From contig OX638351.1 of the NCBI GenBank assembly GCA_951813565.1, positions 1,472,001 through 1,536,000 of the forward strand: DNA of 64,000 bases. The letters are read 5' to 3'. Numbering within the stretch: position 1 is the first letter of the stretch; each line of letters starts with the position of its first letter. A model generated the notes under the pieces. The model was not told where the DNA came from, did no database searches, and saw only the letters and a list, made by a program, of their open reading frames with translations. Source of the DNA: an uncultured Poribacteria bacterium. GTDB lineage: Bacteria; Poribacteria; WGA-4E; WGA-3G. The position numbers and the translations under genes were made by a program. Below are positions 1 to 64,000 of this stretch, piece after piece.

Positions 1-791
1 GTAAACAAATGGCCAGATCGATAAGATTTTGGGTGGAAGCCGCAAAGTTCGTTAAAAAGCAGGAAAAGGGTGATTTTAAAATCAGTAAATTGGGTAGAAA
101 GTTGTTTGTTGAAGAAAAATATGATCCGTATTTAGAAGATATCCAAACCCTTTGGCTTATTCATTGGAATTTTTCAACTCACCTTGAGAGTCCTATTTTT
201 GCCTGGGACTTCCTTATGAATCGGTGGCAAGATCCTGAGATTTTTGCGGAGACTGTAATTCAAACTTTTAAAAAAGAAGCAGATTTACAAGGTCGAAAAT
301 TATCATGGGCGACACTTAAACAGCATTTCAATATTTTTCTTCATACCTATGTGCCAACGCGCGGAAAAAAAGTAGCCGTACTTGAAGACAATCTTGATTG
401 CCCTTTGATTGAACTGAATTTGATTCGTCAGGTTGGTGAAAGAGTTTCAGGTGGTAACGGAAAACGCGAACCAATTTATGCTTTCAATCGTGAACCGAAA
501 TCGCAAATTAGTCAACAACTTTTTTTCTATTGCCTAAACGATTTTTGGGAAACCTATCATTCTAAAGAGCAATCTTTGCAGTTTCGCCAAATTGCTTCTG
601 GACATGGCAGCCCAGGCCAGATTTTTAAGTTTTCAGAAGTAGAAATTCGCATTCGTTTAGAAGATATCAAAGAATTAACGGATGGCGCAATGAGTTTTCG
701 AGAATCGGTGAATCAGAGGGTCATTGAAAAAAACGATAAGAAAATTAAATCAGAAGATTTGTTAGACGCTATTTACGCAGAGGAAATTTAG
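1..791 (+). CDS. sspB: DUF4007 family protein, SspB-like (5'-truncated by window edge)
   Basis: Frame is open to the window start (KQMARSIRFW resembles the DUF4007 GKNMVRSIRYW motif); DPYLEDxxTLWLIHW motif; first gene before ATPase and PAPS reductase. Confidence 0.85.
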   Translation, partial: KQMARSIRFWVEAAKFVKKQEKGDFKISKLGRKLFVEEKYDPYLEDIQTLWLIHWNFSTHLESPIFAWDFLMNRWQDPEIFAETVIQTFKKEADLQGRKLSWATLKQHFNIFLHTYVPTRGKKVAVLEDNLDCPLIELNLIRQVGERVSGGNGKREPIYAFNREPKSQISQQLFFYCLNDFWETYHSKEQSLQFRQIASGHGSPGQIFKFSEVEIRIRLEDIKELTDGAMSFRESVNQRVIEKNDKKIKSEDLLDAIYAEEI

Positions 792-794
792 TTT

Positions 795-3700
795 TTGAAT
801 AAAACAATAGCTGATATATTTCATATTAACCAACGTTTCTTGCGCTCAACGCACCTTGAACGGGATTTTTCAAATCCTGACGGTTGCCAAGGGTACATAC
901 CTACAGAATTTACCAGATCTTGTTTGGAGCGTTTGGCCGAAGGGTTGAAAACGAATTCTCCAAGTCGAGCATGGCGGTTAACTGGGGATTATGGGACCGG
1001 AAAATCAAGTTTTGCTTTGGTATTGGCCCACCTATTTTCGGGGCATCAAAATGGAGTATGCAAAAATCTACGGGAGTCCATTAAGATCAAAAATTCTTGC
1101 CTTAACGGAACAGGTCTTACACCGATTTTGGTAACTGGTAACCGATCATCTTTGAAGGATGCTCTCCAATCAGCTTTGCAAAAATCCATTGATAATGTTA
1201 CTGGGAATTCTAAGGCAAAACTTCCGACTCAGCTGCAGCGGATCGTAGAAATTTCAAATGAGGACATGTCTTCGCCTGTTAGTTATTCATTATTTCCTGG
1301 TGAATTGGACGAAATTTCAAGTATTGGAGATAAAGATATTGTTGAGGCGTTCATTGAGTTTAGTCATTTTGTCAAAGCGAAATCCAAGAGATCAGGAGTT
1401 CTTCTTATTCTGGATGAATTGGGTAAATTCCTTGAATTTGCAGCAATGTATCCTGATCGTCAAGATATTTACCTATTGCAACAATTGGCTGAAGCAGCTT
1501 CACGCAGCGGCGATACGCCTTTATTTGTTTTAGGGCTTTTACATCAAGGTTTCAGTGCTTATGCGGATAATCTGGACGTAACATCTAAACAAGAATGGGA
1601 AAAAGTTGCTGGAAGATTTGAAGAAATACTTTTCAATCAACCTCTTGATCAAATTGTCCATCTACTATCATCTGCTTTGGAGATTCAGACACAAGATGTG
1701 TTTAAGGAAAAACAAAACGAAGCAAGATCTCAAATGAGGTATGCCCTTAAGCATGGATGGTACGGACCTGTCCCATTAAAAGATGAGTTGTTAAATAAAG
1801 CGGCGCAATTCTTTCCGTTAGGGCCTCTGACAGTTCCTGTTATCGTGCGTACGATGCATCGTTTTGGACAGAACGAAAGATCTTTGTTTAGTTTTCTTCA
1901 ATCCTCAGAACCATTCGGTCTACAAGCCTACGCTTCACAACAACCTCTTAGAGGTGCTGGGTTATACCAAATTCATAATTTCTACGATTATGTTCGAGCA
2001 AATCTGAGCCATTCGCTTAACCTCACGAACATGCAGACCCATTGGAGTGTGGTTGATTCGGTTATTTCCAGTTATATACCTAATGATAATTTAGAAATGG
2101 AAGTACTCAAAACAGTAGGTGTGTTAAACCTACTGAATGCCAATGACCTAATACCCACTGAGGAACTTGTGATTCAGGCGGTAAAATCACGTAAGAAACC
2201 GTCTCGTCGTGTCAGTGAAGTAATAGATATTCTGAAACATAAAAAACGCGTGCTATATGATCGAGGTATTGCTGGCGGTTTATGTCTTTGGCCGCATACC
2301 AGTGTGGATTTGAACGCTGCTTATAAAAACGCAGAACGGGCAATAGCAGATATTGGACCAGTAAGTGAAAGAATTAAAACCTATCTTGATTCGAGACCAA
2401 TCGTTGCTCGCAGACACTATATAGAAACAGGAAATTTAAGGCATTTTGAAATCCAGTATTTATCTGGTTCTGAATTTGTCCAATCCACACTTTCCTTGAA
2501 TGAAGGTGTGGATGGAAAAATTATCATCGTTCTATGTGATTCACGGCAAGAGCGGCAGCAAGCATTACAAGAGGCTAAATCTGCTAATCATCCCCAAGTG
2601 ATTGTTGCTATTCCTGATCCGTTGCATAATATCGCTGACTATCTTCGGGATATTTTGTGCTGGGAATGGGTTGGCAAAAACACATTAGAACTTAATTCTG
2701 ACCGTTATGCAAGTGAAGAAGTATTACGCCAGCGTGATGCTGCCCATATACGCCTTAGGAAACGAATCTCGGACTTAATTGATCTCCGTAACTATTCAGG
2801 AAATATAAATTTTAATTGGTTTTCCGAAGGGGAACAGTTACCGATTTCTACAGGTAAAAAACTTTTAAAACATCTTTCAAAAATTTGTGACCAAGTTTTT
2901 GATCAAGCTCCCAGAGTTCAAAATGAACTTGTTAATAGACAGAACTTGAGTTCTGCTGCGTCCGGTGCCCGAATGAGATTGATTAGGGCAATGCTTGAAA
3001 GCGAATCTAAACCTAACTTAGGAATGCAAGACGATAAACGTCCTCCTGATATGTCAATGTACCTTTCGATTTTAAAGCAGGGAAATATTCACGTTGAAGG
3101 GGAAAAGACATGGTATATTCAAGAACCTCCGTCCGATGTTGATCTATGCCATATCTTACCGGTACTCAGACATATTGAGGACATATTGAAATCTGCGTTG
3201 GATAAAAAAGTTCCTGTGAAAGAACTATTTGCAGAACTCAGAAAACCTCCATACGGGGTTCGGGATGGTTTAAGACCGCTGCTGTTGGCGATTTACTATG
3301 TTGCACATCGACAGGAAATTGCAATCTTTGAAGATGGCACCTTTTTGCGTGAGGTGAGAGGGGATGATTTTTACCGCCTAATCAGAGCACCAGAGTACTT
3401 TGAAATCCAACATAGTGCGATTGAAGGTATCCGCGCATCGGTTTTTGATCAGTTGATTCAGGTACTTGAGATTCCGCAAACATCAGGTAAACAGGATTCA
3501 CGAATTCTTGATGTTGTGCTGCCTTTATGTAACTTTGTTGCACAACTTCCGGAATATGTTCATAAGACAAAGAAACTATCTCCGGAGGCCATCGCTGTTC
3601 GTGAAAAACTCATGTCAGGTGCGGAACCTGCACCACTACTTTTTCGGGATTTACCGATTGCTTATGGTGAGGTGCCATTTGATATAACCCAACCTATTGA

Positions 3701-4334
3701 CGACAGTCAAGTCCAAGAGTTTGCCGAGGGAATCAAATTTTATCTGGCTGAGCTTAAGAACGCTTACACAGAATTGCTTGAACGCATAAAAAATGCTATT
3801 TTTCAAGCGTTTGAGGAGGGTTGCAATACAGAAGGAAGAAACTCAATCGCAAGACGTGCTGATAATTTGTGGGGAATGGTGAGTGAATACCAACTCAAAG
3901 CTTTCTGTGGTCGTTTAAAAGATAAGAAACTTTCTGATACAAAATGGATTGAATCAATTGCTAATTTGGTTATTTCAGATTCCCCTTCATCCTGGGGTGA
4001 TTCTGATGAAAACGTGTTTCAATATGAATTAGCAGCTTTAGTAACAAGGTTTAAACACGTCGAACGCATCTATCACGCAGCGAAAAATATTCCTGAAAAT
4101 AACAGTGGAATTCTCCTCTTAGTTACACAAGCGGAGGGCAATGAACATGGAGAAGTCGTGTACTCTCTTCCGCAAGAAGATCCGAAGTTAGTGAATATTG
4201 AAGAAGAAATTCAGAGTTTGCTGAGTACTCACGACCGTCGTTTAAGCTTAGCAGCTATTGCCCGTGTGCTTTACAGTGAACTCAGCGATAATGTAAAGAA
4301 ACCTGATAAGAAAGAAACCGATAAGGAGAACTAA
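795..4334 (+). CDS. sspC: Large P-loop ATPase, SspC/BrxC-like
   Basis: Walker A GDYGTGKS, Walker B LLILDE, LHQ motif, EWEKVAGRF, QNERSLFSFL, LRKPPYGVRDG; 1179 aa. Confidence 0.85.
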   Translation: MNKTIADIFHINQRFLRSTHLERDFSNPDGCQGYIPTEFTRSCLERLAEGLKTNSPSRAWRLTGDYGTGKSSFALVLAHLFSGHQNGVCKNLRESIKIKNSCLNGTGLTPILVTGNRSSLKDALQSALQKSIDNVTGNSKAKLPTQLQRIVEISNEDMSSPVSYSLFPGELDEISSIGDKDIVEAFIEFSHFVKAKSKRSGVLLILDELGKFLEFAAMYPDRQDIYLLQQLAEAASRSGDTPLFVLGLLHQGFSAYADNLDVTSKQEWEKVAGRFEEILFNQPLDQIVHLLSSALEIQTQDVFKEKQNEARSQMRYALKHGWYGPVPLKDELLNKAAQFFPLGPLTVPVIVRTMHRFGQNERSLFSFLQSSEPFGLQAYASQQPLRGAGLYQIHNFYDYVRANLSHSLNLTNMQTHWSVVDSVISSYIPNDNLEMEVLKTVGVLNLLNANDLIPTEELVIQAVKSRKKPSRRVSEVIDILKHKKRVLYDRGIAGGLCLWPHTSVDLNAAYKNAERAIADIGPVSERIKTYLDSRPIVARRHYIETGNLRHFEIQYLSGSEFVQSTLSLNEGVDGKIIIVLCDSRQERQQALQEAKSANHPQVIVAIPDPLHNIADYLRDILCWEWVGKNTLELNSDRYASEEVLRQRDAAHIRLRKRISDLIDLRNYSGNINFNWFSEGEQLPISTGKKLLKHLSKICDQVFDQAPRVQNELVNRQNLSSAASGARMRLIRAMLESESKPNLGMQDDKRPPDMSMYLSILKQGNIHVEGEKTWYIQEPPSDVDLCHILPVLRHIEDILKSALDKKVPVKELFAELRKPPYGVRDGLRPLLLAIYYVAHRQEIAIFEDGTFLREVRGDDFYRLIRAPEYFEIQHSAIEGIRASVFDQLIQVLEIPQTSGKQDSRILDVVLPLCNFVAQLPEYVHKTKKLSPEAIAVREKLMSGAEPAPLLFRDLPIAYGEVPFDITQPIDDSQVQEFAEGIKFYLAELKNAYTELLERIKNAIFQAFEEGCNTEGRNSIARRADNLWGMVSEYQLKAFCGRLKDKKLSDTKWIESIANLVISDSPSSWGDSDENVFQYELAALVTRFKHVERIYHAAKNIPENNSGILLLVTQAEGNEHGEVVYSLPQEDPKLVNIEEEIQSLLSTHDRRLSLAAIARVLYSELSDNVKKPDKKETDKEN

Positions 4335-4338
4335 AACA

Positions 4339-5148
4339 GTGCCTCAAAAAGATCGTCATATTCTCAGTCTTTCAGGTGGAAAAGACAGTACCGCATTAGC
4401 TATCTATCTACGTGACGATGTTCCCGACATGGAATACATCTTTCACGATACTGGCAAAGAACTGCCTGATACATATAAATATCTCAAACGCCTGCAAGCG
4501 TATTTAGGCGTAGAGATTCAAAAGACTACCAAACATACAAGTTTTGACAAGATGTTAAGGGCGTATGGAGGTATGCTGCCTTCCAACCACCGCCGGTGGT
4601 GTACCAGAATGTTAAAATTAAAACCTTTTGAGGATTATGTTGGTGATGATCCAGTCGTAAACTATGTTGGACTTCGAGCTGACGAAGACAGAATTGGCTA
4701 TATCAGTCACAAACCCAATATTAAGGTAGTCTATCCATTTCAAGATGATGGAAAAGTTTATGAGGATATAATTAAGATTTTAGAAGACTCAGGTTTGGGG
4801 ATGCCTCCCTACACTGATTGGGGGCGTACTCACTCGGGCTGCTTTTTCTGTTTTTATCAACAAAAAATTGAGTGGGTCAGATTAAAACAGACATATCCTG
4901 GACTTTTTGAAGAGGCAAAAGCTTACGAAAAACCTAACAAGATCAATGGAAATATTTTTTATTGGAATCAGGACGAATCACTTGAAGAACTTGAGCAACC
5001 TGAACGTATGGCAGAAATCATTTCTAACTGGGAAAAGACACAAAAAAGATTGAAAGCCAAACGAAAGAATAGACCGTTAGTATCTGTGTTAGCTGGATAT
5101 GAGTCTGAGGATGAAGAAGATAGAAGTTGTTTAATGTGTTTTTTATAG
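4339..5148 (+). CDS. sspD: PAPS reductase family protein, SspD-like
   Basis: SGGKDS, RWCTRMLKLKP, GLRADE, SGCFFCFYQ, C-terminal CLMC; operon context. Confidence 0.87.
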   Translation: MPQKDRHILSLSGGKDSTALAIYLRDDVPDMEYIFHDTGKELPDTYKYLKRLQAYLGVEIQKTTKHTSFDKMLRAYGGMLPSNHRRWCTRMLKLKPFEDYVGDDPVVNYVGLRADEDRIGYISHKPNIKVVYPFQDDGKVYEDIIKILEDSGLGMPPYTDWGRTHSGCFFCFYQQKIEWVRLKQTYPGLFEEAKAYEKPNKINGNIFYWNQDESLEELEQPERMAEIISNWEKTQKRLKAKRKNRPLVSVLAGYESEDEEDRSCLMCFL

Positions 5149-5191
5149 TACTAAACCGTACTTAGAATAATAACGTATTGGGAGGAATGTA

Positions 5192-7525
5192 GTGGAAAAG
5201 AATAAGACATTTGGGGCAGAATCTAAAAGGACTTGGGATGTACTTGATCGCAGCATTGGGTTTTATATTCCACCTTACCAACGTCAATATGATTGGGATA
5301 AAAGACATATTACACGTCTTTTTGAAGATATTAATCACGGATTAATGGAACTGTTACGTAACGAAAAGAAGGATTCAATTACCTTTATTGGCACATTGAT
5401 TGTAATCGACGATACACGACCTGAAACAATTGCGCCAAATATCTCTAATTCAAACCTTCCGGGAAATGGTAATATTCAATCAGTTGTTGATGGGCAACAA
5501 CGGCTTACTACCATTCTATTGATGAATATTTGTCTCCATGATGAAATAAATAGACGTAGAAATAAGCTTGAAGAGAAAAAAGAAGGTAAACCAGCATTTG
5601 AGTGGTTATATGATAGGATAGTTAATGTATGTCCTAATCTACAAGAAACATTTGAAGAAGATAAGAGGCGTGGGGACGGTGTGTACAAATGGCAACCCCG
5701 TATGATCCGGGCATATACTGATTCATGGTCTTGTTTTCAACACGAAGCGAGATATGAATCACCGATTGCGGCGTTTATTCATGGTTATTCAAAACGCATT
5801 CATAATGACGATGAGAACTCAATGAACGAACCTTACTCTGGGGATAGTTATATTGATAGTAAAGATGTTTTGTGGAAGAATAATGTGGAGATACAAAAAC
5901 TGATTAAGATGATTTCAGGGCAAGTCAAAAAGGATCTAAAGATACTTCCTCTAAAACAGGTTGCGGCAGATCCTGATTTTCAAAAAGTAATATTGGAGGA
6001 AGAATTTCCAGAAGAAGTATGTAATATTTTATCTAACGAAGGGCATGATGATTTCAAGGAATTAATCCGTCTAGTTTTCTTTGCCAATTTTTTGATGTAT
6101 AAGGTATGGGTTACAGTTGTATCAGCACCGGGTGCTTATGCTTATAGTATATTTGAATCTTTAAACACTACTGGAGAGCCGCTTACAGTATTAGAAACTT
6201 TTAGGCCTAAGATAATAGAATTTGAGGGACCAGACAATTATGAAAATTCGGATTCCCGGACGTATATGGGGGCCGTTGAAGAATATTTGAAGCGATTTAC
6301 TACTGCAAAAACAAGACAAAAGGAAACCTATAACTTGCTACGACCTTTTGCCCTTGCTGAATCTGGTAAAAAACTTCTTTCAGATCCTGTCGATCAGAGA
6401 CAGTATATGAGGAACCAATACGAAAGTCTAACAAACGAAGAAAAGCGTGACTTTGTTAGAAATTTGAGCCATGTAGCAAATTTCATGTCAAAGGTATGGA
6501 AGAAAGAAGGGAGTGCATTTTCAGATATAATAGAATTCACCGAGGAGTCCAGGAGGAGTGTAGTCTTAATGTGTATGGGAGTTCTTGGAAAAGCTAACCC
6601 TATTACAATCGGACCTTTAACCCGGTTTTATTCCCAAGTGTTATTAGCGCATCCGGATACGCGTTCCAAAGCTGTTGATGAGTTGGAAGGAGCTGTAAAA
6701 GCAATGACAGCTTTTTTTGCATTATGGCGCGGGATTGGAAAAACAACAGGAACTCTCGCTGACCAATATAAAGATTTAATGGATAAAGGATTTGATGAGG
6801 TAGGGATTAAACCTTTCTCTAGGTGTCCACGCGAGGAAAAAGCAATAGAGTTTTTAACTGCTGCAGAATTACGAAAAGCTTTAAGGTATATTTTGAGTAG
6901 AGGTAGAACTTTAGCAATCACATCCAAAAAAGAGTGGGTAAGACTTACAGCTGAAAGACCAGTCTATGATATTTCAAAACCATTGGCCCGATTTTTGCTT
7001 TTTGCGTCAGCCCATGATACAGTTGAAGATGACAGTGATTCTGAACTTCAGAAGGCAGGGGTACAAGGAACCATGGACATGCTCACCTGGAACAAATGGA
7101 GTGATGATTTAACCATTGAACATGTTGCCCCACAAGAACCTGATCCTGATCAAGACGATTGGCCAAAATCTTTATATGAAAACCCTGTTATCTTAAATTA
7201 TTTAGGAAACTTGACACTCTTACCTACTGCTGTGAATTCTTCATTTAATAACAAGGCATGGCAAAAGAAGAAGAAAATGTACCATGTTTTATCTGGACTT
7301 ACGTCGGAGGAACGAGAAGCACGATTGGTAGACGCAAGACGGAATGGTGTAGAGTTACCAGAGAGTACGGAAGAAATTTTGCGTTCAGGAAAGTACTTCC
7401 CCCATCTTGCGACTATTTGCAACGTTGAAAAATGGGACGAAGAGCTTGTTCGAAAACGGACTAAAAGATTGGCAGAGTTGGTATGGACAAATATCTCCGC
7501 ATGGTTAGGATTTGATGAAGAATAA
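5192..7525 (+). CDS. sspE: DUF262 + DUF1524 (HNH) nuclease, SspE-like
   Basis: IPPYQRQYDW, VDGQQRLTT, FESLNTTG, C-terminal IEHVAPQ...LGNLTLLP..NSS; 777 aa; follows sspBCD. Confidence 0.85.
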   Translation: MEKNKTFGAESKRTWDVLDRSIGFYIPPYQRQYDWDKRHITRLFEDINHGLMELLRNEKKDSITFIGTLIVIDDTRPETIAPNISNSNLPGNGNIQSVVDGQQRLTTILLMNICLHDEINRRRNKLEEKKEGKPAFEWLYDRIVNVCPNLQETFEEDKRRGDGVYKWQPRMIRAYTDSWSCFQHEARYESPIAAFIHGYSKRIHNDDENSMNEPYSGDSYIDSKDVLWKNNVEIQKLIKMISGQVKKDLKILPLKQVAADPDFQKVILEEEFPEEVCNILSNEGHDDFKELIRLVFFANFLMYKVWVTVVSAPGAYAYSIFESLNTTGEPLTVLETFRPKIIEFEGPDNYENSDSRTYMGAVEEYLKRFTTAKTRQKETYNLLRPFALAESGKKLLSDPVDQRQYMRNQYESLTNEEKRDFVRNLSHVANFMSKVWKKEGSAFSDIIEFTEESRRSVVLMCMGVLGKANPITIGPLTRFYSQVLLAHPDTRSKAVDELEGAVKAMTAFFALWRGIGKTTGTLADQYKDLMDKGFDEVGIKPFSRCPREEKAIEFLTAAELRKALRYILSRGRTLAITSKKEWVRLTAERPVYDISKPLARFLLFASAHDTVEDDSDSELQKAGVQGTMDMLTWNKWSDDLTIEHVAPQEPDPDQDDWPKSLYENPVILNYLGNLTLLPTAVNSSFNNKAWQKKKKMYHVLSGLTSEEREARLVDARRNGVELPESTEEILRSGKYFPHLATICNVEKWDEELVRKRTKRLAELVWTNISAWLGFDEE

Positions 7526-7543
7526 TTAAACAAAACACGCATT

Positions 7544-8695
7544 ATGAAAACTGTTTACGCGGACAACAACGCCACAACCTCTGTTGACTCTGAAGTGATG
7601 GAGGCAATGATGCCCTACATCACAAAGGGATTTTACAATCCAAGTGCGATCAGTGGTCGCATATATGGGATTGACAAAGCCATAGCAAAATCAAGGCGGA
7701 CAGTGGCAGAATTCTTAGGGGCTTCAGATGCAAAAGAGATTGTCTTTACTTCTTGTGCGACTGAAAGCAATAATTGGGCGATTTTCGGTGCGGCTCGCGC
7801 AAATCCTGAGCGTCAACACATTATCACATCCGAAGTAGAGCACTCATCCGTTTTAGAAACTTGCAAATCACTATGTAAAAGTGGGTATGATGTTTCATTT
7901 CTCAACGTAGATAGTGACGGCAACCTGAACGTAGATGAGTTAATGGACTCCATTCGCCCTGATACGCTTTTGGTCACGTTAATGGCGGCAAACAATGAAA
8001 CAGGGGTTATATTTCCTATAGACCACTTATCTACGGTAGTTAAAGAACGAAATCCAAACATTATATTTCATACGGATGCCACACAATACGTTGGCAAGTT
8101 ACCAATTAATCTTAACCAAGTTTTTGAACATATTGATCTGCTATCCTTTTCCGCTCATAAGTTTCACGGTCCAAAAGGTATAGGTGGACTTTTCATTCGT
8201 AAAGGTACAAGGCTAGTGCCACTTCTATATGGTGGCAATCAAGAGAATGGACGTAGGAGTGGAACGGAAAATGTGTCTGGTATAATCGGACTTGCCAAAG
8301 CCTGTGAATTAGCTGATGACAACATCTACAATTTGCAAAGTGTTCAGGCATTACGCGATCAATTGGAAAAAGAATTACTGAAGTTGTTTCCTTCTGCTTT
8401 AGTAAATGGTGGAAATGCAAACCGCTTGCCTAATACACTGAATATCGCATTCAGAGATATGGATAGCGAAACACTTCTACACCAACTTTCACTGCATGGT
8501 GTTTACGCTTCAAATGGTTCGGCATGTTCCACTGGCTCTCTGAATTATTCTCACGTTCTTTCAGCAATGGATATGCCGTATGATTACATTGCTGGTAGTA
8601 TCAGATTTAGTTTTAGTCGCTTAAATAGTTCAGAAGATGTGGAAATAATAATAGAGACAATGAAACAGATAAAGTCAGGACTATTTAGCGTATAA
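7544..8695 (+). CDS. sspA: Cysteine desulfurase (IscS/NifS family), SspA role by context
   Basis: YADNNATT, HTDATQYVGK, SAHKFHGPKG (PLP Lys), SNGSAC catalytic Cys. Confidence 0.85.
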   Translation: MKTVYADNNATTSVDSEVMEAMMPYITKGFYNPSAISGRIYGIDKAIAKSRRTVAEFLGASDAKEIVFTSCATESNNWAIFGAARANPERQHIITSEVEHSSVLETCKSLCKSGYDVSFLNVDSDGNLNVDELMDSIRPDTLLVTLMAANNETGVIFPIDHLSTVVKERNPNIIFHTDATQYVGKLPINLNQVFEHIDLLSFSAHKFHGPKGIGGLFIRKGTRLVPLLYGGNQENGRRSGTENVSGIIGLAKACELADDNIYNLQSVQALRDQLEKELLKLFPSALVNGGNANRLPNTLNIAFRDMDSETLLHQLSLHGVYASNGSACSTGSLNYSHVLSAMDMPYDYIAGSIRFSFSRLNSSEDVEIIIETMKQIKSGLFSV

Positions 8696-8753
8696 AACCC
8701 TCCATCTCATTTATGAGATCACTTGTAGACACCTCAATCCTCCCACTTTTTGG

Positions 8754-8782
8754 TTGACACCATCCCCGTTTTGTTATAAAAT
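8754..8782 (+). promoter_or_regulatory. Sigma70-like promoter for sppA
   Basis: TTGACA-17 bp-TAAAAT. Confidence 0.55.
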
Positions 8783-8836
8783 AGAAACAAAAAACCGTAG
8801 CGGCGGTGCCATCATGCCCGTCCATAAGGAGACAAA

Positions 8837-10654
8837 ATGAAAACATTAAGGACCTTTTGGCAGACAGTCATACCGTTACTCCTAATCATCTCTTCTATAT
8901 TGCCATTATCTGCTGAAGAACAAACCGAAGAAGAGACAGTACCTCTCGTTAAAAAATACGTTGAATTCACACTGAGTGGCACCTACACCGATACAAAAGA
9001 GATTAGTTTATTTGGAACTTCTTCAACAAAGACATTGCGCGGACTCTTCAAGAAACTTGATGCTCTTAAAAACGATGATGATGTGGCTGGTGTAATCTTC
9101 AATATCCGAAATATTGGAATAGGATGGGCAAGTCTTCAGGAACTCAGAGATAAATTAAGTGAATTCAGTGAAACTGAAAAAGAAATGATCGGCTATCTTG
9201 AAAGCGGTGGCAATGTCCAATATCTCCTTGCTACTGCAATGGACCGCATTGTGCTAATGCCAACTGGAAGTCTCAATCTAATCGGTTTACGCGCAGAAAT
9301 TCTCTTCTACAAAGGGCTTCTGGAAAAACTGGACGTTGAGGCAGATATGCTCGCAATGGGACAATTCAAATCTGGTATTGAACCCCTCACACGCGACAGC
9401 ATGTCCGATGCCTTCCGTGACTCAATGACTGGTTTGCTTGATGATTTATATACGCAAATGCTGGAAAAGATTGCCGATGGTAGAGATGGGATTACCTCAG
9501 AGATTGCAGCCGAGTTGATAGACCGTGGTCCTTTCACTGCAAAGGAAGCACAGGAAGCAAAGCTCGTTGACACGCTGCAATACTATGACCAACTTTTAAA
9601 TGCAATCAATGAAACACCAAACACAGCAGTTGCTAAACAGGACGATAAAAAGAAGCGGAAAATGCCCAATATGAATAGTTTTATGGGAATGATGCAGTTG
9701 TTTAATATGTTGAATCCGCCGCAGCGTGCAAAGGCGCGTCCCGCAGATAATCAACTTGCCCTTATCTATGCAAGCGGTCCCATTTTACCCGATTTTGACT
9801 TGCCTTTTCCTACAACGTCTCTGATTACGCCGAAGACGTTAAAGAAAGCGTTTGCAAAAGCGCGCGCCGACAATGCTATTAAAGCGGTGGTGTTACGCGT
9901 GGATAGTCCGGGCGGTTCCGCAATCGCCTCCGACCTAATTTGGCGAGAGGTGATGCGCACACAACGCGAAAAACCTGTTATCGTATCTATGGCAAATTAC
10001 GCCGCCTCTGGTGGTTATTATATTTCAATGGCTGCAGGAACAATCGTAGCGCAACCCGGAACGCTTACAGGTTCAATCGGGGTCTTCGGCGGCAAACTCA
10101 ATCTGAAAGGCCTCTATAACAAGGTTGGGTTAAAAAAAGAGATTATAACGCATGGGCAAAATGCAACACTCTATTCAGATTACGGCAGCTTTACGGAGAC
10201 TGAACGCGAACGCGTTGAAAAGATGATGAAGACTATCTATGAAGATTTTGTCACGAAAGCGGCATCTGGTAGGAAGACAACTTTTGACGAAATTGATGCG
10301 GTTGCACAAGGCAGAGTCTGGACAGGAAAGCAGGCAAAAGAACTCGGTCTCGTTGATGAACTTGGCGGACTTGAGACTGCGCTTTCCATCGCTAAGAAAG
10401 AAGTGGGACTGACTGATGAAGATAAAGTTGACATCATCGTGCTACCAGAACAGAAACCTTTTTTTGAACAAGTTTTAGAGAGCATGCTTGAAGAAGAGGT
10501 GGGAATCTCAGCACCATTGCCTTTACAGTTAGCACAACAGCACCCTGCTATCCATAAGCTAAGCACACAATGGCATCGGATAGTAACATGGTTAACCCTA
10601 TTTGAAAAAGAACGAGTGGTCACTGCCTTACCTTATGACATTTTAATTCGGTGA
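8837..10654 (+). CDS. sppA: Signal peptide peptidase SppA (67K type, S49)
   Basis: Two S49 domains; RVDSPGGS, AASGGYY, TGSIGV, QGRVWTG. Confidence 0.93.
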   Translation: MKTLRTFWQTVIPLLLIISSILPLSAEEQTEEETVPLVKKYVEFTLSGTYTDTKEISLFGTSSTKTLRGLFKKLDALKNDDDVAGVIFNIRNIGIGWASLQELRDKLSEFSETEKEMIGYLESGGNVQYLLATAMDRIVLMPTGSLNLIGLRAEILFYKGLLEKLDVEADMLAMGQFKSGIEPLTRDSMSDAFRDSMTGLLDDLYTQMLEKIADGRDGITSEIAAELIDRGPFTAKEAQEAKLVDTLQYYDQLLNAINETPNTAVAKQDDKKKRKMPNMNSFMGMMQLFNMLNPPQRAKARPADNQLALIYASGPILPDFDLPFPTTSLITPKTLKKAFAKARADNAIKAVVLRVDSPGGSAIASDLIWREVMRTQREKPVIVSMANYAASGGYYISMAAGTIVAQPGTLTGSIGVFGGKLNLKGLYNKVGLKKEIITHGQNATLYSDYGSFTETERERVEKMMKTIYEDFVTKAASGRKTTFDEIDAVAQGRVWTGKQAKELGLVDELGGLETALSIAKKEVGLTDEDKVDIIVLPEQKPFFEQVLESMLEEEVGISAPLPLQLAQQHPAIHKLSTQWHRIVTWLTLFEKERVVTALPYDILIR

Positions 10655-10658
10655 TTTT

Positions 10659-11462
10659 ATGAAAAACAATGACTTCCAAGTTGATTTAACTGATGAACAG
10701 GTTGCCTTTTTTCAAGAGAACGGATATCTGAGCATTCCGCGGATTACAACAGATGAAGAGATTGAATGGCTCAAGGGCATTTACGATGAACTCTTCACTG
10801 AACGCACAGGTGAGGAGCAGGGACGCTATTTTGATTTGGCAGGTCCCCGGGCACATACTGGACAAGAGACACTGCCGCAAGTATTAGGTCCAGAAGCACA
10901 ATTTCCTGAACTCCGCGAATCTGTCTATTTCCAAAATGCACAACGACTCGCGGCAAAGCTGCTCAGTGTTGAAAAAGAAAAGGTTGGCGGTGGTGGACAC
11001 ATGATTTTGAAGCCTGCACACTACGGCAACGAAACACCGTGGCATCAGGACGAGGCATATTGGAATCCGGAAGTCTTGCCGCATAGTTTAAGCGTATGGC
11101 TTCCGCTTGACAAAGCAACGCTTGAAAGTGGATGTCTTCATTTTATTCCGAAGTCTCACAAAGGCGAAGTACGTTGGCATCGGCATATTAACGATGATCC
11201 GCTTGTGCATGGCTTGGTAACCGATGATGTTGATGTCTCGGAAGCAGTTGCATGTCCGATACCAGCAGGCGGTGCTACGTTCCATCACTGTCGGACTTTA
11301 CACTATTCTGCGCCGAACAGCACTGCACAAGAACGTAGGGCATATATTCTTGTCTTCAGCGGTCCACCACAAAAATTGGATAACCCGGCAGAACGTCCGT
11401 GGATAAAAGAGGAGCAGGAGGCACTCGCAAAACTAAAATCGTTAGCAGCAGATAGGGAATAG
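10659..11462 (+). CDS. Phytanoyl-CoA dioxygenase (PhyH) family protein
   Basis: PWHQDEAYW, SVWLPLD, GCLHFIPKSH, HHCRTLHYS. Confidence 0.9.
   Translation: MKNNDFQVDLTDEQVAFFQENGYLSIPRITTDEEIEWLKGIYDELFTERTGEEQGRYFDLAGPRAHTGQETLPQVLGPEAQFPELRESVYFQNAQRLAAKLLSVEKEKVGGGGHMILKPAHYGNETPWHQDEAYWNPEVLPHSLSVWLPLDKATLESGCLHFIPKSHKGEVRWHRHINDDPLVHGLVTDDVDVSEAVACPIPAGGATFHHCRTLHYSAPNSTAQERRAYILVFSGPPQKLDNPAERPWIKEEQEALAKLKSLAADRE
11394..11462 (+). repeat. R1: 3' end of PhyH gene, source of a 4-copy direct repeat
   Basis: cgtccgtggataaaagaggag...gatagggaatag, repeated at 12259, 13491 and 14354. Confidence 0.95.
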
Positions 11463-11506
11463 TAATTACATATTATAAAGTAGCAGGCACACTGAATTAA
11501 TCAACA

Positions 11507-11845
11507 ATGCGTGATGTACAAACACGAGAGATACAATATTACCGAACTTCAGATGGGCAAAGACCTTTTATAGAATGGTTGGAATCAATCTGAAATACGA
11601 ACACACAAGCTCGAATCCAGGCTCGACTTGAACGGCTTGAAGATGGCAATTTTGGCGACTGTCAATCTGTTGGTGATGGTGTATTTGAGTTACGGATCCA
11701 TTTTGGAGCAGGTTATCGAATCTATTTTGGACAAGTAGGGAACACAATCGTTCTTTTATTATGTGGTGGAGACAAATCATCACAAACGCGTGATATTGAA
11801 CGGGCAAAAATATATTGGCAAGAATATAAGGAGGCACATCAGTGA
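11507..11845 (+). pseudogene. RelE/HigB-type addiction-module toxin, nonsense-inactivated copy
   Basis: Near-identical to 13603-13941 but codon 29 is TGA instead of CGA (11591-11593). Confidence 0.9.
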
Positions 11846-12222
11846 GAAAAATGGGAATGTGGCGCGAGTACCTTATTGAAAAACTTGCTGACAGAGAAAG
11901 CGCAATTAACTATCTCCAAGCTATCCTTGAAGACTATCAAATTTTTGAGGATTCGACAGTCGTTCTAAGATCTCTCCATACCGTTGTTGAAGCGCAGGGT
12001 GGTGTTTCGGAACTGGCAAAGCAGACAGATATGGACCCACAAGTGCTTTCGAAAGTCCTATCTAATGAAGGGACACCTTTGATTGATGTTCTTACAGTTG
12101 TCCTTAAATCGCTTGGCTATCAACTTTCGATCCAACCGATAGACCCTGAAAACCTAAACTTTGAAGCGTTCGCTGATGTGTTAGAGACACAAAACACATC
12201 GACACAGATAGCAGAAAATTAG
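11842..12222 (+). CDS. Addiction-module antitoxin (HTH, HigA/HI1420-like), copy 1
   Basis: [13 protein letters not shown]...[16 protein letters not shown]; overlaps toxin stop (GTGA). Confidence 0.85.
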
Positions 12223-12258
12223 TTACATGCAAAAGGAACATGAGAAAAACCCGCGCAC

Positions 12259-12327
12259 CGTCCGTGGATAAAAGAGGAGCAGGAGGCACTCGCAAAACTA
12301 AAATCGTTAGCAGCAGATAGGGAATAG
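12259..12327 (+). repeat. R2: copy of PhyH 3' end
   Basis: 69/69 identical to 11394-11462 by eye. Confidence 0.95.
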
Positions 12328-12344
12328 CACAAACGAGCATTCTT

Positions 12345-12495
12345 GTAGGAGGGCTTTCTAAGCCCGATTTACAAGACGCAGCGTTCGTAGTCGCGCAATT
12401 CATTGCGTCTCTTACATTGTGTCAAAATACATTCTTGTAGGAGGGGTTTTCAACCCCGATTTCCTTCTTGTCCGAGCGAGTTCCAACTCGCGACC
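12345..12495. repeat. Cluster of GTAG-type REP-like hairpins
   Basis: gtaggagggctttctaagcccgattt, gtagtcgcgcaattcattgcg, gtaggaggggttttcaaccccgattt, gagcgagttccaactcgcgac; relatives near 18054, 19310, 35040, 39603, 42374, 55672. Confidence 0.8.
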
Positions 12496-12821
12496 TTTAG
12501 ACTAAACGGCTTAACAAACGAAAAATTGAATGCCGCTGATAAATTTTTACTTGACAAACACTATTTGCTTATGTAATAATTAATATTACAATAAATTTTT
12601 AAGTGATGAGATGCCCCAATTATGTCAACATTTCAAAATACCAACATTCAGAGGACTATTGAAAACATCACCGAAATGCCACAAAAAATAGGAATTCCGA
12701 CAGAATATCAAAAGTTACCAAAAATAAAAAAAACTAAAATTAATAATTCTCCAAAAAACACCTATAAACCCAGTCAAATACTGGATTTAAAGCAATATTC
12801 AAAAAGTTACCACGGTATGAA

Positions 12822-12845
12822 AAAAGTTACCAAATGGTAACTTTT
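12822..12845. promoter_or_regulatory. Palindromic operator-like site AAAAGTTACCA-aa-TGGTAACTTTT
   Basis: Perfect 11-bp inverted repeat; extra half-sites at 12710-12720 and 12802-12812. Confidence 0.55.
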
Positions 12846-12926
12846 CCATGCAAATAATCCTGTGAAATTATACCATTTCTGATATTAACTCTTTTCTTCT
12901 TTTGTTAATAATCGTTCTGGTGAGAG

Positions 12927-13421
12927 GTGGTACAAATGAATTTCTCAAACCTGCTTGAAAAATGGGGAATGGCATCTTTGGAAATCACGCCTCTTTTTCT
13001 GCAAATGGAGTGGACTCCAAAGGATGCGGATAAAAATGCCGCTTGGGCACTCTATATCGAATTGCTTACACGGATTACGACACAACCATTGCCCGTCGAA
13101 CACGGTGATGAAAAAACAGCTTTGGATAGTGTGTATTCACTGTTCGAAACGACAAGAGAAGTTATCAGAGAACATGGACCGGAGTGTATTAACTTTACAA
13201 AAATCGCAATTGTTGTTCTTAACCAAGTGATCCGTCCTTTTACCGCAAAGTGGCACCGAAAAAGTATAGCAGGAGACTTTGAGGACGAAACAGAACGCAC
13301 CGTTTTTCGAGACGAATTGGCTGCACTACAGCAGGAATTACGTAAATATTCTCAAATGTTGGCGGATATTGCTGATGTTGAAGACTTAACTAATCTTGAG
13401 GGGACAGAGGACACTGCGTAA
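12927..13421 (+). CDS. Hypothetical protein (helical; WALYIELLTRI...LNQVIRPFTAKWH)
   Basis: 164-aa ORF with protein-like composition; cargo between R2 and R3. Confidence 0.8.
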   Translation: MVQMNFSNLLEKWGMASLEITPLFLQMEWTPKDADKNAAWALYIELLTRITTQPLPVEHGDEKTALDSVYSLFETTREVIREHGPECINFTKIAIVVLNQVIRPFTAKWHRKSIAGDFEDETERTVFRDELAALQQELRKYSQMLADIADVEDLTNLEGTEDTA

Positions 13422-13490
13422 ATGTAGTCGTTCAAAACAATTTAAGTCTTTACTCAAAAACGGTTTTGGGATTCTCCGTTTACCGCGCAC

Positions 13491-13558
13491 CGTCCATGGC
13501 AAAAAGAGGAGCAGGAGGCACTCACAAACTTAAGTCGTTGGCGGCAGATAGGGAATAG
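13491..13558 (+). repeat. R3: diverged copy of PhyH 3' end
   Basis: cgtccatggcaaaaagaggagcaggaggcactc...gatagggaatag; several substitutions and a 1-bp deletion. Confidence 0.9.
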
Positions 13559-13602
13559 CAATTACATATTATAAAGTAGCAGGCACACTGAATTAATCAA
13601 CA

Positions 13603-13941
13603 ATGCGTGATGTACAAACACGAGAGATACAATATTACCGAACTTCAGATGGGCAAAGACCTTTTATAGAATGGTTGGAATCAATCCGAAATACGAACAC
13701 ACAAGCTCGAATCCAGGCTCGACTTGAACGGCTTGAAGATGGTAATTTTGGCGACTGTCAATCTGTTGGTGATGGTGTATTTGAGTTACGGATCCATTTT
13801 GGAGCAGGTTATCGAATCTATTTTGGACAAGTAGGGAACACAATCGTTCTTTTATTATGTGGTGGAGACAAATCATCACAAACGCGTGATATTGAACGGG
13901 CAAAAATATATTGGCAAGAATATAAGGAGGCACATCAGTGA
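13603..13941 (+). CDS. RelE/HigB-type addiction-module toxin (intact copy)
   Basis: [43 protein letters not shown]. Confidence 0.92.
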   Translation: MRDVQTREIQYYRTSDGQRPFIEWLESIRNTNTQARIQARLERLEDGNFGDCQSVGDGVFELRIHFGAGYRIYFGQVGNTIVLLLCGGDKSSQTRDIERAKIYWQEYKEAHQ

Positions 13942-14318
13942 GAAAAATGGGAATGTGGCGCGAGTACCTTATTGAAAAACTTGCTGACAGAGAAAGCGCA
14001 ATTAACTATCTCCAAGCTATCCTTGAAGACTATCAAATTTTTGAGGATTCGACAGTCGTTCTAAGATCTCTCCATACCGTTGTTGAAGCGCAGGGTGGTG
14101 TTTCTGAACTGGCAAAGCAGACAGATATGGACCCACAAGTGCTTTCGAAAGTCCTATCTAATGAAGGGACACCTTTGATTGATGTTCTTACAGTTGTCCT
14201 TAAAGCACTGGGCTATCAACTTTCGATCCAACCGATAGACCCTGAAAACCTAAACCTTGAAGCGTTCGCTGATGTGTTAGAGACACAAAACACATCGACA
14301 CGGATAGCAGAAAATTAG
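13938..14318 (+). CDS. Addiction-module antitoxin, copy 2
   Basis: 3 aa differences from 11842-12222. Confidence 0.85.
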   Translation: MRKMGMWREYLIEKLADRESAINYLQAILEDYQIFEDSTVVLRSLHTVVEAQGGVSELAKQTDMDPQVLSKVLSNEGTPLIDVLTVVLKALGYQLSIQPIDPENLNLEAFADVLETQNTSTRIAEN

Positions 14319-14353
14319 TTACATGCAAAAGGAACATGAGAAAAACCGCGCAC

Positions 14354-14422
14354 CGTCCGTGGATAAAAGAGGAGCAGGAGGCACTCGCAAAACTTAAATC
14401 GTTAGCAGCAGATAGGGTGTAG
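14354..14422 (+). repeat. R4: copy of PhyH 3' end
   Basis: Near-identical to R1; ends gatagggtgtag, followed by a diverged copy of the post-stop acatatta..aaagtag..ggcacac segment. Confidence 0.93.
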
Positions 14423-14545
14423 CAGCTACATATTAAAAGTAGTCGGCACACCAAAAAGGCACAGAGTATTCGCGCCTACAAACGCAACCTAACAAACTGA
14501 CAGCACGGAGACGCTAAATCCGCTTATATTTATGAAAGGAACTTT

Positions 14546-14977
14546 ATGGGAAGTGTTTATATCTTGAAGAACAAGGCAATGCCGAACTTAGTAAAAATCG
14601 GATTTACGGAGACACAAACTGCACAAGCTCGAGCAGATCAACTTTATCATGGCTATAATGATAGCGTAGGAACAGGTGTCCCGCTGCCTTTTGATGTTGT
14701 TCATGAAGAATTATGTGACAATCCAAAGGAACTTGAAACCTTGATACATCAAGAACTTGCTGAATTGCGTCCTAACAAAGATCGTGAGTTTTTCACATTT
14801 CCAGAACCATCAGAAGCGATACAAAAACTTAAAGAAGTTCATAAACGCCTGCCATCACATGCTAACTGTGTTAGTTCTGACAGTCTTTGGAGAAAGTGGA
14901 CATCACAATTTTTGACACGTTTCAGTAAACTCTCCAACAAGAGAACGCCAGCACCTAAAGAGGAGGAACAATTTTGA
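14546..14977 (+). CDS. T5orf172 domain (GIY-YIG superfamily) protein
   Basis: GSVYILKN..MPNLVKIGFT..RADQL..TGVPLPF..LETLIHQEL..RPNKDREFF. Confidence 0.85.
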   Translation: MGSVYILKNKAMPNLVKIGFTETQTAQARADQLYHGYNDSVGTGVPLPFDVVHEELCDNPKELETLIHQELAELRPNKDREFFTFPEPSEAIQKLKEVHKRLPSHANCVSSDSLWRKWTSQFLTRFSKLSNKRTPAPKEEEQF

Positions 14978-16491
14978 ACGGTAAACCTCATTATAGTGCG
15001 GACAGCGGTTTTGCTTGTGCAGCTGCAGGCAGAGGAATAACAGAGGCACTACAAGAACATCTTAATGTTATTATCCGTGATGAGAATCTTGAAATCGCAT
15101 TCAACAACGATTATTATCAGGCAGAGATAGAAACTTTAGTTCAGGATAGAGATGAACTTGAGAATCGGAAGGTTCAACGACTAAATGCTATCAGCGAGGC
15201 AACTAAAGAACTTGAAACAAAGGGAATAGAATTAGCCGAGTTGAAAGTAAAAATGGAATCCCCAGTAGAAATCTTGGAAACATCGGAAGGTTCACGTATT
15301 GTGGAACTAAACGAAAAAATTGAAGAAAAGATTTCAGATATGGAATCCAAGAAAGCAGAGAAAGCCAAAATCGAAACAGATTTAGAATCACCAACCCAAG
15401 TTGAATTAGATGCTCTGACCACTGATGGAACAGTTCACCAACCCGATGCAAACTGGTTCTCTAAATTACGAAACTGGTTTTCTAATGTCTTCGCGGTGCT
15501 TCCAAAAGGTATTTTCGCTGCGTTTGCCACAGTTATTGTTATCGCACTATTTGGCTATCTCTATCTTTTCTATGTGTCTGCAGGAGAAAAAATAGTCAAA
15601 TCAAGTGATGAAATGGATTTAACTGCTCTTATTGACTACGAGGCGTTAGACAGATCATGGCAATCGAATGCTTGGTTGATTCTTATGTTTCCTTCTATAT
15701 TCATCTTCCTTGCAATTGCAACCCATCTAAGTATGGAATCTGAGAAATGGACAAAATGGTTATATTTTGGTGGTTTTTTGGTAGCCACCTTCTTGATTGA
15801 AGGAATAATTGGATGGCGGATTGCACATAACATAATTGAGGCACAGAAAGCAGCATCAACAAACGGACAGAATCAAGATAGTTTCAGACTACTATTCTTA
15901 CTTTTTCTTTTCTTAGGTTTTGGTCCTTCAGTCCTGTTAGGTTTAGGCTTACAGTGGATATTAGGATTATGGGAAAACATCCGCCCACAACATGACAAGT
16001 CTAAGCAGGTGGAAATGCAGATTAGATCAGAAAAGAATGAAAAACTGGTTGAATTATCTGTTTTAAACACTGAAATCCAAAATTTAGAAGAAGGTTTGAG
16101 TCGACTTCATGAAGACAAACAAGACTATTCAGAATCACTTATGAAAACATATAGGCATCCGATTGAAACCCAAATTGCTGGCTTAGATACTGAAATTCAA
16201 AGTATTCAAGACAAAATTCAATTGCTTAACGAGCAGGTTGACAGCCTTCAAATGGAAATTGATCGTTGTGAAGCCGAGATTAGCACACACTTAAAAGGGC
16301 AACGTGAAAGAGTTCTTGACATAAAAAAGATGGAAGCACAAGCTAATGAATTCGTGACGGGATGGTGTCGGTATGTAGCACAATGTAGAACCGATCTTCA
16401 ACCCCAGGAAATCTCAAGTCAAATCACCGATATCCAAGAACTTGCCAAGCAGACACTTGAGAATTTCAAAACAACTCTTAAAACAGTTTAG
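14974..16491 (+). CDS. Coiled-coil membrane protein (about 4 TM segments between long coiled coils)
   Basis: Hydrophobic central segments flanked by E/K/L heptad-rich regions; overlaps upstream stop. Confidence 0.8.
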   Translation: MNGKPHYSADSGFACAAAGRGITEALQEHLNVIIRDENLEIAFNNDYYQAEIETLVQDRDELENRKVQRLNAISEATKELETKGIELAELKVKMESPVEILETSEGSRIVELNEKIEEKISDMESKKAEKAKIETDLESPTQVELDALTTDGTVHQPDANWFSKLRNWFSNVFAVLPKGIFAAFATVIVIALFGYLYLFYVSAGEKIVKSSDEMDLTALIDYEALDRSWQSNAWLILMFPSIFIFLAIATHLSMESEKWTKWLYFGGFLVATFLIEGIIGWRIAHNIIEAQKAASTNGQNQDSFRLLFLLFLFLGFGPSVLLGLGLQWILGLWENIRPQHDKSKQVEMQIRSEKNEKLVELSVLNTEIQNLEEGLSRLHEDKQDYSESLMKTYRHPIETQIAGLDTEIQSIQDKIQLLNEQVDSLQMEIDRCEAEISTHLKGQRERVLDIKKMEAQANEFVTGWCRYVAQCRTDLQPQEISSQITDIQELAKQTLENFKTTLKTV

Positions 16492-16501
16492 AGGTTTTTA
16501 T

Positions 16502-17371
16502 ATGAAAAGAATTAATGTTGTTGTAGTAATGTATATTCTATTTCTTATTTTACTAAATGTTAGTCATTCGGATAGTAAGGTATCAGATGCTCCCGTAAAT
16601 ATCATCGTTATTATTGATACGTCGGATCGTATTTCCAAAGAAAAACATCCCGACCAAAGAGAAAGAGACATTGACATTCTAAAAGAGATTGTTGATCAGT
16701 TTTATAAACTTGTTGAACCCACCATCATGAAAGGTGGCACAATTAAAACTCCACATAGTCTTACTTTTGTAGTTCCACCTCAACTCAAAACACAGAAGCC
16801 CCCGAATGAAATTATAAATATGTTGACAATTGAGGCACCAAAGAAACGTAGCGAAAATCCTGGATTCCAAAAAAAGAAGGTGGAATTAATTGATGCTATT
16901 TCCGAGTTATACGACCATGTTCAACAGAACCCACAAACCGGATCAGATATTTGGGATTGGTTTAGGTCTCAAGCCAAGCCATCCTTTTCGAAAAACCACC
17001 AGAACCTGGTAATCTGTCTTTCTGATGGCTACCTCAACTTTGATATTGACATTGAAGCGGAGCGTCCCAAAGGAACATGTATGAGGATTGGTGCAGTGCG
17101 TGATGATCCAGAAGCGGTCAACAAAATAAAAAATGGAAGTGAGGGGTTATTACCAGTAGCAAACTTCAGTGATTTCAATACAAAATTCTTGATGCTTGAA
17201 ATACGACTACGCGAAAAAAACGGAGTGAAGTATTTCCAAGATTTTGGCATTATTCAAGCGTATTGGGAGACATGGTTAAATGCTATGGGCATTAAGGACA
17301 TTAAACTTTTTGAACAACTGGGCACAGGAGGTTTGAAAAATATGATTGAAAACTTCATTCAATCAAAATAG
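16502..17371 (+). CDS. Exported vWA-like protein
   Basis: N-terminal signal-like stretch; IIVIIDTSDRIS (MIDAS-like), GSDIWDWF, VICLSDGY. Confidence 0.65.
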   Translation: MKRINVVVVMYILFLILLNVSHSDSKVSDAPVNIIVIIDTSDRISKEKHPDQRERDIDILKEIVDQFYKLVEPTIMKGGTIKTPHSLTFVVPPQLKTQKPPNEIINMLTIEAPKKRSENPGFQKKKVELIDAISELYDHVQQNPQTGSDIWDWFRSQAKPSFSKNHQNLVICLSDGYLNFDIDIEAERPKGTCMRIGAVRDDPEAVNKIKNGSEGLLPVANFSDFNTKFLMLEIRLREKNGVKYFQDFGIIQAYWETWLNAMGIKDIKLFEQLGTGGLKNMIENFIQSK

Positions 17372-17533
17372 TTAACACCTTGCTCAGTGGAGGCATTTAC
17401 AAATATCCGTTACAAAATACGTTTCACTACACGCACTGCGGTAAGACACTAAATCCCAGCACTTACAAAATTTCGTAGGTCGGTAGATCATAAGCGAAAT
17501 CCAACCTACGCGCTGCTTTGCAATCAATTTAAA

Positions 17534-17653
17534 GAAGGTTCCTAAACAATGAATATCTTCTGTACAGGCATCAGTTGTTCAGGACGCAAAAAATTAATCA
17601 AAGATTTTGAAGCACGCTGCGTCCAAAGAGAACTGAACATCGGCTTTTTTCAA
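17534..17653 (+). pseudogene. Duplicated 5' fragment of the NMP-kinase-like gene at 18208
   Basis: Aligns to 18193-18311 with about 8 substitutions and one extra T; encodes MNIFCTGISCSGRKKLIKDFE... Confidence 0.92.
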
Positions 17654-17883
17654 TCTCTTTGATGTTGTTTCACAGCAATATGTTTGTCAATCAGTTCAAG
17701 CACGGCGGGTACCAATTCTGTAGGAATCGCCATCAACGTGCTGGACTCATCCTGAAATGCAGCCTCATCTTCAGCAACAGCTTCATCCTCTGTTTGTTGT
17801 TCGTAATGTGCAATGACACTTTGTACGCGCGCTTCATCCCACCCAGGCGGAAATTTATTCTGCGTTATCCTCTGTTTCTCCAT
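17650..17883 (-). CDS. Small acidic hypothetical protein (possibly orphan antitoxin-like)
   Basis: 77 aa; FPPGWDEARVQSVIAHYE..EDEAVAEDEAA. Confidence 0.65.
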   Translation of the reverse strand: MEKQRITQNKFPPGWDEARVQSVIAHYEQQTEDEAVAEDEAAFQDESSTLMAIPTELVPAVLELIDKHIAVKQHQRD

Positions 17884-18131
17884 CGTCGGTATACCATTTT
17901 CTGGATTGTGATAAAAACGAATGTTCTTTATACTTCTGTCTCTCTAAAATTATAACGGACATCAAGTCCAAATCGCAAATCGTTTTGATATACAAATTCC
18001 TCAGATCCATTCAATTTTCCAATAATTTCTTTCTTACCCTAAAACCTCTTCCTGTAGGAGCGAGCTCCAGCTCGCGACCTTTAGACTAAGACGGGTAATA
18101 AACCGACAATTGAATGCCTCTGACAAATTCC

Positions 18132-18160
18132 TTGAATTCACACAACACTCGTGGTATACT
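18132..18160 (+). promoter_or_regulatory. Sigma70-like promoter
   Basis: TTGAAT-17 bp-TATACT with extended TG. Confidence 0.5.
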
Positions 18161-18207
18161 CCATAGTATATAAGCAGAGTTTCAGAATAAGTGAAGGTTA
18201 CGAAACA

Positions 18208-19239
18208 ATGAATATTTTCTGCACAGGCATCAGTTGTTCAGGACGCAAAGAGTTAATCAAAGATTTTGAAGCACTCTGCGTGCAAAGAGAACTGAACATC
18301 GGCTTTTTCAACGTTGGCGATTACATGCACCGAGTTGCTGCGGAATCACGCGTCCATTTCACAGAAAAGGTGCTCGATTCAGATCCGGCTGTTTTATCGT
18401 TAGCGCGACGCACTGCTTTCTACGAAATCGCAAGGGATGCCAAATTTTACGAACACGCCATCATAGGGCTACACGCCTGCTTCCGATGGCGTGGCAGTCT
18501 GCTTGAAGGATTCTCCTTTAAAGATATTGATATTATTCCGCCCGATATGTTCATCAACGTAGTTGACAATATCACAGACATCTACGCTCGGATGGAAAAA
18601 AGCACGCAATGGGCGGGTATCAAAAAAGCAGCACTCAATGTCTGGTTGGACGAGGAAGAATTTCTTACAAGACAGATTGCGCATCTCACAGAAAAACCGC
18701 ACTACACTGTTGCACGGCAACACGAACTCGCGAATTTCTATGAACTCCTTTTTTCAGACAAACCGAAATTCTATCTCAGCTACCCGATTACACTGCTAAG
18801 GGATACCCCAGAGGAGATTGAGAAAATTCGCAAACTCGGTGAAAAACTGCGCCACGCTTTTATTGTCTTTGATCCGCTGACAATTAAGGATATGGCACTT
18901 GTCACCTTCTCAAAAGCGGAGGCTGATGACGAAATGTTGAATGTGCCTGAAACGATGAGCGAATTGGACGATGACGTTATTGAGCAGATTAAAACGCGAA
19001 CTATTTCACGGGATTACCAGTTTGTCCACCAAAGCGATTTCGTTGTTGTGCTTTATCCTACAGACAAATTGTCGCCCGGTGTTCTCAGTGAGATGAACTA
19101 TGCTACCCGTCATAATAAGCCGGTATACGCCGTTTACAACGAAACGCGGAGCATCTTCTTTGAAAACTTATGTGATAAGATTTTTGACACCTTTGAGGAG
19201 TTAGACGATTTTTTGAAGGAAACGTACCAGAATAGATGA
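18208..19239 (+). CDS. NMP-kinase-like P-loop domain fused to nucleoside 2-deoxyribosyltransferase-like domain
   Basis: N-terminal TGISCSGR P-loop; C-terminal YLSYPIT..VFDPL..RDYQFVHQSDFVVV..SPGVLSEMNYA..KPVY. Confidence 0.65.
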   Translation: MNIFCTGISCSGRKELIKDFEALCVQRELNIGFFNVGDYMHRVAAESRVHFTEKVLDSDPAVLSLARRTAFYEIARDAKFYEHAIIGLHACFRWRGSLLEGFSFKDIDIIPPDMFINVVDNITDIYARMEKSTQWAGIKKAALNVWLDEEEFLTRQIAHLTEKPHYTVARQHELANFYELLFSDKPKFYLSYPITLLRDTPEEIEKIRKLGEKLRHAFIVFDPLTIKDMALVTFSKAEADDEMLNVPETMSELDDDVIEQIKTRTISRDYQFVHQSDFVVVLYPTDKLSPGVLSEMNYATRHNKPVYAVYNETRSIFFENLCDKIFDTFEELDDFLKETYQNR

Positions 19240-19247
19240 AGTAAGAC

Positions 19248-19350
19248 TGTAGGTTGGGTAGAGCGTAAGCAAAACCCATAACTGTCAACTTAAGGATATG
19301 TTTTCTTGTGGGAGGGCTTTCTAAGCCCGATTTTCTTGTAGGAGCGACTC
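19248..19350. repeat. REP-like hairpin cluster
   Basis: gtaggttgggtagagcgtaagcaaaaccca; gtgggagggctttctaagcccgattt; gtaggagcga. Confidence 0.7.
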
Positions 19351-19443
19351 TTGTAGTTACCACATATCAACACGTGTCTACATATTTTTATATTTCACCT
19401 TGAGTTGTTAGTTGTCAATGAAAAACTGAATACCATCCTGACT

Positions 19444-20340
19444 ATGAACATTGTCATCCTTTCCCGTGGACCCGAAAACCACTCAACCAGCAGCCTCGTT
19501 GAAGCCGCTGAAAATGCTGGACACACCGCCCAAGTCCGAGATCCATTCGGTTTTTATCTTCAAATCGGTGGCACTGGAAATCGTATCACCTATGATGGAG
19601 TTCCCGCAGAAGATTTTGATGTCGTTATCCCACGACTCAGCGGTGCCACAGCAAGATACGGCGGAGAGGTTCTGTCTCATTTTGAATGGCTCGGCATTTC
19701 TGTGGTGAATTCCGCACATGCTATCGCGGACGCACGGCATAAATTTCGTTCCCTACGTATCCTCGCACAGCACGGATTACCTGTCCCGCCGAGTCTCACG
19801 GTCGGTTCCGCCACGTTTTTAGAAGATGCCACACCTGAAATAGGGGATTATCCGTTCATTATAAAACCTTTTTACGGCACCCACGGAATTGGTGTGATGT
19901 TGTTGGATACGCCAACTTCCCTAAACTCAGCTGTAGAGACGATGTGTGACCTTCATCGGGATTATGTCATTCAATCCTTTATTGCAGAAGCGGCTGGTGT
20001 TGACATCCGAGTTCTGGTTGTCGGAGGCAAAGTAATAGCGGCGATGAAAAGATGTGCAGTCCCCGGTGAATTCCGAGCGAACATTCACCAAGGCGCAAAC
20101 GGCGAAGCGATAACGCTCACAAACGAATACAGTCGTATCGCTACTGATGCAGCAGCCGCATTAAAATTAGGGATCGCTGGTGTAGATATACTTGAAACAA
20201 AAAATGGTCCTGTTACCTTAGAAGTCAACCCGTCACCTGGCTTTGAAGAATTAGAGTCGGTAACTAAAATTGATATTGCAAAGACAATGATTGAATATGC
20301 TGTGCAATTGGCAGAAAATCACAAACGAGATACGACCTAA
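19444..20340 (+). CDS. rimK: RimK family ATP-grasp alpha-L-glutamate ligase
   Basis: MNIVILSRG, FDVVIPR, GTHGIGV, DIRVLVVG, FRANIHQG, LEVNPSPG. Confidence 0.85.
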   Translation: MNIVILSRGPENHSTSSLVEAAENAGHTAQVRDPFGFYLQIGGTGNRITYDGVPAEDFDVVIPRLSGATARYGGEVLSHFEWLGISVVNSAHAIADARHKFRSLRILAQHGLPVPPSLTVGSATFLEDATPEIGDYPFIIKPFYGTHGIGVMLLDTPTSLNSAVETMCDLHRDYVIQSFIAEAAGVDIRVLVVGGKVIAAMKRCAVPGEFRANIHQGANGEAITLTNEYSRIATDAAAALKLGIAGVDILETKNGPVTLEVNPSPGFEELESVTKIDIAKTMIEYAVQLAENHKRDTT

Positions 20341-20357
20341 AAGGAATACGTAACTAA

Positions 20358-21527
20358 TTGGCTTCTCATCAACGAAAAATTTTGATGTTCAATCATGAAT
20401 TCCCTCCTATCGGTGGTGGTGGTGGTTGGGTGAATTATTTCTTAGGGAAACATTTCGCTGCAGCGGGACACGATGTGCATCTGATTACCTCACAATTTCG
20501 TGATTGTGCAAAAATGGAAGAAATAGAAGGTTTTCATGTGCATCGGGTGAACGCACTACGGAAAAATCCGAATGTATGTGCAGTTCACGAGATGCTAACT
20601 TATGCAGTGAGTTCCAGTATTTATGGGTTGAAATTTGCAAAGCAGTTCAAACCGGATATTGTTCAAGTCTTTTTCGGTATTCCTGCGGGAGGCGGCGCAT
20701 ATCTTCTGCAAAAATTCAATAATGTACCGTATGTTGTGTTTTTAGGTGGACGAGATGTGCCGCGTCCCAATCCCGATCCGCCTTATTATCGTTGGCTATA
20801 CTTGCTGCTAAAACCAATGATTCGAGCGATTTGGGACAACGCTGCTGCGGTCGTAGCCTGCAGTGACGGTCTACGAGACCTCGCGCATATAACAGATACA
20901 AACTTAAAAATGGATGTCATTCCTGATGGCTTAGATTTAGCAAGTTTTGAATCAACACAACGGAAGACGAATCCGAAAACACTGCGCTGTCTTGCCATTG
21001 GCAGACTTATTCCGCGTAAGGGGTTCCAATTTCTCATTCGCGCGCTTCCACAGATTCTTGATAAAGTTCCGCAAAATTTTGAGATAGAGATTGTTGGTGA
21101 TGGGCCCTACCGCGAAGAACTGATAGGATTAGCAAGAAACCTCAATGTAGATTCATATATCCGTTTTGTTGGCACGGTGCCATATTCAGAATTACCGCAA
21201 AAGTACCGTGAAGCAGACATCTTTATTTTACCCTCATTAGCTGAAGGCATGCCGCTCGTCGTTTTGGAGGCAATGGGAACAGGTCTGCCGATTATCGCGA
21301 GCCGTGTTCAAGGTATTGATGAACTTGTCGTGGAAGACGTTAACGGTGTATTGTTTGATCCCGGCGATGTTGATGAACTCGCAATTAGTCTTGCCAAACT
21401 CATTAACGCAGGTGAAACGCGAGTTGAGATGGGAAAAGCAAGCAGAGAAAAGGTTAAACCCTACGATTGGAAAAACATCGCTGACACATATCTTGCCCTT
21501 TATGACGACATTCTAACAAAATATTAA
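20358..21527 (+). CDS. Glycosyltransferase family 4
   Basis: EFPPIGGGGG, GRLIPRKG, PSLAEGMPLVVLEAM. Confidence 0.92.
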   Translation: MASHQRKILMFNHEFPPIGGGGGWVNYFLGKHFAAAGHDVHLITSQFRDCAKMEEIEGFHVHRVNALRKNPNVCAVHEMLTYAVSSSIYGLKFAKQFKPDIVQVFFGIPAGGGAYLLQKFNNVPYVVFLGGRDVPRPNPDPPYYRWLYLLLKPMIRAIWDNAAAVVACSDGLRDLAHITDTNLKMDVIPDGLDLASFESTQRKTNPKTLRCLAIGRLIPRKGFQFLIRALPQILDKVPQNFEIEIVGDGPYREELIGLARNLNVDSYIRFVGTVPYSELPQKYREADIFILPSLAEGMPLVVLEAMGTGLPIIASRVQGIDELVVEDVNGVLFDPGDVDELAISLAKLINAGETRVEMGKASREKVKPYDWKNIADTYLALYDDILTKY

Positions 21528-21597
21528 TTGTAGGAGCGATCTCCGAATCGCGACCCTCTTGTAGGAGCGATCCTAAGAAAGGAGAACAAACAGACAC

Positions 21598-23055
21598 ATG
21601 CTTCCAATAAAAATACTTGCTATCGGTGCGGGCGGTTTACAGCGCGCCTTAACACACCAATTTGTTCATATCCTCAATCAACGAGAACTTTACAATGGCG
21701 GAATCTTTGTTGGGCAACCGAGAGGGACTGAAAAAGCCGATGCCTTTAACACACAAGAAGGCGTATATCATGTCGTCACATTTGATCTTGCCGGTATTCA
21801 TGACATCCAACAGATTTCAAGTGTAGTTGGTGCGACAACGCTTTCAACTGAAGTAGGACGAGAACAGTTCTATGCACAAACCGAAAATCCGTTAGACCTT
21901 ATTTTAATAGGCGTAACCGAAGCAGGAATCGCTAAAGGCGAACTCGCTATGGATGTGTTAGATGAGACGCTTTATCGCTATTTTAGTCATCACGGCGCAG
22001 ATGCGGACATCTGTGTTATCAATACCGATAACCTCCGAAACAATGGCGATGTTATCCAAGATATTCTTCTCAACGAATATCCGAAACGCATCGATGATTA
22101 TACAGAATGGTTGACGACAAAAGTCGGTTTCCTCAACGAGATGGGAGACAGACTTGTACCGCATGTGGACGCTGTCCCCGATGAGATTAAGGAAGCAGCA
22201 CAAGCACAGATTGAAGGTTCTGATAAATTGATTACCTACGCAGAACAAATGCCCGCGACACCGCTGATTCTTGAAGACTTGGGCGATAGGTTACGCGTTC
22301 CCTTCGGTGAACTTGATGACTATAGCGTTGTTGTTAGTCGGGATAGCATTGAACCGTATCACGATTGGAAATTGCTGCTCGTGAATTCCGTGCATGTGCC
22401 GGGAATTACACACAAAGGCACACTCTCTGGGATTGACTTTGTTAATGAGGCAGCATCACATTCTGTATTCGCACTGCATCTGGAACGGTTGATGCGCGGA
22501 TACGCAGAAATTGTTGAGGCAGATATTCCGATAGATGGGAAAAGCGCGCATGCGTATACACTGGAATTCATTGACCGTATCCGCCGTGTTAAAGATGATA
22601 ACGCACGGATTAACATCATTGAAACGGTAAAACTCCGTGAACGCGCAGCGGATATTGTTCGATCACCGAACTATCATAATAGCACAGAACTTTTCAAATC
22701 CGATTTCGCTTACTCCTTCGCAACTGTGCTCCGATTTTTGACACCACACACAATATCAGGTGACGACTACCGAGGCATCACCGATACAGGCGCAGAATAC
22801 GAAATCCGAGACCCCGACCGCACTATACAGGATGTGTTGAAAGGATCATTTGGCACAAGCGAAACAGATGTGGAAAGCCGAATAGAAACCATTTTCTCAA
22901 ACGCAACCCTATGGGCACCGCAAAACGCAAAACCTGAAAATGCATTAAGTCAAAATCAAGACTTTAGTAGGCGTGTTGCACACTATTATCATCAATTGGT
23001 CAATGGGAAAACATGTCTTGAGGTTTTAGAAAGCATCAATTTGCAGAACGCGTAA
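21598..23055 (+). CDS. Mannitol dehydrogenase family (altronate/tagaturonate reductase-like)
   Basis: IGAGGLQRA, TEAGI, NNGDV, DRLVP, PYHDWKLLLVN. Confidence 0.7.
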   Translation: MLPIKILAIGAGGLQRALTHQFVHILNQRELYNGGIFVGQPRGTEKADAFNTQEGVYHVVTFDLAGIHDIQQISSVVGATTLSTEVGREQFYAQTENPLDLILIGVTEAGIAKGELAMDVLDETLYRYFSHHGADADICVINTDNLRNNGDVIQDILLNEYPKRIDDYTEWLTTKVGFLNEMGDRLVPHVDAVPDEIKEAAQAQIEGSDKLITYAEQMPATPLILEDLGDRLRVPFGELDDYSVVVSRDSIEPYHDWKLLLVNSVHVPGITHKGTLSGIDFVNEAASHSVFALHLERLMRGYAEIVEADIPIDGKSAHAYTLEFIDRIRRVKDDNARINIIETVKLRERAADIVRSPNYHNSTELFKSDFAYSFATVLRFLTPHTISGDDYRGITDTGAEYEIRDPDRTIQDVLKGSFGTSETDVESRIETIFSNATLWAPQNAKPENALSQNQDFSRRVAHYYHQLVNGKTCLEVLESINLQNA

Positions 23056-23118
23056 AAGAAAAGGCGCGCTTACAAAGCACGCCTACAAGAAAATCAGACT
23101 TATCAAGAACAGCAGGGA

Positions 23119-24072
23119 CTAACCAGCAAGAGAAATAACACCCTTCTTACGTTGCAACACAGCATCATAAAACCGCATCGTACCGACACAATCATGAATG
23201 CTTGATACAGGTTCTCTGTCCTCACGAATAGCGTTAGCAAACTCAGTGAGACTGATACCGTCACCCGTCAATTCACCATTGCGTTGATCCGAAAAGTTAG
23301 ATGAAAAATGATTTCCACCTTCTGTATAATGTTTAAAACCCCACAATCCATCTAAGACGATATATTCATGCTGCCCAGTAATTTCAATATGGTCGTAGTT
23401 GCGTCCCCATAAACGTTGGCTACTGAGTTGCAAAGTTCCAACCGCACCGTTCGTATATTCTACGGCAACAGCGAATGAACCTTGTCCGTCAACCTCATTG
23501 TGAAAAACGCTAAGTTCATTAACATCAGCACCAGCAATGTGCCGTGCTAAATCGAAGTGATGGATAGCGAAATCAAGTAGATAATGTTTGAGCGATCCGT
23601 ACTTTCCACTACAGAACGAACAGAAAAGTTGTGTGAGTTGACCGAAGGATTCGGTCTGCATGATTCTCCGTGCCTCTCGCACACCAAGGCTAAACCGACG
23701 TTGAAAGTTCACCATCAATGTCTTGCCATGCTTTTCAGCGGTCTCTGCCAGAGTAATCGTTTCTTCAAGCGACGGGGCGGGAGGTTTCGGCGTAAAAACA
23801 TGATACCCAGCCGCAAGTGTCTCAAGCACGAGTGGCTGCCTCGGATCCGGTCCCATACTTATGATTACTGCTTCCAAATCCTCTTTTTCAAACATTTCGT
23901 GTCGATCCAAATAATATCTGCCTGTACCAAATTTACCTGCCGCAGATTTTGCTCTATTTTCGTCTGCATCACAAACCGCTTGCAGTGCTACTGGTGCTAA
24001 ATGTAACGCGGGATAGATCGTGTGCCTCGCGAACCCACCAGCACCCAGAAATCCAATTCGAAGAGGTTCCAT
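23119..24072 (-). CDS. Gfo/Idh/MocA oxidoreductase
   Basis: IGFLGAGGFA, HVFTPKPPA, VNFQRRF, DFAIHHFD. Confidence 0.88.
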   Translation of the reverse strand: MEPLRIGFLGAGGFARHTIYPALHLAPVALQAVCDADENRAKSAAGKFGTGRYYLDRHEMFEKEDLEAVIISMGPDPRQPLVLETLAAGYHVFTPKPPAPSLEETITLAETAEKHGKTLMVNFQRRFSLGVREARRIMQTESFGQLTQLFCSFCSGKYGSLKHYLLDFAIHHFDLARHIAGADVNELSVFHNEVDGQGSFAVAVEYTNGAVGTLQLSSQRLWGRNYDHIEITGQHEYIVLDGLWGFKHYTEGGNHFSSNFSDQRNGELTGDGISLTEFANAIREDREPVSSIHDCVGTMRFYDAVLQRKKGVISLAG

Positions 24073-24451
24073 ATTATTTCCTTTGTACGCTTCAATGTGC
24101 GTTTTCAAAAATAAAAATTTGTATCCAATTTAGCATAACTCTACTTCTCTGTAAAGAAAAATCACAATACAACCAAGCCATGTAGTTTTCGGTATCCCTT
24201 ACGTTTTAGCATGGTCGCGACCAGGAGTCGCTCCTACAAGAAGAGATATTTGACAGAAGCACCTACAGTTAGGGAAAACGTCTACAGACAAATGTTCGTC
24301 TATTTCATATTCCACCATAATATGATGCAAACCATCTGCCTGAATTCCGTTTTAACTCAACCTAATTAACAAAAATCTGTCAAAAAACAACACGCAAATA
24401 GAGAATATCGCACAAATTTTTTCTCCTTCCTGATGAAAGACAAAAAAGAGA

Positions 24452-25822
24452 ATGTATAAAAAAAGAAACAACCAACGGCGAAACTTCGGATTTGCCCTGC
24501 TTCAAGGCACCTTCATGCGAATCAACCTCGCTTTTGTAGATGCATCAACGGTGCTTTCTGCTTTTATCCATAAGCTCACTGGGTCCGAGATGATGGTAGG
24601 TTTGACCGGTTCAATAATGACAGCAGGTTGGATGTGGCCACAGTTGTTGGTGTCAAATCTGCTGGAACATCGCCAGCGCAAAATGCCGTATTACGCAGTC
24701 GGCATGAGCATCCGCGTGTTCGCATGGCTTGCAATCTCCTTTTGTACTATTGGTATTGGCGCACAAAATCCGATCTTACTCGCTGTCTGCTTTTTAGGAT
24801 TCTATTTTCTGTCTTCCTCTGCAATGGGTGTTTCTACGCTGCCCTATATGGACATCATTTCTAAATCCATAGCACCAAATCGACGAGCGCGCTTTTTTAG
24901 TTTACGGCAAATCTTTGGCGGATTTTTTGGAATTTGGGTTGGGTTTTTGGTGCGTGCTATGCTCGGAAATGAAGATGAATTTACTGGCATCCTCGGATGG
25001 ATTACGCAGGGCTTCAAAACGCTTACTATGTATTTTATCAGTTCCGTTTGTCAGATAGAGACTGAACTCGGATTTCCATCTAATTACGCCTTTCTCTTTA
25101 TTTGCTCGGTAAGCACTGCTTTTCTCTCGTTCATTAGTTTCTTAGCTGTGCGTGAACCGATTCATCCTGTCAACTCTCAACGCCAACCGATGTGGCAACA
25201 CCTAAAGCAGGGCCCACATTTCTTACGAACAGACCCAAATTATCGGAGATTTATCTTCTTCCGTATCGGATTGCATTTTTCCAGTATGGCAACCCCTTTT
25301 TACACAACTTACGCCTTGTTTGAATTAGGTGTTTCTGAGGCAACTATCGGTTTTTTCATCGTATGTTCCGCACTAAGCGGTGTCGTTTCAAACGCATTTT
25401 GGGGGTATATCGGTGAAAAATATGGGGTGCGGTGGGTGCTGATTATCACAGCAGGGCTAATGTTGTTCCCACCGATAATGGCATTCTTTTCTGGAGTATT
25501 GCCCGTTTCTTTTCACGTGCCTGTCTACCTGTCAATCTTCACGATTGGTGGTATCTTGACAAACGGTATGATGGTTGGATTCATGGCATACATGCTAAAC
25601 ATCGCGCCGCCGCGCAGTCGTCCGAGTTACATCGGATTTATGAACACGCTGCTCTTACCCGCCAGTTTCGCGCCGGTAATAGGAGGTCTCCTTGTGAAGC
25701 TTATCGGTTATCGGTGGTTGTTTGCTGTGTGTTTTGGTATCTGTCTTATTGCCTTCCGCATCGCAACAGGACTACAAGAAATCATGCATGAGGATGAGTT
25801 GGAAGAGAATACTGAAGTGTAG
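24452..25822 (+). CDS. MFS transporter
   Basis: About 12 hydrophobic segments; WGYIGEKYG and APPRSRPSY motifs. Confidence 0.85.
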   Translation: MYKKRNNQRRNFGFALLQGTFMRINLAFVDASTVLSAFIHKLTGSEMMVGLTGSIMTAGWMWPQLLVSNLLEHRQRKMPYYAVGMSIRVFAWLAISFCTIGIGAQNPILLAVCFLGFYFLSSSAMGVSTLPYMDIISKSIAPNRRARFFSLRQIFGGFFGIWVGFLVRAMLGNEDEFTGILGWITQGFKTLTMYFISSVCQIETELGFPSNYAFLFICSVSTAFLSFISFLAVREPIHPVNSQRQPMWQHLKQGPHFLRTDPNYRRFIFFRIGLHFSSMATPFYTTYALFELGVSEATIGFFIVCSALSGVVSNAFWGYIGEKYGVRWVLIITAGLMLFPPIMAFFSGVLPVSFHVPVYLSIFTIGGILTNGMMVGFMAYMLNIAPPRSRPSYIGFMNTLLLPASFAPVIGGLLVKLIGYRWLFAVCFGICLIAFRIATGLQEIMHEDELEENTEV

Positions 25823-26039
25823 GATTTTGGGTTCGCAATATCGTTGAAATCTTATGCCAAATATGGTATCATTTTGAAACAAGCAATCAGCAACTTTGGG
25901 AAAGTGAATGAAGAAAGAAAATCAAGACCACTAAAAGACAGTTGACGAAATACAGAGTAATATTCTTACCGTCGGATTCGCGAGATAGTTGGCAAATATG
26001 AACTAACCAAACACAGTCAACTTTAAGGGATTTAGCAAC

Positions 26040-26753
26040 ATGGAACAGCGATTTGAGAAATGGAATAATTGGCTTGATAAAATTGATGTAGATGTCTGCC
26101 GCCTTATCAGTAATCGAACAATCTTCCGAGAAGTCCAAGAGATTATTGATAACAATCCGAAGATCCAAAGTCCAAATTTATTTTATGCATATCTTGAAGA
26201 CACCTATGTTGCTTTTACAGCAATGGCAGTTCGTCGACAAATCAAGCCACAGAAAAATAGTATTTCATTTACTGGACTGTTGCAAGAAATAATAGATACT
26301 CCTTGCGTACTTTCACGAGAACGTTTTACAAATATGTACCCGCAATCTATGCAAAAGCGTGCTAATTCTGATTTTTCACAATTTGCGGGAAGCTGTGAAG
26401 ACCATGTTGACCCCAACGTGGTTAGACAAGATTTGAAAAATTTAAATGATTTGGGATCTGAATTGGAAGTCTTCGCGGACAAACGGATAGCACACCACGA
26501 CAAGCGTACGCCGGAAAAAGTGCCAACTTTTGATAACTTGGATGCGTGTATAGATTACCTGGAAGAACTCACTAAAAAGTATTTATTATTATTTAGGGGT
26601 GTAGCAAGACCTTTACCAATTATAACAAACTTAGGTGATTGGCAAGAAATTTTTCGAGAACCCTGGATACTTCCAGATGATATGTCAAGCGTTGATTCAA
26701 CTGAGTGGTGGAATACTGAAGGTGATAAGGAGTGGGATGAATGGTCTCCGTGA
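26040..26753 (+). CDS. HEPN (AbiU2-like) domain protein with Trp/Asp-rich C-terminal tail
   Basis: AMAVRRQ..SISFTGLL..FADKRIAHHD (HEPN-like), DWQEIFREPW; tail overlaps pemK start. Confidence 0.6.
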   Translation: MEQRFEKWNNWLDKIDVDVCRLISNRTIFREVQEIIDNNPKIQSPNLFYAYLEDTYVAFTAMAVRRQIKPQKNSISFTGLLQEIIDTPCVLSRERFTNMYPQSMQKRANSDFSQFAGSCEDHVDPNVVRQDLKNLNDLGSELEVFADKRIAHHDKRTPEKVPTFDNLDACIDYLEELTKKYLLLFRGVARPLPIITNLGDWQEIFREPWILPDDMSSVDSTEWWNTEGDKEWDEWSP

Positions 26754-27076
26754 AACCGGCAGATGTCGTGATTGCCGATTTTCCGGGTATCACAGGAGTT
26801 AAGAGGCGTCCAGCGGCGGTTCTTTCAACAATAGATTATCACGTTTTCCACAGAGACGTAATTCTTGGTGCGATCACTACCAATTTGGCAGTGGCGACAA
26901 CACCGACAGACCATTTGATCGTAGATTGGACAATGGCAGGACTCCGAAGACCGAGTGCGTTCAGAACTTTCCTTGTGACGCTTCCACAAAGAGAACTGAT
27001 AGCAACAATTGGACACTTATCAGATTCCGACCGTACAGCAGTAGAAGAATGTGTACGAAAAGCAATTGCCGTATGA
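26741..27076 (+). CDS. PemK/MazF family toxin
   Basis: DVVIADFPG..KRRPAAVLS..AITTN..DWTMAGL..IGHLSDSD. Confidence 0.88.
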   Translation: MVSVKPADVVIADFPGITGVKRRPAAVLSTIDYHVFHRDVILGAITTNLAVATTPTDHLIVDWTMAGLRRPSAFRTFLVTLPQRELIATIGHLSDSDRTAVEECVRKAIAV

Positions 27077-27094
27077 ATACCTAAAGTCTAAGTC

Positions 27095-28507
27095 ATGCTC
27101 ACAAACCAACTCCCCAATATCCTCCTCATCATGTCCGACGAACATGCCCCGATGTTTAGTGGACCGTATGGACATTCCCTTGTCCAAACGCCACACATGG
27201 ACAGACTTGCCAAAGACGGTGTCACCTTCACAAATGCCTACTGCAATTCACCGCTCTGCATGCCCTCACGGATGTCCTTCATGACAGGTAGGTATATCCA
27301 TCACATAGGTGCGTGGGACAATGCAGCACCGTTGCGTCCAGATGCTGTCACGTGGCCACATCTCCTACGCGACGCTGGTTATGATGTCGTTCTCTCAGGA
27401 AAACAGCATTTCGGAGGGATGGATCAGTTGCACGGGTTTCGTGCGCAACTTGCCCGAGACCTTCACGCAGAAAGGCAGCACGGTCTTACGGACTGGGATA
27501 ACGGCACGCCACCAGCATCCCGTCCCTGGCAAGGACTCGCACAAGCTGCTCCCGGAACAACGGTGGAAATTGAAGTTGATGACCTTGCTGAGGCAGAGGC
27601 TTTAACGTATCTCCGAGACCCGGCGCGACAAGAACAACCGTGGGCACTCAACGTCTCGTTCATTGCGCCCCATTTTCCGCTTGTTGTCCCACAACGGTTT
27701 TGGGACCTTTATCCACTTTATGAGATTGATTTACCCAACATTCCAGACGGACACCTTGAAAATCAGCATCCTGTCTATCAACGGATGCGGCGCATGTTCG
27801 GATGTGTTGATTTTCCAGAGGATTTAGTCCGTCGCGCACGCGCAGGCTATTACGGGTTAATTACCTACCTTGATGAGAAGATCGGAAATCTGATTCAGAC
27901 ACTTGAGGAGACAAGGCAGTTGGAGAATACCGTTGTCATCTATACCAGTGATCACGGTGAGATGAACGGCGAACACGGCATGTGGCGCAAGTCAAACTTC
28001 TATGAGGCTTCCGCTCGTGTGCCGCTACAGATTATGTTTCCTGAACAGGTGCCGGCAGGCAAACGCATTGATGAAGTCGTCTCACTTATTGACCTGACAG
28101 CAACGTTGGTTGATTTTGCAGGTGGACATTCCTTAAGTCAATTTGATGGTGATAGTCTGCTTCCCTTGATACAAGGCACAGCAACCGATTGGAAAGATTT
28201 CGCGTTCTCCGAATATCTTGCCCACGGCGTTGAACGTCCAATGGCGATGTTACGTAAAGGGAGATACAAATTCAACTATAGCCTCGGGGATCCACCTGAA
28301 CTTTACGATATAATTGAAGATCCAGGTGAATTTCGCAATCTTGCCAATGAACCTGAATATCAGAACATCTGCAACGAAATGCAAACACAACTGTTAGCAG
28401 AATGGGACCCCATTGAAATTGAGACACAGGTGCGAGAGAGTCAGAAGGCACGTATACTGATTGATAAAGTCACTGATGGTCAATGGCGAAAGCCGCCTGA
28501 TAAGTGA
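27095..28507 (+). CDS. Sulfatase (choline-sulfatase-like)
   Basis: SDEH, CMPSR formylglycine motif, GKQH, SDHGEM. Confidence 0.92.
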   Translation: MLTNQLPNILLIMSDEHAPMFSGPYGHSLVQTPHMDRLAKDGVTFTNAYCNSPLCMPSRMSFMTGRYIHHIGAWDNAAPLRPDAVTWPHLLRDAGYDVVLSGKQHFGGMDQLHGFRAQLARDLHAERQHGLTDWDNGTPPASRPWQGLAQAAPGTTVEIEVDDLAEAEALTYLRDPARQEQPWALNVSFIAPHFPLVVPQRFWDLYPLYEIDLPNIPDGHLENQHPVYQRMRRMFGCVDFPEDLVRRARAGYYGLITYLDEKIGNLIQTLEETRQLENTVVIYTSDHGEMNGEHGMWRKSNFYEASARVPLQIMFPEQVPAGKRIDEVVSLIDLTATLVDFAGGHSLSQFDGDSLLPLIQGTATDWKDFAFSEYLAHGVERPMAMLRKGRYKFNYSLGDPPELYDIIEDPGEFRNLANEPEYQNICNEMQTQLLAEWDPIEIETQVRESQKARILIDKVTDGQWRKPPDK

Positions 28508-28572
28508 AAGCAGAAAAAGAAAAGAATACTGACTTCCAACCTTCCAATTTTTTGTTGTAAGTTTGCTATTAT

Positions 28573-28845
28573 AATCTAAGTTGCTACCTATGTAGCACAA
28601 ACTTTATGAAGATTAAGAAAATATTTCGGTAATTCTAATTTTTCCCAAACCCGGTAGGTGCGGTTTCCTAACCGCACTGGATCTTTCTCCAAAATTACCG
28701 AATTAATAAATTAAACTTCATTTAGTTTGTGTCATAAGGGCGCAAACTAAAAGTTCACGCTACAAAATATTGGCTAATTATCAGCATTTTTTTCACTAAA
28801 GATGGAGTTTCCATGTCTAAAATCTTATAGGTAGCAACTTGGGTT
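28573..28845. mobile_element. Nested MITE-like inverted-repeat element around a REP
   Basis: IR pairs 28573-28591/28827-28845, 28596-28616/28711-28731, 28625-28634/28693-28702; REP at 28654-28677. Confidence 0.7.
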
Positions 28846-28847
28846 AT

Positions 28848-28921
28848 TATAGTAAAACCCGAAATTACCTATATACCGCAGCTCCCTGACGACCTGTAAA
28901 CATATTTCGAATTTTACTATA
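28848..28921. mobile_element. MITE with TATAGTAAAA terminal inverted repeats
   Basis: tatagtaaaacc...ttttactata; same ends at 29756-29894 and 32585-32821. Confidence 0.7.
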
Positions 28922-29714
28922 AAAATTCATTGGGAATCTGTGAACTGGGGTAGTCCTTGTTTTCATCTCGATTCAAAACGGGTTCAGGAATTTCGTCGTT
29001 CCAATAGTCTGGAATAGTGTTTGGACGGCTAATCCATACGAGAAGCATTGTGCGTCGTTCGTCCGTATAGTTTTTTCGGACTGAATGCAGAAGGCGTGCG
29101 TCTCGCATCACTAATGAACCTGCCTTAACACATACATCCACCTGATCTGGATGGTCACTGAACATCACAGAATATTCTTCTTTAGATTCTGATCCTGGTT
29201 TTCGGACATTACTGAGTTCGCTTGCATAGAGAAGTTTGTCGTGCAAATCAATGCGCTTGTAATGCGTGCTCGGAATAACCTTTAAACATCCGTTTTCTGG
29301 TGTTGTATCGGTGAGATAATACTTCATAAAGATATGTTGCGGCCAAGGGGCATAACTAATTGGATCATTCCAATAGAACCAATCTTGATGCCAATAGAGT
29401 GGAGGTGCTCCTGGATCTTTCGTCAGAATGGTGATACCTCCGGCGACTGGGAAATCGCCAAATCCCATTTTTTCTAATGCCTTGAGAGTAGGGTGCCATT
29501 CTAACAGTCTCTGAATGAGAGTATTATCTTCGCTTGTAACTTGTAGATGATGTCCATGATATCTGGTATGGTCTGGTTGCACATAATTAGCGAGAAGTCG
29601 TTCCGATTCGTCACGGAGTTCCTGTAGGAATGCATCTGTGAGAATGTTGTCAATGACACAGAAACCATCGCGAATCATTTGCTCGCGTTTTTGTAAAGCG
29701 ACTTCAGAAGTCAT
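28917..29714 (-). CDS. PhyH family dioxygenase
   Basis: LYWHQDW, YLTDTTPENGCLKVIPSTH, DARLLHS. Confidence 0.9.
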   Translation of the reverse strand: MTSEVALQKREQMIRDGFCVIDNILTDAFLQELRDESERLLANYVQPDHTRYHGHHLQVTSEDNTLIQRLLEWHPTLKALEKMGFGDFPVAGGITILTKDPGAPPLYWHQDWFYWNDPISYAPWPQHIFMKYYLTDTTPENGCLKVIPSTHYKRIDLHDKLLYASELSNVRKPGSESKEEYSVMFSDHPDQVDVCVKAGSLVMRDARLLHSVRKNYTDERRTMLLVWISRPNTIPDYWNDEIPEPVLNRDENKDYPSSQIPNEFL

Positions 29715-29755
29715 TAAAGTTCTCCATAGAGTTTATACTAAACTTTGGACAATTT

Positions 29756-29894
29756 TATAGTAAAACCCATAATTACTGTATACACCAACGCAATGGCTAG
29801 GTTCCTAGCGGAAACACCCAAGCAAAACACCTCGCCAGCGGCGATGAGCGTTTACTTCATGAAAACCTGTCTACATGTTTCGATCTTTACTATA
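29756..29894. mobile_element. MITE with TATAGTAAA TIRs
   Basis: tatagtaaaacccataatta...gatctttactata. Confidence 0.65.
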
Positions 29895-30097
29895 AATTGT
29901 CGAAACCTTAGTATATTATATCATTCTTCTCTAAAATTGACAGCTTTTTCTTCTATTCTTCATTTTGTAGCACGAACTGTTCCTTTGTGGCCACGCGTGT
30001 CGCAAACTAAATGGTCCTGCTGTGCCTCTATTTTACCTTGAAAGATCTACCGGAATATGCTATGCTGTAGACATCACAAATCGAAGGGAATATTTTG

Positions 30098-31519
30098 ATG
30101 TCTCATTCAAGCAAAAAACGACCTAACCTCATTTATGTTTTCGCAGATCAACTCCGCTATCAATCATGTGGCTACGCAGGGGATACCCGCGCGCGTACGC
30201 CAAACATCGACCGACTTGCCACAGATGGAGCGAATTTCTGTAACGCAGTCTCTGGTAGTCCGATGTGTGCACCTTACCGTGCCTCGTTATTCACTGGCAA
30301 ATATGCAAGTAGCACTGGCATGGCAATCAATGAACTCCGCATGAACCCAAACCATGACTGTTTCGGACACGTTTTGCATCGCAACGGTTATCAGACAAGT
30401 TATATCGGAAAGTGGCACTTGTGGGCAAATCAGTTGGGAAAACATCACGACCCTCAGAATTCGTATATTCCGCCAGGAGCGCATCGACTCGGTTTTGATG
30501 GAGAGTGGTCAGCATACAATTTCCATCATACCTATTTCGACACATATTATCATAAAGATAGTCCAGAAAAGATTACGATTCCCGGTTATGAACCGGATGG
30601 ACAGACAGATTTAGCGATTGACTATCTTCAACGCGCATCAAAAGAAGACAATCCTTTCGCACTTTTCCTCTCAATAGGCACACCGCATGACCCGTGGACA
30701 CAGAACAACGTTCCGAGTGTTTATTATGAGATGTTCCAAGATGCTGACTTCCCGTTACCACCGAACTATAAAGAAGAAAACGACCCTTATGGCGATACGT
30801 GGGCAATGATGTCCGCGGGAAACCGTGCTAAATTACCTGAATGGATGCGTGTTTATTACGCAATGACGACTAATTTGGATTGGAATATCGGTAGGTTGCT
30901 GCAAGCTATTGATGAACTCGGATTACGGGACGACACTATCTTTGTGTTTACCTCTGACCATGGTGAGATGTTCGGTGCGCAGGGACGCAAGGCAAAGAAT
31001 ATCTTTTATGAAGAAGCGGTGCGTATTCCGTTTCTTGTCCGTTGGGACAGCCAAATTCCGAATGGATATGTCACGGACGCATGCTTAAATACACCGGACA
31101 TCATGCCAACGCTACTGTCAATGATGGAGCTGCCAATTCCAAAAGATGTTGAAGGTTCAGATCTCAGTCTGGCAGCATTTAATCACCCCTTCAATGAACC
31201 AGAGGCTGCGTTTATGCAAGGAATGGGATGTACAGCGAAATGGGAAGATGGTTACGAATGGCGAGCCCTCCGAACAAAGCAGCATACTTATGCTGTTCAC
31301 CGTCCTGATGGATGTGAGAAGCTTTTTGACAATGTGGCTGACCCATTCCAAACCCGTAATTTAGCAGATGACACTGCATCGGCAGCGTTTCGAGATGATC
31401 TCCGTGAGATGTTAAAGCAACGCATGAATGCGCTTAACGATACCTTTGAAGCATGCACGTGGTATCGGGACAATTGGACAGAGGATCGGATTATTCTAAG
31501 AACAGCAACGCTGAAATAG
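30098..31519 (+). CDS. Sulfatase
   Basis: FADQ, CAPYR motif, GKWH, SDHGEM. Confidence 0.92.
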   Translation: MSHSSKKRPNLIYVFADQLRYQSCGYAGDTRARTPNIDRLATDGANFCNAVSGSPMCAPYRASLFTGKYASSTGMAINELRMNPNHDCFGHVLHRNGYQTSYIGKWHLWANQLGKHHDPQNSYIPPGAHRLGFDGEWSAYNFHHTYFDTYYHKDSPEKITIPGYEPDGQTDLAIDYLQRASKEDNPFALFLSIGTPHDPWTQNNVPSVYYEMFQDADFPLPPNYKEENDPYGDTWAMMSAGNRAKLPEWMRVYYAMTTNLDWNIGRLLQAIDELGLRDDTIFVFTSDHGEMFGAQGRKAKNIFYEEAVRIPFLVRWDSQIPNGYVTDACLNTPDIMPTLLSMMELPIPKDVEGSDLSLAAFNHPFNEPEAAFMQGMGCTAKWEDGYEWRALRTKQHTYAVHRPDGCEKLFDNVADPFQTRNLADDTASAAFRDDLREMLKQRMNALNDTFEACTWYRDNWTEDRIILRTATLK

Positions 31520-31595
31520 ATTTATACACAGCTTTCAAGCGGACTATTTTGTTATGGAGTGCTTACTGGGAGTTAGTCAATTTCCATAGAAATTT

Positions 31596-32561
31596 TTAAT
31601 ACCACACCGCTTTATCTACAACGTTCTGTAATGGTTCGCCCGCAGCGAATTGACGCGCGTTTTCTAAAAGAATCTCAAAGTGGCGTTCCGAGATATTTTC
31701 CGCATCCTTAACGGCAATATGTGGCGTTATTAGGACATTAGGCATTTGCCACAGCGGACTTTCGGCAGGCAAAGGTTCAACTTCAAAAACATCTAATCCA
31801 CATCCTGCAATAGTTCCTTGCTCAAGTGCTTCAATAAGGTCAGCGAGTTTTGTTGTTTTACCACGACCAATGTTGATGAAATAAGCTGTCTTTTTCATGA
31901 GTGCGAAGCGATTTTTGTGCCACATCCCTTCCGTTTCTGGTGTGTGAGGTGTCGTAACTATCACAAAGTCGGCAAACGGAAGGAGCGAGTCTAATTCTGA
32001 GGGGGCATGTTTTTCCACAAACGGCACTGCATATTCCCATCTTGCGTCAACACCGATCACCTGCATACCAAATTCGGCACAGAGCCGCGCTGTTTCGTGT
32101 CCAATTCCACCCACACCGACAATTAGCGCAGTCGCCTGCGCGAGGTCAACATATCCACTTTTGCGTGCATTATTTTCCCAGATGCCCTCGCGTTGTGCAT
32201 CCATGTAGTAAGGCAACCCGCGAGCCAACGCAAGCACAAACATCATGATATGTTGTGCGATGTGGTCATTGTAAATACCACGTGGATTACATACAACAAC
32301 CGGATGCTCAATCATTGCAGGGTAATAGTAGCCGGGGGAAGGACCAGCTGCAGGACTCTGTAACCATCGCAATTTTTTCGCCAACGGCAGTTGTTCAGGA
32401 GATACCCAACCGTAGACTGCATCTGCATCGGGAAGATGTGCGTTTACGTCTTCTTCTGTTTGCGGTAAAATAACAGTGTATTCGGGCAATTCGTTCTTAA
32501 TACGTTCTGCCCACGCGTGTAATTCTGTGTTCTGTGGTGGCATCATTATGAGTTTCGGCAT
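31596..32561 (-). CDS. D-2-hydroxyacid dehydrogenase
   Basis: GVGGIG, INIGRG, LDVFEVEPL, ITPH. Confidence 0.92.
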   Translation of the reverse strand: MPKLIMMPPQNTELHAWAERIKNELPEYTVILPQTEEDVNAHLPDADAVYGWVSPEQLPLAKKLRWLQSPAAGPSPGYYYPAMIEHPVVVCNPRGIYNDHIAQHIMMFVLALARGLPYYMDAQREGIWENNARKSGYVDLAQATALIVGVGGIGHETARLCAEFGMQVIGVDARWEYAVPFVEKHAPSELDSLLPFADFVIVTTPHTPETEGMWHKNRFALMKKTAYFINIGRGKTTKLADLIEALEQGTIAGCGLDVFEVEPLPAESPLWQMPNVLITPHIAVKDAENISERHFEILLENARQFAAGEPLQNVVDKAVWY

Positions 32562-32584
32562 AGATTCTTCCTTTCTTGTTATTT

Positions 32585-32821
32585 TATAGTAAAACCTAAA
32601 AGTATGTGCACACTCCCCAGTAGATGCGGTTTCCTAACCGCATCTATGAGACTGAATAAACACCGGTTCGGTTAGGAAACCGAACCCGCCAAATGCCAAA
32701 AAGCGCATTTGGCGTTGATTTGGCTAAATGCCTTACGCGCATTTGGCGTTGATTTGGCTAAATGCCTTACGCGCATTTGGCGTTGATTCGTAGTGTGCAA
32801 ATAATTATGGTTTTTACTATA
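32585..32821. mobile_element. MITE with ~30-bp TATAGTAAAA TIRs enclosing REPs and a tandem repeat
   Basis: tatagtaaaacctaaaagtatgtgcacact / agtgtgcaaataattatggtttttactata. Confidence 0.72.
32687..32788. repeat. 3 x 34-bp tandem hairpin repeat
   Basis: tggctaaatgccttacgcgcatttggcgttgatt twice, preceded by one variant unit. Confidence 0.9.
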
Positions 32822-32873
32822 ATATTTTCCGTTAACCAAATTTCTTTTATATTAACGGAAAATATGGTATAAT
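32822..32873 (+). promoter_or_regulatory. 14-bp inverted repeat abutting an extended -10 box (putative TA operator)
   Basis: atattttccgttaa-16 bp-ttaacggaaaatat then TGGTATAAT. Confidence 0.55.
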
Positions 32874-32922
32874 TCAAATGAAAATGTATAAGAAATTAGT
32901 GAAACTTTTATAGGATCAGCGA

Positions 32923-33413
32923 TTGCAAAATCAATTTCAAAACTTGAAAATCTATCTTGACACTTGTTGTTTAAGTCGTCTCTTTGATAATCAAACACAG
33001 GAGCGAATTCAGCAGGAAACCCAAGCTATAGCAGCAATAATAGGTTTCTTCGCAACAATTAGCAATGGGTTATTAGCGATTTTTTGATGGTGGAGGTATT
33101 AAAGAATCCTAATTCAAATCAACGTAATATGATAAAAGATCTTCTAAATTACGCACATCATACTGTTTATGTTAGCGAACAAGAAATCTTGAAAGCCATA
33201 CATCTTGAATTATTAAGTTTCAAGAGCGAAGACGCTTTGCATCTTGCATGTGCAGAGCGAGGCAATGCTGATGTATTCTTGACAACGGATGACAAGTTTG
33301 TCCGGAAAACGAAAAGTATTCAAGTTCGTAATAAACTTTTCGTTCAGGTTGAAAACCCTTACACGTGGTTACAGGAGGTTCTTAAAAATGAACACCCAAG
33401 CGATACTAAATGA
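32923..33413 (+). pseudogene. PIN-domain toxin, frameshifted near 33050-33065
   Basis: LKIYLDTCCLSRLFDNQTQERIQQE in one frame; QWVISDFL..DALHLACAE..FLTTDD in the next. Confidence 0.8.
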
Positions 33414-33582
33414 AAAGATGGCAGAACTCCGCCACTCCGACCCAGAACTTCATGCACTTTTAGATAAAATCCTTAAAGACAAAAGTGGTGAAGGCGATTA
33501 TACAACTGACCGACACAAATTGCCCGAACAAGATATCAAGGCGATTCTCAAGGAAATCCAGCAAGCGCGAAAGCCAGAATAG
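33388..33582 (+). CDS. Small putative antitoxin partner of the PIN protein
   Basis: 64 aa, GEGDYTTDRH motif, RBS aggagg, overlaps PIN gene end. Confidence 0.65.
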   Translation: MNTQAILNEKMAELRHSDPELHALLDKILKDKSGEGDYTTDRHKLPEQDIKAILKEIQQARKPE

Positions 33583-33647
33583 AGAACGGAAGTCATTGAA
33601 CCCATTCACGAAATGGGTTAGTACTACACACCGAAGAGGTTGAAAGA

Positions 33648-35018
33648 ATGGCACCGTTAAAAATTGATTTTGACAAAGGCACTCTCATCCTACAAAACGT
33701 CCCAGAGGAATTCCAATCACAGTTACCAGATATCCGCTGGGACGAACGCACGCTTACCCATCGTGCGCCTGCCTACCGTTATCGCCATATCGTCTCGCAG
33801 CTGCGTGCACACGACATCCCGTATAACGATACAGCACGACAATTCACAGTCAAAACCTTTACCAATCAAAAGTCCGTATCACCCTATCCCTACCAGTCTG
33901 AAGCAGTTGATGCATGGCACGCAAACAACAAGCGGGGCGTTATAAGCCTTCCGACAGGTGCAGGCAAAACCTTCATCGCAATTCTGCTCATTGCGGAGAC
34001 GCAACGCCCAACGCTTGTACATGTGCCGACAATTGACTTAATGCATCAATGGTACGAAGTGCTAAAAGAACATTTTGGACAAGAGGTAGGGCTTTATGGT
34101 GGCGGACAACACGAATTACGAGACCTCACCGTGACAACGTATCAATCTGCAGTACTGCATGCACCTCACTACGGAAATAGGTTCGGTTTTGTTATTTTTG
34201 ACGAATGCCATCACCTACCGGGAGACCAGTATCAATACGCAGCAATCAGTAGTATTGCACCTTTCCGTTTGGGGTTGACAGCCACCCCAGAACGTGTTGA
34301 TGGAAAAGAGAGTAGACTCTATGCACTCGTGGGTGAATGTTGTTATGAGGCGAAGGTGAAAGAACTCTCAGGAAAAACGCTCTCCGAATACCGAGTTGTC
34401 ACGATTGCAGTCGATATGGAAGACACTGAGCGAGTTCAGTATGAGGAAGCGCGCCGCACCTATTTGAATTTCCTTAAGAAAGCAAAAATCAATATGGGAA
34501 CATCGCGCGGATGGCAAACGTTTTTGTGGAAATCCTCACAATCCGAAGCGGGACGTGCCGCTTTCAAAGCATATCTTACACAGAAGCAGCTTAGTTTCGC
34601 CTCCGCTGCAAAACAGGAGTGGGTGTGGAAACTAATTCAGCGGCATCGTGGCGATCGAATCCTCATCTTTACGCAGGATAACGATACGGCGTATCAAATA
34701 GGGACGCGTTTCTTTCTGCCAGTATTGACACATCAAACAAAACTGAAAGAGCGGAACGCCTTTTTAAATGGATTCCGCGATGGCACTTATTCTATCCTTG
34801 TTACCTCTAAAGTGCTAAATGAGGGGGTAGATGTACCGGAAGCGAATGTCGCTATTATTGTTTCAGGGAGCGGTAGCGTGCGTGAGCATGTGCAGCGGTT
34901 AGGACGTATCCTCCGCAAACGGGAAGGCAAACAGGCTGTGCTTTACGAACTCATTTCTAAACAGACCAGCGAACAATATGTTAACAAGCGACGAAGACAG
35001 CACCACGCGTACCAATAA
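33648..35018 (+). CDS. XPB/Rad25-like SF2 helicase
   Basis: LPTGAGKT, DECHH, GLTATP, LNEGVDVP, QRLGRILR. Confidence 0.9.
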   Translation: MAPLKIDFDKGTLILQNVPEEFQSQLPDIRWDERTLTHRAPAYRYRHIVSQLRAHDIPYNDTARQFTVKTFTNQKSVSPYPYQSEAVDAWHANNKRGVISLPTGAGKTFIAILLIAETQRPTLVHVPTIDLMHQWYEVLKEHFGQEVGLYGGGQHELRDLTVTTYQSAVLHAPHYGNRFGFVIFDECHHLPGDQYQYAAISSIAPFRLGLTATPERVDGKESRLYALVGECCYEAKVKELSGKTLSEYRVVTIAVDMEDTERVQYEEARRTYLNFLKKAKINMGTSRGWQTFLWKSSQSEAGRAAFKAYLTQKQLSFASAAKQEWVWKLIQRHRGDRILIFTQDNDTAYQIGTRFFLPVLTHQTKLKERNAFLNGFRDGTYSILVTSKVLNEGVDVPEANVAIIVSGSGSVREHVQRLGRILRKREGKQAVLYELISKQTSEQYVNKRRRQHHAYQ

Positions 35019-35118
35019 ACAAAATTAAGGCACAGTATCGGGGTTGAAAACCCCTCCCACAGTATCAGGTAAAAAACATGTGCTGTAATAAATTCCCTAT
35101 CGCATCACACTAAATACC

Positions 35119-36363
35119 ATGCTTACCAAAGATCTACTCCGATACAAAATTCAGAGCGGACAAATCTATCCTCAATTTGTTAATCCTACCGATAACAAAT
35201 TGCTGACAATTGCTGATCAATTAATCGCTGTCTTTGAAGAATCATCAGACAAAGCACGGGCAAAGTTATTAGAGGCGAGTAAACATGTTATTGATAGCAC
35301 AACGGGGACACCTATAATCAAGCGCGGGTTTGAAAAACTCTTGTTAGATCGGACAGAATTTGATACTGCTCCTAACGAAGAACTGATTGCGTTTCGGCAA
35401 AAGCTTTTTACTGAGACAAGTCGCTTGCTTGCACAAGAGCAGTTTCTGCATTATGCGGACTATCAGCAAAAAGTTTCACAGATAGCAGGAAACGAATCGC
35501 AACCCGAGGGGGAATTGGGTGATAGGTTGTACGCTGATTTGCCGAGTTGTCAACCGATTTTGTCTTTCAAAACACTTTCTGCTGAACACCTGCTTCACCG
35601 CTACAACACTGCACAGGTACAAGGGTTGCTCCTGCATTGTAATTCCCTCACTTTAAATCTCACCGATTCCATGACTGCTGAACTGCGCCAGTTGTTTAAA
35701 TATCTTAGATTTAATCAACTCCTTTCCACAATTCGGAAAGAGAAAGTCGAAAACGAGGATTTGTTCCAGATTACGGTGGACGGGCCGCTCAACCTATTTT
35801 ACAAAACAAAGCGGTACGGTATGAATTTGGCGAATTTCTTCGTCGCCGTATTGCATCAACCGAAATGGGAATTGACTGCTGATATTCAACTCCGAAATAA
35901 ACGGAGTTCGCGATTATATCTCAATGAATCGTGTGGGATAAAACCGATTTCACAACAATTTCTTGCTTATATTCCTGAAGATATTCAACTCTTTCAGGAG
36001 ATGCTCCGCAACAAAACGGATGAATGGCAGATTTATCAAGGAAGTCAATTTCTCCCTTTACCGGGAGATTTCTATTGCTTTCCAGATTATCAATTAACCC
36101 ACACCAGCGGCGTAGAAGTGGCAATGGAGTTATTCCATCCATGGCATCAAGGTCATCTTCTTGCGCGTCTCAACACACTTGCAGAACAAACCGATACCCT
36201 TCTAATACTTGGTGTTTCAAAAGAATTGGAGAAAAAACCGATAATTGCAGAGGCGTTGGAAGTATCTGCATATTTCTCAAAGTTCGGCTTTACCTTCCGT
36301 GATGTCCCGACAATGGGTGCCCTGCTGCCGATTTTGAATTCACTTGTTGACAATGACCTTTAA
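35119..36363 (+). CDS. DUF790 (Bax1-like) endonuclease
   Basis: MLTKDLL, LYADL, RYNTAQVQGLL, VDGPLNLF..RYG; adjacent to XPB. Confidence 0.85.
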   Translation: MLTKDLLRYKIQSGQIYPQFVNPTDNKLLTIADQLIAVFEESSDKARAKLLEASKHVIDSTTGTPIIKRGFEKLLLDRTEFDTAPNEELIAFRQKLFTETSRLLAQEQFLHYADYQQKVSQIAGNESQPEGELGDRLYADLPSCQPILSFKTLSAEHLLHRYNTAQVQGLLLHCNSLTLNLTDSMTAELRQLFKYLRFNQLLSTIRKEKVENEDLFQITVDGPLNLFYKTKRYGMNLANFFVAVLHQPKWELTADIQLRNKRSSRLYLNESCGIKPISQQFLAYIPEDIQLFQEMLRNKTDEWQIYQGSQFLPLPGDFYCFPDYQLTHTSGVEVAMELFHPWHQGHLLARLNTLAEQTDTLLILGVSKELEKKPIIAEALEVSAYFSKFGFTFRDVPTMGALLPILNSLVDNDL

Positions 36364-36465
36364 GCAGACAACAAATTCAATCTAAACATTGGAAATCAGT
36401 CTTGATTAACTCCCTTAGATTCTGGTAGAATAGAGGCGAACAATACCGATGGCAAGGAGAGAAAA

Positions 36466-38067
36466 ATGAGATGTTTTGAAACCCGAGGTCCCGTAAATTC
36501 GCAGAAGAACTACGTCGTTTCACGCGCTGAGGAAACCTCAGATTTCATCAATCGCATCAAAAATGGTAGATATATTGTCCTCTTCGCACCACGGCAGACA
36601 GGCAAAACCACTTTCTTCCGTCACGCTCTTGACAGACTCTCAACAGAAGTCCCAGACTACTTCCCAATTCAATTAGATTTCCAAATACTGCGCAATGTCT
36701 CATCTAATGTTTTTTACCAACGGTTCTATGAGCTGGTCCGTGGTCAAATAGAAACTGTTTTACGCCAGCGTGGAAAGAATACCAATCAAACTCTAATACG
36801 ATTTTTAGAAACCGCAAAACTTACTGACCATATTGCGATGATAAGATTTTTTGAACAATTGGCGAATTTACTACAAGATCAGCGAATCGTTCTTATCATT
36901 GATGAATTTGATGGTATTCCTCAAGATGTTGTGAGTGATTTTCTATATTCGCTCAGACATGTCTATATATCTCGGACTACTACTCGATCACCCTATAGCC
37001 TTGGCATCGTCGGTGTCAAAAATATCACACAGTTAAACTATGACCGATCGATTTCGCCTTTCAATATCCAAGATGATTTCAACTTACCCAACTTTACGCT
37101 TGAACAAGTGCAGGAACTGCTATTGCAGTATACCGAAGAAACCGGACAAACTTTCACCTCAGAAGTAATTGAAATGTTGCATAGACAGACAGGCGGGCAA
37201 CCCTTTCTCGTTAATCGATTCGCACAGATTCTTACCGACGAACTCAATATCCCAAAAACTGAGACAATTCGCATGGAACATTTTTTCTTAGCACACGCAC
37301 AGATGTTGGAAGAACAGAATACCAACATAACTCATTTGCTTACTAATATTCGTAGAAACCCAAACTTTAAAAAGATTCTGATGAAAATTACATCTTATGA
37401 GCGAGGTATCAAATTTAGTTTGGATAATGAGATTATTAATGAACTTACTACTTACGGTGTCATTGCCAGAGGCACTGATGGCATGTGTGAGATTATTAAT
37501 CCGATTTACCAACATCGTATTATGCAAGCATTCAGACCAATAATTAACGGACTTGAACATGAATACTTTCCGGAGGATGCCGATTTTGAAGATTACCTCA
37601 CTTCCACAGGGCATATTGACTTGGAACGGCTTCTTGACAATTTTCGTGATTTTATTGCCCGCGTCGGCTTTCGCATACTTCAAGTGCCGGACACACCACA
37701 AGAATTTGTAGGACAGGACCTCCTTTACACCTATCTTGACCAGTTTGTCAGCATCGTACGCGGTGCCATGTATCTTGAAGTACAAACCGGACGTGGTAGG
37801 ATAGACCTTATCATTTTCCACAATGGACGAAAATATATCGTTGAAACAAAGATATGGGAAGGAAAACGACGCTATGAGGCAGGCAAAAGGCAGCTTATCG
37901 CATATCTCAAATTAGAACAAGCAGTAGAAGGTTACTACGTTGTCTTTGACCATCGCGAAAACCCGGCTTCACTTGTGGAAACCGAAACAGAAGAGGGTTT
38001 AACAATTCGCAGTTATGTGATTCCCGTGATGCAGGAACGGCCTTCATCGGCAACATCCGAAAAATAA
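36466..38067 (+). CDS. AAA-like ATPase with C-terminal PD-(D/E)xK-like domain
   Basis: FETRGPV, APRQTGKT, IIDEFD, SPFNI, TGGQP, GRGRIDL..VETKIW. Confidence 0.82.
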   Translation: MRCFETRGPVNSQKNYVVSRAEETSDFINRIKNGRYIVLFAPRQTGKTTFFRHALDRLSTEVPDYFPIQLDFQILRNVSSNVFYQRFYELVRGQIETVLRQRGKNTNQTLIRFLETAKLTDHIAMIRFFEQLANLLQDQRIVLIIDEFDGIPQDVVSDFLYSLRHVYISRTTTRSPYSLGIVGVKNITQLNYDRSISPFNIQDDFNLPNFTLEQVQELLLQYTEETGQTFTSEVIEMLHRQTGGQPFLVNRFAQILTDELNIPKTETIRMEHFFLAHAQMLEEQNTNITHLLTNIRRNPNFKKILMKITSYERGIKFSLDNEIINELTTYGVIARGTDGMCEIINPIYQHRIMQAFRPIINGLEHEYFPEDADFEDYLTSTGHIDLERLLDNFRDFIARVGFRILQVPDTPQEFVGQDLLYTYLDQFVSIVRGAMYLEVQTGRGRIDLIIFHNGRKYIVETKIWEGKRRYEAGKRQLIAYLKLEQAVEGYYVVFDHRENPASLVETETEEGLTIRSYVIPVMQERPSSATSEK

Positions 38068-38090
38068 TACCAAGAGAGGAAAATTTCGTT

Positions 38091-39020
38091 TTGGAAACAA
38101 CACTGATCAACAAGATACCTTACTTGACGATTGATAGAGATAACAACAAACGTTATAGTGTTGTGTTCAGTCCAGATGGAAAGACACTGGCTGGTGACAA
38201 GGACAACACTATCCGTTTTTGGGATGCCGCCACAGGGCAAGAAAAGAAGATGTTCTGGGTGGATATCGGAGAAAATCACACAAGGACTGTTAGAAGTATC
38301 GCATTCAGTCCAGATGGCCAAATTATTGCTGGTGGAGTTGACGAAAGTGAAACGATTTGTCTTTGGAATACGGAAACAGAGGAACAGATTAAAACATTGC
38401 GGGAGAGGACAAGTAAAGCATTGCATTGGGTCAATACCGTTGCATTTAGTGCAGGTGGTAAGATACTCGCAAGTGGAAGTGAAGATGGTAATCTTTACTT
38501 GTGGGATGCAGCAACAGGTGAAAAGCTAAAAGCACTTACTGAAGATACAGAGAATATCTTTAGCGTCGCGTTCAGTCCCGATGGAAATACGTTAGCGAGT
38601 GGAAATGCTGGCAACACAGTCCGTTTATGGGATATCGCTTCGGGTGAACACAAGGCAACCCTTGAAGGACATAATAATTGGGTTTTTAGCGTCGCGTTCA
38701 GTCCAGATAGCAAAACTCTCGCGAGCGGTAGTTGGGACAAAACTGTCCGCCTGTGGGATACTGCTACGCAAAGGGAACTAAAAATTCTCACTGGGCATAC
38801 GCACACTGTCTGGTGCGTTGCTTTTTGTCCAGATGGACAAACTGTCGCGAGTGGTAGTGAGGACAAGACAATCCACCTATGGGATATTAACACAGCGGAA
38901 CATCTCAAAACTATCACAGGACATACTGCATCTGTCAAAAGTGTAGCGTTCAGTCCTGACGGAACAAAACTCGCAAGTGGCAGTGAAGATGGCACGGTGC
39001 GACTGTGGGAAATAGCGTAA
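38091..39020 (+). CDS. WD40 repeat protein (about 7 repeats)
   Basis: Repeated SVAFSPDG..LASGS.D.TVRLWD. Confidence 0.95.
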   Translation: METTLINKIPYLTIDRDNNKRYSVVFSPDGKTLAGDKDNTIRFWDAATGQEKKMFWVDIGENHTRTVRSIAFSPDGQIIAGGVDESETICLWNTETEEQIKTLRERTSKALHWVNTVAFSAGGKILASGSEDGNLYLWDAATGEKLKALTEDTENIFSVAFSPDGNTLASGNAGNTVRLWDIASGEHKATLEGHNNWVFSVAFSPDSKTLASGSWDKTVRLWDTATQRELKILTGHTHTVWCVAFCPDGQTVASGSEDKTIHLWDINTAEHLKTITGHTASVKSVAFSPDGTKLASGSEDGTVRLWEIA

Positions 39021-39033
39021 GATGCATTTTCAT

Positions 39034-39205
39034 TTATGGTAGATTATTGATTTAATTAGACATATTTGTCTGTGAATCAACGCCAAATGCGCGCATGGCA
39101 TTCGGCGGGAGGGAACTCCGATTCCCGACTAAGAGTGGCATTAATCGCGATTCGGAGATCGCTCCTACAAGTGAGGTGTCCAATTCTTTCCATATTTCAC
39201 CATAA
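39034..39205. mobile_element. MITE-like element with imperfect TTATGGT TIRs enclosing REPs
   Basis: ttatggtag...aattagaca / tgtccaatt...ttcaccataa; similar end near 24293-24320. Confidence 0.5.
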
Positions 39206-39292
39206 TTGTCTTATTGACATAATTCGGGTTTTCAACTAAACTTATGACATAAAGGATAGGCTTAGTGTTCAATTTTATGATTATAAAAAACT

Positions 39293-39716
39293 TAACGTTA
39301 ACGTGAGCTCGGTAAAAGATATGAAGTCTTTAATGCTTTGAATTCTAATCTCATAACCTCGGTAGGTGCGGTTTCCTAACCGCACCATAAGCGTCAATTT
39401 AAGTTAAGAAAATGGATCTATTTTTGCGAATGTGTATAGCCCCAGCGGGGCGGAATGTTTATAGAAACAACGCACCCACAAATATAAGCTCCAGCGGGGC
39501 GAAATGTGTATAGTAGTAATGTATGTCGCTCCTACGGAGCTCAAGAAGTGTTGATAACTTTTTTCTATAAACATATCGTTCCTATGGAACTCAAGATGTA
39601 AAATCGGGTTTAGAAAACCCTCCTACAAGAAATCTTCACGAAATTGACGCCTATGGCGCGGTTTCCTAATCACACCAATTCCCTAAATTGCTTATACCGA
39701 ACTCACGTTAACGTTA
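39293..39716. mobile_element. MITE-like element with 26-bp IR ends enclosing nested REP pairs
   Basis: taacgttaacgtgagctcggtaaaag / cttataccgaactcacgttaacgtta (24/26 match). Confidence 0.75.
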
Positions 39717-39733
39717 TTCCAAAGGAGGCAATT

Positions 39734-40381
39734 ATGTCAAAAATTCTCGTGCTATCAGGCGAAAACCATCGTTTCAATGCAAGCGCAAGTGTCATCCACA
39801 GTTTTCTGGATGCAGATACAGAGATTTCAGCAACACTAACCGACGATAAAGATGTTTTAGCATCTAAGGATTTAAATACTTACGATGCGTGTGTATTCGG
39901 CACCGGTTTCACCCGCTCGGAACGTCAGGAAGATGGCACTTCCAAACGCGTTCCAGATTTGACCGATGCTCAAGAAGATGGTCTGTTTCAGTTCGTGAGT
40001 GGTGGCAAAGGATTAGTCGGCATTCATGGTACTGCGTGGTGGATCGGTGGTCGTGCTGTTGATCTCATTGGTGGACATGCAAACTGGCATCCTCCAGGTT
40101 CAACTTTCACTGTGCATATTCAGGACACTGAACACCCCACGACCCAAGGCGTTTCGGATTTTGACGTCGAAGATGAGATTTACATTTCAGCGCACGACCC
40201 ACACATCCATGTATTAGCAACTGCGGAATGGTTTGGTAAGGCGCATCCGATGGCATGGGTTAAACCCTACGGTTCGGGTAGAGTATTTTATACAACCTTA
40301 GGACACGGCTCGGGGACCTTTGAACGTGTCGGAATGCAGAAATTCCTTATACAAGCAGTAAAGTGGGCTGCTACATCGTAA
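39734..40381 (+). CDS. ThuA-like (GATase-fold) domain protein
   Basis: GGKGLVGIHG, EDEIY, PMAWVKPYGSGRVFYTTLGH; RBS aaggagg. Confidence 0.88.
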   Translation: MSKILVLSGENHRFNASASVIHSFLDADTEISATLTDDKDVLASKDLNTYDACVFGTGFTRSERQEDGTSKRVPDLTDAQEDGLFQFVSGGKGLVGIHGTAWWIGGRAVDLIGGHANWHPPGSTFTVHIQDTEHPTTQGVSDFDVEDEIYISAHDPHIHVLATAEWFGKAHPMAWVKPYGSGRVFYTTLGHGSGTFERVGMQKFLIQAVKWAATS

Positions 40382-40391
40382 AGTTCCAAAG

Positions 40392-41480
40392 ATGCACACG
40401 CTAAAAATCAAAAATGTAGAAACCGAAATCATCCATGTCAACCATCGCGGCAATTGGCTTTTCGTTAAGTTACATGCTGAAGATGGCACAACTGGTATCG
40501 GTGAGGCTTCGCACGGTAGAGACGACGAACGTGTCAGACACCTAATTGATACCCTAAAACCCGATATTATAGAAATAAATGTGTTTGAGTTAGAAGCATT
40601 TCGCCGCCGTTTTTTTCGTGATAGTGAGGGACATACTTATCATACCGCAATTAGTGGAATTGAACAGGCGATGTGGGACTTAGCAGGCAAAGCGTTAGGA
40701 GTACCGAGTTACCAATTGCTGGGTGGTAAGTGCCGAAATCGGATTCGTTTATATGCAAATATAAACCGTGCGACAGTAGATCGGAGTCCGCTTGGTTTTG
40801 CACGCAATGCCGAGCAAGCAGTCGCTGAAGGATTTACAGCAATCAAATGCGCGCCGTTTGATGGCGTATCGGTTTCGGATATATCAAAGGGAACGCTTAC
40901 ACCTGCTATTCGTTTAGGTATTGATCGAATCCGTGCGATTCGGACTGCTATCGGACCTAAAATTGATTTAATGGTAGATTGCCACAGTCGGTTTAATCCC
41001 GGTCTTATGATTCAAACTGCTAAAGCGTTAGACGACCTCAACCTATTTTGGATTGAAGATCCAGTGCCGTTGACTGATCTTGATGCCGTTGCACATGTAA
41101 GCCAATCTACCTCTATGCCGATAGCAACAGGTGAGCGCTTGCGTACACTGACTGATTTTGATCGCCTGCTAAAACGAGGGAGCGTTGACTATATTTTACC
41201 GGATGTCAAACATGTTGGTGGTTTGTTGGGTTTAAAAAAGATAGCGTCCCTTGCAGAGACAACGAACGTCAAAGTAACACCTCATAACCCAAGCGGTCCC
41301 GTCGCAACAGTTGCAAGCGTGCAATGCATGGCAAGCGTGCCGAACTTTGGCATCCTTGAATATGCTTGGGGTGAGGTAGATTGGCGTAGTTCACTCGTTG
41401 ATCCACCCGAACAAATTATTAACGGTTTTATTGAACTTTCAACACGATCAGGACTTGGTATATCACTCAAATCCTTATAA
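40392..41480 (+). CDS. Mandelate racemase/enolase-superfamily dehydratase (DgoD-like)
   Basis: ISGIEQAMWDLAGK, MVDCH, WIEDP, ATGER, PHNPSGP. Confidence 0.88.
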   Translation: MHTLKIKNVETEIIHVNHRGNWLFVKLHAEDGTTGIGEASHGRDDERVRHLIDTLKPDIIEINVFELEAFRRRFFRDSEGHTYHTAISGIEQAMWDLAGKALGVPSYQLLGGKCRNRIRLYANINRATVDRSPLGFARNAEQAVAEGFTAIKCAPFDGVSVSDISKGTLTPAIRLGIDRIRAIRTAIGPKIDLMVDCHSRFNPGLMIQTAKALDDLNLFWIEDPVPLTDLDAVAHVSQSTSMPIATGERLRTLTDFDRLLKRGSVDYILPDVKHVGGLLGLKKIASLAETTNVKVTPHNPSGPVATVASVQCMASVPNFGILEYAWGEVDWRSSLVDPPEQIINGFIELSTRSGLGISLKSL

Positions 41481-41507
41481 ACGAACACTCTTTTAGGATA
41501 CAAACTC

Positions 41508-42251
41508 ATGAAACTATTTACACTTTTTAATTTACTTCTGATTGTCTGTTTGGTCGGTTGTCTTGGCAGCCAGCAGACAACACAGACACTTGAGACAGAA
41601 ACCGCATCCACTGAAACAGAAACGTCTAACGCCCTCGCGGTGCTTGAACTTTCAACACCTAAAACAACCTATTCAGCGCAAGAAGCAATTCCGTTAGAAC
41701 TTACGATTCAAAACGGTAAGTTTGATCTGCTTGTGCCGTTTTCCAGCGTTTCAACACAAAGTGCTTTCAAACTACTTGCGGTGACAGATAGCAACGGTGA
41801 GGTCGTTAAGATGAAAACACGGGTTCCGCTCGCAAATCCTCTCAAAACGCTTTACAAAGATGGGAAATCTGTCAGGTGTATTCAAGGCTTTGATATGAAA
41901 GCAGGTGCGACGCAGACAGTTTCTCTGGAAAATCTGCAGACACATTATCAACTTCAACCCGGCAGTTACACAGTAAAAGTTGTGATTGAATTAGAGGTAT
42001 ACCGAGAATCTATGGAAGATCAGCATCCAGAAGTGATTGAATTACAGCGCGAAATCCAGAAATATCAGAATAGCACAAACCCACAGTTTACCCCAGAGGC
42101 AAAAAAGGAAGCAATCAGTTACACGCAGGATCAAATTGATTTCATCAAAGAGAAGCATAAGGAAGCGCTGCAAAACATCTATTTGCCGCTCAAATCGCTT
42201 CGTGGGAAAGCATCTCTTGAATCTAATACTATTTCTCTGACCATACAGTAA
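41508..42251 (+). CDS. Hypothetical lipoprotein
   Basis: Signal peptide with lipobox-like LVGC. Confidence 0.7.
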   Translation: MKLFTLFNLLLIVCLVGCLGSQQTTQTLETETASTETETSNALAVLELSTPKTTYSAQEAIPLELTIQNGKFDLLVPFSSVSTQSAFKLLAVTDSNGEVVKMKTRVPLANPLKTLYKDGKSVRCIQGFDMKAGATQTVSLENLQTHYQLQPGSYTVKVVIELEVYRESMEDQHPEVIELQREIQKYQNSTNPQFTPEAKKEAISYTQDQIDFIKEKHKEALQNIYLPLKSLRGKASLESNTISLTIQ

Positions 42252-42406
42252 AGATTACGAAACGACAACATTTATCGGCAATTAAGCGTCACTTGCCGCG
42301 TCTGCTCGTTAGAATCTTATCCTTGAATTTTAGGACTTAGGCACTTTGCTCGTTTTCAGACGTTACAGCGTTTGTAGTCGCGCAATTCATTGTGCCTCTT
42401 ACATTT

Positions 42407-42556
42407 CAGGACTTACGCACTTTTTTTAAAGTCCCTCTGATAAGGGGATTTAGGGGGCGGGCCCCATAGCGATAGCGTATGGGGAGATAAAATACCGAAA
42501 TTACGGCTTTTTAAGTCCAACTATTTCCTTTTTTTGCTCATTTTGCGTAAGTCCTG
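42407..42556. mobile_element. MITE with 13-bp perfect TIR and 6-bp target-site duplication
   Basis: ACATTT|caggacttacgca...tgcgtaagtcctg|ACATTT. Confidence 0.85.
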
Positions 42557-42622
42557 ACATTTATCTTAGTCGCAAGAGACACTCAGAGTTCCACCGTGCT
42601 TGACAGACTCTTTCGTGCCATA

Positions 42623-43399
42623 CTATTCTTTAGGTCGCCAGAGATGTTCTTCAGTTATTCCCAATTCTTCCAAAATTGGTTCAAGTAATGATAATTCTCC
42701 CAGCTGCTTTGTGTTATGCGCATCGCTCCCAATGAGCAATTTCACATCCCGTTCCAAGCATAGTTGATAGAACTCAATGAGGTGGAGTTGATTGTAACGG
42801 ACCATCTTAGGACTGATCTCTATACCCAAACCGCGCTGAGAAGCAAGGTCCAGTTGATAAATTAACCTTTTCTGCTCAAGGTTGCGCATCATTTCCTGTC
42901 CAAAAGCAGCAAGTTCCTCTTGAGTAAACTGAAAGACATCTGGGGAGAGCAGAAATGGATGGACGACTGCATCGGTGATAGGACAAGCAATCGCTGCCTC
43001 AAACATATAAATTTCGTGGAGTGCCACACGCCGTGGATCGCGAAAACTTCTCGGTTGTGCGACACCTCGTAGGTGGTAGTGATTCGGAGCCATCAGGACA
43101 TAATCAAAATATGATGCCAAACGAATGTTAATTGAGGTAACCTGATATTCCAACATCTGTGACTCCACACCAAAATGCACTTCAATTGATGCGTCCGCCT
43201 GCTTTATTGCCTCCCGTGCAGCTTGAATCGTTTTTACTTTGGACTGATAACTGTAATCATGATCAGTTATCCCGATTGCTTCAGTCCCACGTTCCTGTTG
43301 AAATTGAATAATTTTCTCTATACTAAATTCATTGTCCGCACATCCGGAAAGTTGTGTATGGATATGGTAGTCACAACTAAACATTTCGTACTCCTTCAA
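42623..43399 (-). CDS. PHP domain phosphoesterase
   Basis: DYHIHT, GITDH, GSDAH. Confidence 0.88.
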   Translation of the reverse strand: MKEYEMFSCDYHIHTQLSGCADNEFSIEKIIQFQQERGTEAIGITDHDYSYQSKVKTIQAAREAIKQADASIEVHFGVESQMLEYQVTSINIRLASYFDYVLMAPNHYHLRGVAQPRSFRDPRRVALHEIYMFEAAIACPITDAVVHPFLLSPDVFQFTQEELAAFGQEMMRNLEQKRLIYQLDLASQRGLGIEISPKMVRYNQLHLIEFYQLCLERDVKLLIGSDAHNTKQLGELSLLEPILEELGITEEHLWRPKE

Positions 43400-43655
43400 A
43401 CTTTTTCATTCCTAATAGAATTATTGCAAAATATTAGATGTATTGCAACAAAAAATTGCAGAAGCGATAAACCGTTAACATAAAATGTTCCAAGAACACC
43501 TTCAACTTTTAAAATAACGGAAATACGTGAGTCACTATTTTTTTCCTTGCAAATTTCAACTAAATTAGGATATACTTTTATAGACTCAATAAAAAAATAA
43601 CACACCGCAAGACTAACTGATAAAGACTTGGTTCTAAAAATAAGGGTAATTATAG

Positions 43656-44066
43656 ATGCTATTTAATTTTGCAAATGTCCTGATTTTTTTAGTTGTCGGC
43701 TGCCTATTTGTCATCTTAAACCTTACTATTTCTCGCCTCCTGCATACAAAACTGTTTTCAGGCGAAAAATATATCCCTTATGAATGCGGGGAAGACCCAA
43801 TTGGCGACACACGGATCAAGTTCAACACTCGTTTTTACGTTATTGCACTTATCTTTTTAATCTTTGACGTGGAAGTCGTTTTCCTTCTTCCATGGGCAGT
43901 TGTTTTCCGAAGTTTAGGTCTCTTTGCATTTTTGGAAATGCTTGTCTTTATAGCAATTTTATTAGTTGGTCTCGCTTATGTCTGGGCAAAAGGCGATCTT
44001 GAGTGGATACGTTCTACGCAATTAGAGGTCCAATCCTTCCAGAGGGAGGAAAGTTATGATAATTGA
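43656..44066 (+). CDS. nuoA: NADH-quinone oxidoreductase subunit A
   Basis: PYECGE, FLIFDVE, KGDLEW. Confidence 0.95.
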
Positions 44067-44679
44067 TGAAAAATTAGATAAAAACGTTATTGTTACTTCA
44101 GTTGATGCCGTTGCGAATTGGGCGCGTTCCTCAGCGCTTTGGCCGATGACGTTTGGTCTTGCTTGCTGTGCAATCGAGTTTATGGCTACCGCTGCTTCTA
44201 ACTACGACTTGGACAGATTCGGGGCAGGTGTTCCGCGTGCAACACCACGCCAATCTGATTTAATGGTGATCTCTGGTACTGTAACGCTGAAAATGGCAAC
44301 ACGTATCAAACGCCTTTATGAGCAAATGCCTGAACCCAAGTACGTTATTTCTATGGGAAGCTGCGCTACCAGTGGTGGTCCTTATTGGCAGCATGGATAC
44401 CACGTTCTAAAAGGTGTTGATCGGATAATCCCCGTTGACGTTTACGTGCCCGGATGTCCCCCGCGCCCAGAAGCACTTATTGAAGGTTTGTTAAAATTAC
44501 AGGAAAAAATCAAAACCCAAACCGTCGCAAAACGTGCTAATGTTCCGTTCCTGAAAAGACTTTTCACCAAAACAGAATGGTACGAACACGAAAAAACTGA
44601 ACAGACTGAAGGTGCTGATGAAACAGAAACGGCTGCATCTGAAGCATCTGAAGACCAAGCCGCTGAAACTACCGCATAA
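44056..44679 (+). CDS. nuoB: NADH-quinone oxidoreductase subunit B
   Basis: [21 protein letters not shown]. Confidence 0.97.
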
Positions 44680-44712
44680 AACCAGTACTATCTCATCTGG
44701 AGTAGATATTAC

Positions 44713-45198
44713 GTGAACCCAGAAGAAATTTATAAAATCCTAACCGACAAGTTTGATGAATCTGTCCTCGGTTTTGACACCGAACTTGCGGGTGACCCAA
44801 GTATTCAAATTGCGCCATCAGCAATTGCAGACGTGTGTCAATTTCTTGCAGAAACTGACACGTTGGCGTTCGATTCGTTGATGTGTCTTAGCGGTGTTGA
44901 TCTGGGCGCCAAGGAAGAATATCTCTCTGTCGTCTACCATCTCTACGCTATGCAACATAGGCATAATGTGGTTTTGAAAGCACCCGTGCCGAAAACTGAC
45001 GCGCATCTTCCAAGTGTTTCACATATCTGGAAAACTGCGGATTGGCATGAGCGTGAAGCGTACGATCTATACGGTATTCTCTTTGAGGGGCACACCGACC
45101 TGCGCCGTATCCTACTTCCCGATGATTGGGAAGGATATCCGTTACGAAAAGATTACAAAGAACCCGACTTCTATCGTGGAATGCGCGTGCCTTACTAA
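44713..45198 (+). CDS. nuoC: NADH-quinone oxidoreductase subunit C
   Basis: WHEREAYDLYG, GHTDLRRILL, YPLRKDY. Confidence 0.95.
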   Translation: MNPEEIYKILTDKFDESVLGFDTELAGDPSIQIAPSAIADVCQFLAETDTLAFDSLMCLSGVDLGAKEEYLSVVYHLYAMQHRHNVVLKAPVPKTDAHLPSVSHIWKTADWHEREAYDLYGILFEGHTDLRRILLPDDWEGYPLRKDYKEPDFYRGMRVPY

Positions 45199-45205
45199 GC
45201 AATAA

Positions 45206-46459
45206 ATGAAACAAATAGACATAATAGATAAAGTCAATCCTCAAAACCCCACTATGGAAACCACACAACAGACAGAATCAAAAATAATAGAATTGAAACC
45301 TTTTACTGATGAGATGGTCGTAAATATGGGACCTCAACATCCAAGTACACACGGGGTGTTACGTCTGGAATTGAGGTTGGATGGTGAGGTAGTGCGGGAA
45401 GCTATTCCACATATCGGTTATCTACATCGCTGTTTTGAGAAGCATTCAGAAAATCTCTCTTACCCCCAAATCATTCCTTTCACTGATCGCATGGATTATG
45501 TAGCGGCAATGAACCAGAATTGGGGGTTTTGTCTTGCTGTTGAAAAACTGATGGCAGCAGATGAAACAAAGGATTTTGCAGTGCCGGAACGCGCAGAATA
45601 TCTACGTGTACTTATCTGTGAATTAAATCGGATTGCAAGTCATCTGTTATCTTTTGGAACGTATGGCATGGACATTGGGGCGTTTACACCGTTTCTCTAT
45701 GCGTTTCGCGATCGAGAACGACTCCTCCTACTTTTTGAGAAAATCTGCGGTGCACGACTTACCTATAACTATATCCGCATCGGTGGTGTCTCTGAAATCA
45801 TCCCTATGGAACCAGGTTCCGTTGATGAACAGAATTTTTTGGACGAAATTAAAGATTTTCTCGACTACTTTGAGCCGAAGATTGACGAATACAACGACCT
45901 TTTAACATCAAACAGCATTTTCTCCGAGAGGACTATGCGGGTCGCTGTGATGTCTGCAGAAATGGCGCTTAGCTACGGTGCGACTGGTCCAAATCTTCGC
46001 GGCTCAGGCATTGATTGGGATTTACGACGAGATGAACCGTATTCTATTTATGACCGATTTGATTTTGATGTACCTGTTGCTAAGGATATTCCGGAGTTAG
46101 GGGCTGTTGTCGGGGACTGCTGGAGTCGCTACAAAGTGCGTATGGACGAAATGAAGGAATCAGTGCGAATAGTCCGACAAATTTTAGCGGAAGGTCTACC
46201 CGATGGTCCTGTCATGGCAGATTTGAAAGCTGTGCGTCCACCAAAAGGTGAAATCTATTTCCGTAGTGAAGCACCGCGCGGTGAACTCGGATTTTATATA
46301 GTGAGTGACGGTACACCGAAGCCAGTACGCCTAAAAGGACGTTCCCCCTGTTTCAGTGCGTTAAGCGCGCTACAAGAACTGAGTCGTGGTTTGATGGTTG
46401 CAGATATTATTGCGATTATTGGTAGCATTGATATTGTCATGGGAGAAGTTGATCGGTAA
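45206..46459 (+). CDS. nuoD: NADH-quinone oxidoreductase subunit D
   Basis: NMGPQHPSTHGVLRL, GYLHRCFEK, EAPRGE, GEVDR. Confidence 0.97.
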   Translation: MKQIDIIDKVNPQNPTMETTQQTESKIIELKPFTDEMVVNMGPQHPSTHGVLRLELRLDGEVVREAIPHIGYLHRCFEKHSENLSYPQIIPFTDRMDYVAAMNQNWGFCLAVEKLMAADETKDFAVPERAEYLRVLICELNRIASHLLSFGTYGMDIGAFTPFLYAFRDRERLLLLFEKICGARLTYNYIRIGGVSEIIPMEPGSVDEQNFLDEIKDFLDYFEPKIDEYNDLLTSNSIFSERTMRVAVMSAEMALSYGATGPNLRGSGIDWDLRRDEPYSIYDRFDFDVPVAKDIPELGAVVGDCWSRYKVRMDEMKESVRIVRQILAEGLPDGPVMADLKAVRPPKGEIYFRSEAPRGELGFYIVSDGTPKPVRLKGRSPCFSALSALQELSRGLMVADIIAIIGSIDIVMGEVDR

Positions 46460-46469
46460 CAACATCTAA

Positions 46470-46775
46470 ATGGAGTTTACAATGAGAATCACAACTATGA
46501 CACAAGCAAAGATAGTTTTTTGGACTGCCACAGTGATGGTCGTTCTCGCAGCGTTAATAGTGTTCTTGACCAATTTTGATGGGGCACTCTTGCTTATTGG
46601 TGCAATATTGCTGTATGAAGCGGTTGCTCGATCTGAACCGGGACGTGAAATATTTCCAAACCAAACGAGTCTCTTGCCTAAGAACAAGGTATTTTTGTGG
46701 ATATTCGCATTGTCAGGGATTCTACTGACTGTAAATTCGGTTTTAGAACTTTGGAAATTTGTGTTTGCCGCATAG
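46470..46775 (+). CDS. Small hypothetical membrane protein between nuoD and nuoH
   Basis: 101 aa, three hydrophobic stretches, ggag RBS before the internal ATG. Confidence 0.55.
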   Translation: MEFTMRITTMTQAKIVFWTATVMVVLAALIVFLTNFDGALLLIGAILLYEAVARSEPGREIFPNQTSLLPKNKVFLWIFALSGILLTVNSVLELWKFVFAA

Positions 46776-46851
46776 CATAGGTAGTATCCTAAAGTAAGGG
46801 ATAGATTTATTTGTGGACAGTGTAGGTATTCCGAATCTATTAGGAGATTAG

Positions 46852-48078
46852 ATGTCAGATTTTTTATCTCAGTTTTTTTCTCCAAGAATAAATTTGCAAG
46901 AGGAAACCAATTGGGCAACAGATTTCGTCCAAAATGTTATCATCGCGAGATTTCCTGATTTCCCTGTGGAGTTGGGTTCTGTCCTTGTAATGTTAGTATG
47001 TGCGGGCATTTTCGTCGCTGTTGTGCCATTGCTCCCACTGGTGCTGGTGCTTGCCGAGCGGAAAGTTGCTGCACGTTTTCAGAACCGTACCGGTCCTATG
47101 CGTGTTGGTCCCTGGGGCACGCTACAAACGTTGGCAGACGGCATAAAACTCATTTTCAAAGAGGATTATATCCCGCCACAAGGCGATAAACTGCTTTTCT
47201 TGCTTGCTCCCTATATCATTTTTGCATGCTCTTTCGCAGTTTTCGCCGCTATCCCATTCAGTCAAGAAATATTGGTGAGCGACTTTAATATCGGCATCTT
47301 CTACATCATGGCGATCTCCTCTGTGATTGTGATGGGGGTAATTATGGCAGGTTGGTCCTCAAACAGTAAATGGTCACTGTTGGGTTCATTACGCTCCGCT
47401 GCACAGATTGTCAGTTATGAAATCCCTCTCGGTCTCTCTATTTTAACCGTCGTTATGCTTGTGGAAAGTTTAAGCATGAGTCAGATTGTGGCAAGTCAGG
47501 AGGGCGGTATTTTCACTTGGCTCATTTTCCGAACACCATTTACCTTTATTGCATTCTTTATTTTCTTTATATCTTCTATTGCTGAAGTCAATCGAACACC
47601 ATTTGATCTGCCCGAAGCGGAATCTGAGATTGTTGCCGGATTTCATACCGAATATAGTGGCATGCGGTTTGCGTTCTTCTTTATCGCCGAATACGCAAAT
47701 ATGTTTGCTGTCAGTGCAATTGCCGTGACGCTTTTCCTTGGTGGATGGCAAGGTGTCTTGCCGGGGTACGATTTCCTCGGAGGTTTCCCAGGGTTCGTTA
47801 TCAAAACATTAGGACTCGTCTTCCTGATGATGTGGTTGAGGTGGACACTGCCACGTTTACGAGTCGATCAACTCATGAATCTGTGCTGGAAATATTTTAT
47901 TCCTATTTCTTTCTTTAACATTTTAGGCACAGGAATATGGGGTCTGATTTTTAGACATGATGATGTATGGAGTATCGGAATCAGTTGTGCGATTATCTAT
48001 GTGGGTCTAATCGGCGCGTATGCCGTCGCTGGCAGGAATCTTGCGCGAAAACCTGAGCCACAAGCGAGCTCAGTTTAA
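46852..48078 (+). CDS. nuoH: NADH-quinone oxidoreductase subunit H
   Basis: ERKVAARFQNRTGP, ADGIKLIFKED, NRTPFDLPEAESE. Confidence 0.96.
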   Translation: MSDFLSQFFSPRINLQEETNWATDFVQNVIIARFPDFPVELGSVLVMLVCAGIFVAVVPLLPLVLVLAERKVAARFQNRTGPMRVGPWGTLQTLADGIKLIFKEDYIPPQGDKLLFLLAPYIIFACSFAVFAAIPFSQEILVSDFNIGIFYIMAISSVIVMGVIMAGWSSNSKWSLLGSLRSAAQIVSYEIPLGLSILTVVMLVESLSMSQIVASQEGGIFTWLIFRTPFTFIAFFIFFISSIAEVNRTPFDLPEAESEIVAGFHTEYSGMRFAFFFIAEYANMFAVSAIAVTLFLGGWQGVLPGYDFLGGFPGFVIKTLGLVFLMMWLRWTLPRLRVDQLMNLCWKYFIPISFFNILGTGIWGLIFRHDDVWSIGISCAIIYVGLIGAYAVAGRNLARKPEPQASSV

Positions 48079-48155
48079 ATTGTGGTATCAACAATAAAGA
48101 AAAATCACATTAGTTTTTATGGATAGAAATTGCTAAGCAAATTCAGGAGTACATT

Positions 48156-48445
48156 ATGGATACTGCAAAAATTGTTTTGTACCTCGTAAAAACGGATCAC
48201 AAATTTCAATGGATGCTTGCCGCAATCTTTTTGATGTTTGTAGGTCTTTTCGTAGTATTCTTCGGTAAGTCAATTGGTTTGGAAACCAATACAAAAAATT
48301 TAATTACAAACGGATTGTTTGGATCGGCTGCTTAATTTTCTTTTTTGTCAGTGAAAAGAGCAAATATTTTAACCTGTTTATGTGTGGATTTTTTAGTGCA
48401 TTATTTCTCATGACTCTTTTCGATCTATTGGGGCATGGTTGGTAA
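48156..48445 (+). pseudogene. Small membrane protein gene with probable frameshift near 48332
   Basis: RBS aggag; 59 codons (MDTAKIVL...GSAA*), hydrophobic reading continues in the -1 frame (LIFFFVSEK...LLGHGW*). Confidence 0.5.
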
Positions 48446-48496
48446 TCTGCATCTGTAGTGTCAAGAAAACTACAGACTTAAAAAGGAACATTTGTT

Positions 48497-49216
48497 ATGG
48501 ACAAATACATACGCAACATATATAAAGGCGTTTATACCGTCCTCGTTGGTATGCGGATCACGATTCGGCAGTTTTTTGAACCCAACGTCACGCACCAATA
48601 TCCTTATGAACACGATTTTGAAAAGAAACAGAACGTACGAGAGATTCCGAAAGGGTATCGTGGGCAACTTTACAATCGGATTGAGGATTGTATCGGGTGC
48701 AAAAAATGTGAATTGATTTGCCCTGTAGATTGTATTACGATTACAGGTGACAAACTTCCGAAAGGTGAACAACTCTGGGATAGTATGAACGTCGTGCATC
48801 TCAAGGATGGGCGTGAAGTCATCGGAATCATTGAAGGTGACGACAAGAAAATAATGTCAGAAGACTCCATGACTATTACAAATATAACGACACGCTTAGG
48901 ATCACAAGAAGTCGTTGACCGCTTGGAGCCATCGGAAGATGAAAGCCGAACTGAAACCTTTACCACAGACGAAGTGTCTCGCGTCGTTACGCGAAACCCC
49001 GTTGTTTTCTATCTCGACCAGTTCGATATTGATATGTCCCTCTGTATGTATTGTGGGCTTTGCACGGAAGTTTGTCCAACACAATGCCTCGTTATGAAGG
49101 ATTCACTTGAAGGTATTGAGTATTCAAGTTTTGACCGCACAGACTTAATTTTCAATTTTGACAAACAGGAAATGTACGATAAAGACGAAGCGGATAACAC
49201 ACAAGCTGCAGATTAG
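48497..49216 (+). CDS. nuoI: NADH-quinone oxidoreductase subunit I (large inter-cluster insertion)
   Basis: QYPYE, CIGCKKCELICP and CMYCGLCTEVCP. Confidence 0.92.
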   Translation: MDKYIRNIYKGVYTVLVGMRITIRQFFEPNVTHQYPYEHDFEKKQNVREIPKGYRGQLYNRIEDCIGCKKCELICPVDCITITGDKLPKGEQLWDSMNVVHLKDGREVIGIIEGDDKKIMSEDSMTITNITTRLGSQEVVDRLEPSEDESRTETFTTDEVSRVVTRNPVVFYLDQFDIDMSLCMYCGLCTEVCPTQCLVMKDSLEGIEYSSFDRTDLIFNFDKQEMYDKDEADNTQAAD

Positions 49217-49257
49217 GGCAGTTCTACGTTCAAAGTTTTTGCAAGAATAGTTTATAA

Positions 49258-49776
49258 ATGGAATTTACACTCAAAACATTTATTTTTTACGGATTCGCAC
49301 TTTTGACAATTGCCTCAGCACTGGCAGTGGTAACCGTGCGAAACATTGTCCATGCGGCATTTGCGCTAATGGTCACGCTGTTTGGGGTTGCGGGGCTTTA
49401 CGTGTTTTTACAAGCAGATTTTCTCGCAGCAACACAGGTGATTGTCTACGTCGGTGGTATTCTGGTGCTTATCCTCTTCGGTGTTATGATGACAAGCGGA
49501 CGGTTGGAGATGCGTATCCACATTGAACGCGGTCAACTGCTGTTAGGCGGTGGGATTTCTCTTGCACTGCTTATGCTCCTTTTGACTGTGATTGCCAATA
49601 CACCTAAATGGGAAAATCTTACCGATGACGGAACGGCATTTGCACCAACAACTGAACGCATCGGTAAACTAATTTTGAATGAAAAATTTCTACTACCGTT
49701 TGAGGTTGCTTCTGTGCTGCTATTAGTTGCGTTAATCGGTGCTGCGCTTATTTCTCGCAAGGAGGTCCGGGATTAA
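49258..49776 (+). CDS. nuoJ: NADH-quinone oxidoreductase subunit J
   Basis: QVIVYVGGILVLILFGVM, PFEVASVLLLVALIGA. Confidence 0.95.
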   Translation: MEFTLKTFIFYGFALLTIASALAVVTVRNIVHAAFALMVTLFGVAGLYVFLQADFLAATQVIVYVGGILVLILFGVMMTSGRLEMRIHIERGQLLLGGGISLALLMLLLTVIANTPKWENLTDDGTAFAPTTERIGKLILNEKFLLPFEVASVLLLVALIGAALISRKEVRD

Positions 49777-49800
49777 TCCCTTGTATTTTTTAATTGAGTT

Positions 49801-50005
49801 TGTGGGTTGGGTAAAGCACAAGCGAAATCCAACGCTATAGTATGTGTCCAAATCAATGTAAAATGCGCGTGGCAGAACACGCTTGTGGTATTCTGCATGA
49901 TTTGTCGGGTTTCACGTTGTTCTACCGGACCTACAGCGATTTACTTTCGTAAGATTGAGTCTTTAGTTCGTAGGTTGGGTAGAGCGCAAAGCGAAACCCA
50001 ACGCT
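49801..50005. repeat. REP-like cluster between nuoJ and nuoK
   Basis: gtgggttgggtaaagc..gcgaaatccaac; gtaggttgggtagagcgcaaagcgaaacccaac. Confidence 0.65.
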
Positions 50006-50015
50006 TAGGATAAAA

Positions 50016-50324
50016 ATGAGTCTACAACACTATTTGGTAATCAGTGCAATTCTATTTACGCTCGGTATTTTTGCAGTGCTAACTCGGAAAAACGCTATCA
50101 GCATTCTGATGGGTATTGAACTTATTCTCAATTCCTGTAATCTTAACTTCGTTGCATTTTCGCGCTTTGTTACGCCACCCGAAATTATTGATGGTCAGAT
50201 AATCGCTATCTTCGGTATTGTGCTTGCCGCAGCAGAAGCAGCTGTTTTTCTCGCAATTATTCTCGCTATTTACCGTGAATTCGGTAGCATCCGTCCAGAC
50301 GAAGTGGATACTTTGAAAGGTTAA
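50016..50324 (+). CDS. nuoK: NADH-quinone oxidoreductase subunit K
   Basis: LMGIELILN, AAAEAAV. Confidence 0.95.
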   Translation: MSLQHYLVISAILFTLGIFAVLTRKNAISILMGIELILNSCNLNFVAFSRFVTPPEIIDGQIIAIFGIVLAAAEAAVFLAIILAIYREFGSIRPDEVDTLKG

Positions 50325-50335
50325 AAACAAAAAAC

Positions 50336-52537
50336 ATGGTTGTGTCCTTAATTAGTATTATATTACTTTGCCCGCTTGCTGCCTTCGCGATTTTTGCGCT
50401 ATTCGGGTTAGCAAAACGGAGTTTCCCGCGGCAAGACCTTTTGTCGACTGCAGCAATGCTGGTTGCCCTCGTCTGCTCTTTCCTCCTTTTACGAGAAGTT
50501 GTCCCCAAGCCAGAACCACACACTGTTAATTGGATTTCGCTTGGTGATGTCACCTTCTCGATGGGTTTTTACCTTGACAGCGTTACCGTGATTATGTTGA
50601 TTGTTGTTACGCTGGTGAGTAGTCTTGTGCATATCTTCTCTATGGGATACATGCATGGTGATCTGAGGTATCCACGGTTTTTCGCCTACCTTTCACTTTT
50701 CTCCTTTTCAATGCTATTTTTGGTAGTGTCGGATAATCTTCTCGGTATCTATATCGGTTGGGAACTTGTCGGTCTCTGTTCCTATCTGCTTATCGGTTTT
50801 TGGTTTGAAAAGGACTCCGCTTCGAATGCGTGTAAGAAAGCGTTCCTGACGACACGTGTCGGTGATGTCGGCATGTTCATCGGCATGATGATGTTGTTTG
50901 CTGAATTCAGAACGCTCTCTCTTTATGGAGATAGTGGTATCTTTGAGGCAGTGAGAACGTTAGAATCAGGACAAATATTATGGCTTTCTATTGCTGGTAT
51001 TCTCATTTTTTGTGGTGCTATCGGAAAATCTGCACAGGTGCCGTTGCATACATGGCTGCCTGATGCGATGGAAGGTCCTACACCTGTCAGCGCGTTAATC
51101 CATGCTGCTACGATGGTTGCCGCAGGCGTGTATCTCACGGCTCGGATGTTCCCAATTTTAACACCGAGTTCGTCTCTGGCAATCGCATACATCGGTGGGA
51201 TTACCGCACTTGTCGCTGCAACTATCGCTATTGTCCGATTTGATATAAAGCGGGTTTTGGCATACTCTACAGTTAGCCAGTTGGGATATATGATGTTGGC
51301 AATTGGTGCTGGGAGTTATGTTGCGGGACTTTTTCACCTTACGACGCATGCATTTTTTAAAGCGTTATTATTTCTCGGTTCGGGTAGCGTTATTCATGCC
51401 TTCCACGCTATGCATGCCCACCATGACGATGAACACGCAAACGATGCGGAACATGAACACGATAACCACAGTTTAGTTCATGAACATGGCTCCGAAATCC
51501 CACCTGACCAAGATATGCGGAACATGGGAGGACTCCGCAGAAAAATGCCGCTGACCTTTATCACTATGCTCATCGCAACGTTATCTATCTCTGGCGTGCC
51601 GTTCCTCTTTTCAGGGTTTTGGAGTAAAGATGCGATTTTAGGCGGTGTGCTTGGACAGGCAATGACATCACATTCACCACATTACTACATTCTGTTTGGC
51701 ATGGCACTAATTGCGGCGGGTATCACGGCTTTTTACATGTTCCGTCTGATATTCATGACCTTTTTCGGTGAACCGCGCAATCAGGAAATGCACGACATGG
51801 CACACGAATCCCCATGGGTGATGGTGGTGCCGCTCGTTGTTTTGGCGATACTGAGTTTTCCTGTCGTGAATACAATCTGGTTTAACGAAGACTATATTAA
51901 AAAGCCAGACCAACCCCATATTCAGACGCCGCAACATGCACAGGTTTTACCCGACACCAAAACAGGCGATGCGAATTTTGGGATCGCATTCTTCGGGATT
52001 TCCGAAGCGCACGCAGCTGAAGAAGAGGGTGGAAAAAACACAGAAAATGCAGATGATGCACATCATATACACAAACTTGCACATAATATCGCAATGGTGT
52101 TGTCTATCTGTGTCGCAGGTTTAGGCATACTACTATCTTGGCTGTTTTACCATAAACGAAGGTTCTCTGCCGAATCTGTTGCAACAACTTTTCGTCCGGT
52201 CTACAACCTATTTTGGAACAAATACTATTTTGACGAATTTTATGATGGCGTCTTAGTTGCGCTAACGGTGTGGAAGTCTCGGCTTTTTGCCAAATTTGAC
52301 CTTTCTATCATTGATGGTATCGTTAACGGTGTTGCAACGATAACACGTCAAATATTCGCAGCATTCATCGGCTTTTTTGATAATCGTGTCGTTGATGGGG
52401 TTGTCAACCGGGTAGCAGAGGTTACGTGGGCAGCTGGCGGCAGAATCCGAAGAATTCAAACAGGAGCCATACAAACCTATCTCTTTGTCGTTCTTGGCGG
52501 GATAGTGTTAATAATTTTGATTTTCCGGGCATTGTAG
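50336..52537 (+). CDS. nuoL: NADH-quinone oxidoreductase subunit L
   Basis: GKSAQVPLHTWLPDAMEGPTPVSALIHAATMV, YSTVSQLG. Confidence 0.97.
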   Translation: MVVSLISIILLCPLAAFAIFALFGLAKRSFPRQDLLSTAAMLVALVCSFLLLREVVPKPEPHTVNWISLGDVTFSMGFYLDSVTVIMLIVVTLVSSLVHIFSMGYMHGDLRYPRFFAYLSLFSFSMLFLVVSDNLLGIYIGWELVGLCSYLLIGFWFEKDSASNACKKAFLTTRVGDVGMFIGMMMLFAEFRTLSLYGDSGIFEAVRTLESGQILWLSIAGILIFCGAIGKSAQVPLHTWLPDAMEGPTPVSALIHAATMVAAGVYLTARMFPILTPSSSLAIAYIGGITALVAATIAIVRFDIKRVLAYSTVSQLGYMMLAIGAGSYVAGLFHLTTHAFFKALLFLGSGSVIHAFHAMHAHHDDEHANDAEHEHDNHSLVHEHGSEIPPDQDMRNMGGLRRKMPLTFITMLIATLSISGVPFLFSGFWSKDAILGGVLGQAMTSHSPHYYILFGMALIAAGITAFYMFRLIFMTFFGEPRNQEMHDMAHESPWVMVVPLVVLAILSFPVVNTIWFNEDYIKKPDQPHIQTPQHAQVLPDTKTGDANFGIAFFGISEAHAAEEEGGKNTENADDAHHIHKLAHNIAMVLSICVAGLGILLSWLFYHKRRFSAESVATTFRPVYNLFWNKYYFDEFYDGVLVALTVWKSRLFAKFDLSIIDGIVNGVATITRQIFAAFIGFFDNRVVDGVVNRVAEVTWAAGGRIRRIQTGAIQTYLFVVLGGIVLIILIFRAL

Positions 52538-52586
52538 TTGAAATACATAAAATACTGCCTGATGGGATAAGGAGGATTCCCACTAA

Positions 52587-54113
52587 ATGTTATTGTCTCT
52601 AATGATTTTTGTCCCATTGCTTGGGATGATCGTTGTTTTACTTCTACCGAGGGAGTCGGAAGAATTAATAAAACGCGTTGCGCTTGTATTTACGCTTATC
52701 CCGTTACTACTTGCAGTGTACTTATTCATAACCCACAACCAACCGGAACTTGCAAGGCTCTGGAAACAAGATGTTCCTTGGATTGAGACATTCAATATCC
52801 AGTATCATGTCGGTATTGATGGCTTAAGCGCAATACTGATACTCCTCACAGCCCTTTTGGGACCAATCTGTGTGCTTGCCTCTTGGCGCAATATTGAGAA
52901 GGGCATTAAGGCATATATGGCGTTGTTCCTGTTGCTTGAAACAGGGATGCTAGGCTTTTTCGCTGCGCTGGATCTGTTCCTGTTCTTTGTCTTCTTTGAA
53001 CTGACACTGCTACCGATGTATTTCCTGATCGGTGTGTGGGGCGGACCACGCCGAGAATATGCTGCTATCAAATTCTTTCTCTATACGCTCTTCGGCAGTG
53101 TACTGATGCTGGTAGCAATCATAGCAGTGTATCTCAACAGTGGAGTACCAGGTGATCGAACATTTGATATTCCGACACTTATCACACTTGCTGGGACACA
53201 AGGACATGCTCTTGCCGATCCAGTCTTCCAACGTTGGATTTTCGCTGGGTTCTTTATCGGATTTGCCGTAAAAGTGCCGATTTTCCCCTTCCATACTTGG
53301 CTCCCGGATGCACACGTTGAAGCACCGACAGCAATTAGCGTAATCCTTGCAGGTGTCCTTTTAAAAATGGGAACTTACGGACTGGTGCGGATTAACATGG
53401 ATATGTTACCAGAGGGCATGGCGTTCTTCACTAATGGAGTCGGTTTTGTAGGGAACAGTCTTGCACTGCTTGGCTTTATTAATATTGTTTACGGATCCTT
53501 CTGTGCGTTAGCGCAAACCGATTTTAAGAAGTTGGTCGCCTATTCCAGTATCGGACACATGGGGTTTGTTATTTTGGGGCTTGCCGCAGGAAATGAAGTC
53601 GGTGTCACTGGGGCAATTCTCCAGATGTTTAATCACGGTGTCATTAGTGCGATGCTCTTCCTACTTGTTGGTGTCCTTTACGACCGTGCACACCATCGTG
53701 AAATTAACGGGTTTGGTGGTTTAGGAAATAGAATGCCAGTCTATATGGGTATCACAACGCTTGCGTTTATGGCATCTTTGGGATTGCCTGGCTTAAGCGG
53801 ATTTATTGGTGAAGCGTTTTCCCTGCTTGGTGCTTATGAGAGATTCCAAGTATTGACTATTCTATCAACAATCGGCATTGTGGTAGGTGCGGCATACTTC
53901 CTCTGGACACTTCAACGTGTTTTCTTGGGAACACTCAACCCTAAATACGAAGCGCTTCCTGAGATAAACGGACGTGAAATCTTGACTTTAGTACCGCTCG
54001 GAATCTTAACCATTGTCCTCGGTATTTGGCCCCACTTTGCAATTGAAATGTTCAGCGAATCCGTTACCGAACTCACTACTAAAATAATGAGCACACTTCA
54101 GGCGAGTCTTTAG
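52587..54113 (+). CDS. nuoM: NADH-quinone oxidoreductase subunit M
   Basis: PFHTWLPDAHVEAP, LLKMGTYG, AYSSIGHMG. Confidence 0.97.
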   Translation: MLLSLMIFVPLLGMIVVLLLPRESEELIKRVALVFTLIPLLLAVYLFITHNQPELARLWKQDVPWIETFNIQYHVGIDGLSAILILLTALLGPICVLASWRNIEKGIKAYMALFLLLETGMLGFFAALDLFLFFVFFELTLLPMYFLIGVWGGPRREYAAIKFFLYTLFGSVLMLVAIIAVYLNSGVPGDRTFDIPTLITLAGTQGHALADPVFQRWIFAGFFIGFAVKVPIFPFHTWLPDAHVEAPTAISVILAGVLLKMGTYGLVRINMDMLPEGMAFFTNGVGFVGNSLALLGFINIVYGSFCALAQTDFKKLVAYSSIGHMGFVILGLAAGNEVGVTGAILQMFNHGVISAMLFLLVGVLYDRAHHREINGFGGLGNRMPVYMGITTLAFMASLGLPGLSGFIGEAFSLLGAYERFQVLTILSTIGIVVGAAYFLWTLQRVFLGTLNPKYEALPEINGREILTLVPLGILTIVLGIWPHFAIEMFSESVTELTTKIMSTLQASL

Positions 54114-54122
54114 GAGGAAGGT

Positions 54123-55619
54123 GTGGATTACTTAGAAAATATTGAAAGCCTTGCCTATTTCAGTCCAGAGATACTCCTTGTCGTCTTCGCAGCTGCTGTC
54201 ATTATTCTTGATTTATTTGTTAAAAATCGGGAAAGTGATAAGGTTGCATATCTTGCGCTTGTGGGACTCGGATGTTCTTTAATTGCTATTCTTATCACGA
54301 ATTCCATTCTCGGCACTAACGAATCAAAAAACCTTTTTTGGGGTATGATTCGGTTGGATGGGTTTGCCGTATTTTTCAAAATTCTTCTGTTACTGGCAAC
54401 CGCCGCAACGATTCTTTTCTCCCTCCGTTCCGAGGAACTTGATGCAAGATTGAAAGGCGAATACTATGCCTTGTTATTAGCCGTTACCTTCGGAATGTTT
54501 CTTATGGCATCGTCAACAAATTTGTTGATGATTTTCATTTCGTTAGAAACGGTCAGCCTTACCTCCTACATTCTCGCTGGGTTTTTGACGCATAGCCCAC
54601 GTTCAAGCGAAGCAGCGTTCAAATACATCACTTATGGTGCCGTAGCATCTGGAACGATGCTGTTTGGTTTAACCTTCATTTTCGGCATGACGGGAACAGG
54701 TGACCTTACCACAATTGGTCAGCAGCTTCCAGCGGTCCTTGCTTCAGGTGAAGTAACTGCACTCGGCGTACTGATTGCGATAACTTTCATTCTCGCGGGT
54801 ATAGGTTATAAAATTGCTTCAGTCCCCTTCCACATGTGGTCACCAGATGTTTACGAAGGTGCGCCTATTCCGATTACTGCGTTCCTATCTGTCGCCTCAA
54901 AAGCCGCGGGATTCGCTCTGTTCCTTAGGTTTTTCTTCTCAGGATTTGGCAATTCAGAAGTTATGCAATCTATTGACTTAGGATTGTTATTAGCGATAGT
55001 TTCCGCACTCACAATGACTATCGGAAACCTCGCCGCCCTACCACAGCGTAACGTCAAACGTCTATTGGCATATTCAAGTATTGCCCATGGCGGTTACTTG
55101 TTGATGGGTGCTGTCTTGCTGACTAATGGGGATACTGCCCTTGTCAACAAGGGAATTAGTGCGATCCTCTTTTATCTTATCATCTACCTTTTTATGAACC
55201 TCGGAGCCTTTTATATTGTTGTTCTGGTTGCTAATGAATCGGGTAGTGAAATGATTGAAGGCTACCGTGGACTCTCGTCTCGATCGCCCTTAGTCGCAGG
55301 TGCGATGGCAATTTTCCTCTTCTCGCTAACAGGGATTCCACCTCTTGCCGGTTTCTTTGGGAAATGGGTGCTGTTTACCGCGGTTATTGAAGGAAATTTA
55401 TATTGGCTTGCGTTTGTTGGATTGTTAAACAGTGTCGTTTCTCTCTACTACTACGCTCGTATTGTCAAGGCGATGTATCTTGAATCTGCTGAGGATACGG
55501 AGCGTGTTTCCTTTTCTAAAGACACCTTTGTCTTGTTGAGTGTCTTTGTTATCCCAACAATTCTCATCGGATTTTTGAATATTTTCTACTCCCTCTCAGA
55601 AAAGATTACACTACAATAA
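54123..55619 (+). CDS. nuoN: NADH-quinone oxidoreductase subunit N
   Basis: KIASVPFHMWSPDVYEGAP, RLLAYSSIAH, GIPPLAGFFGK. Confidence 0.97.
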   Translation: MDYLENIESLAYFSPEILLVVFAAAVIILDLFVKNRESDKVAYLALVGLGCSLIAILITNSILGTNESKNLFWGMIRLDGFAVFFKILLLLATAATILFSLRSEELDARLKGEYYALLLAVTFGMFLMASSTNLLMIFISLETVSLTSYILAGFLTHSPRSSEAAFKYITYGAVASGTMLFGLTFIFGMTGTGDLTTIGQQLPAVLASGEVTALGVLIAITFILAGIGYKIASVPFHMWSPDVYEGAPIPITAFLSVASKAAGFALFLRFFFSGFGNSEVMQSIDLGLLLAIVSALTMTIGNLAALPQRNVKRLLAYSSIAHGGYLLMGAVLLTNGDTALVNKGISAILFYLIIYLFMNLGAFYIVVLVANESGSEMIEGYRGLSSRSPLVAGAMAIFLFSLTGIPPLAGFFGKWVLFTAVIEGNLYWLAFVGLLNSVVSLYYYARIVKAMYLESAEDTERVSFSKDTFVLLSVFVIPTILIGFLNIFYSLSEKITLQ

Positions 55620-55630
55620 CATATAGCAGC

Positions 55631-55862
55631 GGGTATGTAAAGTTTTGTCATTAACCGTTGCTTTTTCTCGTTGGAGGGGTTTTCAACCCCACTGAATGCC
55701 ATACGCGCATTCAGTGTTGATTTGGATTCTCAATTGCCACAAGCCTGTTGGGCATTGACTTGGGTCTCTTCTGTAGGAGCGACCTCCTGGTCGCGACCAG
55801 GAGGTCGCTCCTGCAGAATCCGCGTAATCCGTAACAAACAAGTGACAAAAACTTTACACACC
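55631..55862. mobile_element. MITE with ~21-bp TIRs and 10-bp target-site duplication, carrying REPs
   Basis: ATATAGCAGC|gggtatgtaaagttttgtca...tgacaaaaactttacacacc|ATATAGCAGC. Confidence 0.8.
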
Positions 55863-55879
55863 ATATAGCAGCAAATAGA

Positions 55880-55908
55880 TTGACAAACAGCGTCTATTTG
55901 GATATACT
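55880..55908 (+). promoter_or_regulatory. Sigma70 promoter upstream of tRNA-Gln
   Basis: TTGACA-17 bp-TATACT. Confidence 0.7.
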
Positions 55909-55923
55909 TAACACTAAGGTCAA

Positions 55924-55994
55924 TGCCCGGTCGTCTAATGGTAGGACGCATGGCTCTGGACCATGTAGTGAAGGTTCGAGTCCTTCCCGGGCAG
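55924..55994 (+). tRNA. tRNA-Gln(CTG)
   Basis: Acceptor tgcccgg/ccgggca; anticodon arm catgg-ctCTGga-ccatg; T arm gaagg-ttcgagt-ccttc; CCA not encoded. Confidence 0.95.
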
Positions 55995-56052
55995 TCATTT
56001 ACTGACAGAACAACTATTTACTTACGTAGTGTTACAACCAGAAAGGAAACAA

Positions 56053-56487
56053 ATGGAACGGGTAGAAACTTCTCCAGATGAGTATATTGCAAACCAAGAA
56101 CCAGAAATTAGGACGGTTTTAGAGGAACTTCACACGCTGATTAGAACCGCCTTGCCAGATCAAGACTACTGTATGTGGAAAGGTGTTTTTTGGGGTGGGA
56201 GTGAACAGCAAATCATCGGCTACGGCAATTTTTCTTACGTGCGTTCTGATAAGAAGCAAGTTGAATGGTTTCTTGTTGGGTTGGCACGACAGAAGAATTA
56301 CTTCAGCGTGTATGTGAATGCAGTTGAAGGGAAACAATACTTAGCTGAAATCTACAACTCCCGACTCGGTAAAGTTAAGACCGGCAAAAGTAGCGTCAGT
56401 TTTCGGAACTTGGAAGATGTTAATCTTGATGTGTTACGTGAGATGATTGAACACGCAGGAAGAATAACAACTGAAAGCGAATCGTAG
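56053..56487 (+). CDS. DUF1801 (YdhG-like) protein
   Basis: IIGYGNFSY..WFLVGLARQKNYFSVY..LGKVKTGKS. Confidence 0.8.
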   Translation: MERVETSPDEYIANQEPEIRTVLEELHTLIRTALPDQDYCMWKGVFWGGSEQQIIGYGNFSYVRSDKKQVEWFLVGLARQKNYFSVYVNAVEGKQYLAEIYNSRLGKVKTGKSSVSFRNLEDVNLDVLREMIEHAGRITTESES

Positions 56488-56533
56488 ACATCAAGCAGTG
56501 AAACAGCACTTTTGAAGAAACCCAATATCATAA

Positions 56534-56605
56534 GCCGCTATCGTCTAGGGGTCAGGACGGATGGTTCTCAGCCATCAAACCGGGGTTCGAATCCCCGTAG
56601 CGGTA
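56534..56605 (+). tRNA. tRNA-Glu(CTC)
   Basis: Acceptor gccgcta/tagcggt; anticodon arm gatgg-ttCTCag-ccatc; T arm cgggg-ttcgaat-ccccg; CCA not encoded. Confidence 0.95.
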
Positions 56606-56700
56606 TTTCTATCCATAAGGGCGGGAGTAAATTACCTGCCCTTTGTCTTAACGCGTCAATCCTTCTTAACTTGTACTCCCACACATTGGAGAATGCACAC

Positions 56701-58764
56701 ATGCAAGATACCTCTGAACACACCAACCGCCTCATCCATGAAACAAGCCCTTATCTACTCCAACACGCACACAACCCTGTTGATTGGTATCCGTGGGGTG
56801 AAGAAGCGTTGGAACTTGCCAAACGCGAACAGAAACCTATTTTGTTGAGCATCGGTTACTCTGCCTGTCACTGGTGTCACGTGATGGAACGCGAGTCCTT
56901 TGAAAATGAGGAGATCGCAGCGGTCATGAACAAACTGTTCGTAAACATCAAGGTAGACAGAGAGGAACGCCCCGATTTAGATGAAATCTACATGAACGCT
57001 GTCCAAGTTATGACTCGCCACGGCGGTTGGCCAATGACTGTTTTCCTTACCCCAGATCTGAAACCTTTTTACGGTGGCACCTACTATCCGCCTGAAGATC
57101 GATACGGCAGACCTGGGTTTCCAAAAGTGATGAGCGCCGTTGCAGAAGCATTCAGTGAAAAGAACGCACAAGTGCTGGAACAAGCAGATCAAATCACGAC
57201 GCAGCTCAATCAGATGAGCAATCTTGTGGATCCTCATGAGCATGAACTTACTGAAGAACTGATGAACAAAGCCTTCCAACATTACCGTTCCCAATTCGAT
57301 TCGCAATACGGTGGATTTGGTAATGCTCCCAAATTTCCACCCAGCATGGGACTTCCCTTTCTGCTACGTTATTGGCATCACAGTGGTAATGCGAATGCCT
57401 TAGAGATGGTCCAACTCACTTTGCAGAAGATGGCACGCGGCGGTATGTATGACCAACTCGGCGGCGGTTTCCATCGATACTCCACTGATGCTCACTGGCT
57501 TGTCCCACACTTTGAAAAGATGCTTTATGATAATGCCCAACTTGTTGTCGCTTATTTTGAAGCATACCAAGCCACGCAAAATACTTTCTATCGGAACATA
57601 GCCATTGAGACGTTAGATTATGTGCTGCGCGAGATGTATGACGTTGAAAATGGTGGTTTTTATTCTACACAAGATGCGGATAGTGAAGGGGTAGAGGGTA
57701 AATTTTTCGTCTGGGAGCCTTCCGATGTGGAAGATATCATCGGTGAAGAAAACGCTGAAATTTTTTGCGAGTATTATGACATCACACCGCACGGCAATTT
57801 TGAAGGTGAGAACATTCTACATGTCCAAACACCACCGGACATCTTTGCACGAAAATTAGGAATGGATCAAGATGAATTGGAATCGCTTCTGGCAGACAGC
57901 AGACAGAAATTGTTTATAGAACGAGAAAAACGGATCAAACCCGGTCTTGATGATAAAATCCTAACCAGTTGGAATGGCATCATGATACGCGGTATGGCGA
58001 TGGGATACCAATTGACTGGAAATCCTGAATATCTTATCGCCTGCGAAAAATCTGCCGAGTTTGTTTTAACGACACTCTCCCAAGATGATGGGCTTTTGTT
58101 GCGTACCTACCGTGCTGGTAAAAGCCATCTCAACGCTTATCTTGAAGACTATTCCTATTTCATAGCAGGTTTAATCGCGCTTTATGAAGCGAGTTTTGAA
58201 CCGAGATGGCTCACTGAGGCTGAACGTCTTGCACATATCATGATTGAGCAGTTTGGAGATGAGTCTGGGGATGGATTTTTCTTTACAGGGAAAGCACATG
58301 AATCGCTCATCGTGCAATCCAAATCCGCTTATGACGGTGCTACACCTGCTGGGGCATCTATGGCAATCCACAGTCTGTTGCGACTCGCGAAACATCTGGA
58401 CAAACCGGAATTTCACGACACAGCGGTAAAGACGTTGAAACTCTATTTCCATCAGATGGATGTGATGCCTTCAGGTTCAGGTCAGCTGCTCTGTGAGTTA
58501 GCATTTCTGTTGTCAACGCCGAAAGAAATTGCTATAATTGGCAAAAAAGCGGATACAAAAACGGAAGCGATGTTAGCGGTGTTGCACGGGATGTATCTGC
58601 CCAACAAAATCGTTGCTTTAAGTGAACCGACTAAGGAAACAACGTTACCACTTCTGGCAAACAAACCGCAGATGGATAACAGTGCTACGGTGTATGTCTG
58701 TGAAAATTATGTTTGCCAAGCTCCTACAACTGAGGTTGAGGCATTTGTAGAAATGCTTCAGTAA
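56701..58764 (+). CDS. Thioredoxin domain-containing protein (YyaL/SSP411, DUF255)
   Basis: [40 protein letters not shown]. Confidence 0.93.
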
Positions 58765-59270
58765 TGTACCTGCAAAAATGTTGTGGAATATTTTGATAAA
58801 ACCTTGAATTGATAGAGGCATTCATCCAAATTACCTCGCAATTAACCAATTCTATTCTCAATCCTAATTTACAACATCTATGTATTAGCATAGCCTGAGA
58901 TTCAGACAATAAAATTCGCTTTCTTGAAATAAATTTGACATATCACATTTAGCAATATACAATTAAACATTGTAATAATTATTTCGAAGGTGAGAAATTA
59001 TTTAGCAACTAAAGACAAAAGTGCCCATGCAGATTTCTTTTTTAAAGTGGAATTTATCGCCAAATAAACCTATGAGTATTCAAGGTTGCAATTTTAATAC
59101 ATCTTCGGTAAAATATAATCATAAACATTCAAGGTAAATTGGCAATTATGGTTTTATACCTAACTTCCGCGATTTGCAAGTGCAATTATTAACTTGGAAC
59201 GCTTTTTCCAAGTTTCTATAAAAGCGAAGATTTCTGGCGATGGTACGATGATAATTGTGGAGGTAACAAT

Positions 59271-60665
59271 ATGAGTCTTACAGTACATTTAAAAAACATC
59301 GGAATTTTAAAACAGGCAGATTTTTCGTTGGGTGATTTGACTATCATTTGTGGTGAAAATAACACTGGCAAAACTTACGCAACCTACGCTCTGTACGGTT
59401 TCTTAGAGTCTTGGCGTAAATTTATTGATATTCCGATTGACGATGATCAGATCCACAATTTACTGAAAGATGGTGCCCTTAAGATTAATTTAACAGAATA
59501 TGTCAAAATAGCAAATCAGATGCTTGTAGAGGCATGCCAAAGGTACCCTGAGCAATTGGATAAAATTTTTGCAGCCTCTGAAGGCACGTTTCACAACAGT
59601 GAATTTCGCATTGAGCCAAGTACAATTCACTTGCAAGATCACGGATTCAAGGGCGAAGTAGGGGTCAATCAAGAACCGTTTGTTATCTACTCAATGGAAA
59701 AAGAGAGTGAAGAACTAATATTCACTTTAGCAGTTGATGGAAAGAGAGAAAGGAGAATTGACTCTATTTTTGCAAAGGATACCATGAGTTTTATAATTGG
59801 TGGTGCGGTTTTCTCTAACTCTTTTCCGAGAGCTTTTATTTTCTCAGCCGAGAGGACCGGAGTCGCTATTTTTCGCAAGGAACTCAATTTTGCTCGGAAC
59901 CGATTATTTGAGGAAATGGGACGAGTAGATGAAAAAATAGATCCGCGAGAATTGCTATTCAAAGCGTACCAAAGTTACCCTGAACCAGTAGAAGACAACG
60001 TCAACTTTACCCGCCAACTTGAAGATATTGGGAAAAGAAAAAGTTTCATCGCTAAAGAGTTCCCTGAAATCTTGGAAGACTTTGCGGACATTATTGGGGG
60101 CGAATATGTCATTACACAAAACGACCAGCTCTATTATATTCCCAAAGGCACGCGTTCAAAACTGACAATGGTTGAAAGCTCAAGCTCTGCACGCGCCCTC
60201 TTAGATCTCAGTTTTTATCTCAATTGTATTGCGGAGAAAGGCGACCTACTGATGGTAGATGAACCCGAATTAAGTCTGCACCCCGAAAACCAACGCCGCA
60301 TCGCCAGACTTTTCGCACGGCTCGTAAATTTGGGCGTTAAAGTCTTCATCACAACCCATAGTGATTACATTGTCAAAGAACTGAATACACTTATCATGCT
60401 TAACCACGACAAACCGCATCTAAAAGCAATTGTCGAAGAAAACGGCTATCAGGAAAATGAGTTAATAAAGGCAAAACAGGTTAAAGTGTACGTGGCAGAA
60501 AAAGCGTTAATGCCGTTAGAAGAAGGGCAGAAAAGACGAAAAAAGGGACACACACTCGTGCCAGCTAAGATTCATCCAAAGTTCGGCATTGAAGTCACCA
60601 GTTTTGACAATACGATTGACGATATGAACAGGATTCAGGACGAAATTGTGTGGGGAGAAGAGTAA
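59271..60665 (+). CDS. ABC-type (AAA_15/AAA_21-like) ATPase
   Basis: GENNTGKT, AER, SSSA signature, VDEPELSLHP, TTHSDY. Confidence 0.88.
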   Translation: MSLTVHLKNIGILKQADFSLGDLTIICGENNTGKTYATYALYGFLESWRKFIDIPIDDDQIHNLLKDGALKINLTEYVKIANQMLVEACQRYPEQLDKIFAASEGTFHNSEFRIEPSTIHLQDHGFKGEVGVNQEPFVIYSMEKESEELIFTLAVDGKRERRIDSIFAKDTMSFIIGGAVFSNSFPRAFIFSAERTGVAIFRKELNFARNRLFEEMGRVDEKIDPRELLFKAYQSYPEPVEDNVNFTRQLEDIGKRKSFIAKEFPEILEDFADIIGGEYVITQNDQLYYIPKGTRSKLTMVESSSSARALLDLSFYLNCIAEKGDLLMVDEPELSLHPENQRRIARLFARLVNLGVKVFITTHSDYIVKELNTLIMLNHDKPHLKAIVEENGYQENELIKAKQVKVYVAEKALMPLEEGQKRRKKGHTLVPAKIHPKFGIEVTSFDNTIDDMNRIQDEIVWGEE

Positions 60666-60669
60666 CTTC

Positions 60670-61239
60670 GTGAATGATATACAGATATTGAAGGAAATGC
60701 TGAATCCTGATGCTCAAGTTATGTTACAACAAGGACAAGGTAGACCTTCTGTGGAATTAACGGACTCACAATCTGGCACAACTGTAGAAGTAAAAGGGGT
60801 ACCTCCTGACTCTGTTGTTATCAAAGCAGACCTTTTTAAAGGCCCCTTTCCTATCTTTAATGAAGATTTAGAGGATATCCGCAAGCGCGCTGATTTTGTG
60901 ATTGTGTCCATTGATGAGCGTGGAAAAAAGTGGGTTATCTATATTGAAACTAAAGGTGGGAATAAACCAAAAAAAAGAATTGTAGCACAATTAAAAGGTG
61001 CCAAATGTTTTATCAGTTACTGCAAATGTATTGGACAATCGTTTTGGGAATCAGAAGAATTTCTTGATGGTTATGAGTACCGATTTGTAAGCATTGCAGA
61101 CCTTAACTTTAACAGAAGCAGGCGAAGAACGCAACCCTTTCATTCCGTAGGAGAATTGCACAACCGTCCTGAGGTTTATCTGAAAATTTCACGGATCACT
61201 ACTATCTATTTTCGTAAGTTAATTGATTTCGTGTCATAA
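60670..61239 (+). CDS. Putative PD-(D/E)xK-like nuclease paired with the ATPase
   Basis: KRADFVIV..IYIETK..QLKG motif; GTG start 4 bp after the ATPase stop. Confidence 0.55.
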   Translation: MNDIQILKEMLNPDAQVMLQQGQGRPSVELTDSQSGTTVEVKGVPPDSVVIKADLFKGPFPIFNEDLEDIRKRADFVIVSIDERGKKWVIYIETKGGNKPKKRIVAQLKGAKCFISYCKCIGQSFWESEEFLDGYEYRFVSIADLNFNRSRRRTQPFHSVGELHNRPEVYLKISRITTIYFRKLIDFVS

Positions 61240-61254
61240 AAACTCTTTCCCCTC

Positions 61255-62064
61255 TTACGATAACCTAACAACATCCTTCTTAACAATCTCTTTCGTGTCG
61301 TAATGCCCTGCTTGGGAGATGAGTTCCAACGTCTCTGGCGATAACCTTCCTCTCACTTCCTCAGAAACACGACTCTCACCGCGATGTTGCGGTCTGTAGC
61401 GTAAGGTCAGGACACAACGATATCGATCCTTCGGCTTCCAAGGCAGCGCACCGTGCGTCAAGAGTTCAGAGATAATCACTATATCCCCTGCCTTCGGCGT
61501 GATATTAACTACCCCTTCTGGAATATCATCGGCATCTTCAATCTTTCCATTGTTATAGAGGTGTTCGGGACGATCAAAAACGGTTTTATGTGTGCCGGGA
61601 ACAACCAGTAACCCGCCATCTCCCGAATACACATCGTACAGGTAGGGAAAGACAACAAAATCATCGCAAAAGATTCGGCCGTTTCGGACCTCATAACGAT
61701 TGCAGTGCCATCCAAAATCTTCTCGTGCGCAATGCAAGCGGAGTCCTTCCTCTGACTCCGACATACCCGCCCGATCCGCAATCATTGTTCCGCGAAACAG
61801 TTGTGGTTTGTTATTCGTCAACTCCTTGATGATAGACCAAGTTGATCGATGAAGTGTGAGGGCTTCTAAGGGTTTAGCAAAGGCAAATCCGTTTGGAAGG
61901 TTTTTGGCACTGGAGTCAAATCCGGGTGGGAGTTCTTCGGTGGGCGTATTGATATATTCATTTGCTGCTGCTTGTGCCGCTTTCAACTCTTCGGCACTCA
62001 GAACATTCTTCAGGTGGAGGTATCCTGTCACATCAAAAAGATAACGTTGTTCAGGGGTCATCAT
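61255..62064 (-). CDS. PhyH family dioxygenase
   Basis: RYLFDVTGYL, GDGGLLVVPGTHK, KAGD..ELLTHG. Confidence 0.85.
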   Translation of the reverse strand: MMTPEQRYLFDVTGYLHLKNVLSAEELKAAQAAANEYINTPTEELPPGFDSSAKNLPNGFAFAKPLEALTLHRSTWSIIKELTNNKPQLFRGTMIADRAGMSESEEGLRLHCAREDFGWHCNRYEVRNGRIFCDDFVVFPYLYDVYSGDGGLLVVPGTHKTVFDRPEHLYNNGKIEDADDIPEGVVNITPKAGDIVIISELLTHGALPWKPKDRYRCVLTLRYRPQHRGESRVSEEVRGRLSPETLELISQAGHYDTKEIVKKDVVRLS

Positions 62065-62070
62065 AAAATC

Positions 62071-63078
62071 TTACTCCTTTTTTACACATCGAAACCCAAC
62101 ACTGGTAACAGCAAAAGAGGGAATATCTCTTGATCGAAATGAAACCCGTAAATATTCAGCAGGATAATACCATGTGCCTCCACGAAACACGCGAGAATTT
62201 TTTATTGTCGTAAAATTGGAGAGAACCGTTTCAATACTATCACCAGCAATCGGATTGTGTCGTTCGGAGTGCTTATAATAATCTGCATCATACGCATCAA
62301 GACACCATTCACGGATATTACCTACCATATCACACAAACCATATCCGTTAGGAGGATAACTCCCAACCGGTGTCATGCGAATTGTAGCGATTTGTCCATC
62401 CCAACGTCTGCCGTAATTTGCCTTGTGTTTATCAATTGAATCTCCCCAAGGATAGGTTTTGTCTACTAATCCACCACGTGCCGCTTTTTCCCATTCGGCT
62501 TCTGTGGGCAGACGTTTTCCTGCCCATTCAGCATACGCCATCGCAGCGTACCAACTTACCGACACCACAGGGTGATTACCTTTCCCATTCGGGAAACTCT
62601 CCTCATTCCAAAGTTTCAAGTAGTTCCCATCATGATATTCTCTTGGAATACTGTGTTTGCGCCACTGCGGGTTGTCATCAACAAATACTTTATACTGTGC
62701 ATTCGGGACAGCATACCTATCCATATAAAAATCGTCAAGATAGACAGAATGTATAGGACTCTCGTCTGCCTCTCCTGTGCTGCTGCCCATCAGAAATCCC
62801 CCAGCAGGAATCAACACCATTTCGGCACCATCTTGACCAAAAACTACATCGTAACTCGGTTTAGGTTGGTAATTTCGGTTGTAACGTTCTCGTTGCGCGT
62901 TGTCACACAATACCTCGTAGGCTTCCGTTACCGCTCGAAATGTGGCTGCTGCCGCCTTATCATCCGGATTTTTATCAGGATGATATTTTAGTGCAAGTTG
63001 ACGGTAAGCCTTCTTAATCTCATCCGTAGAAGCATCGCGGGACACATTCAAAATTGTGTAATAATCGCGTTTTGGCAT
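62071..63078 (-). CDS. DnaJ J-domain fused to FGE-sulfatase (SUMF1-like) domain
   Basis: [46 protein letters not shown]. Confidence 0.9.
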
Positions 63079-63109
63079 TACCTGCTTACCTAAAGATTTG
63101 ATATTCCAC

Positions 63110-63465
63110 TTAGTGAATGCCTAATGCTGATTTTAGGCAACATTACCTGTTGCATCATGGAATCAGATACCCTACCGATAACGCGTAGGATCAACTTTTG
63201 ATCTTGAGTAATTAGATTTTCGCAGTACAATGGAATTAAAGTGAAGTTCTGTCTGCTGTCCTTCAACTGTTGAAACATCAATAAAATGCTGAGTAGAAGC
63301 ACCAATCCTACGTTGAGAACTACTGGTGATGACAGCAAGAATTGTATCATCAATTCGTTGATTCCACATGTCCGATTGCACAACCAGTGCCGGAAGGATT
63401 TTTCCACCTGTTTGGTCGCTATATGGAAAATCTACAAGGACAATATCACCGCGTTGAACTTTCAT
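63110..63465 (-). pseudogene. PemK/MazF toxin with two probable frameshifts
   Basis: MKVQRGDIVLVDFPYSD..PALVVQ / CENLITQDQKLILRVIGRVSDSMMQQV / CLKSALGIH* lie in three segments separated by frame changes. Confidence 0.78.
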
Positions 63466-63724
63466 TTTCTCTCCGCGGGTCCAATTCATTGTAAACATCC
63501 ATCTCTGGATCATCCCAACCGGCGCGAAGTCCGGCTTGCACAAGCAACGAACGTCGTTCTTCAGGTGTTAGCGGACCATCATCATATAGCTTCTCTTGTA
63601 TTTGATCGAATGTCTCTGCGGGTAACACAACATACTCAGCATTTGTTTCTGGATCCACAAGGCGCACAAGGTTGCCTTTGGAATCCTTAACTGCCTGTCG
63701 GAGTTCTTCAGAAATTGTAATCAT
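63446..63724 (-). CDS. Putative antitoxin upstream of the PemK pseudogene
   Basis: 92 aa, acidic GWDDPEMDVYNE tail overlapping the toxin start. Confidence 0.65.
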   Translation of the reverse strand: MITISEELRQAVKDSKGNLVRLVDPETNAEYVVLPAETFDQIQEKLYDDGPLTPEERRSLLVQAGLRAGWDDPEMDVYNELDPRRENESSTR

Positions 63725-63728
63725 AATT

Positions 63729-64000
63729 TTACCTTTCCAACCCTAAAATTGCGGGAATTTCGGTCAAGGAAGCTACTTCGTAGTCAGGTTGGGTTTTTGT
63801 GTTATTCGGCACACCATCTCGGTTGAGCCAGACCGCCTTTGCACCAACATTTTGCGCTCCCGCAACATCGTTTTCAAGCGAGTCGCCTACATGGAGGAGC
63901 TGCGCGAGTTCACACCCTGCTTGCTGGGCAGTTATCTCAAAGATTCTTGGATCCGGCTTCTCAACCTGCACATCTTGGGAAAAAATAACAAAGGCGAAGC
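63729..64000 (-). CDS. HAD-superfamily hydrolase (5'-truncated by window edge)
   Basis: EKPDPRIF, HVGDSLENDVAGA. Confidence 0.9.
   Translation of the reverse strand, partial: FAFVIFSQDVQVEKPDPRIFEITAQQAGCELAQLLHVGDSLENDVAGAQNVGAKAVWLNRDGVPNNTKTQPDYEVASLTEIPAILGLER

Follow-up and report, generated by a model that had tools for sequence, protein, structure and literature searches.

Copies of a PhyH gene end as probable homology handles for an accessory-gene stack in a Poribacteria genome

The array behind a PhyH gene in a Poribacteria genome (G000, the genome under study) bears on the question of how accessory genes reach chromosomal hot spots with no integrase. The host organism is a sponge symbiont. 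The locus begins with an intact host gene for a PhyH-family dioxygenase of 267 aa (10659–11462, + strand; PF05721, E 1.5e-33), the last 69 nt of which (11394–11462) encode RPWIKEEQEALAKLKSLAADRE*. These 69 nt and a ~30-nt tail 3' of the stop form R1 (11394–11492, +). The preliminary description had listed four direct repeats of this gene end, three of them reaching ~30 bp beyond the stop, and the repeats are genuine. R2 (12259–12327, +) matches the PhyH tail at 69/69 positions, R3 (13491–13588, +; 69-nt part 13491–13558) is a diverged copy with 60/69, and R4 (14354–14451, +; 69-nt part 14354–14422) has 66/69. The ~30-nt tail is common to R1, R3 (29/30), and, in diverged form, R4 (24/30), and is absent from R2 (15/32 matching), as the earlier count implied. 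The direct repeats at the locus are 69–99 bp long, and the PhyH-tail repeat has no further occurrence across the 5.43-Mb genome. No promoter role is detected for the repeats, promoter-like sites being at chance level.

R1 is followed by copy 1 of a toxin–antitoxin (TA) pair. The RelE/ParE-like (HI1419-type) toxin gene is a pseudogene with a stop at codon 29 (11507–11845, +), and the HI1420-type antitoxin gene (11842–12222, +; PF21716) leads into a TA-type junction (12223–12258, +; read by eye). The last ~16 nt of this junction match, by eye, the PhyH allele of other species (G027, G015), suggesting that the original tail copy was ~85 nt long. REP-like palindromes, a sigma-70-like promoter (12551–12580, 11/12), and a dispersed ~90-bp repeat occupy 12340–12845, all 5' of a hypothetical gene of 161–164 aa (12927–13421, +; the 164-aa gene) that is a recurrent cargo at the PhyH site. 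This gene has no Pfam, PADLOC, or NCBIfam match, and its Atlas neighbours are unnamed. The REP-bearing tail 3' of R2 is the sequence that lies directly 3' of PhyH in G006, G026, and G036; the junction ahead of R3 is of a second type, also present in G006 and G017. Behind R3 is an intact TA pair, copy 2 (13603–14318, +; TIGR02683, 130 bits, over the cut-off; PF21716). The central cargo, a three-gene operon for a T5orf172-domain protein, a coiled-coil membrane protein, and an unknown protein (14546–17371, +), occurs at the PhyH site in G000 only, among 35 genus loci. Its cover is low in X14 and none in X2, a hint only.

Each of the four copies had been described as followed by its own cargo. Cargo does follow the copies, but the repeat-bounded inserts (0.8–1.2 kb) number three, two of them are duplicates of each other, and no tail copy follows the T5orf172 operon. 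In particular, R1–TA–R2 and R3–TA–R4 are two copies of one duplicated 936-bp block (11394–12329 and 13491–14424, 97.65% identity). The two TA copies group as sisters, with 8 differences in 786 and support of 100/98, which rules out independent acquisition from different species.

We compare the interval between PhyH and the AAA_17/Nuc_deoxyrib_tr gene (AAA; 18193–19239, + in G000), the conserved right edge of the variable region, across the genus on assembled contigs. PhyH is found in 36/36 genus relatives. The PhyH–AAA gap ranges from 40 to 11473 bp in 23 loci and is ≤310 bp in 5 of the 23. Tail copies are present at 15/35 PhyH loci, and copies of the AAA gene start at 8 of the 23 loci with the AAA gene in place. 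The site is empty, with one copy only, in G004, G018, G025, G023, and G030. Elsewhere, different gene sets sit between the same two conserved genes, and the same TA-plus-junction unit occupies the first, second, or a later position, depending on the genome. Near-identical strains show other arrangements as well: X15 has PhyH–TA–R, and X1 and X2 have 164aa–R3–TA on one 1553-bp contig. Cassette number and order thus differ, with no single fixed arrangement, in line with the variable stack proposed earlier.

The sequence of the TA block points to transfer between species. At four-fold sites, the TA pair of G000 is 95–100% identical to those of G003, G020, and G029, whereas the flanking core genes sppA, PhyH, and AAA of the same pairs are 53–68% identical. 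Identity climbs from 82–91% to 94–99% at the PhyH stop and drops again at R2. Because silent-site identity is far above that of the flanks and steps up at the PhyH stop, the TA block travels as a repeat-bounded unit. For this block, the shared tract begins at the PhyH stop; the PhyH body contains none. Tail copies resemble the gene end of their own host (rank ≤6 of 35 for 12/17 copies, ties included), as expected if crossovers or conversion fall inside the repeat; the other 5/17 are not ranked near their own gene. TA and PhyH distances are still correlated (Spearman 0.43). G000 and G003 differ inside the repeat until a few bases 5' of the stop, and the crossover may therefore sit at or just past the stop. 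A site-specific crossover at PhyH position 736 is rejected, since the shared start reflects the allele of the query gene; against other PhyH alleles, junctions begin ~16, 8, and 5 nt before that point or far from it.

From these sequence comparisons, the array is probably an accessory stack behind PhyH whose tail copies serve as homology handles in ordinary recombination of the RecA type. Homologous recombination at the tail copies, rather than a dedicated integrase, is the likely means by which TA and other accessory genes arrive, pass between species, and disappear. The stack would start with a rare illegitimate join of a cargo end to a point inside the host gene, 30–260 nt 5' of the stop; joins that duplicate the gene end would keep the gene intact and hence survive. 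Then, as the comparison supports, cargo between two tail copies would be added ahead of resident cargo via crossovers in the tail, the donor being a circle or a linear tail–cargo–tail fragment from transformation. Cargo between tail copies could also be looped out, or duplicated by unequal exchange. Later deletions, which are seen, would trim copies and junctions. For the G000 array, the simplest route would be one unequal crossover of the conspecific variants PhyH–TA–R and PhyH–164aa–R3–TA–R4, because both parental arrangements occur in near-identical strains (X15; X1 and X2), and the redundant first toxin would have decayed afterwards. RecA, ComEC, and three DprA are found in G000. A length of 69 nt is short for efficient RecA exchange. 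Against a need for repeats, the 164-aa gene, whose 3' end is found in 12 genomes, has a tail copy behind it in only 3/12, and the antitoxin is followed by one in 13/17 genomes and lacks one in 4/17. As for the gene end as a reusable attachment or recombination site, reuse holds up, from the varying cassettes in relatives and a TA transfer whose left edge is at the PhyH end; a defined att site does not.

The tail-copy pattern is not peculiar to G000. A genome-wide search for other gene-end repeats with cargo, suggested in the preliminary description, finds the architecture at atpC (24/40 loci, 38 copies, 11 junction families), hsdM, and ~30 genes of G000, in an uncurated census that includes some paralogue remnants. 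The polarity in this census is 30 gene-preserving versus 12 opposite versus 5 mid-gene, which counts for the handle reading. Gene starts are duplicated as often as gene ends. As a chance control, a 12-kb window placed at a distance of 100 kb yields a copy for 0/3781 genes. Hopping of cargo from one host gene to another is not supported: a DUF6932 pair occurs at both atpC and PhyH, but the sets are 74–80% alike in DNA and have different flanks. An NHEJ origin is also rejected, as no Ku is found in the genome.

In the chief rival, each copy is a passive scar left when a one-off insertion duplicated a long stretch of its target, through break repair across sister chromosomes; cargo would then spread only by replacement in long flanking core sequence, as in minimal mobile elements, the repeats not being reused. 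In accordance with it, many loci hold cargo without any tail copy, tail copies decay and get trimmed, and the pooled control rate (7/795 genes, all 7 in one of three genomes) is similar to that of G000 (30/3751). We consider it unlikely, as identity steps up at the PhyH stop and the PhyH body has no shared tract, the TA-plus-junction unit shifts place by genome, and copies track the host allele. Less probable still is a trans-acting host enzyme with relaxed site preference (a recombinase, HUH nuclease, or nickase) that makes or reuses junctions, in the integron-like manner proposed earlier. Independent junction families do cluster at atpC (5/11 within 11 nt, post-hoc p ~0.025), at PhyH (3/6, p ~0.1; ~6 junction types by eye), and at hsdM, which is not what random joins predict. 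Moreover, a short tyrosine recombinase of 203 aa occurs widely across the genus, and atpC copies are confined to family f1 (21/74 genomes versus 0/47 in three other families). However, this recombinase is present in the empty-site genomes G004, G018, and G025, and G031 (93% complete) has copies at PhyH, atpC, and AAA yet no tyrosine recombinase match. At PhyH and atpC, duplication lengths range over ~30–260 nt, the junctions of 14 host genes share no 4-mer beyond background, no 8-mer is strongly over-represented as an uptake- or Chi-like motif would be, and no hairpin is seen at junctions, folding of the repeats being weak (−4.5 to −7.5 kcal/mol). The same kind of scar is present at other genes in G049, which is of a different family, f2 (7 cases in 258 genes, versus 0 in 537 in two f3 stretches), which also weakens a lineage-specific system. 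Across the whole genome, the best TIGR02249 (IntI) match is 33 bits against a cut-off of 265, and the one tyrosine recombinase of G000 lies 3.3 Mb from the locus; the serine recombinase check covered G000 only. In the window (the whole stretch analysed, 64,000 nt), none of the 59 proteins scanned (19 + 40) matches an integrase or transposase Pfam, and 11300–14600 has no pattern match to attC (RYYYAAC...GTTRRRY hairpin), as had been stated. An integron-like system in the sense of a defined att site with a trans-acting recombinase is thus not supported, given junctions at many positions, no motif, and no IntI.

Could the inserts instead be CIME-like remnants of integrative elements accreted at a PhyH 3' att site, with their integrases lost? 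The layout is alike: in the available text of PMC5704250, CIME/ICE accretion yields integrase-free tandem units at a gene 3' end with displaced copies of the end between them. CIMEs have fixed attL/attR and need a cognate integrase, whereas at the PhyH locus junctions vary and no such integrase is found. With no fixed att site, no tyrosine recombinase near PhyH or atpC among the listed matches in 40 genus genomes (by eye), and gene starts affected as often as ends, this origin is very unlikely and largely refuted. Mis-assembly of strain variants is the least credible reading of all. The whole stretch is spanned by none of the listed contigs, and other near-identical strains carry one TA copy. 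Nevertheless, there are 22 differences between the two 936-bp blocks, independent assemblies (e.g. G006, G016, and G033) also contain multi-copy arrays, and the TA contig has ~2.9x the flank depth in X11 (185 versus 65) and X13 (236 versus ~80), values that are sums and do not give a copy number. Depths of 2.9 and 1.6–1.9x would fit a third TA copy or an amplified 2096-bp unit, which we do not claim, as a neighbouring piece of that unit is at ~1x and each depth adds up several organisms.

Insertion with long target duplication, for which Nobusato 2000 is reportedly an earlier reference, has a mechanism that, to our knowledge, is not yet demonstrated. In the main text of Furuta, Abe, and Kobayashi 2010 (PMC2853133), such inserts are <20 kb, lack a mobile element, and are bounded by long (>30 bp) duplications of variable length that often span a start or stop codon and leave the gene intact; the site is empty in relatives, and most of the species are competent. 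The PhyH locus agrees in repeats >30 bp of variable length, an insert <20 kb without mobility genes, and an empty site in relatives. The cases in that text are RM genes (R and M being the screening criterion) and single inserts, whereas the PhyH locus has TA and unknown genes, stacked inserts, and a repeat-bounded unit crossing species; the word "tandem" is absent from its main text, and its supplements (e.g. Figure S7) may hold stacked cases. The PhyH array resembles such insertions in the way it works, extends them to stacked cargo other than RM genes, and is itself no RM case. It seems not to be a new enzyme-driven system, and the suggestion of an undescribed system falls, since long variable target duplications over start and stop codons without a mobile element are already in PMC2853133. 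In a literature search by titles and summaries, there is no account of such arrays in Poribacteria.

Other systems share parts of the layout. In the available text on Vibrio T6SS/Rhs displacement arrays (Kirchberger 2017, PMC5361080), an integrase-free array grows beside a conserved anchor, with birth proposed by homology-facilitated illegitimate recombination and spread by homologous recombination; displacement of the old effector leaves orphan immunity genes or C-termini behind and alters the protein. The PhyH array, in contrast, leaves its host protein as it was, and its spacers consist of non-coding copies of the gene tail. Minimal mobile elements, a term that reportedly goes back to Saunders and Snyder 2002, are exchanged by replacement via the flanks. 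Those of Neisseria, in the available text of PMC1797815, resemble the PhyH locus in alternative small gene sets between two conserved genes and in empty sites. Unlike them, PhyH tail copies would permit addition without loss. Integrons consist of IntI, attI, and attC, with a folded single-strand site. The PhyH locus is like them in its ordered array of small TA/defence-like cassettes, the newest likely nearest the anchor, but has no IntI, no attC, and no folded single-strand site; it is not an integron.

A bolder possibility, to which we give little weight, is that the tail copies are selected, self-propagating handles, an integrase-free counterpart of integrons working through host transformation and recombination, perhaps helped by an enzyme whose preference for certain positions clusters the junctions, that would build ordered TA/defence arrays behind dozens of core genes and pass single cassettes between species. 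With dozens of complete genomes and many independent junctions at the same genes, the genus opens the birth and reuse of junctions to comparison, and the repeat-bounded TA block crossing species adds to its value for junction studies. At the right edge of the interval, the start of the downstream AAA/nucleoside-deoxyribosyltransferase gene is duplicated (17534–17649, +; 93%), and this copy and the AAA gene itself enclose a 77-aa gene (17650–17883, − strand) without a family match, which reads as antitoxin-like.

The PhyH-family gene (10659–11462 of the window) is followed by further copies of its final 69 nt at 12259 (R2; 69/69 identical), 13491 (R3; 60/69), and 14354 (R4; 66/69), confirming the repeats named in the preliminary description. 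About 30 nt beyond the stop codon are common to the gene's own end (R1), R3, and R4. The 69-nt repeat has no further site in the whole 5.43-Mb single-contig genome (G000). The cargo proposed behind each copy holds for the toxin–antitoxin (TA) pairs and a 164-aa gene; the T5orf172 operon is the central cargo, and no tail copy lies 3′ of it. The TA pair comprises a RelE/ParE-type toxin (TIGR02683, above cut-off) and an HI1420-type antitoxin, and family/profile and neighbor searches assigned no family to the 164-aa protein. R1-TA-R2 and R3-TA-R4 are two copies (97.65% identity) of one 936-bp block. The two TA copies, which differ at 8/786 sites and of which the first has a stop at codon 29 of the toxin, are evidently sisters. 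A conserved AAA_17/Nuc_deoxyrib_tr gene (AAA; 18193–19239) comes next, and its 5′ start is duplicated upstream (17534–17649) around a 77-aa gene. A separate intergenic repeat of ~90–110 bp (12736–12845), with about 14 further copies in the genome, is distinct from the REP-like palindromes at 12340–12500.

PhyH is present in 36/36 genus relatives, and the relatives with 85–95% protein identity are Ca. Poribacteria. We compared loci from 34 genus relatives and five from other families, excluding G010 and G024 (short contigs). Tail copies occur at 15/35 genus loci versus 0/5 loci of other families. The interval varies as anticipated: at the 23 genus loci with AAA next in the same direction, the gap to PhyH ranges from 40 to 11473 bp (five gaps are ≤310 bp), copies of the AAA start occur at eight, and a small recurring cargo pool appears in differing order between genus loci. 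Each junction type is paired with a particular cargo end. A tail copy lies behind the antitoxin in 13/17 genomes and behind the 164-aa gene in 3/12, indicating that the repeats are common, not required.

The same architecture recurs at other genes, as a genome-wide search had been expected to reveal. The hsdM gene has three extra tail copies (locus L074:5212-10301; G000:C1:2103211-2108300) with three cargo blocks, namely an AAA_21 pair (PADLOC HEC-03), a ParE-type pair, and an unknown pair; similar hsdM-type copies occur in several relatives. By eye, the final copy carries the overlap into the apparent hsdS start, suggesting that the ribosome site may be retained in the duplication. The atpC gene has one 173-nt tail copy around a DUF6932 pair, a split DUF6932 gene plus an 82-aa gene (L073:2585-4070; G000:C1:1618584-1620069). 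Across 40 atpC loci (39 genomes), 24 carry 38 copies, as many as six in relative G028, in 11 junction families beginning 32 to 191 nt upstream of the stop; by protein search, 21/74 family genomes have such copies versus 0/47 in three other families. An ArgZ-like gene (L081; G000:C1:5071490-5077124) has two extra tail copies between two paralogous gene pairs, the same architecture with non-defense cargo (secreted and PD40-repeat genes). Among 3781 G000 genes, counts that include paralogue remnants are 18 with downstream tail copies and 21 with upstream start copies; as controls, the opposite sense gives 5 and 12, the middle of the gene gives 4, and a distant window gives 0. A stricter census of 3751 genes gives 30 gene-preserving versus 12 opposite and 5 mid-gene. 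In 400-kb stretches, the census finds 0/275 and 0/262 genes in two genomes of one other family and 7/258 in a genome of another, suggesting that the pattern is not special to the G000 lineage.

Variable arrays, empty sites, repeats, and trimmed junctions are directly seen, and the comparison supports the proposed reusable recombination site, with transfer and rearrangement bounded by repeats. Between G000 and relatives G003, G020, and G029, four-fold sites are 95–100% identical in the TA genes versus 53–68% in sppA, PhyH, and AAA. Identity in 100-nt bins is 82–91% in PhyH, rises to 94–99% at its stop, stays there across the TA genes, and drops to 87–88% at R2. The TA block has therefore passed from species to species in recent time, as a unit bounded by the repeats. 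Of 17 tail copies, 12 rank ≤6 of 35 (ties included) in resemblance to their own host's gene end and five do not rank near it. Two observations count against repeat-bounded reuse: TA and PhyH distances correlate (0.43), and G000 and G003 differ within the repeat nearly up to the stop. That the copies are passive scars is unlikely in our judgment. Near-identical strains in public sequencing runs carry two simpler arrangements: PhyH-R-TA-R in X15, and 164aa-R3-TA on a single 1553-bp contig in X1 and X2, where another contig of X2 holds an R2-type tail. One unequal crossover between two such variants would yield the G000 array. A mis-assembly is hardly credible; against it, the TA contig has ~2.9 times the depth of the flanks in X11 and X13, perhaps the runs of the source study, which is a measure of depth and not of copy number. 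Integrase-free stacking of cassettes on duplicated gene ends is real and well supported here, and the comparative evidence that the repeats are reused is good.

As to an envisaged trans-acting recombinase, G000 has a single tyrosine recombinase (G000:C1:4771354-4771965), 203 aa and hardly more than a catalytic domain, 3.3 Mb from the array; short matches like it occur in many genus genomes. Comparing positions by eye, we found no tyrosine recombinase match near PhyH or atpC in 40 genus genomes, and G031 (93% complete) has copies at three genes with zero tyrosine recombinase matches. G000 has no match to a full-length XerC/D-like protein, and its three serine resolvase domains all lie away from the array. 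Integrons have IntI and attC features. The array is not an integron, contrary to the earlier likening: IntI has no match above cut-off in the genome, the PhyH array repeats show no attC pattern or strong hairpin, and junctions at 14 host genes share no 4-mer above background. Junction starts cluster within 11 nt for 5/11 atpC families (post-hoc p about 0.025) and 3/6 PhyH types (p about 0.1). A position-preferring enzyme may underlie this; new joins near the edge of existing homology, or copy-sparing deletions, could also produce it. An enzyme acting in trans at the junctions is, overall, quite improbable. We consider it probable that an illegitimate join gives birth to a tail copy, which would survive by leaving the host gene whole, and that RecA-type crossovers at the copies follow, probably supplied by transformation. 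G000 encodes RecA, ComEC, and three DprA-family genes (G000:C1:2140987, 2812895, and 2922220); Ku was not found in the genome. CIME accretion occurs at fixed att sites, according to PMC5704250, and the reading of the inserts as CIME remnants has very little probability.

The system is not undescribed in kind. Insertion with long, variable target duplication in the absence of mobile elements is defined in PMC2853133, where duplications often cover start or stop codons and leave the gene intact. The cases in its text are single inserts of RM genes, whereas stacked TA and unknown cargo is found here. PMC5361080 proposes that integrase-free arrays arise by homology-facilitated illegitimate recombination and then spread through homologous recombination, and PMC1797815 mentions minimal mobile elements. 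We found no listing of such arrays in the literature on Poribacteria.

Upstream, sppA-PhyH adjoins an Ssp phosphorothioate defense locus (window 1152–8695) with PADLOC matches to SspD, SspE, and SspA/DndA. In G000 coding sequence, CATATG occurs at 0.07 of expectation, far rarer than other 6-base palindromes, which suggests a long-standing restriction or methylation system.
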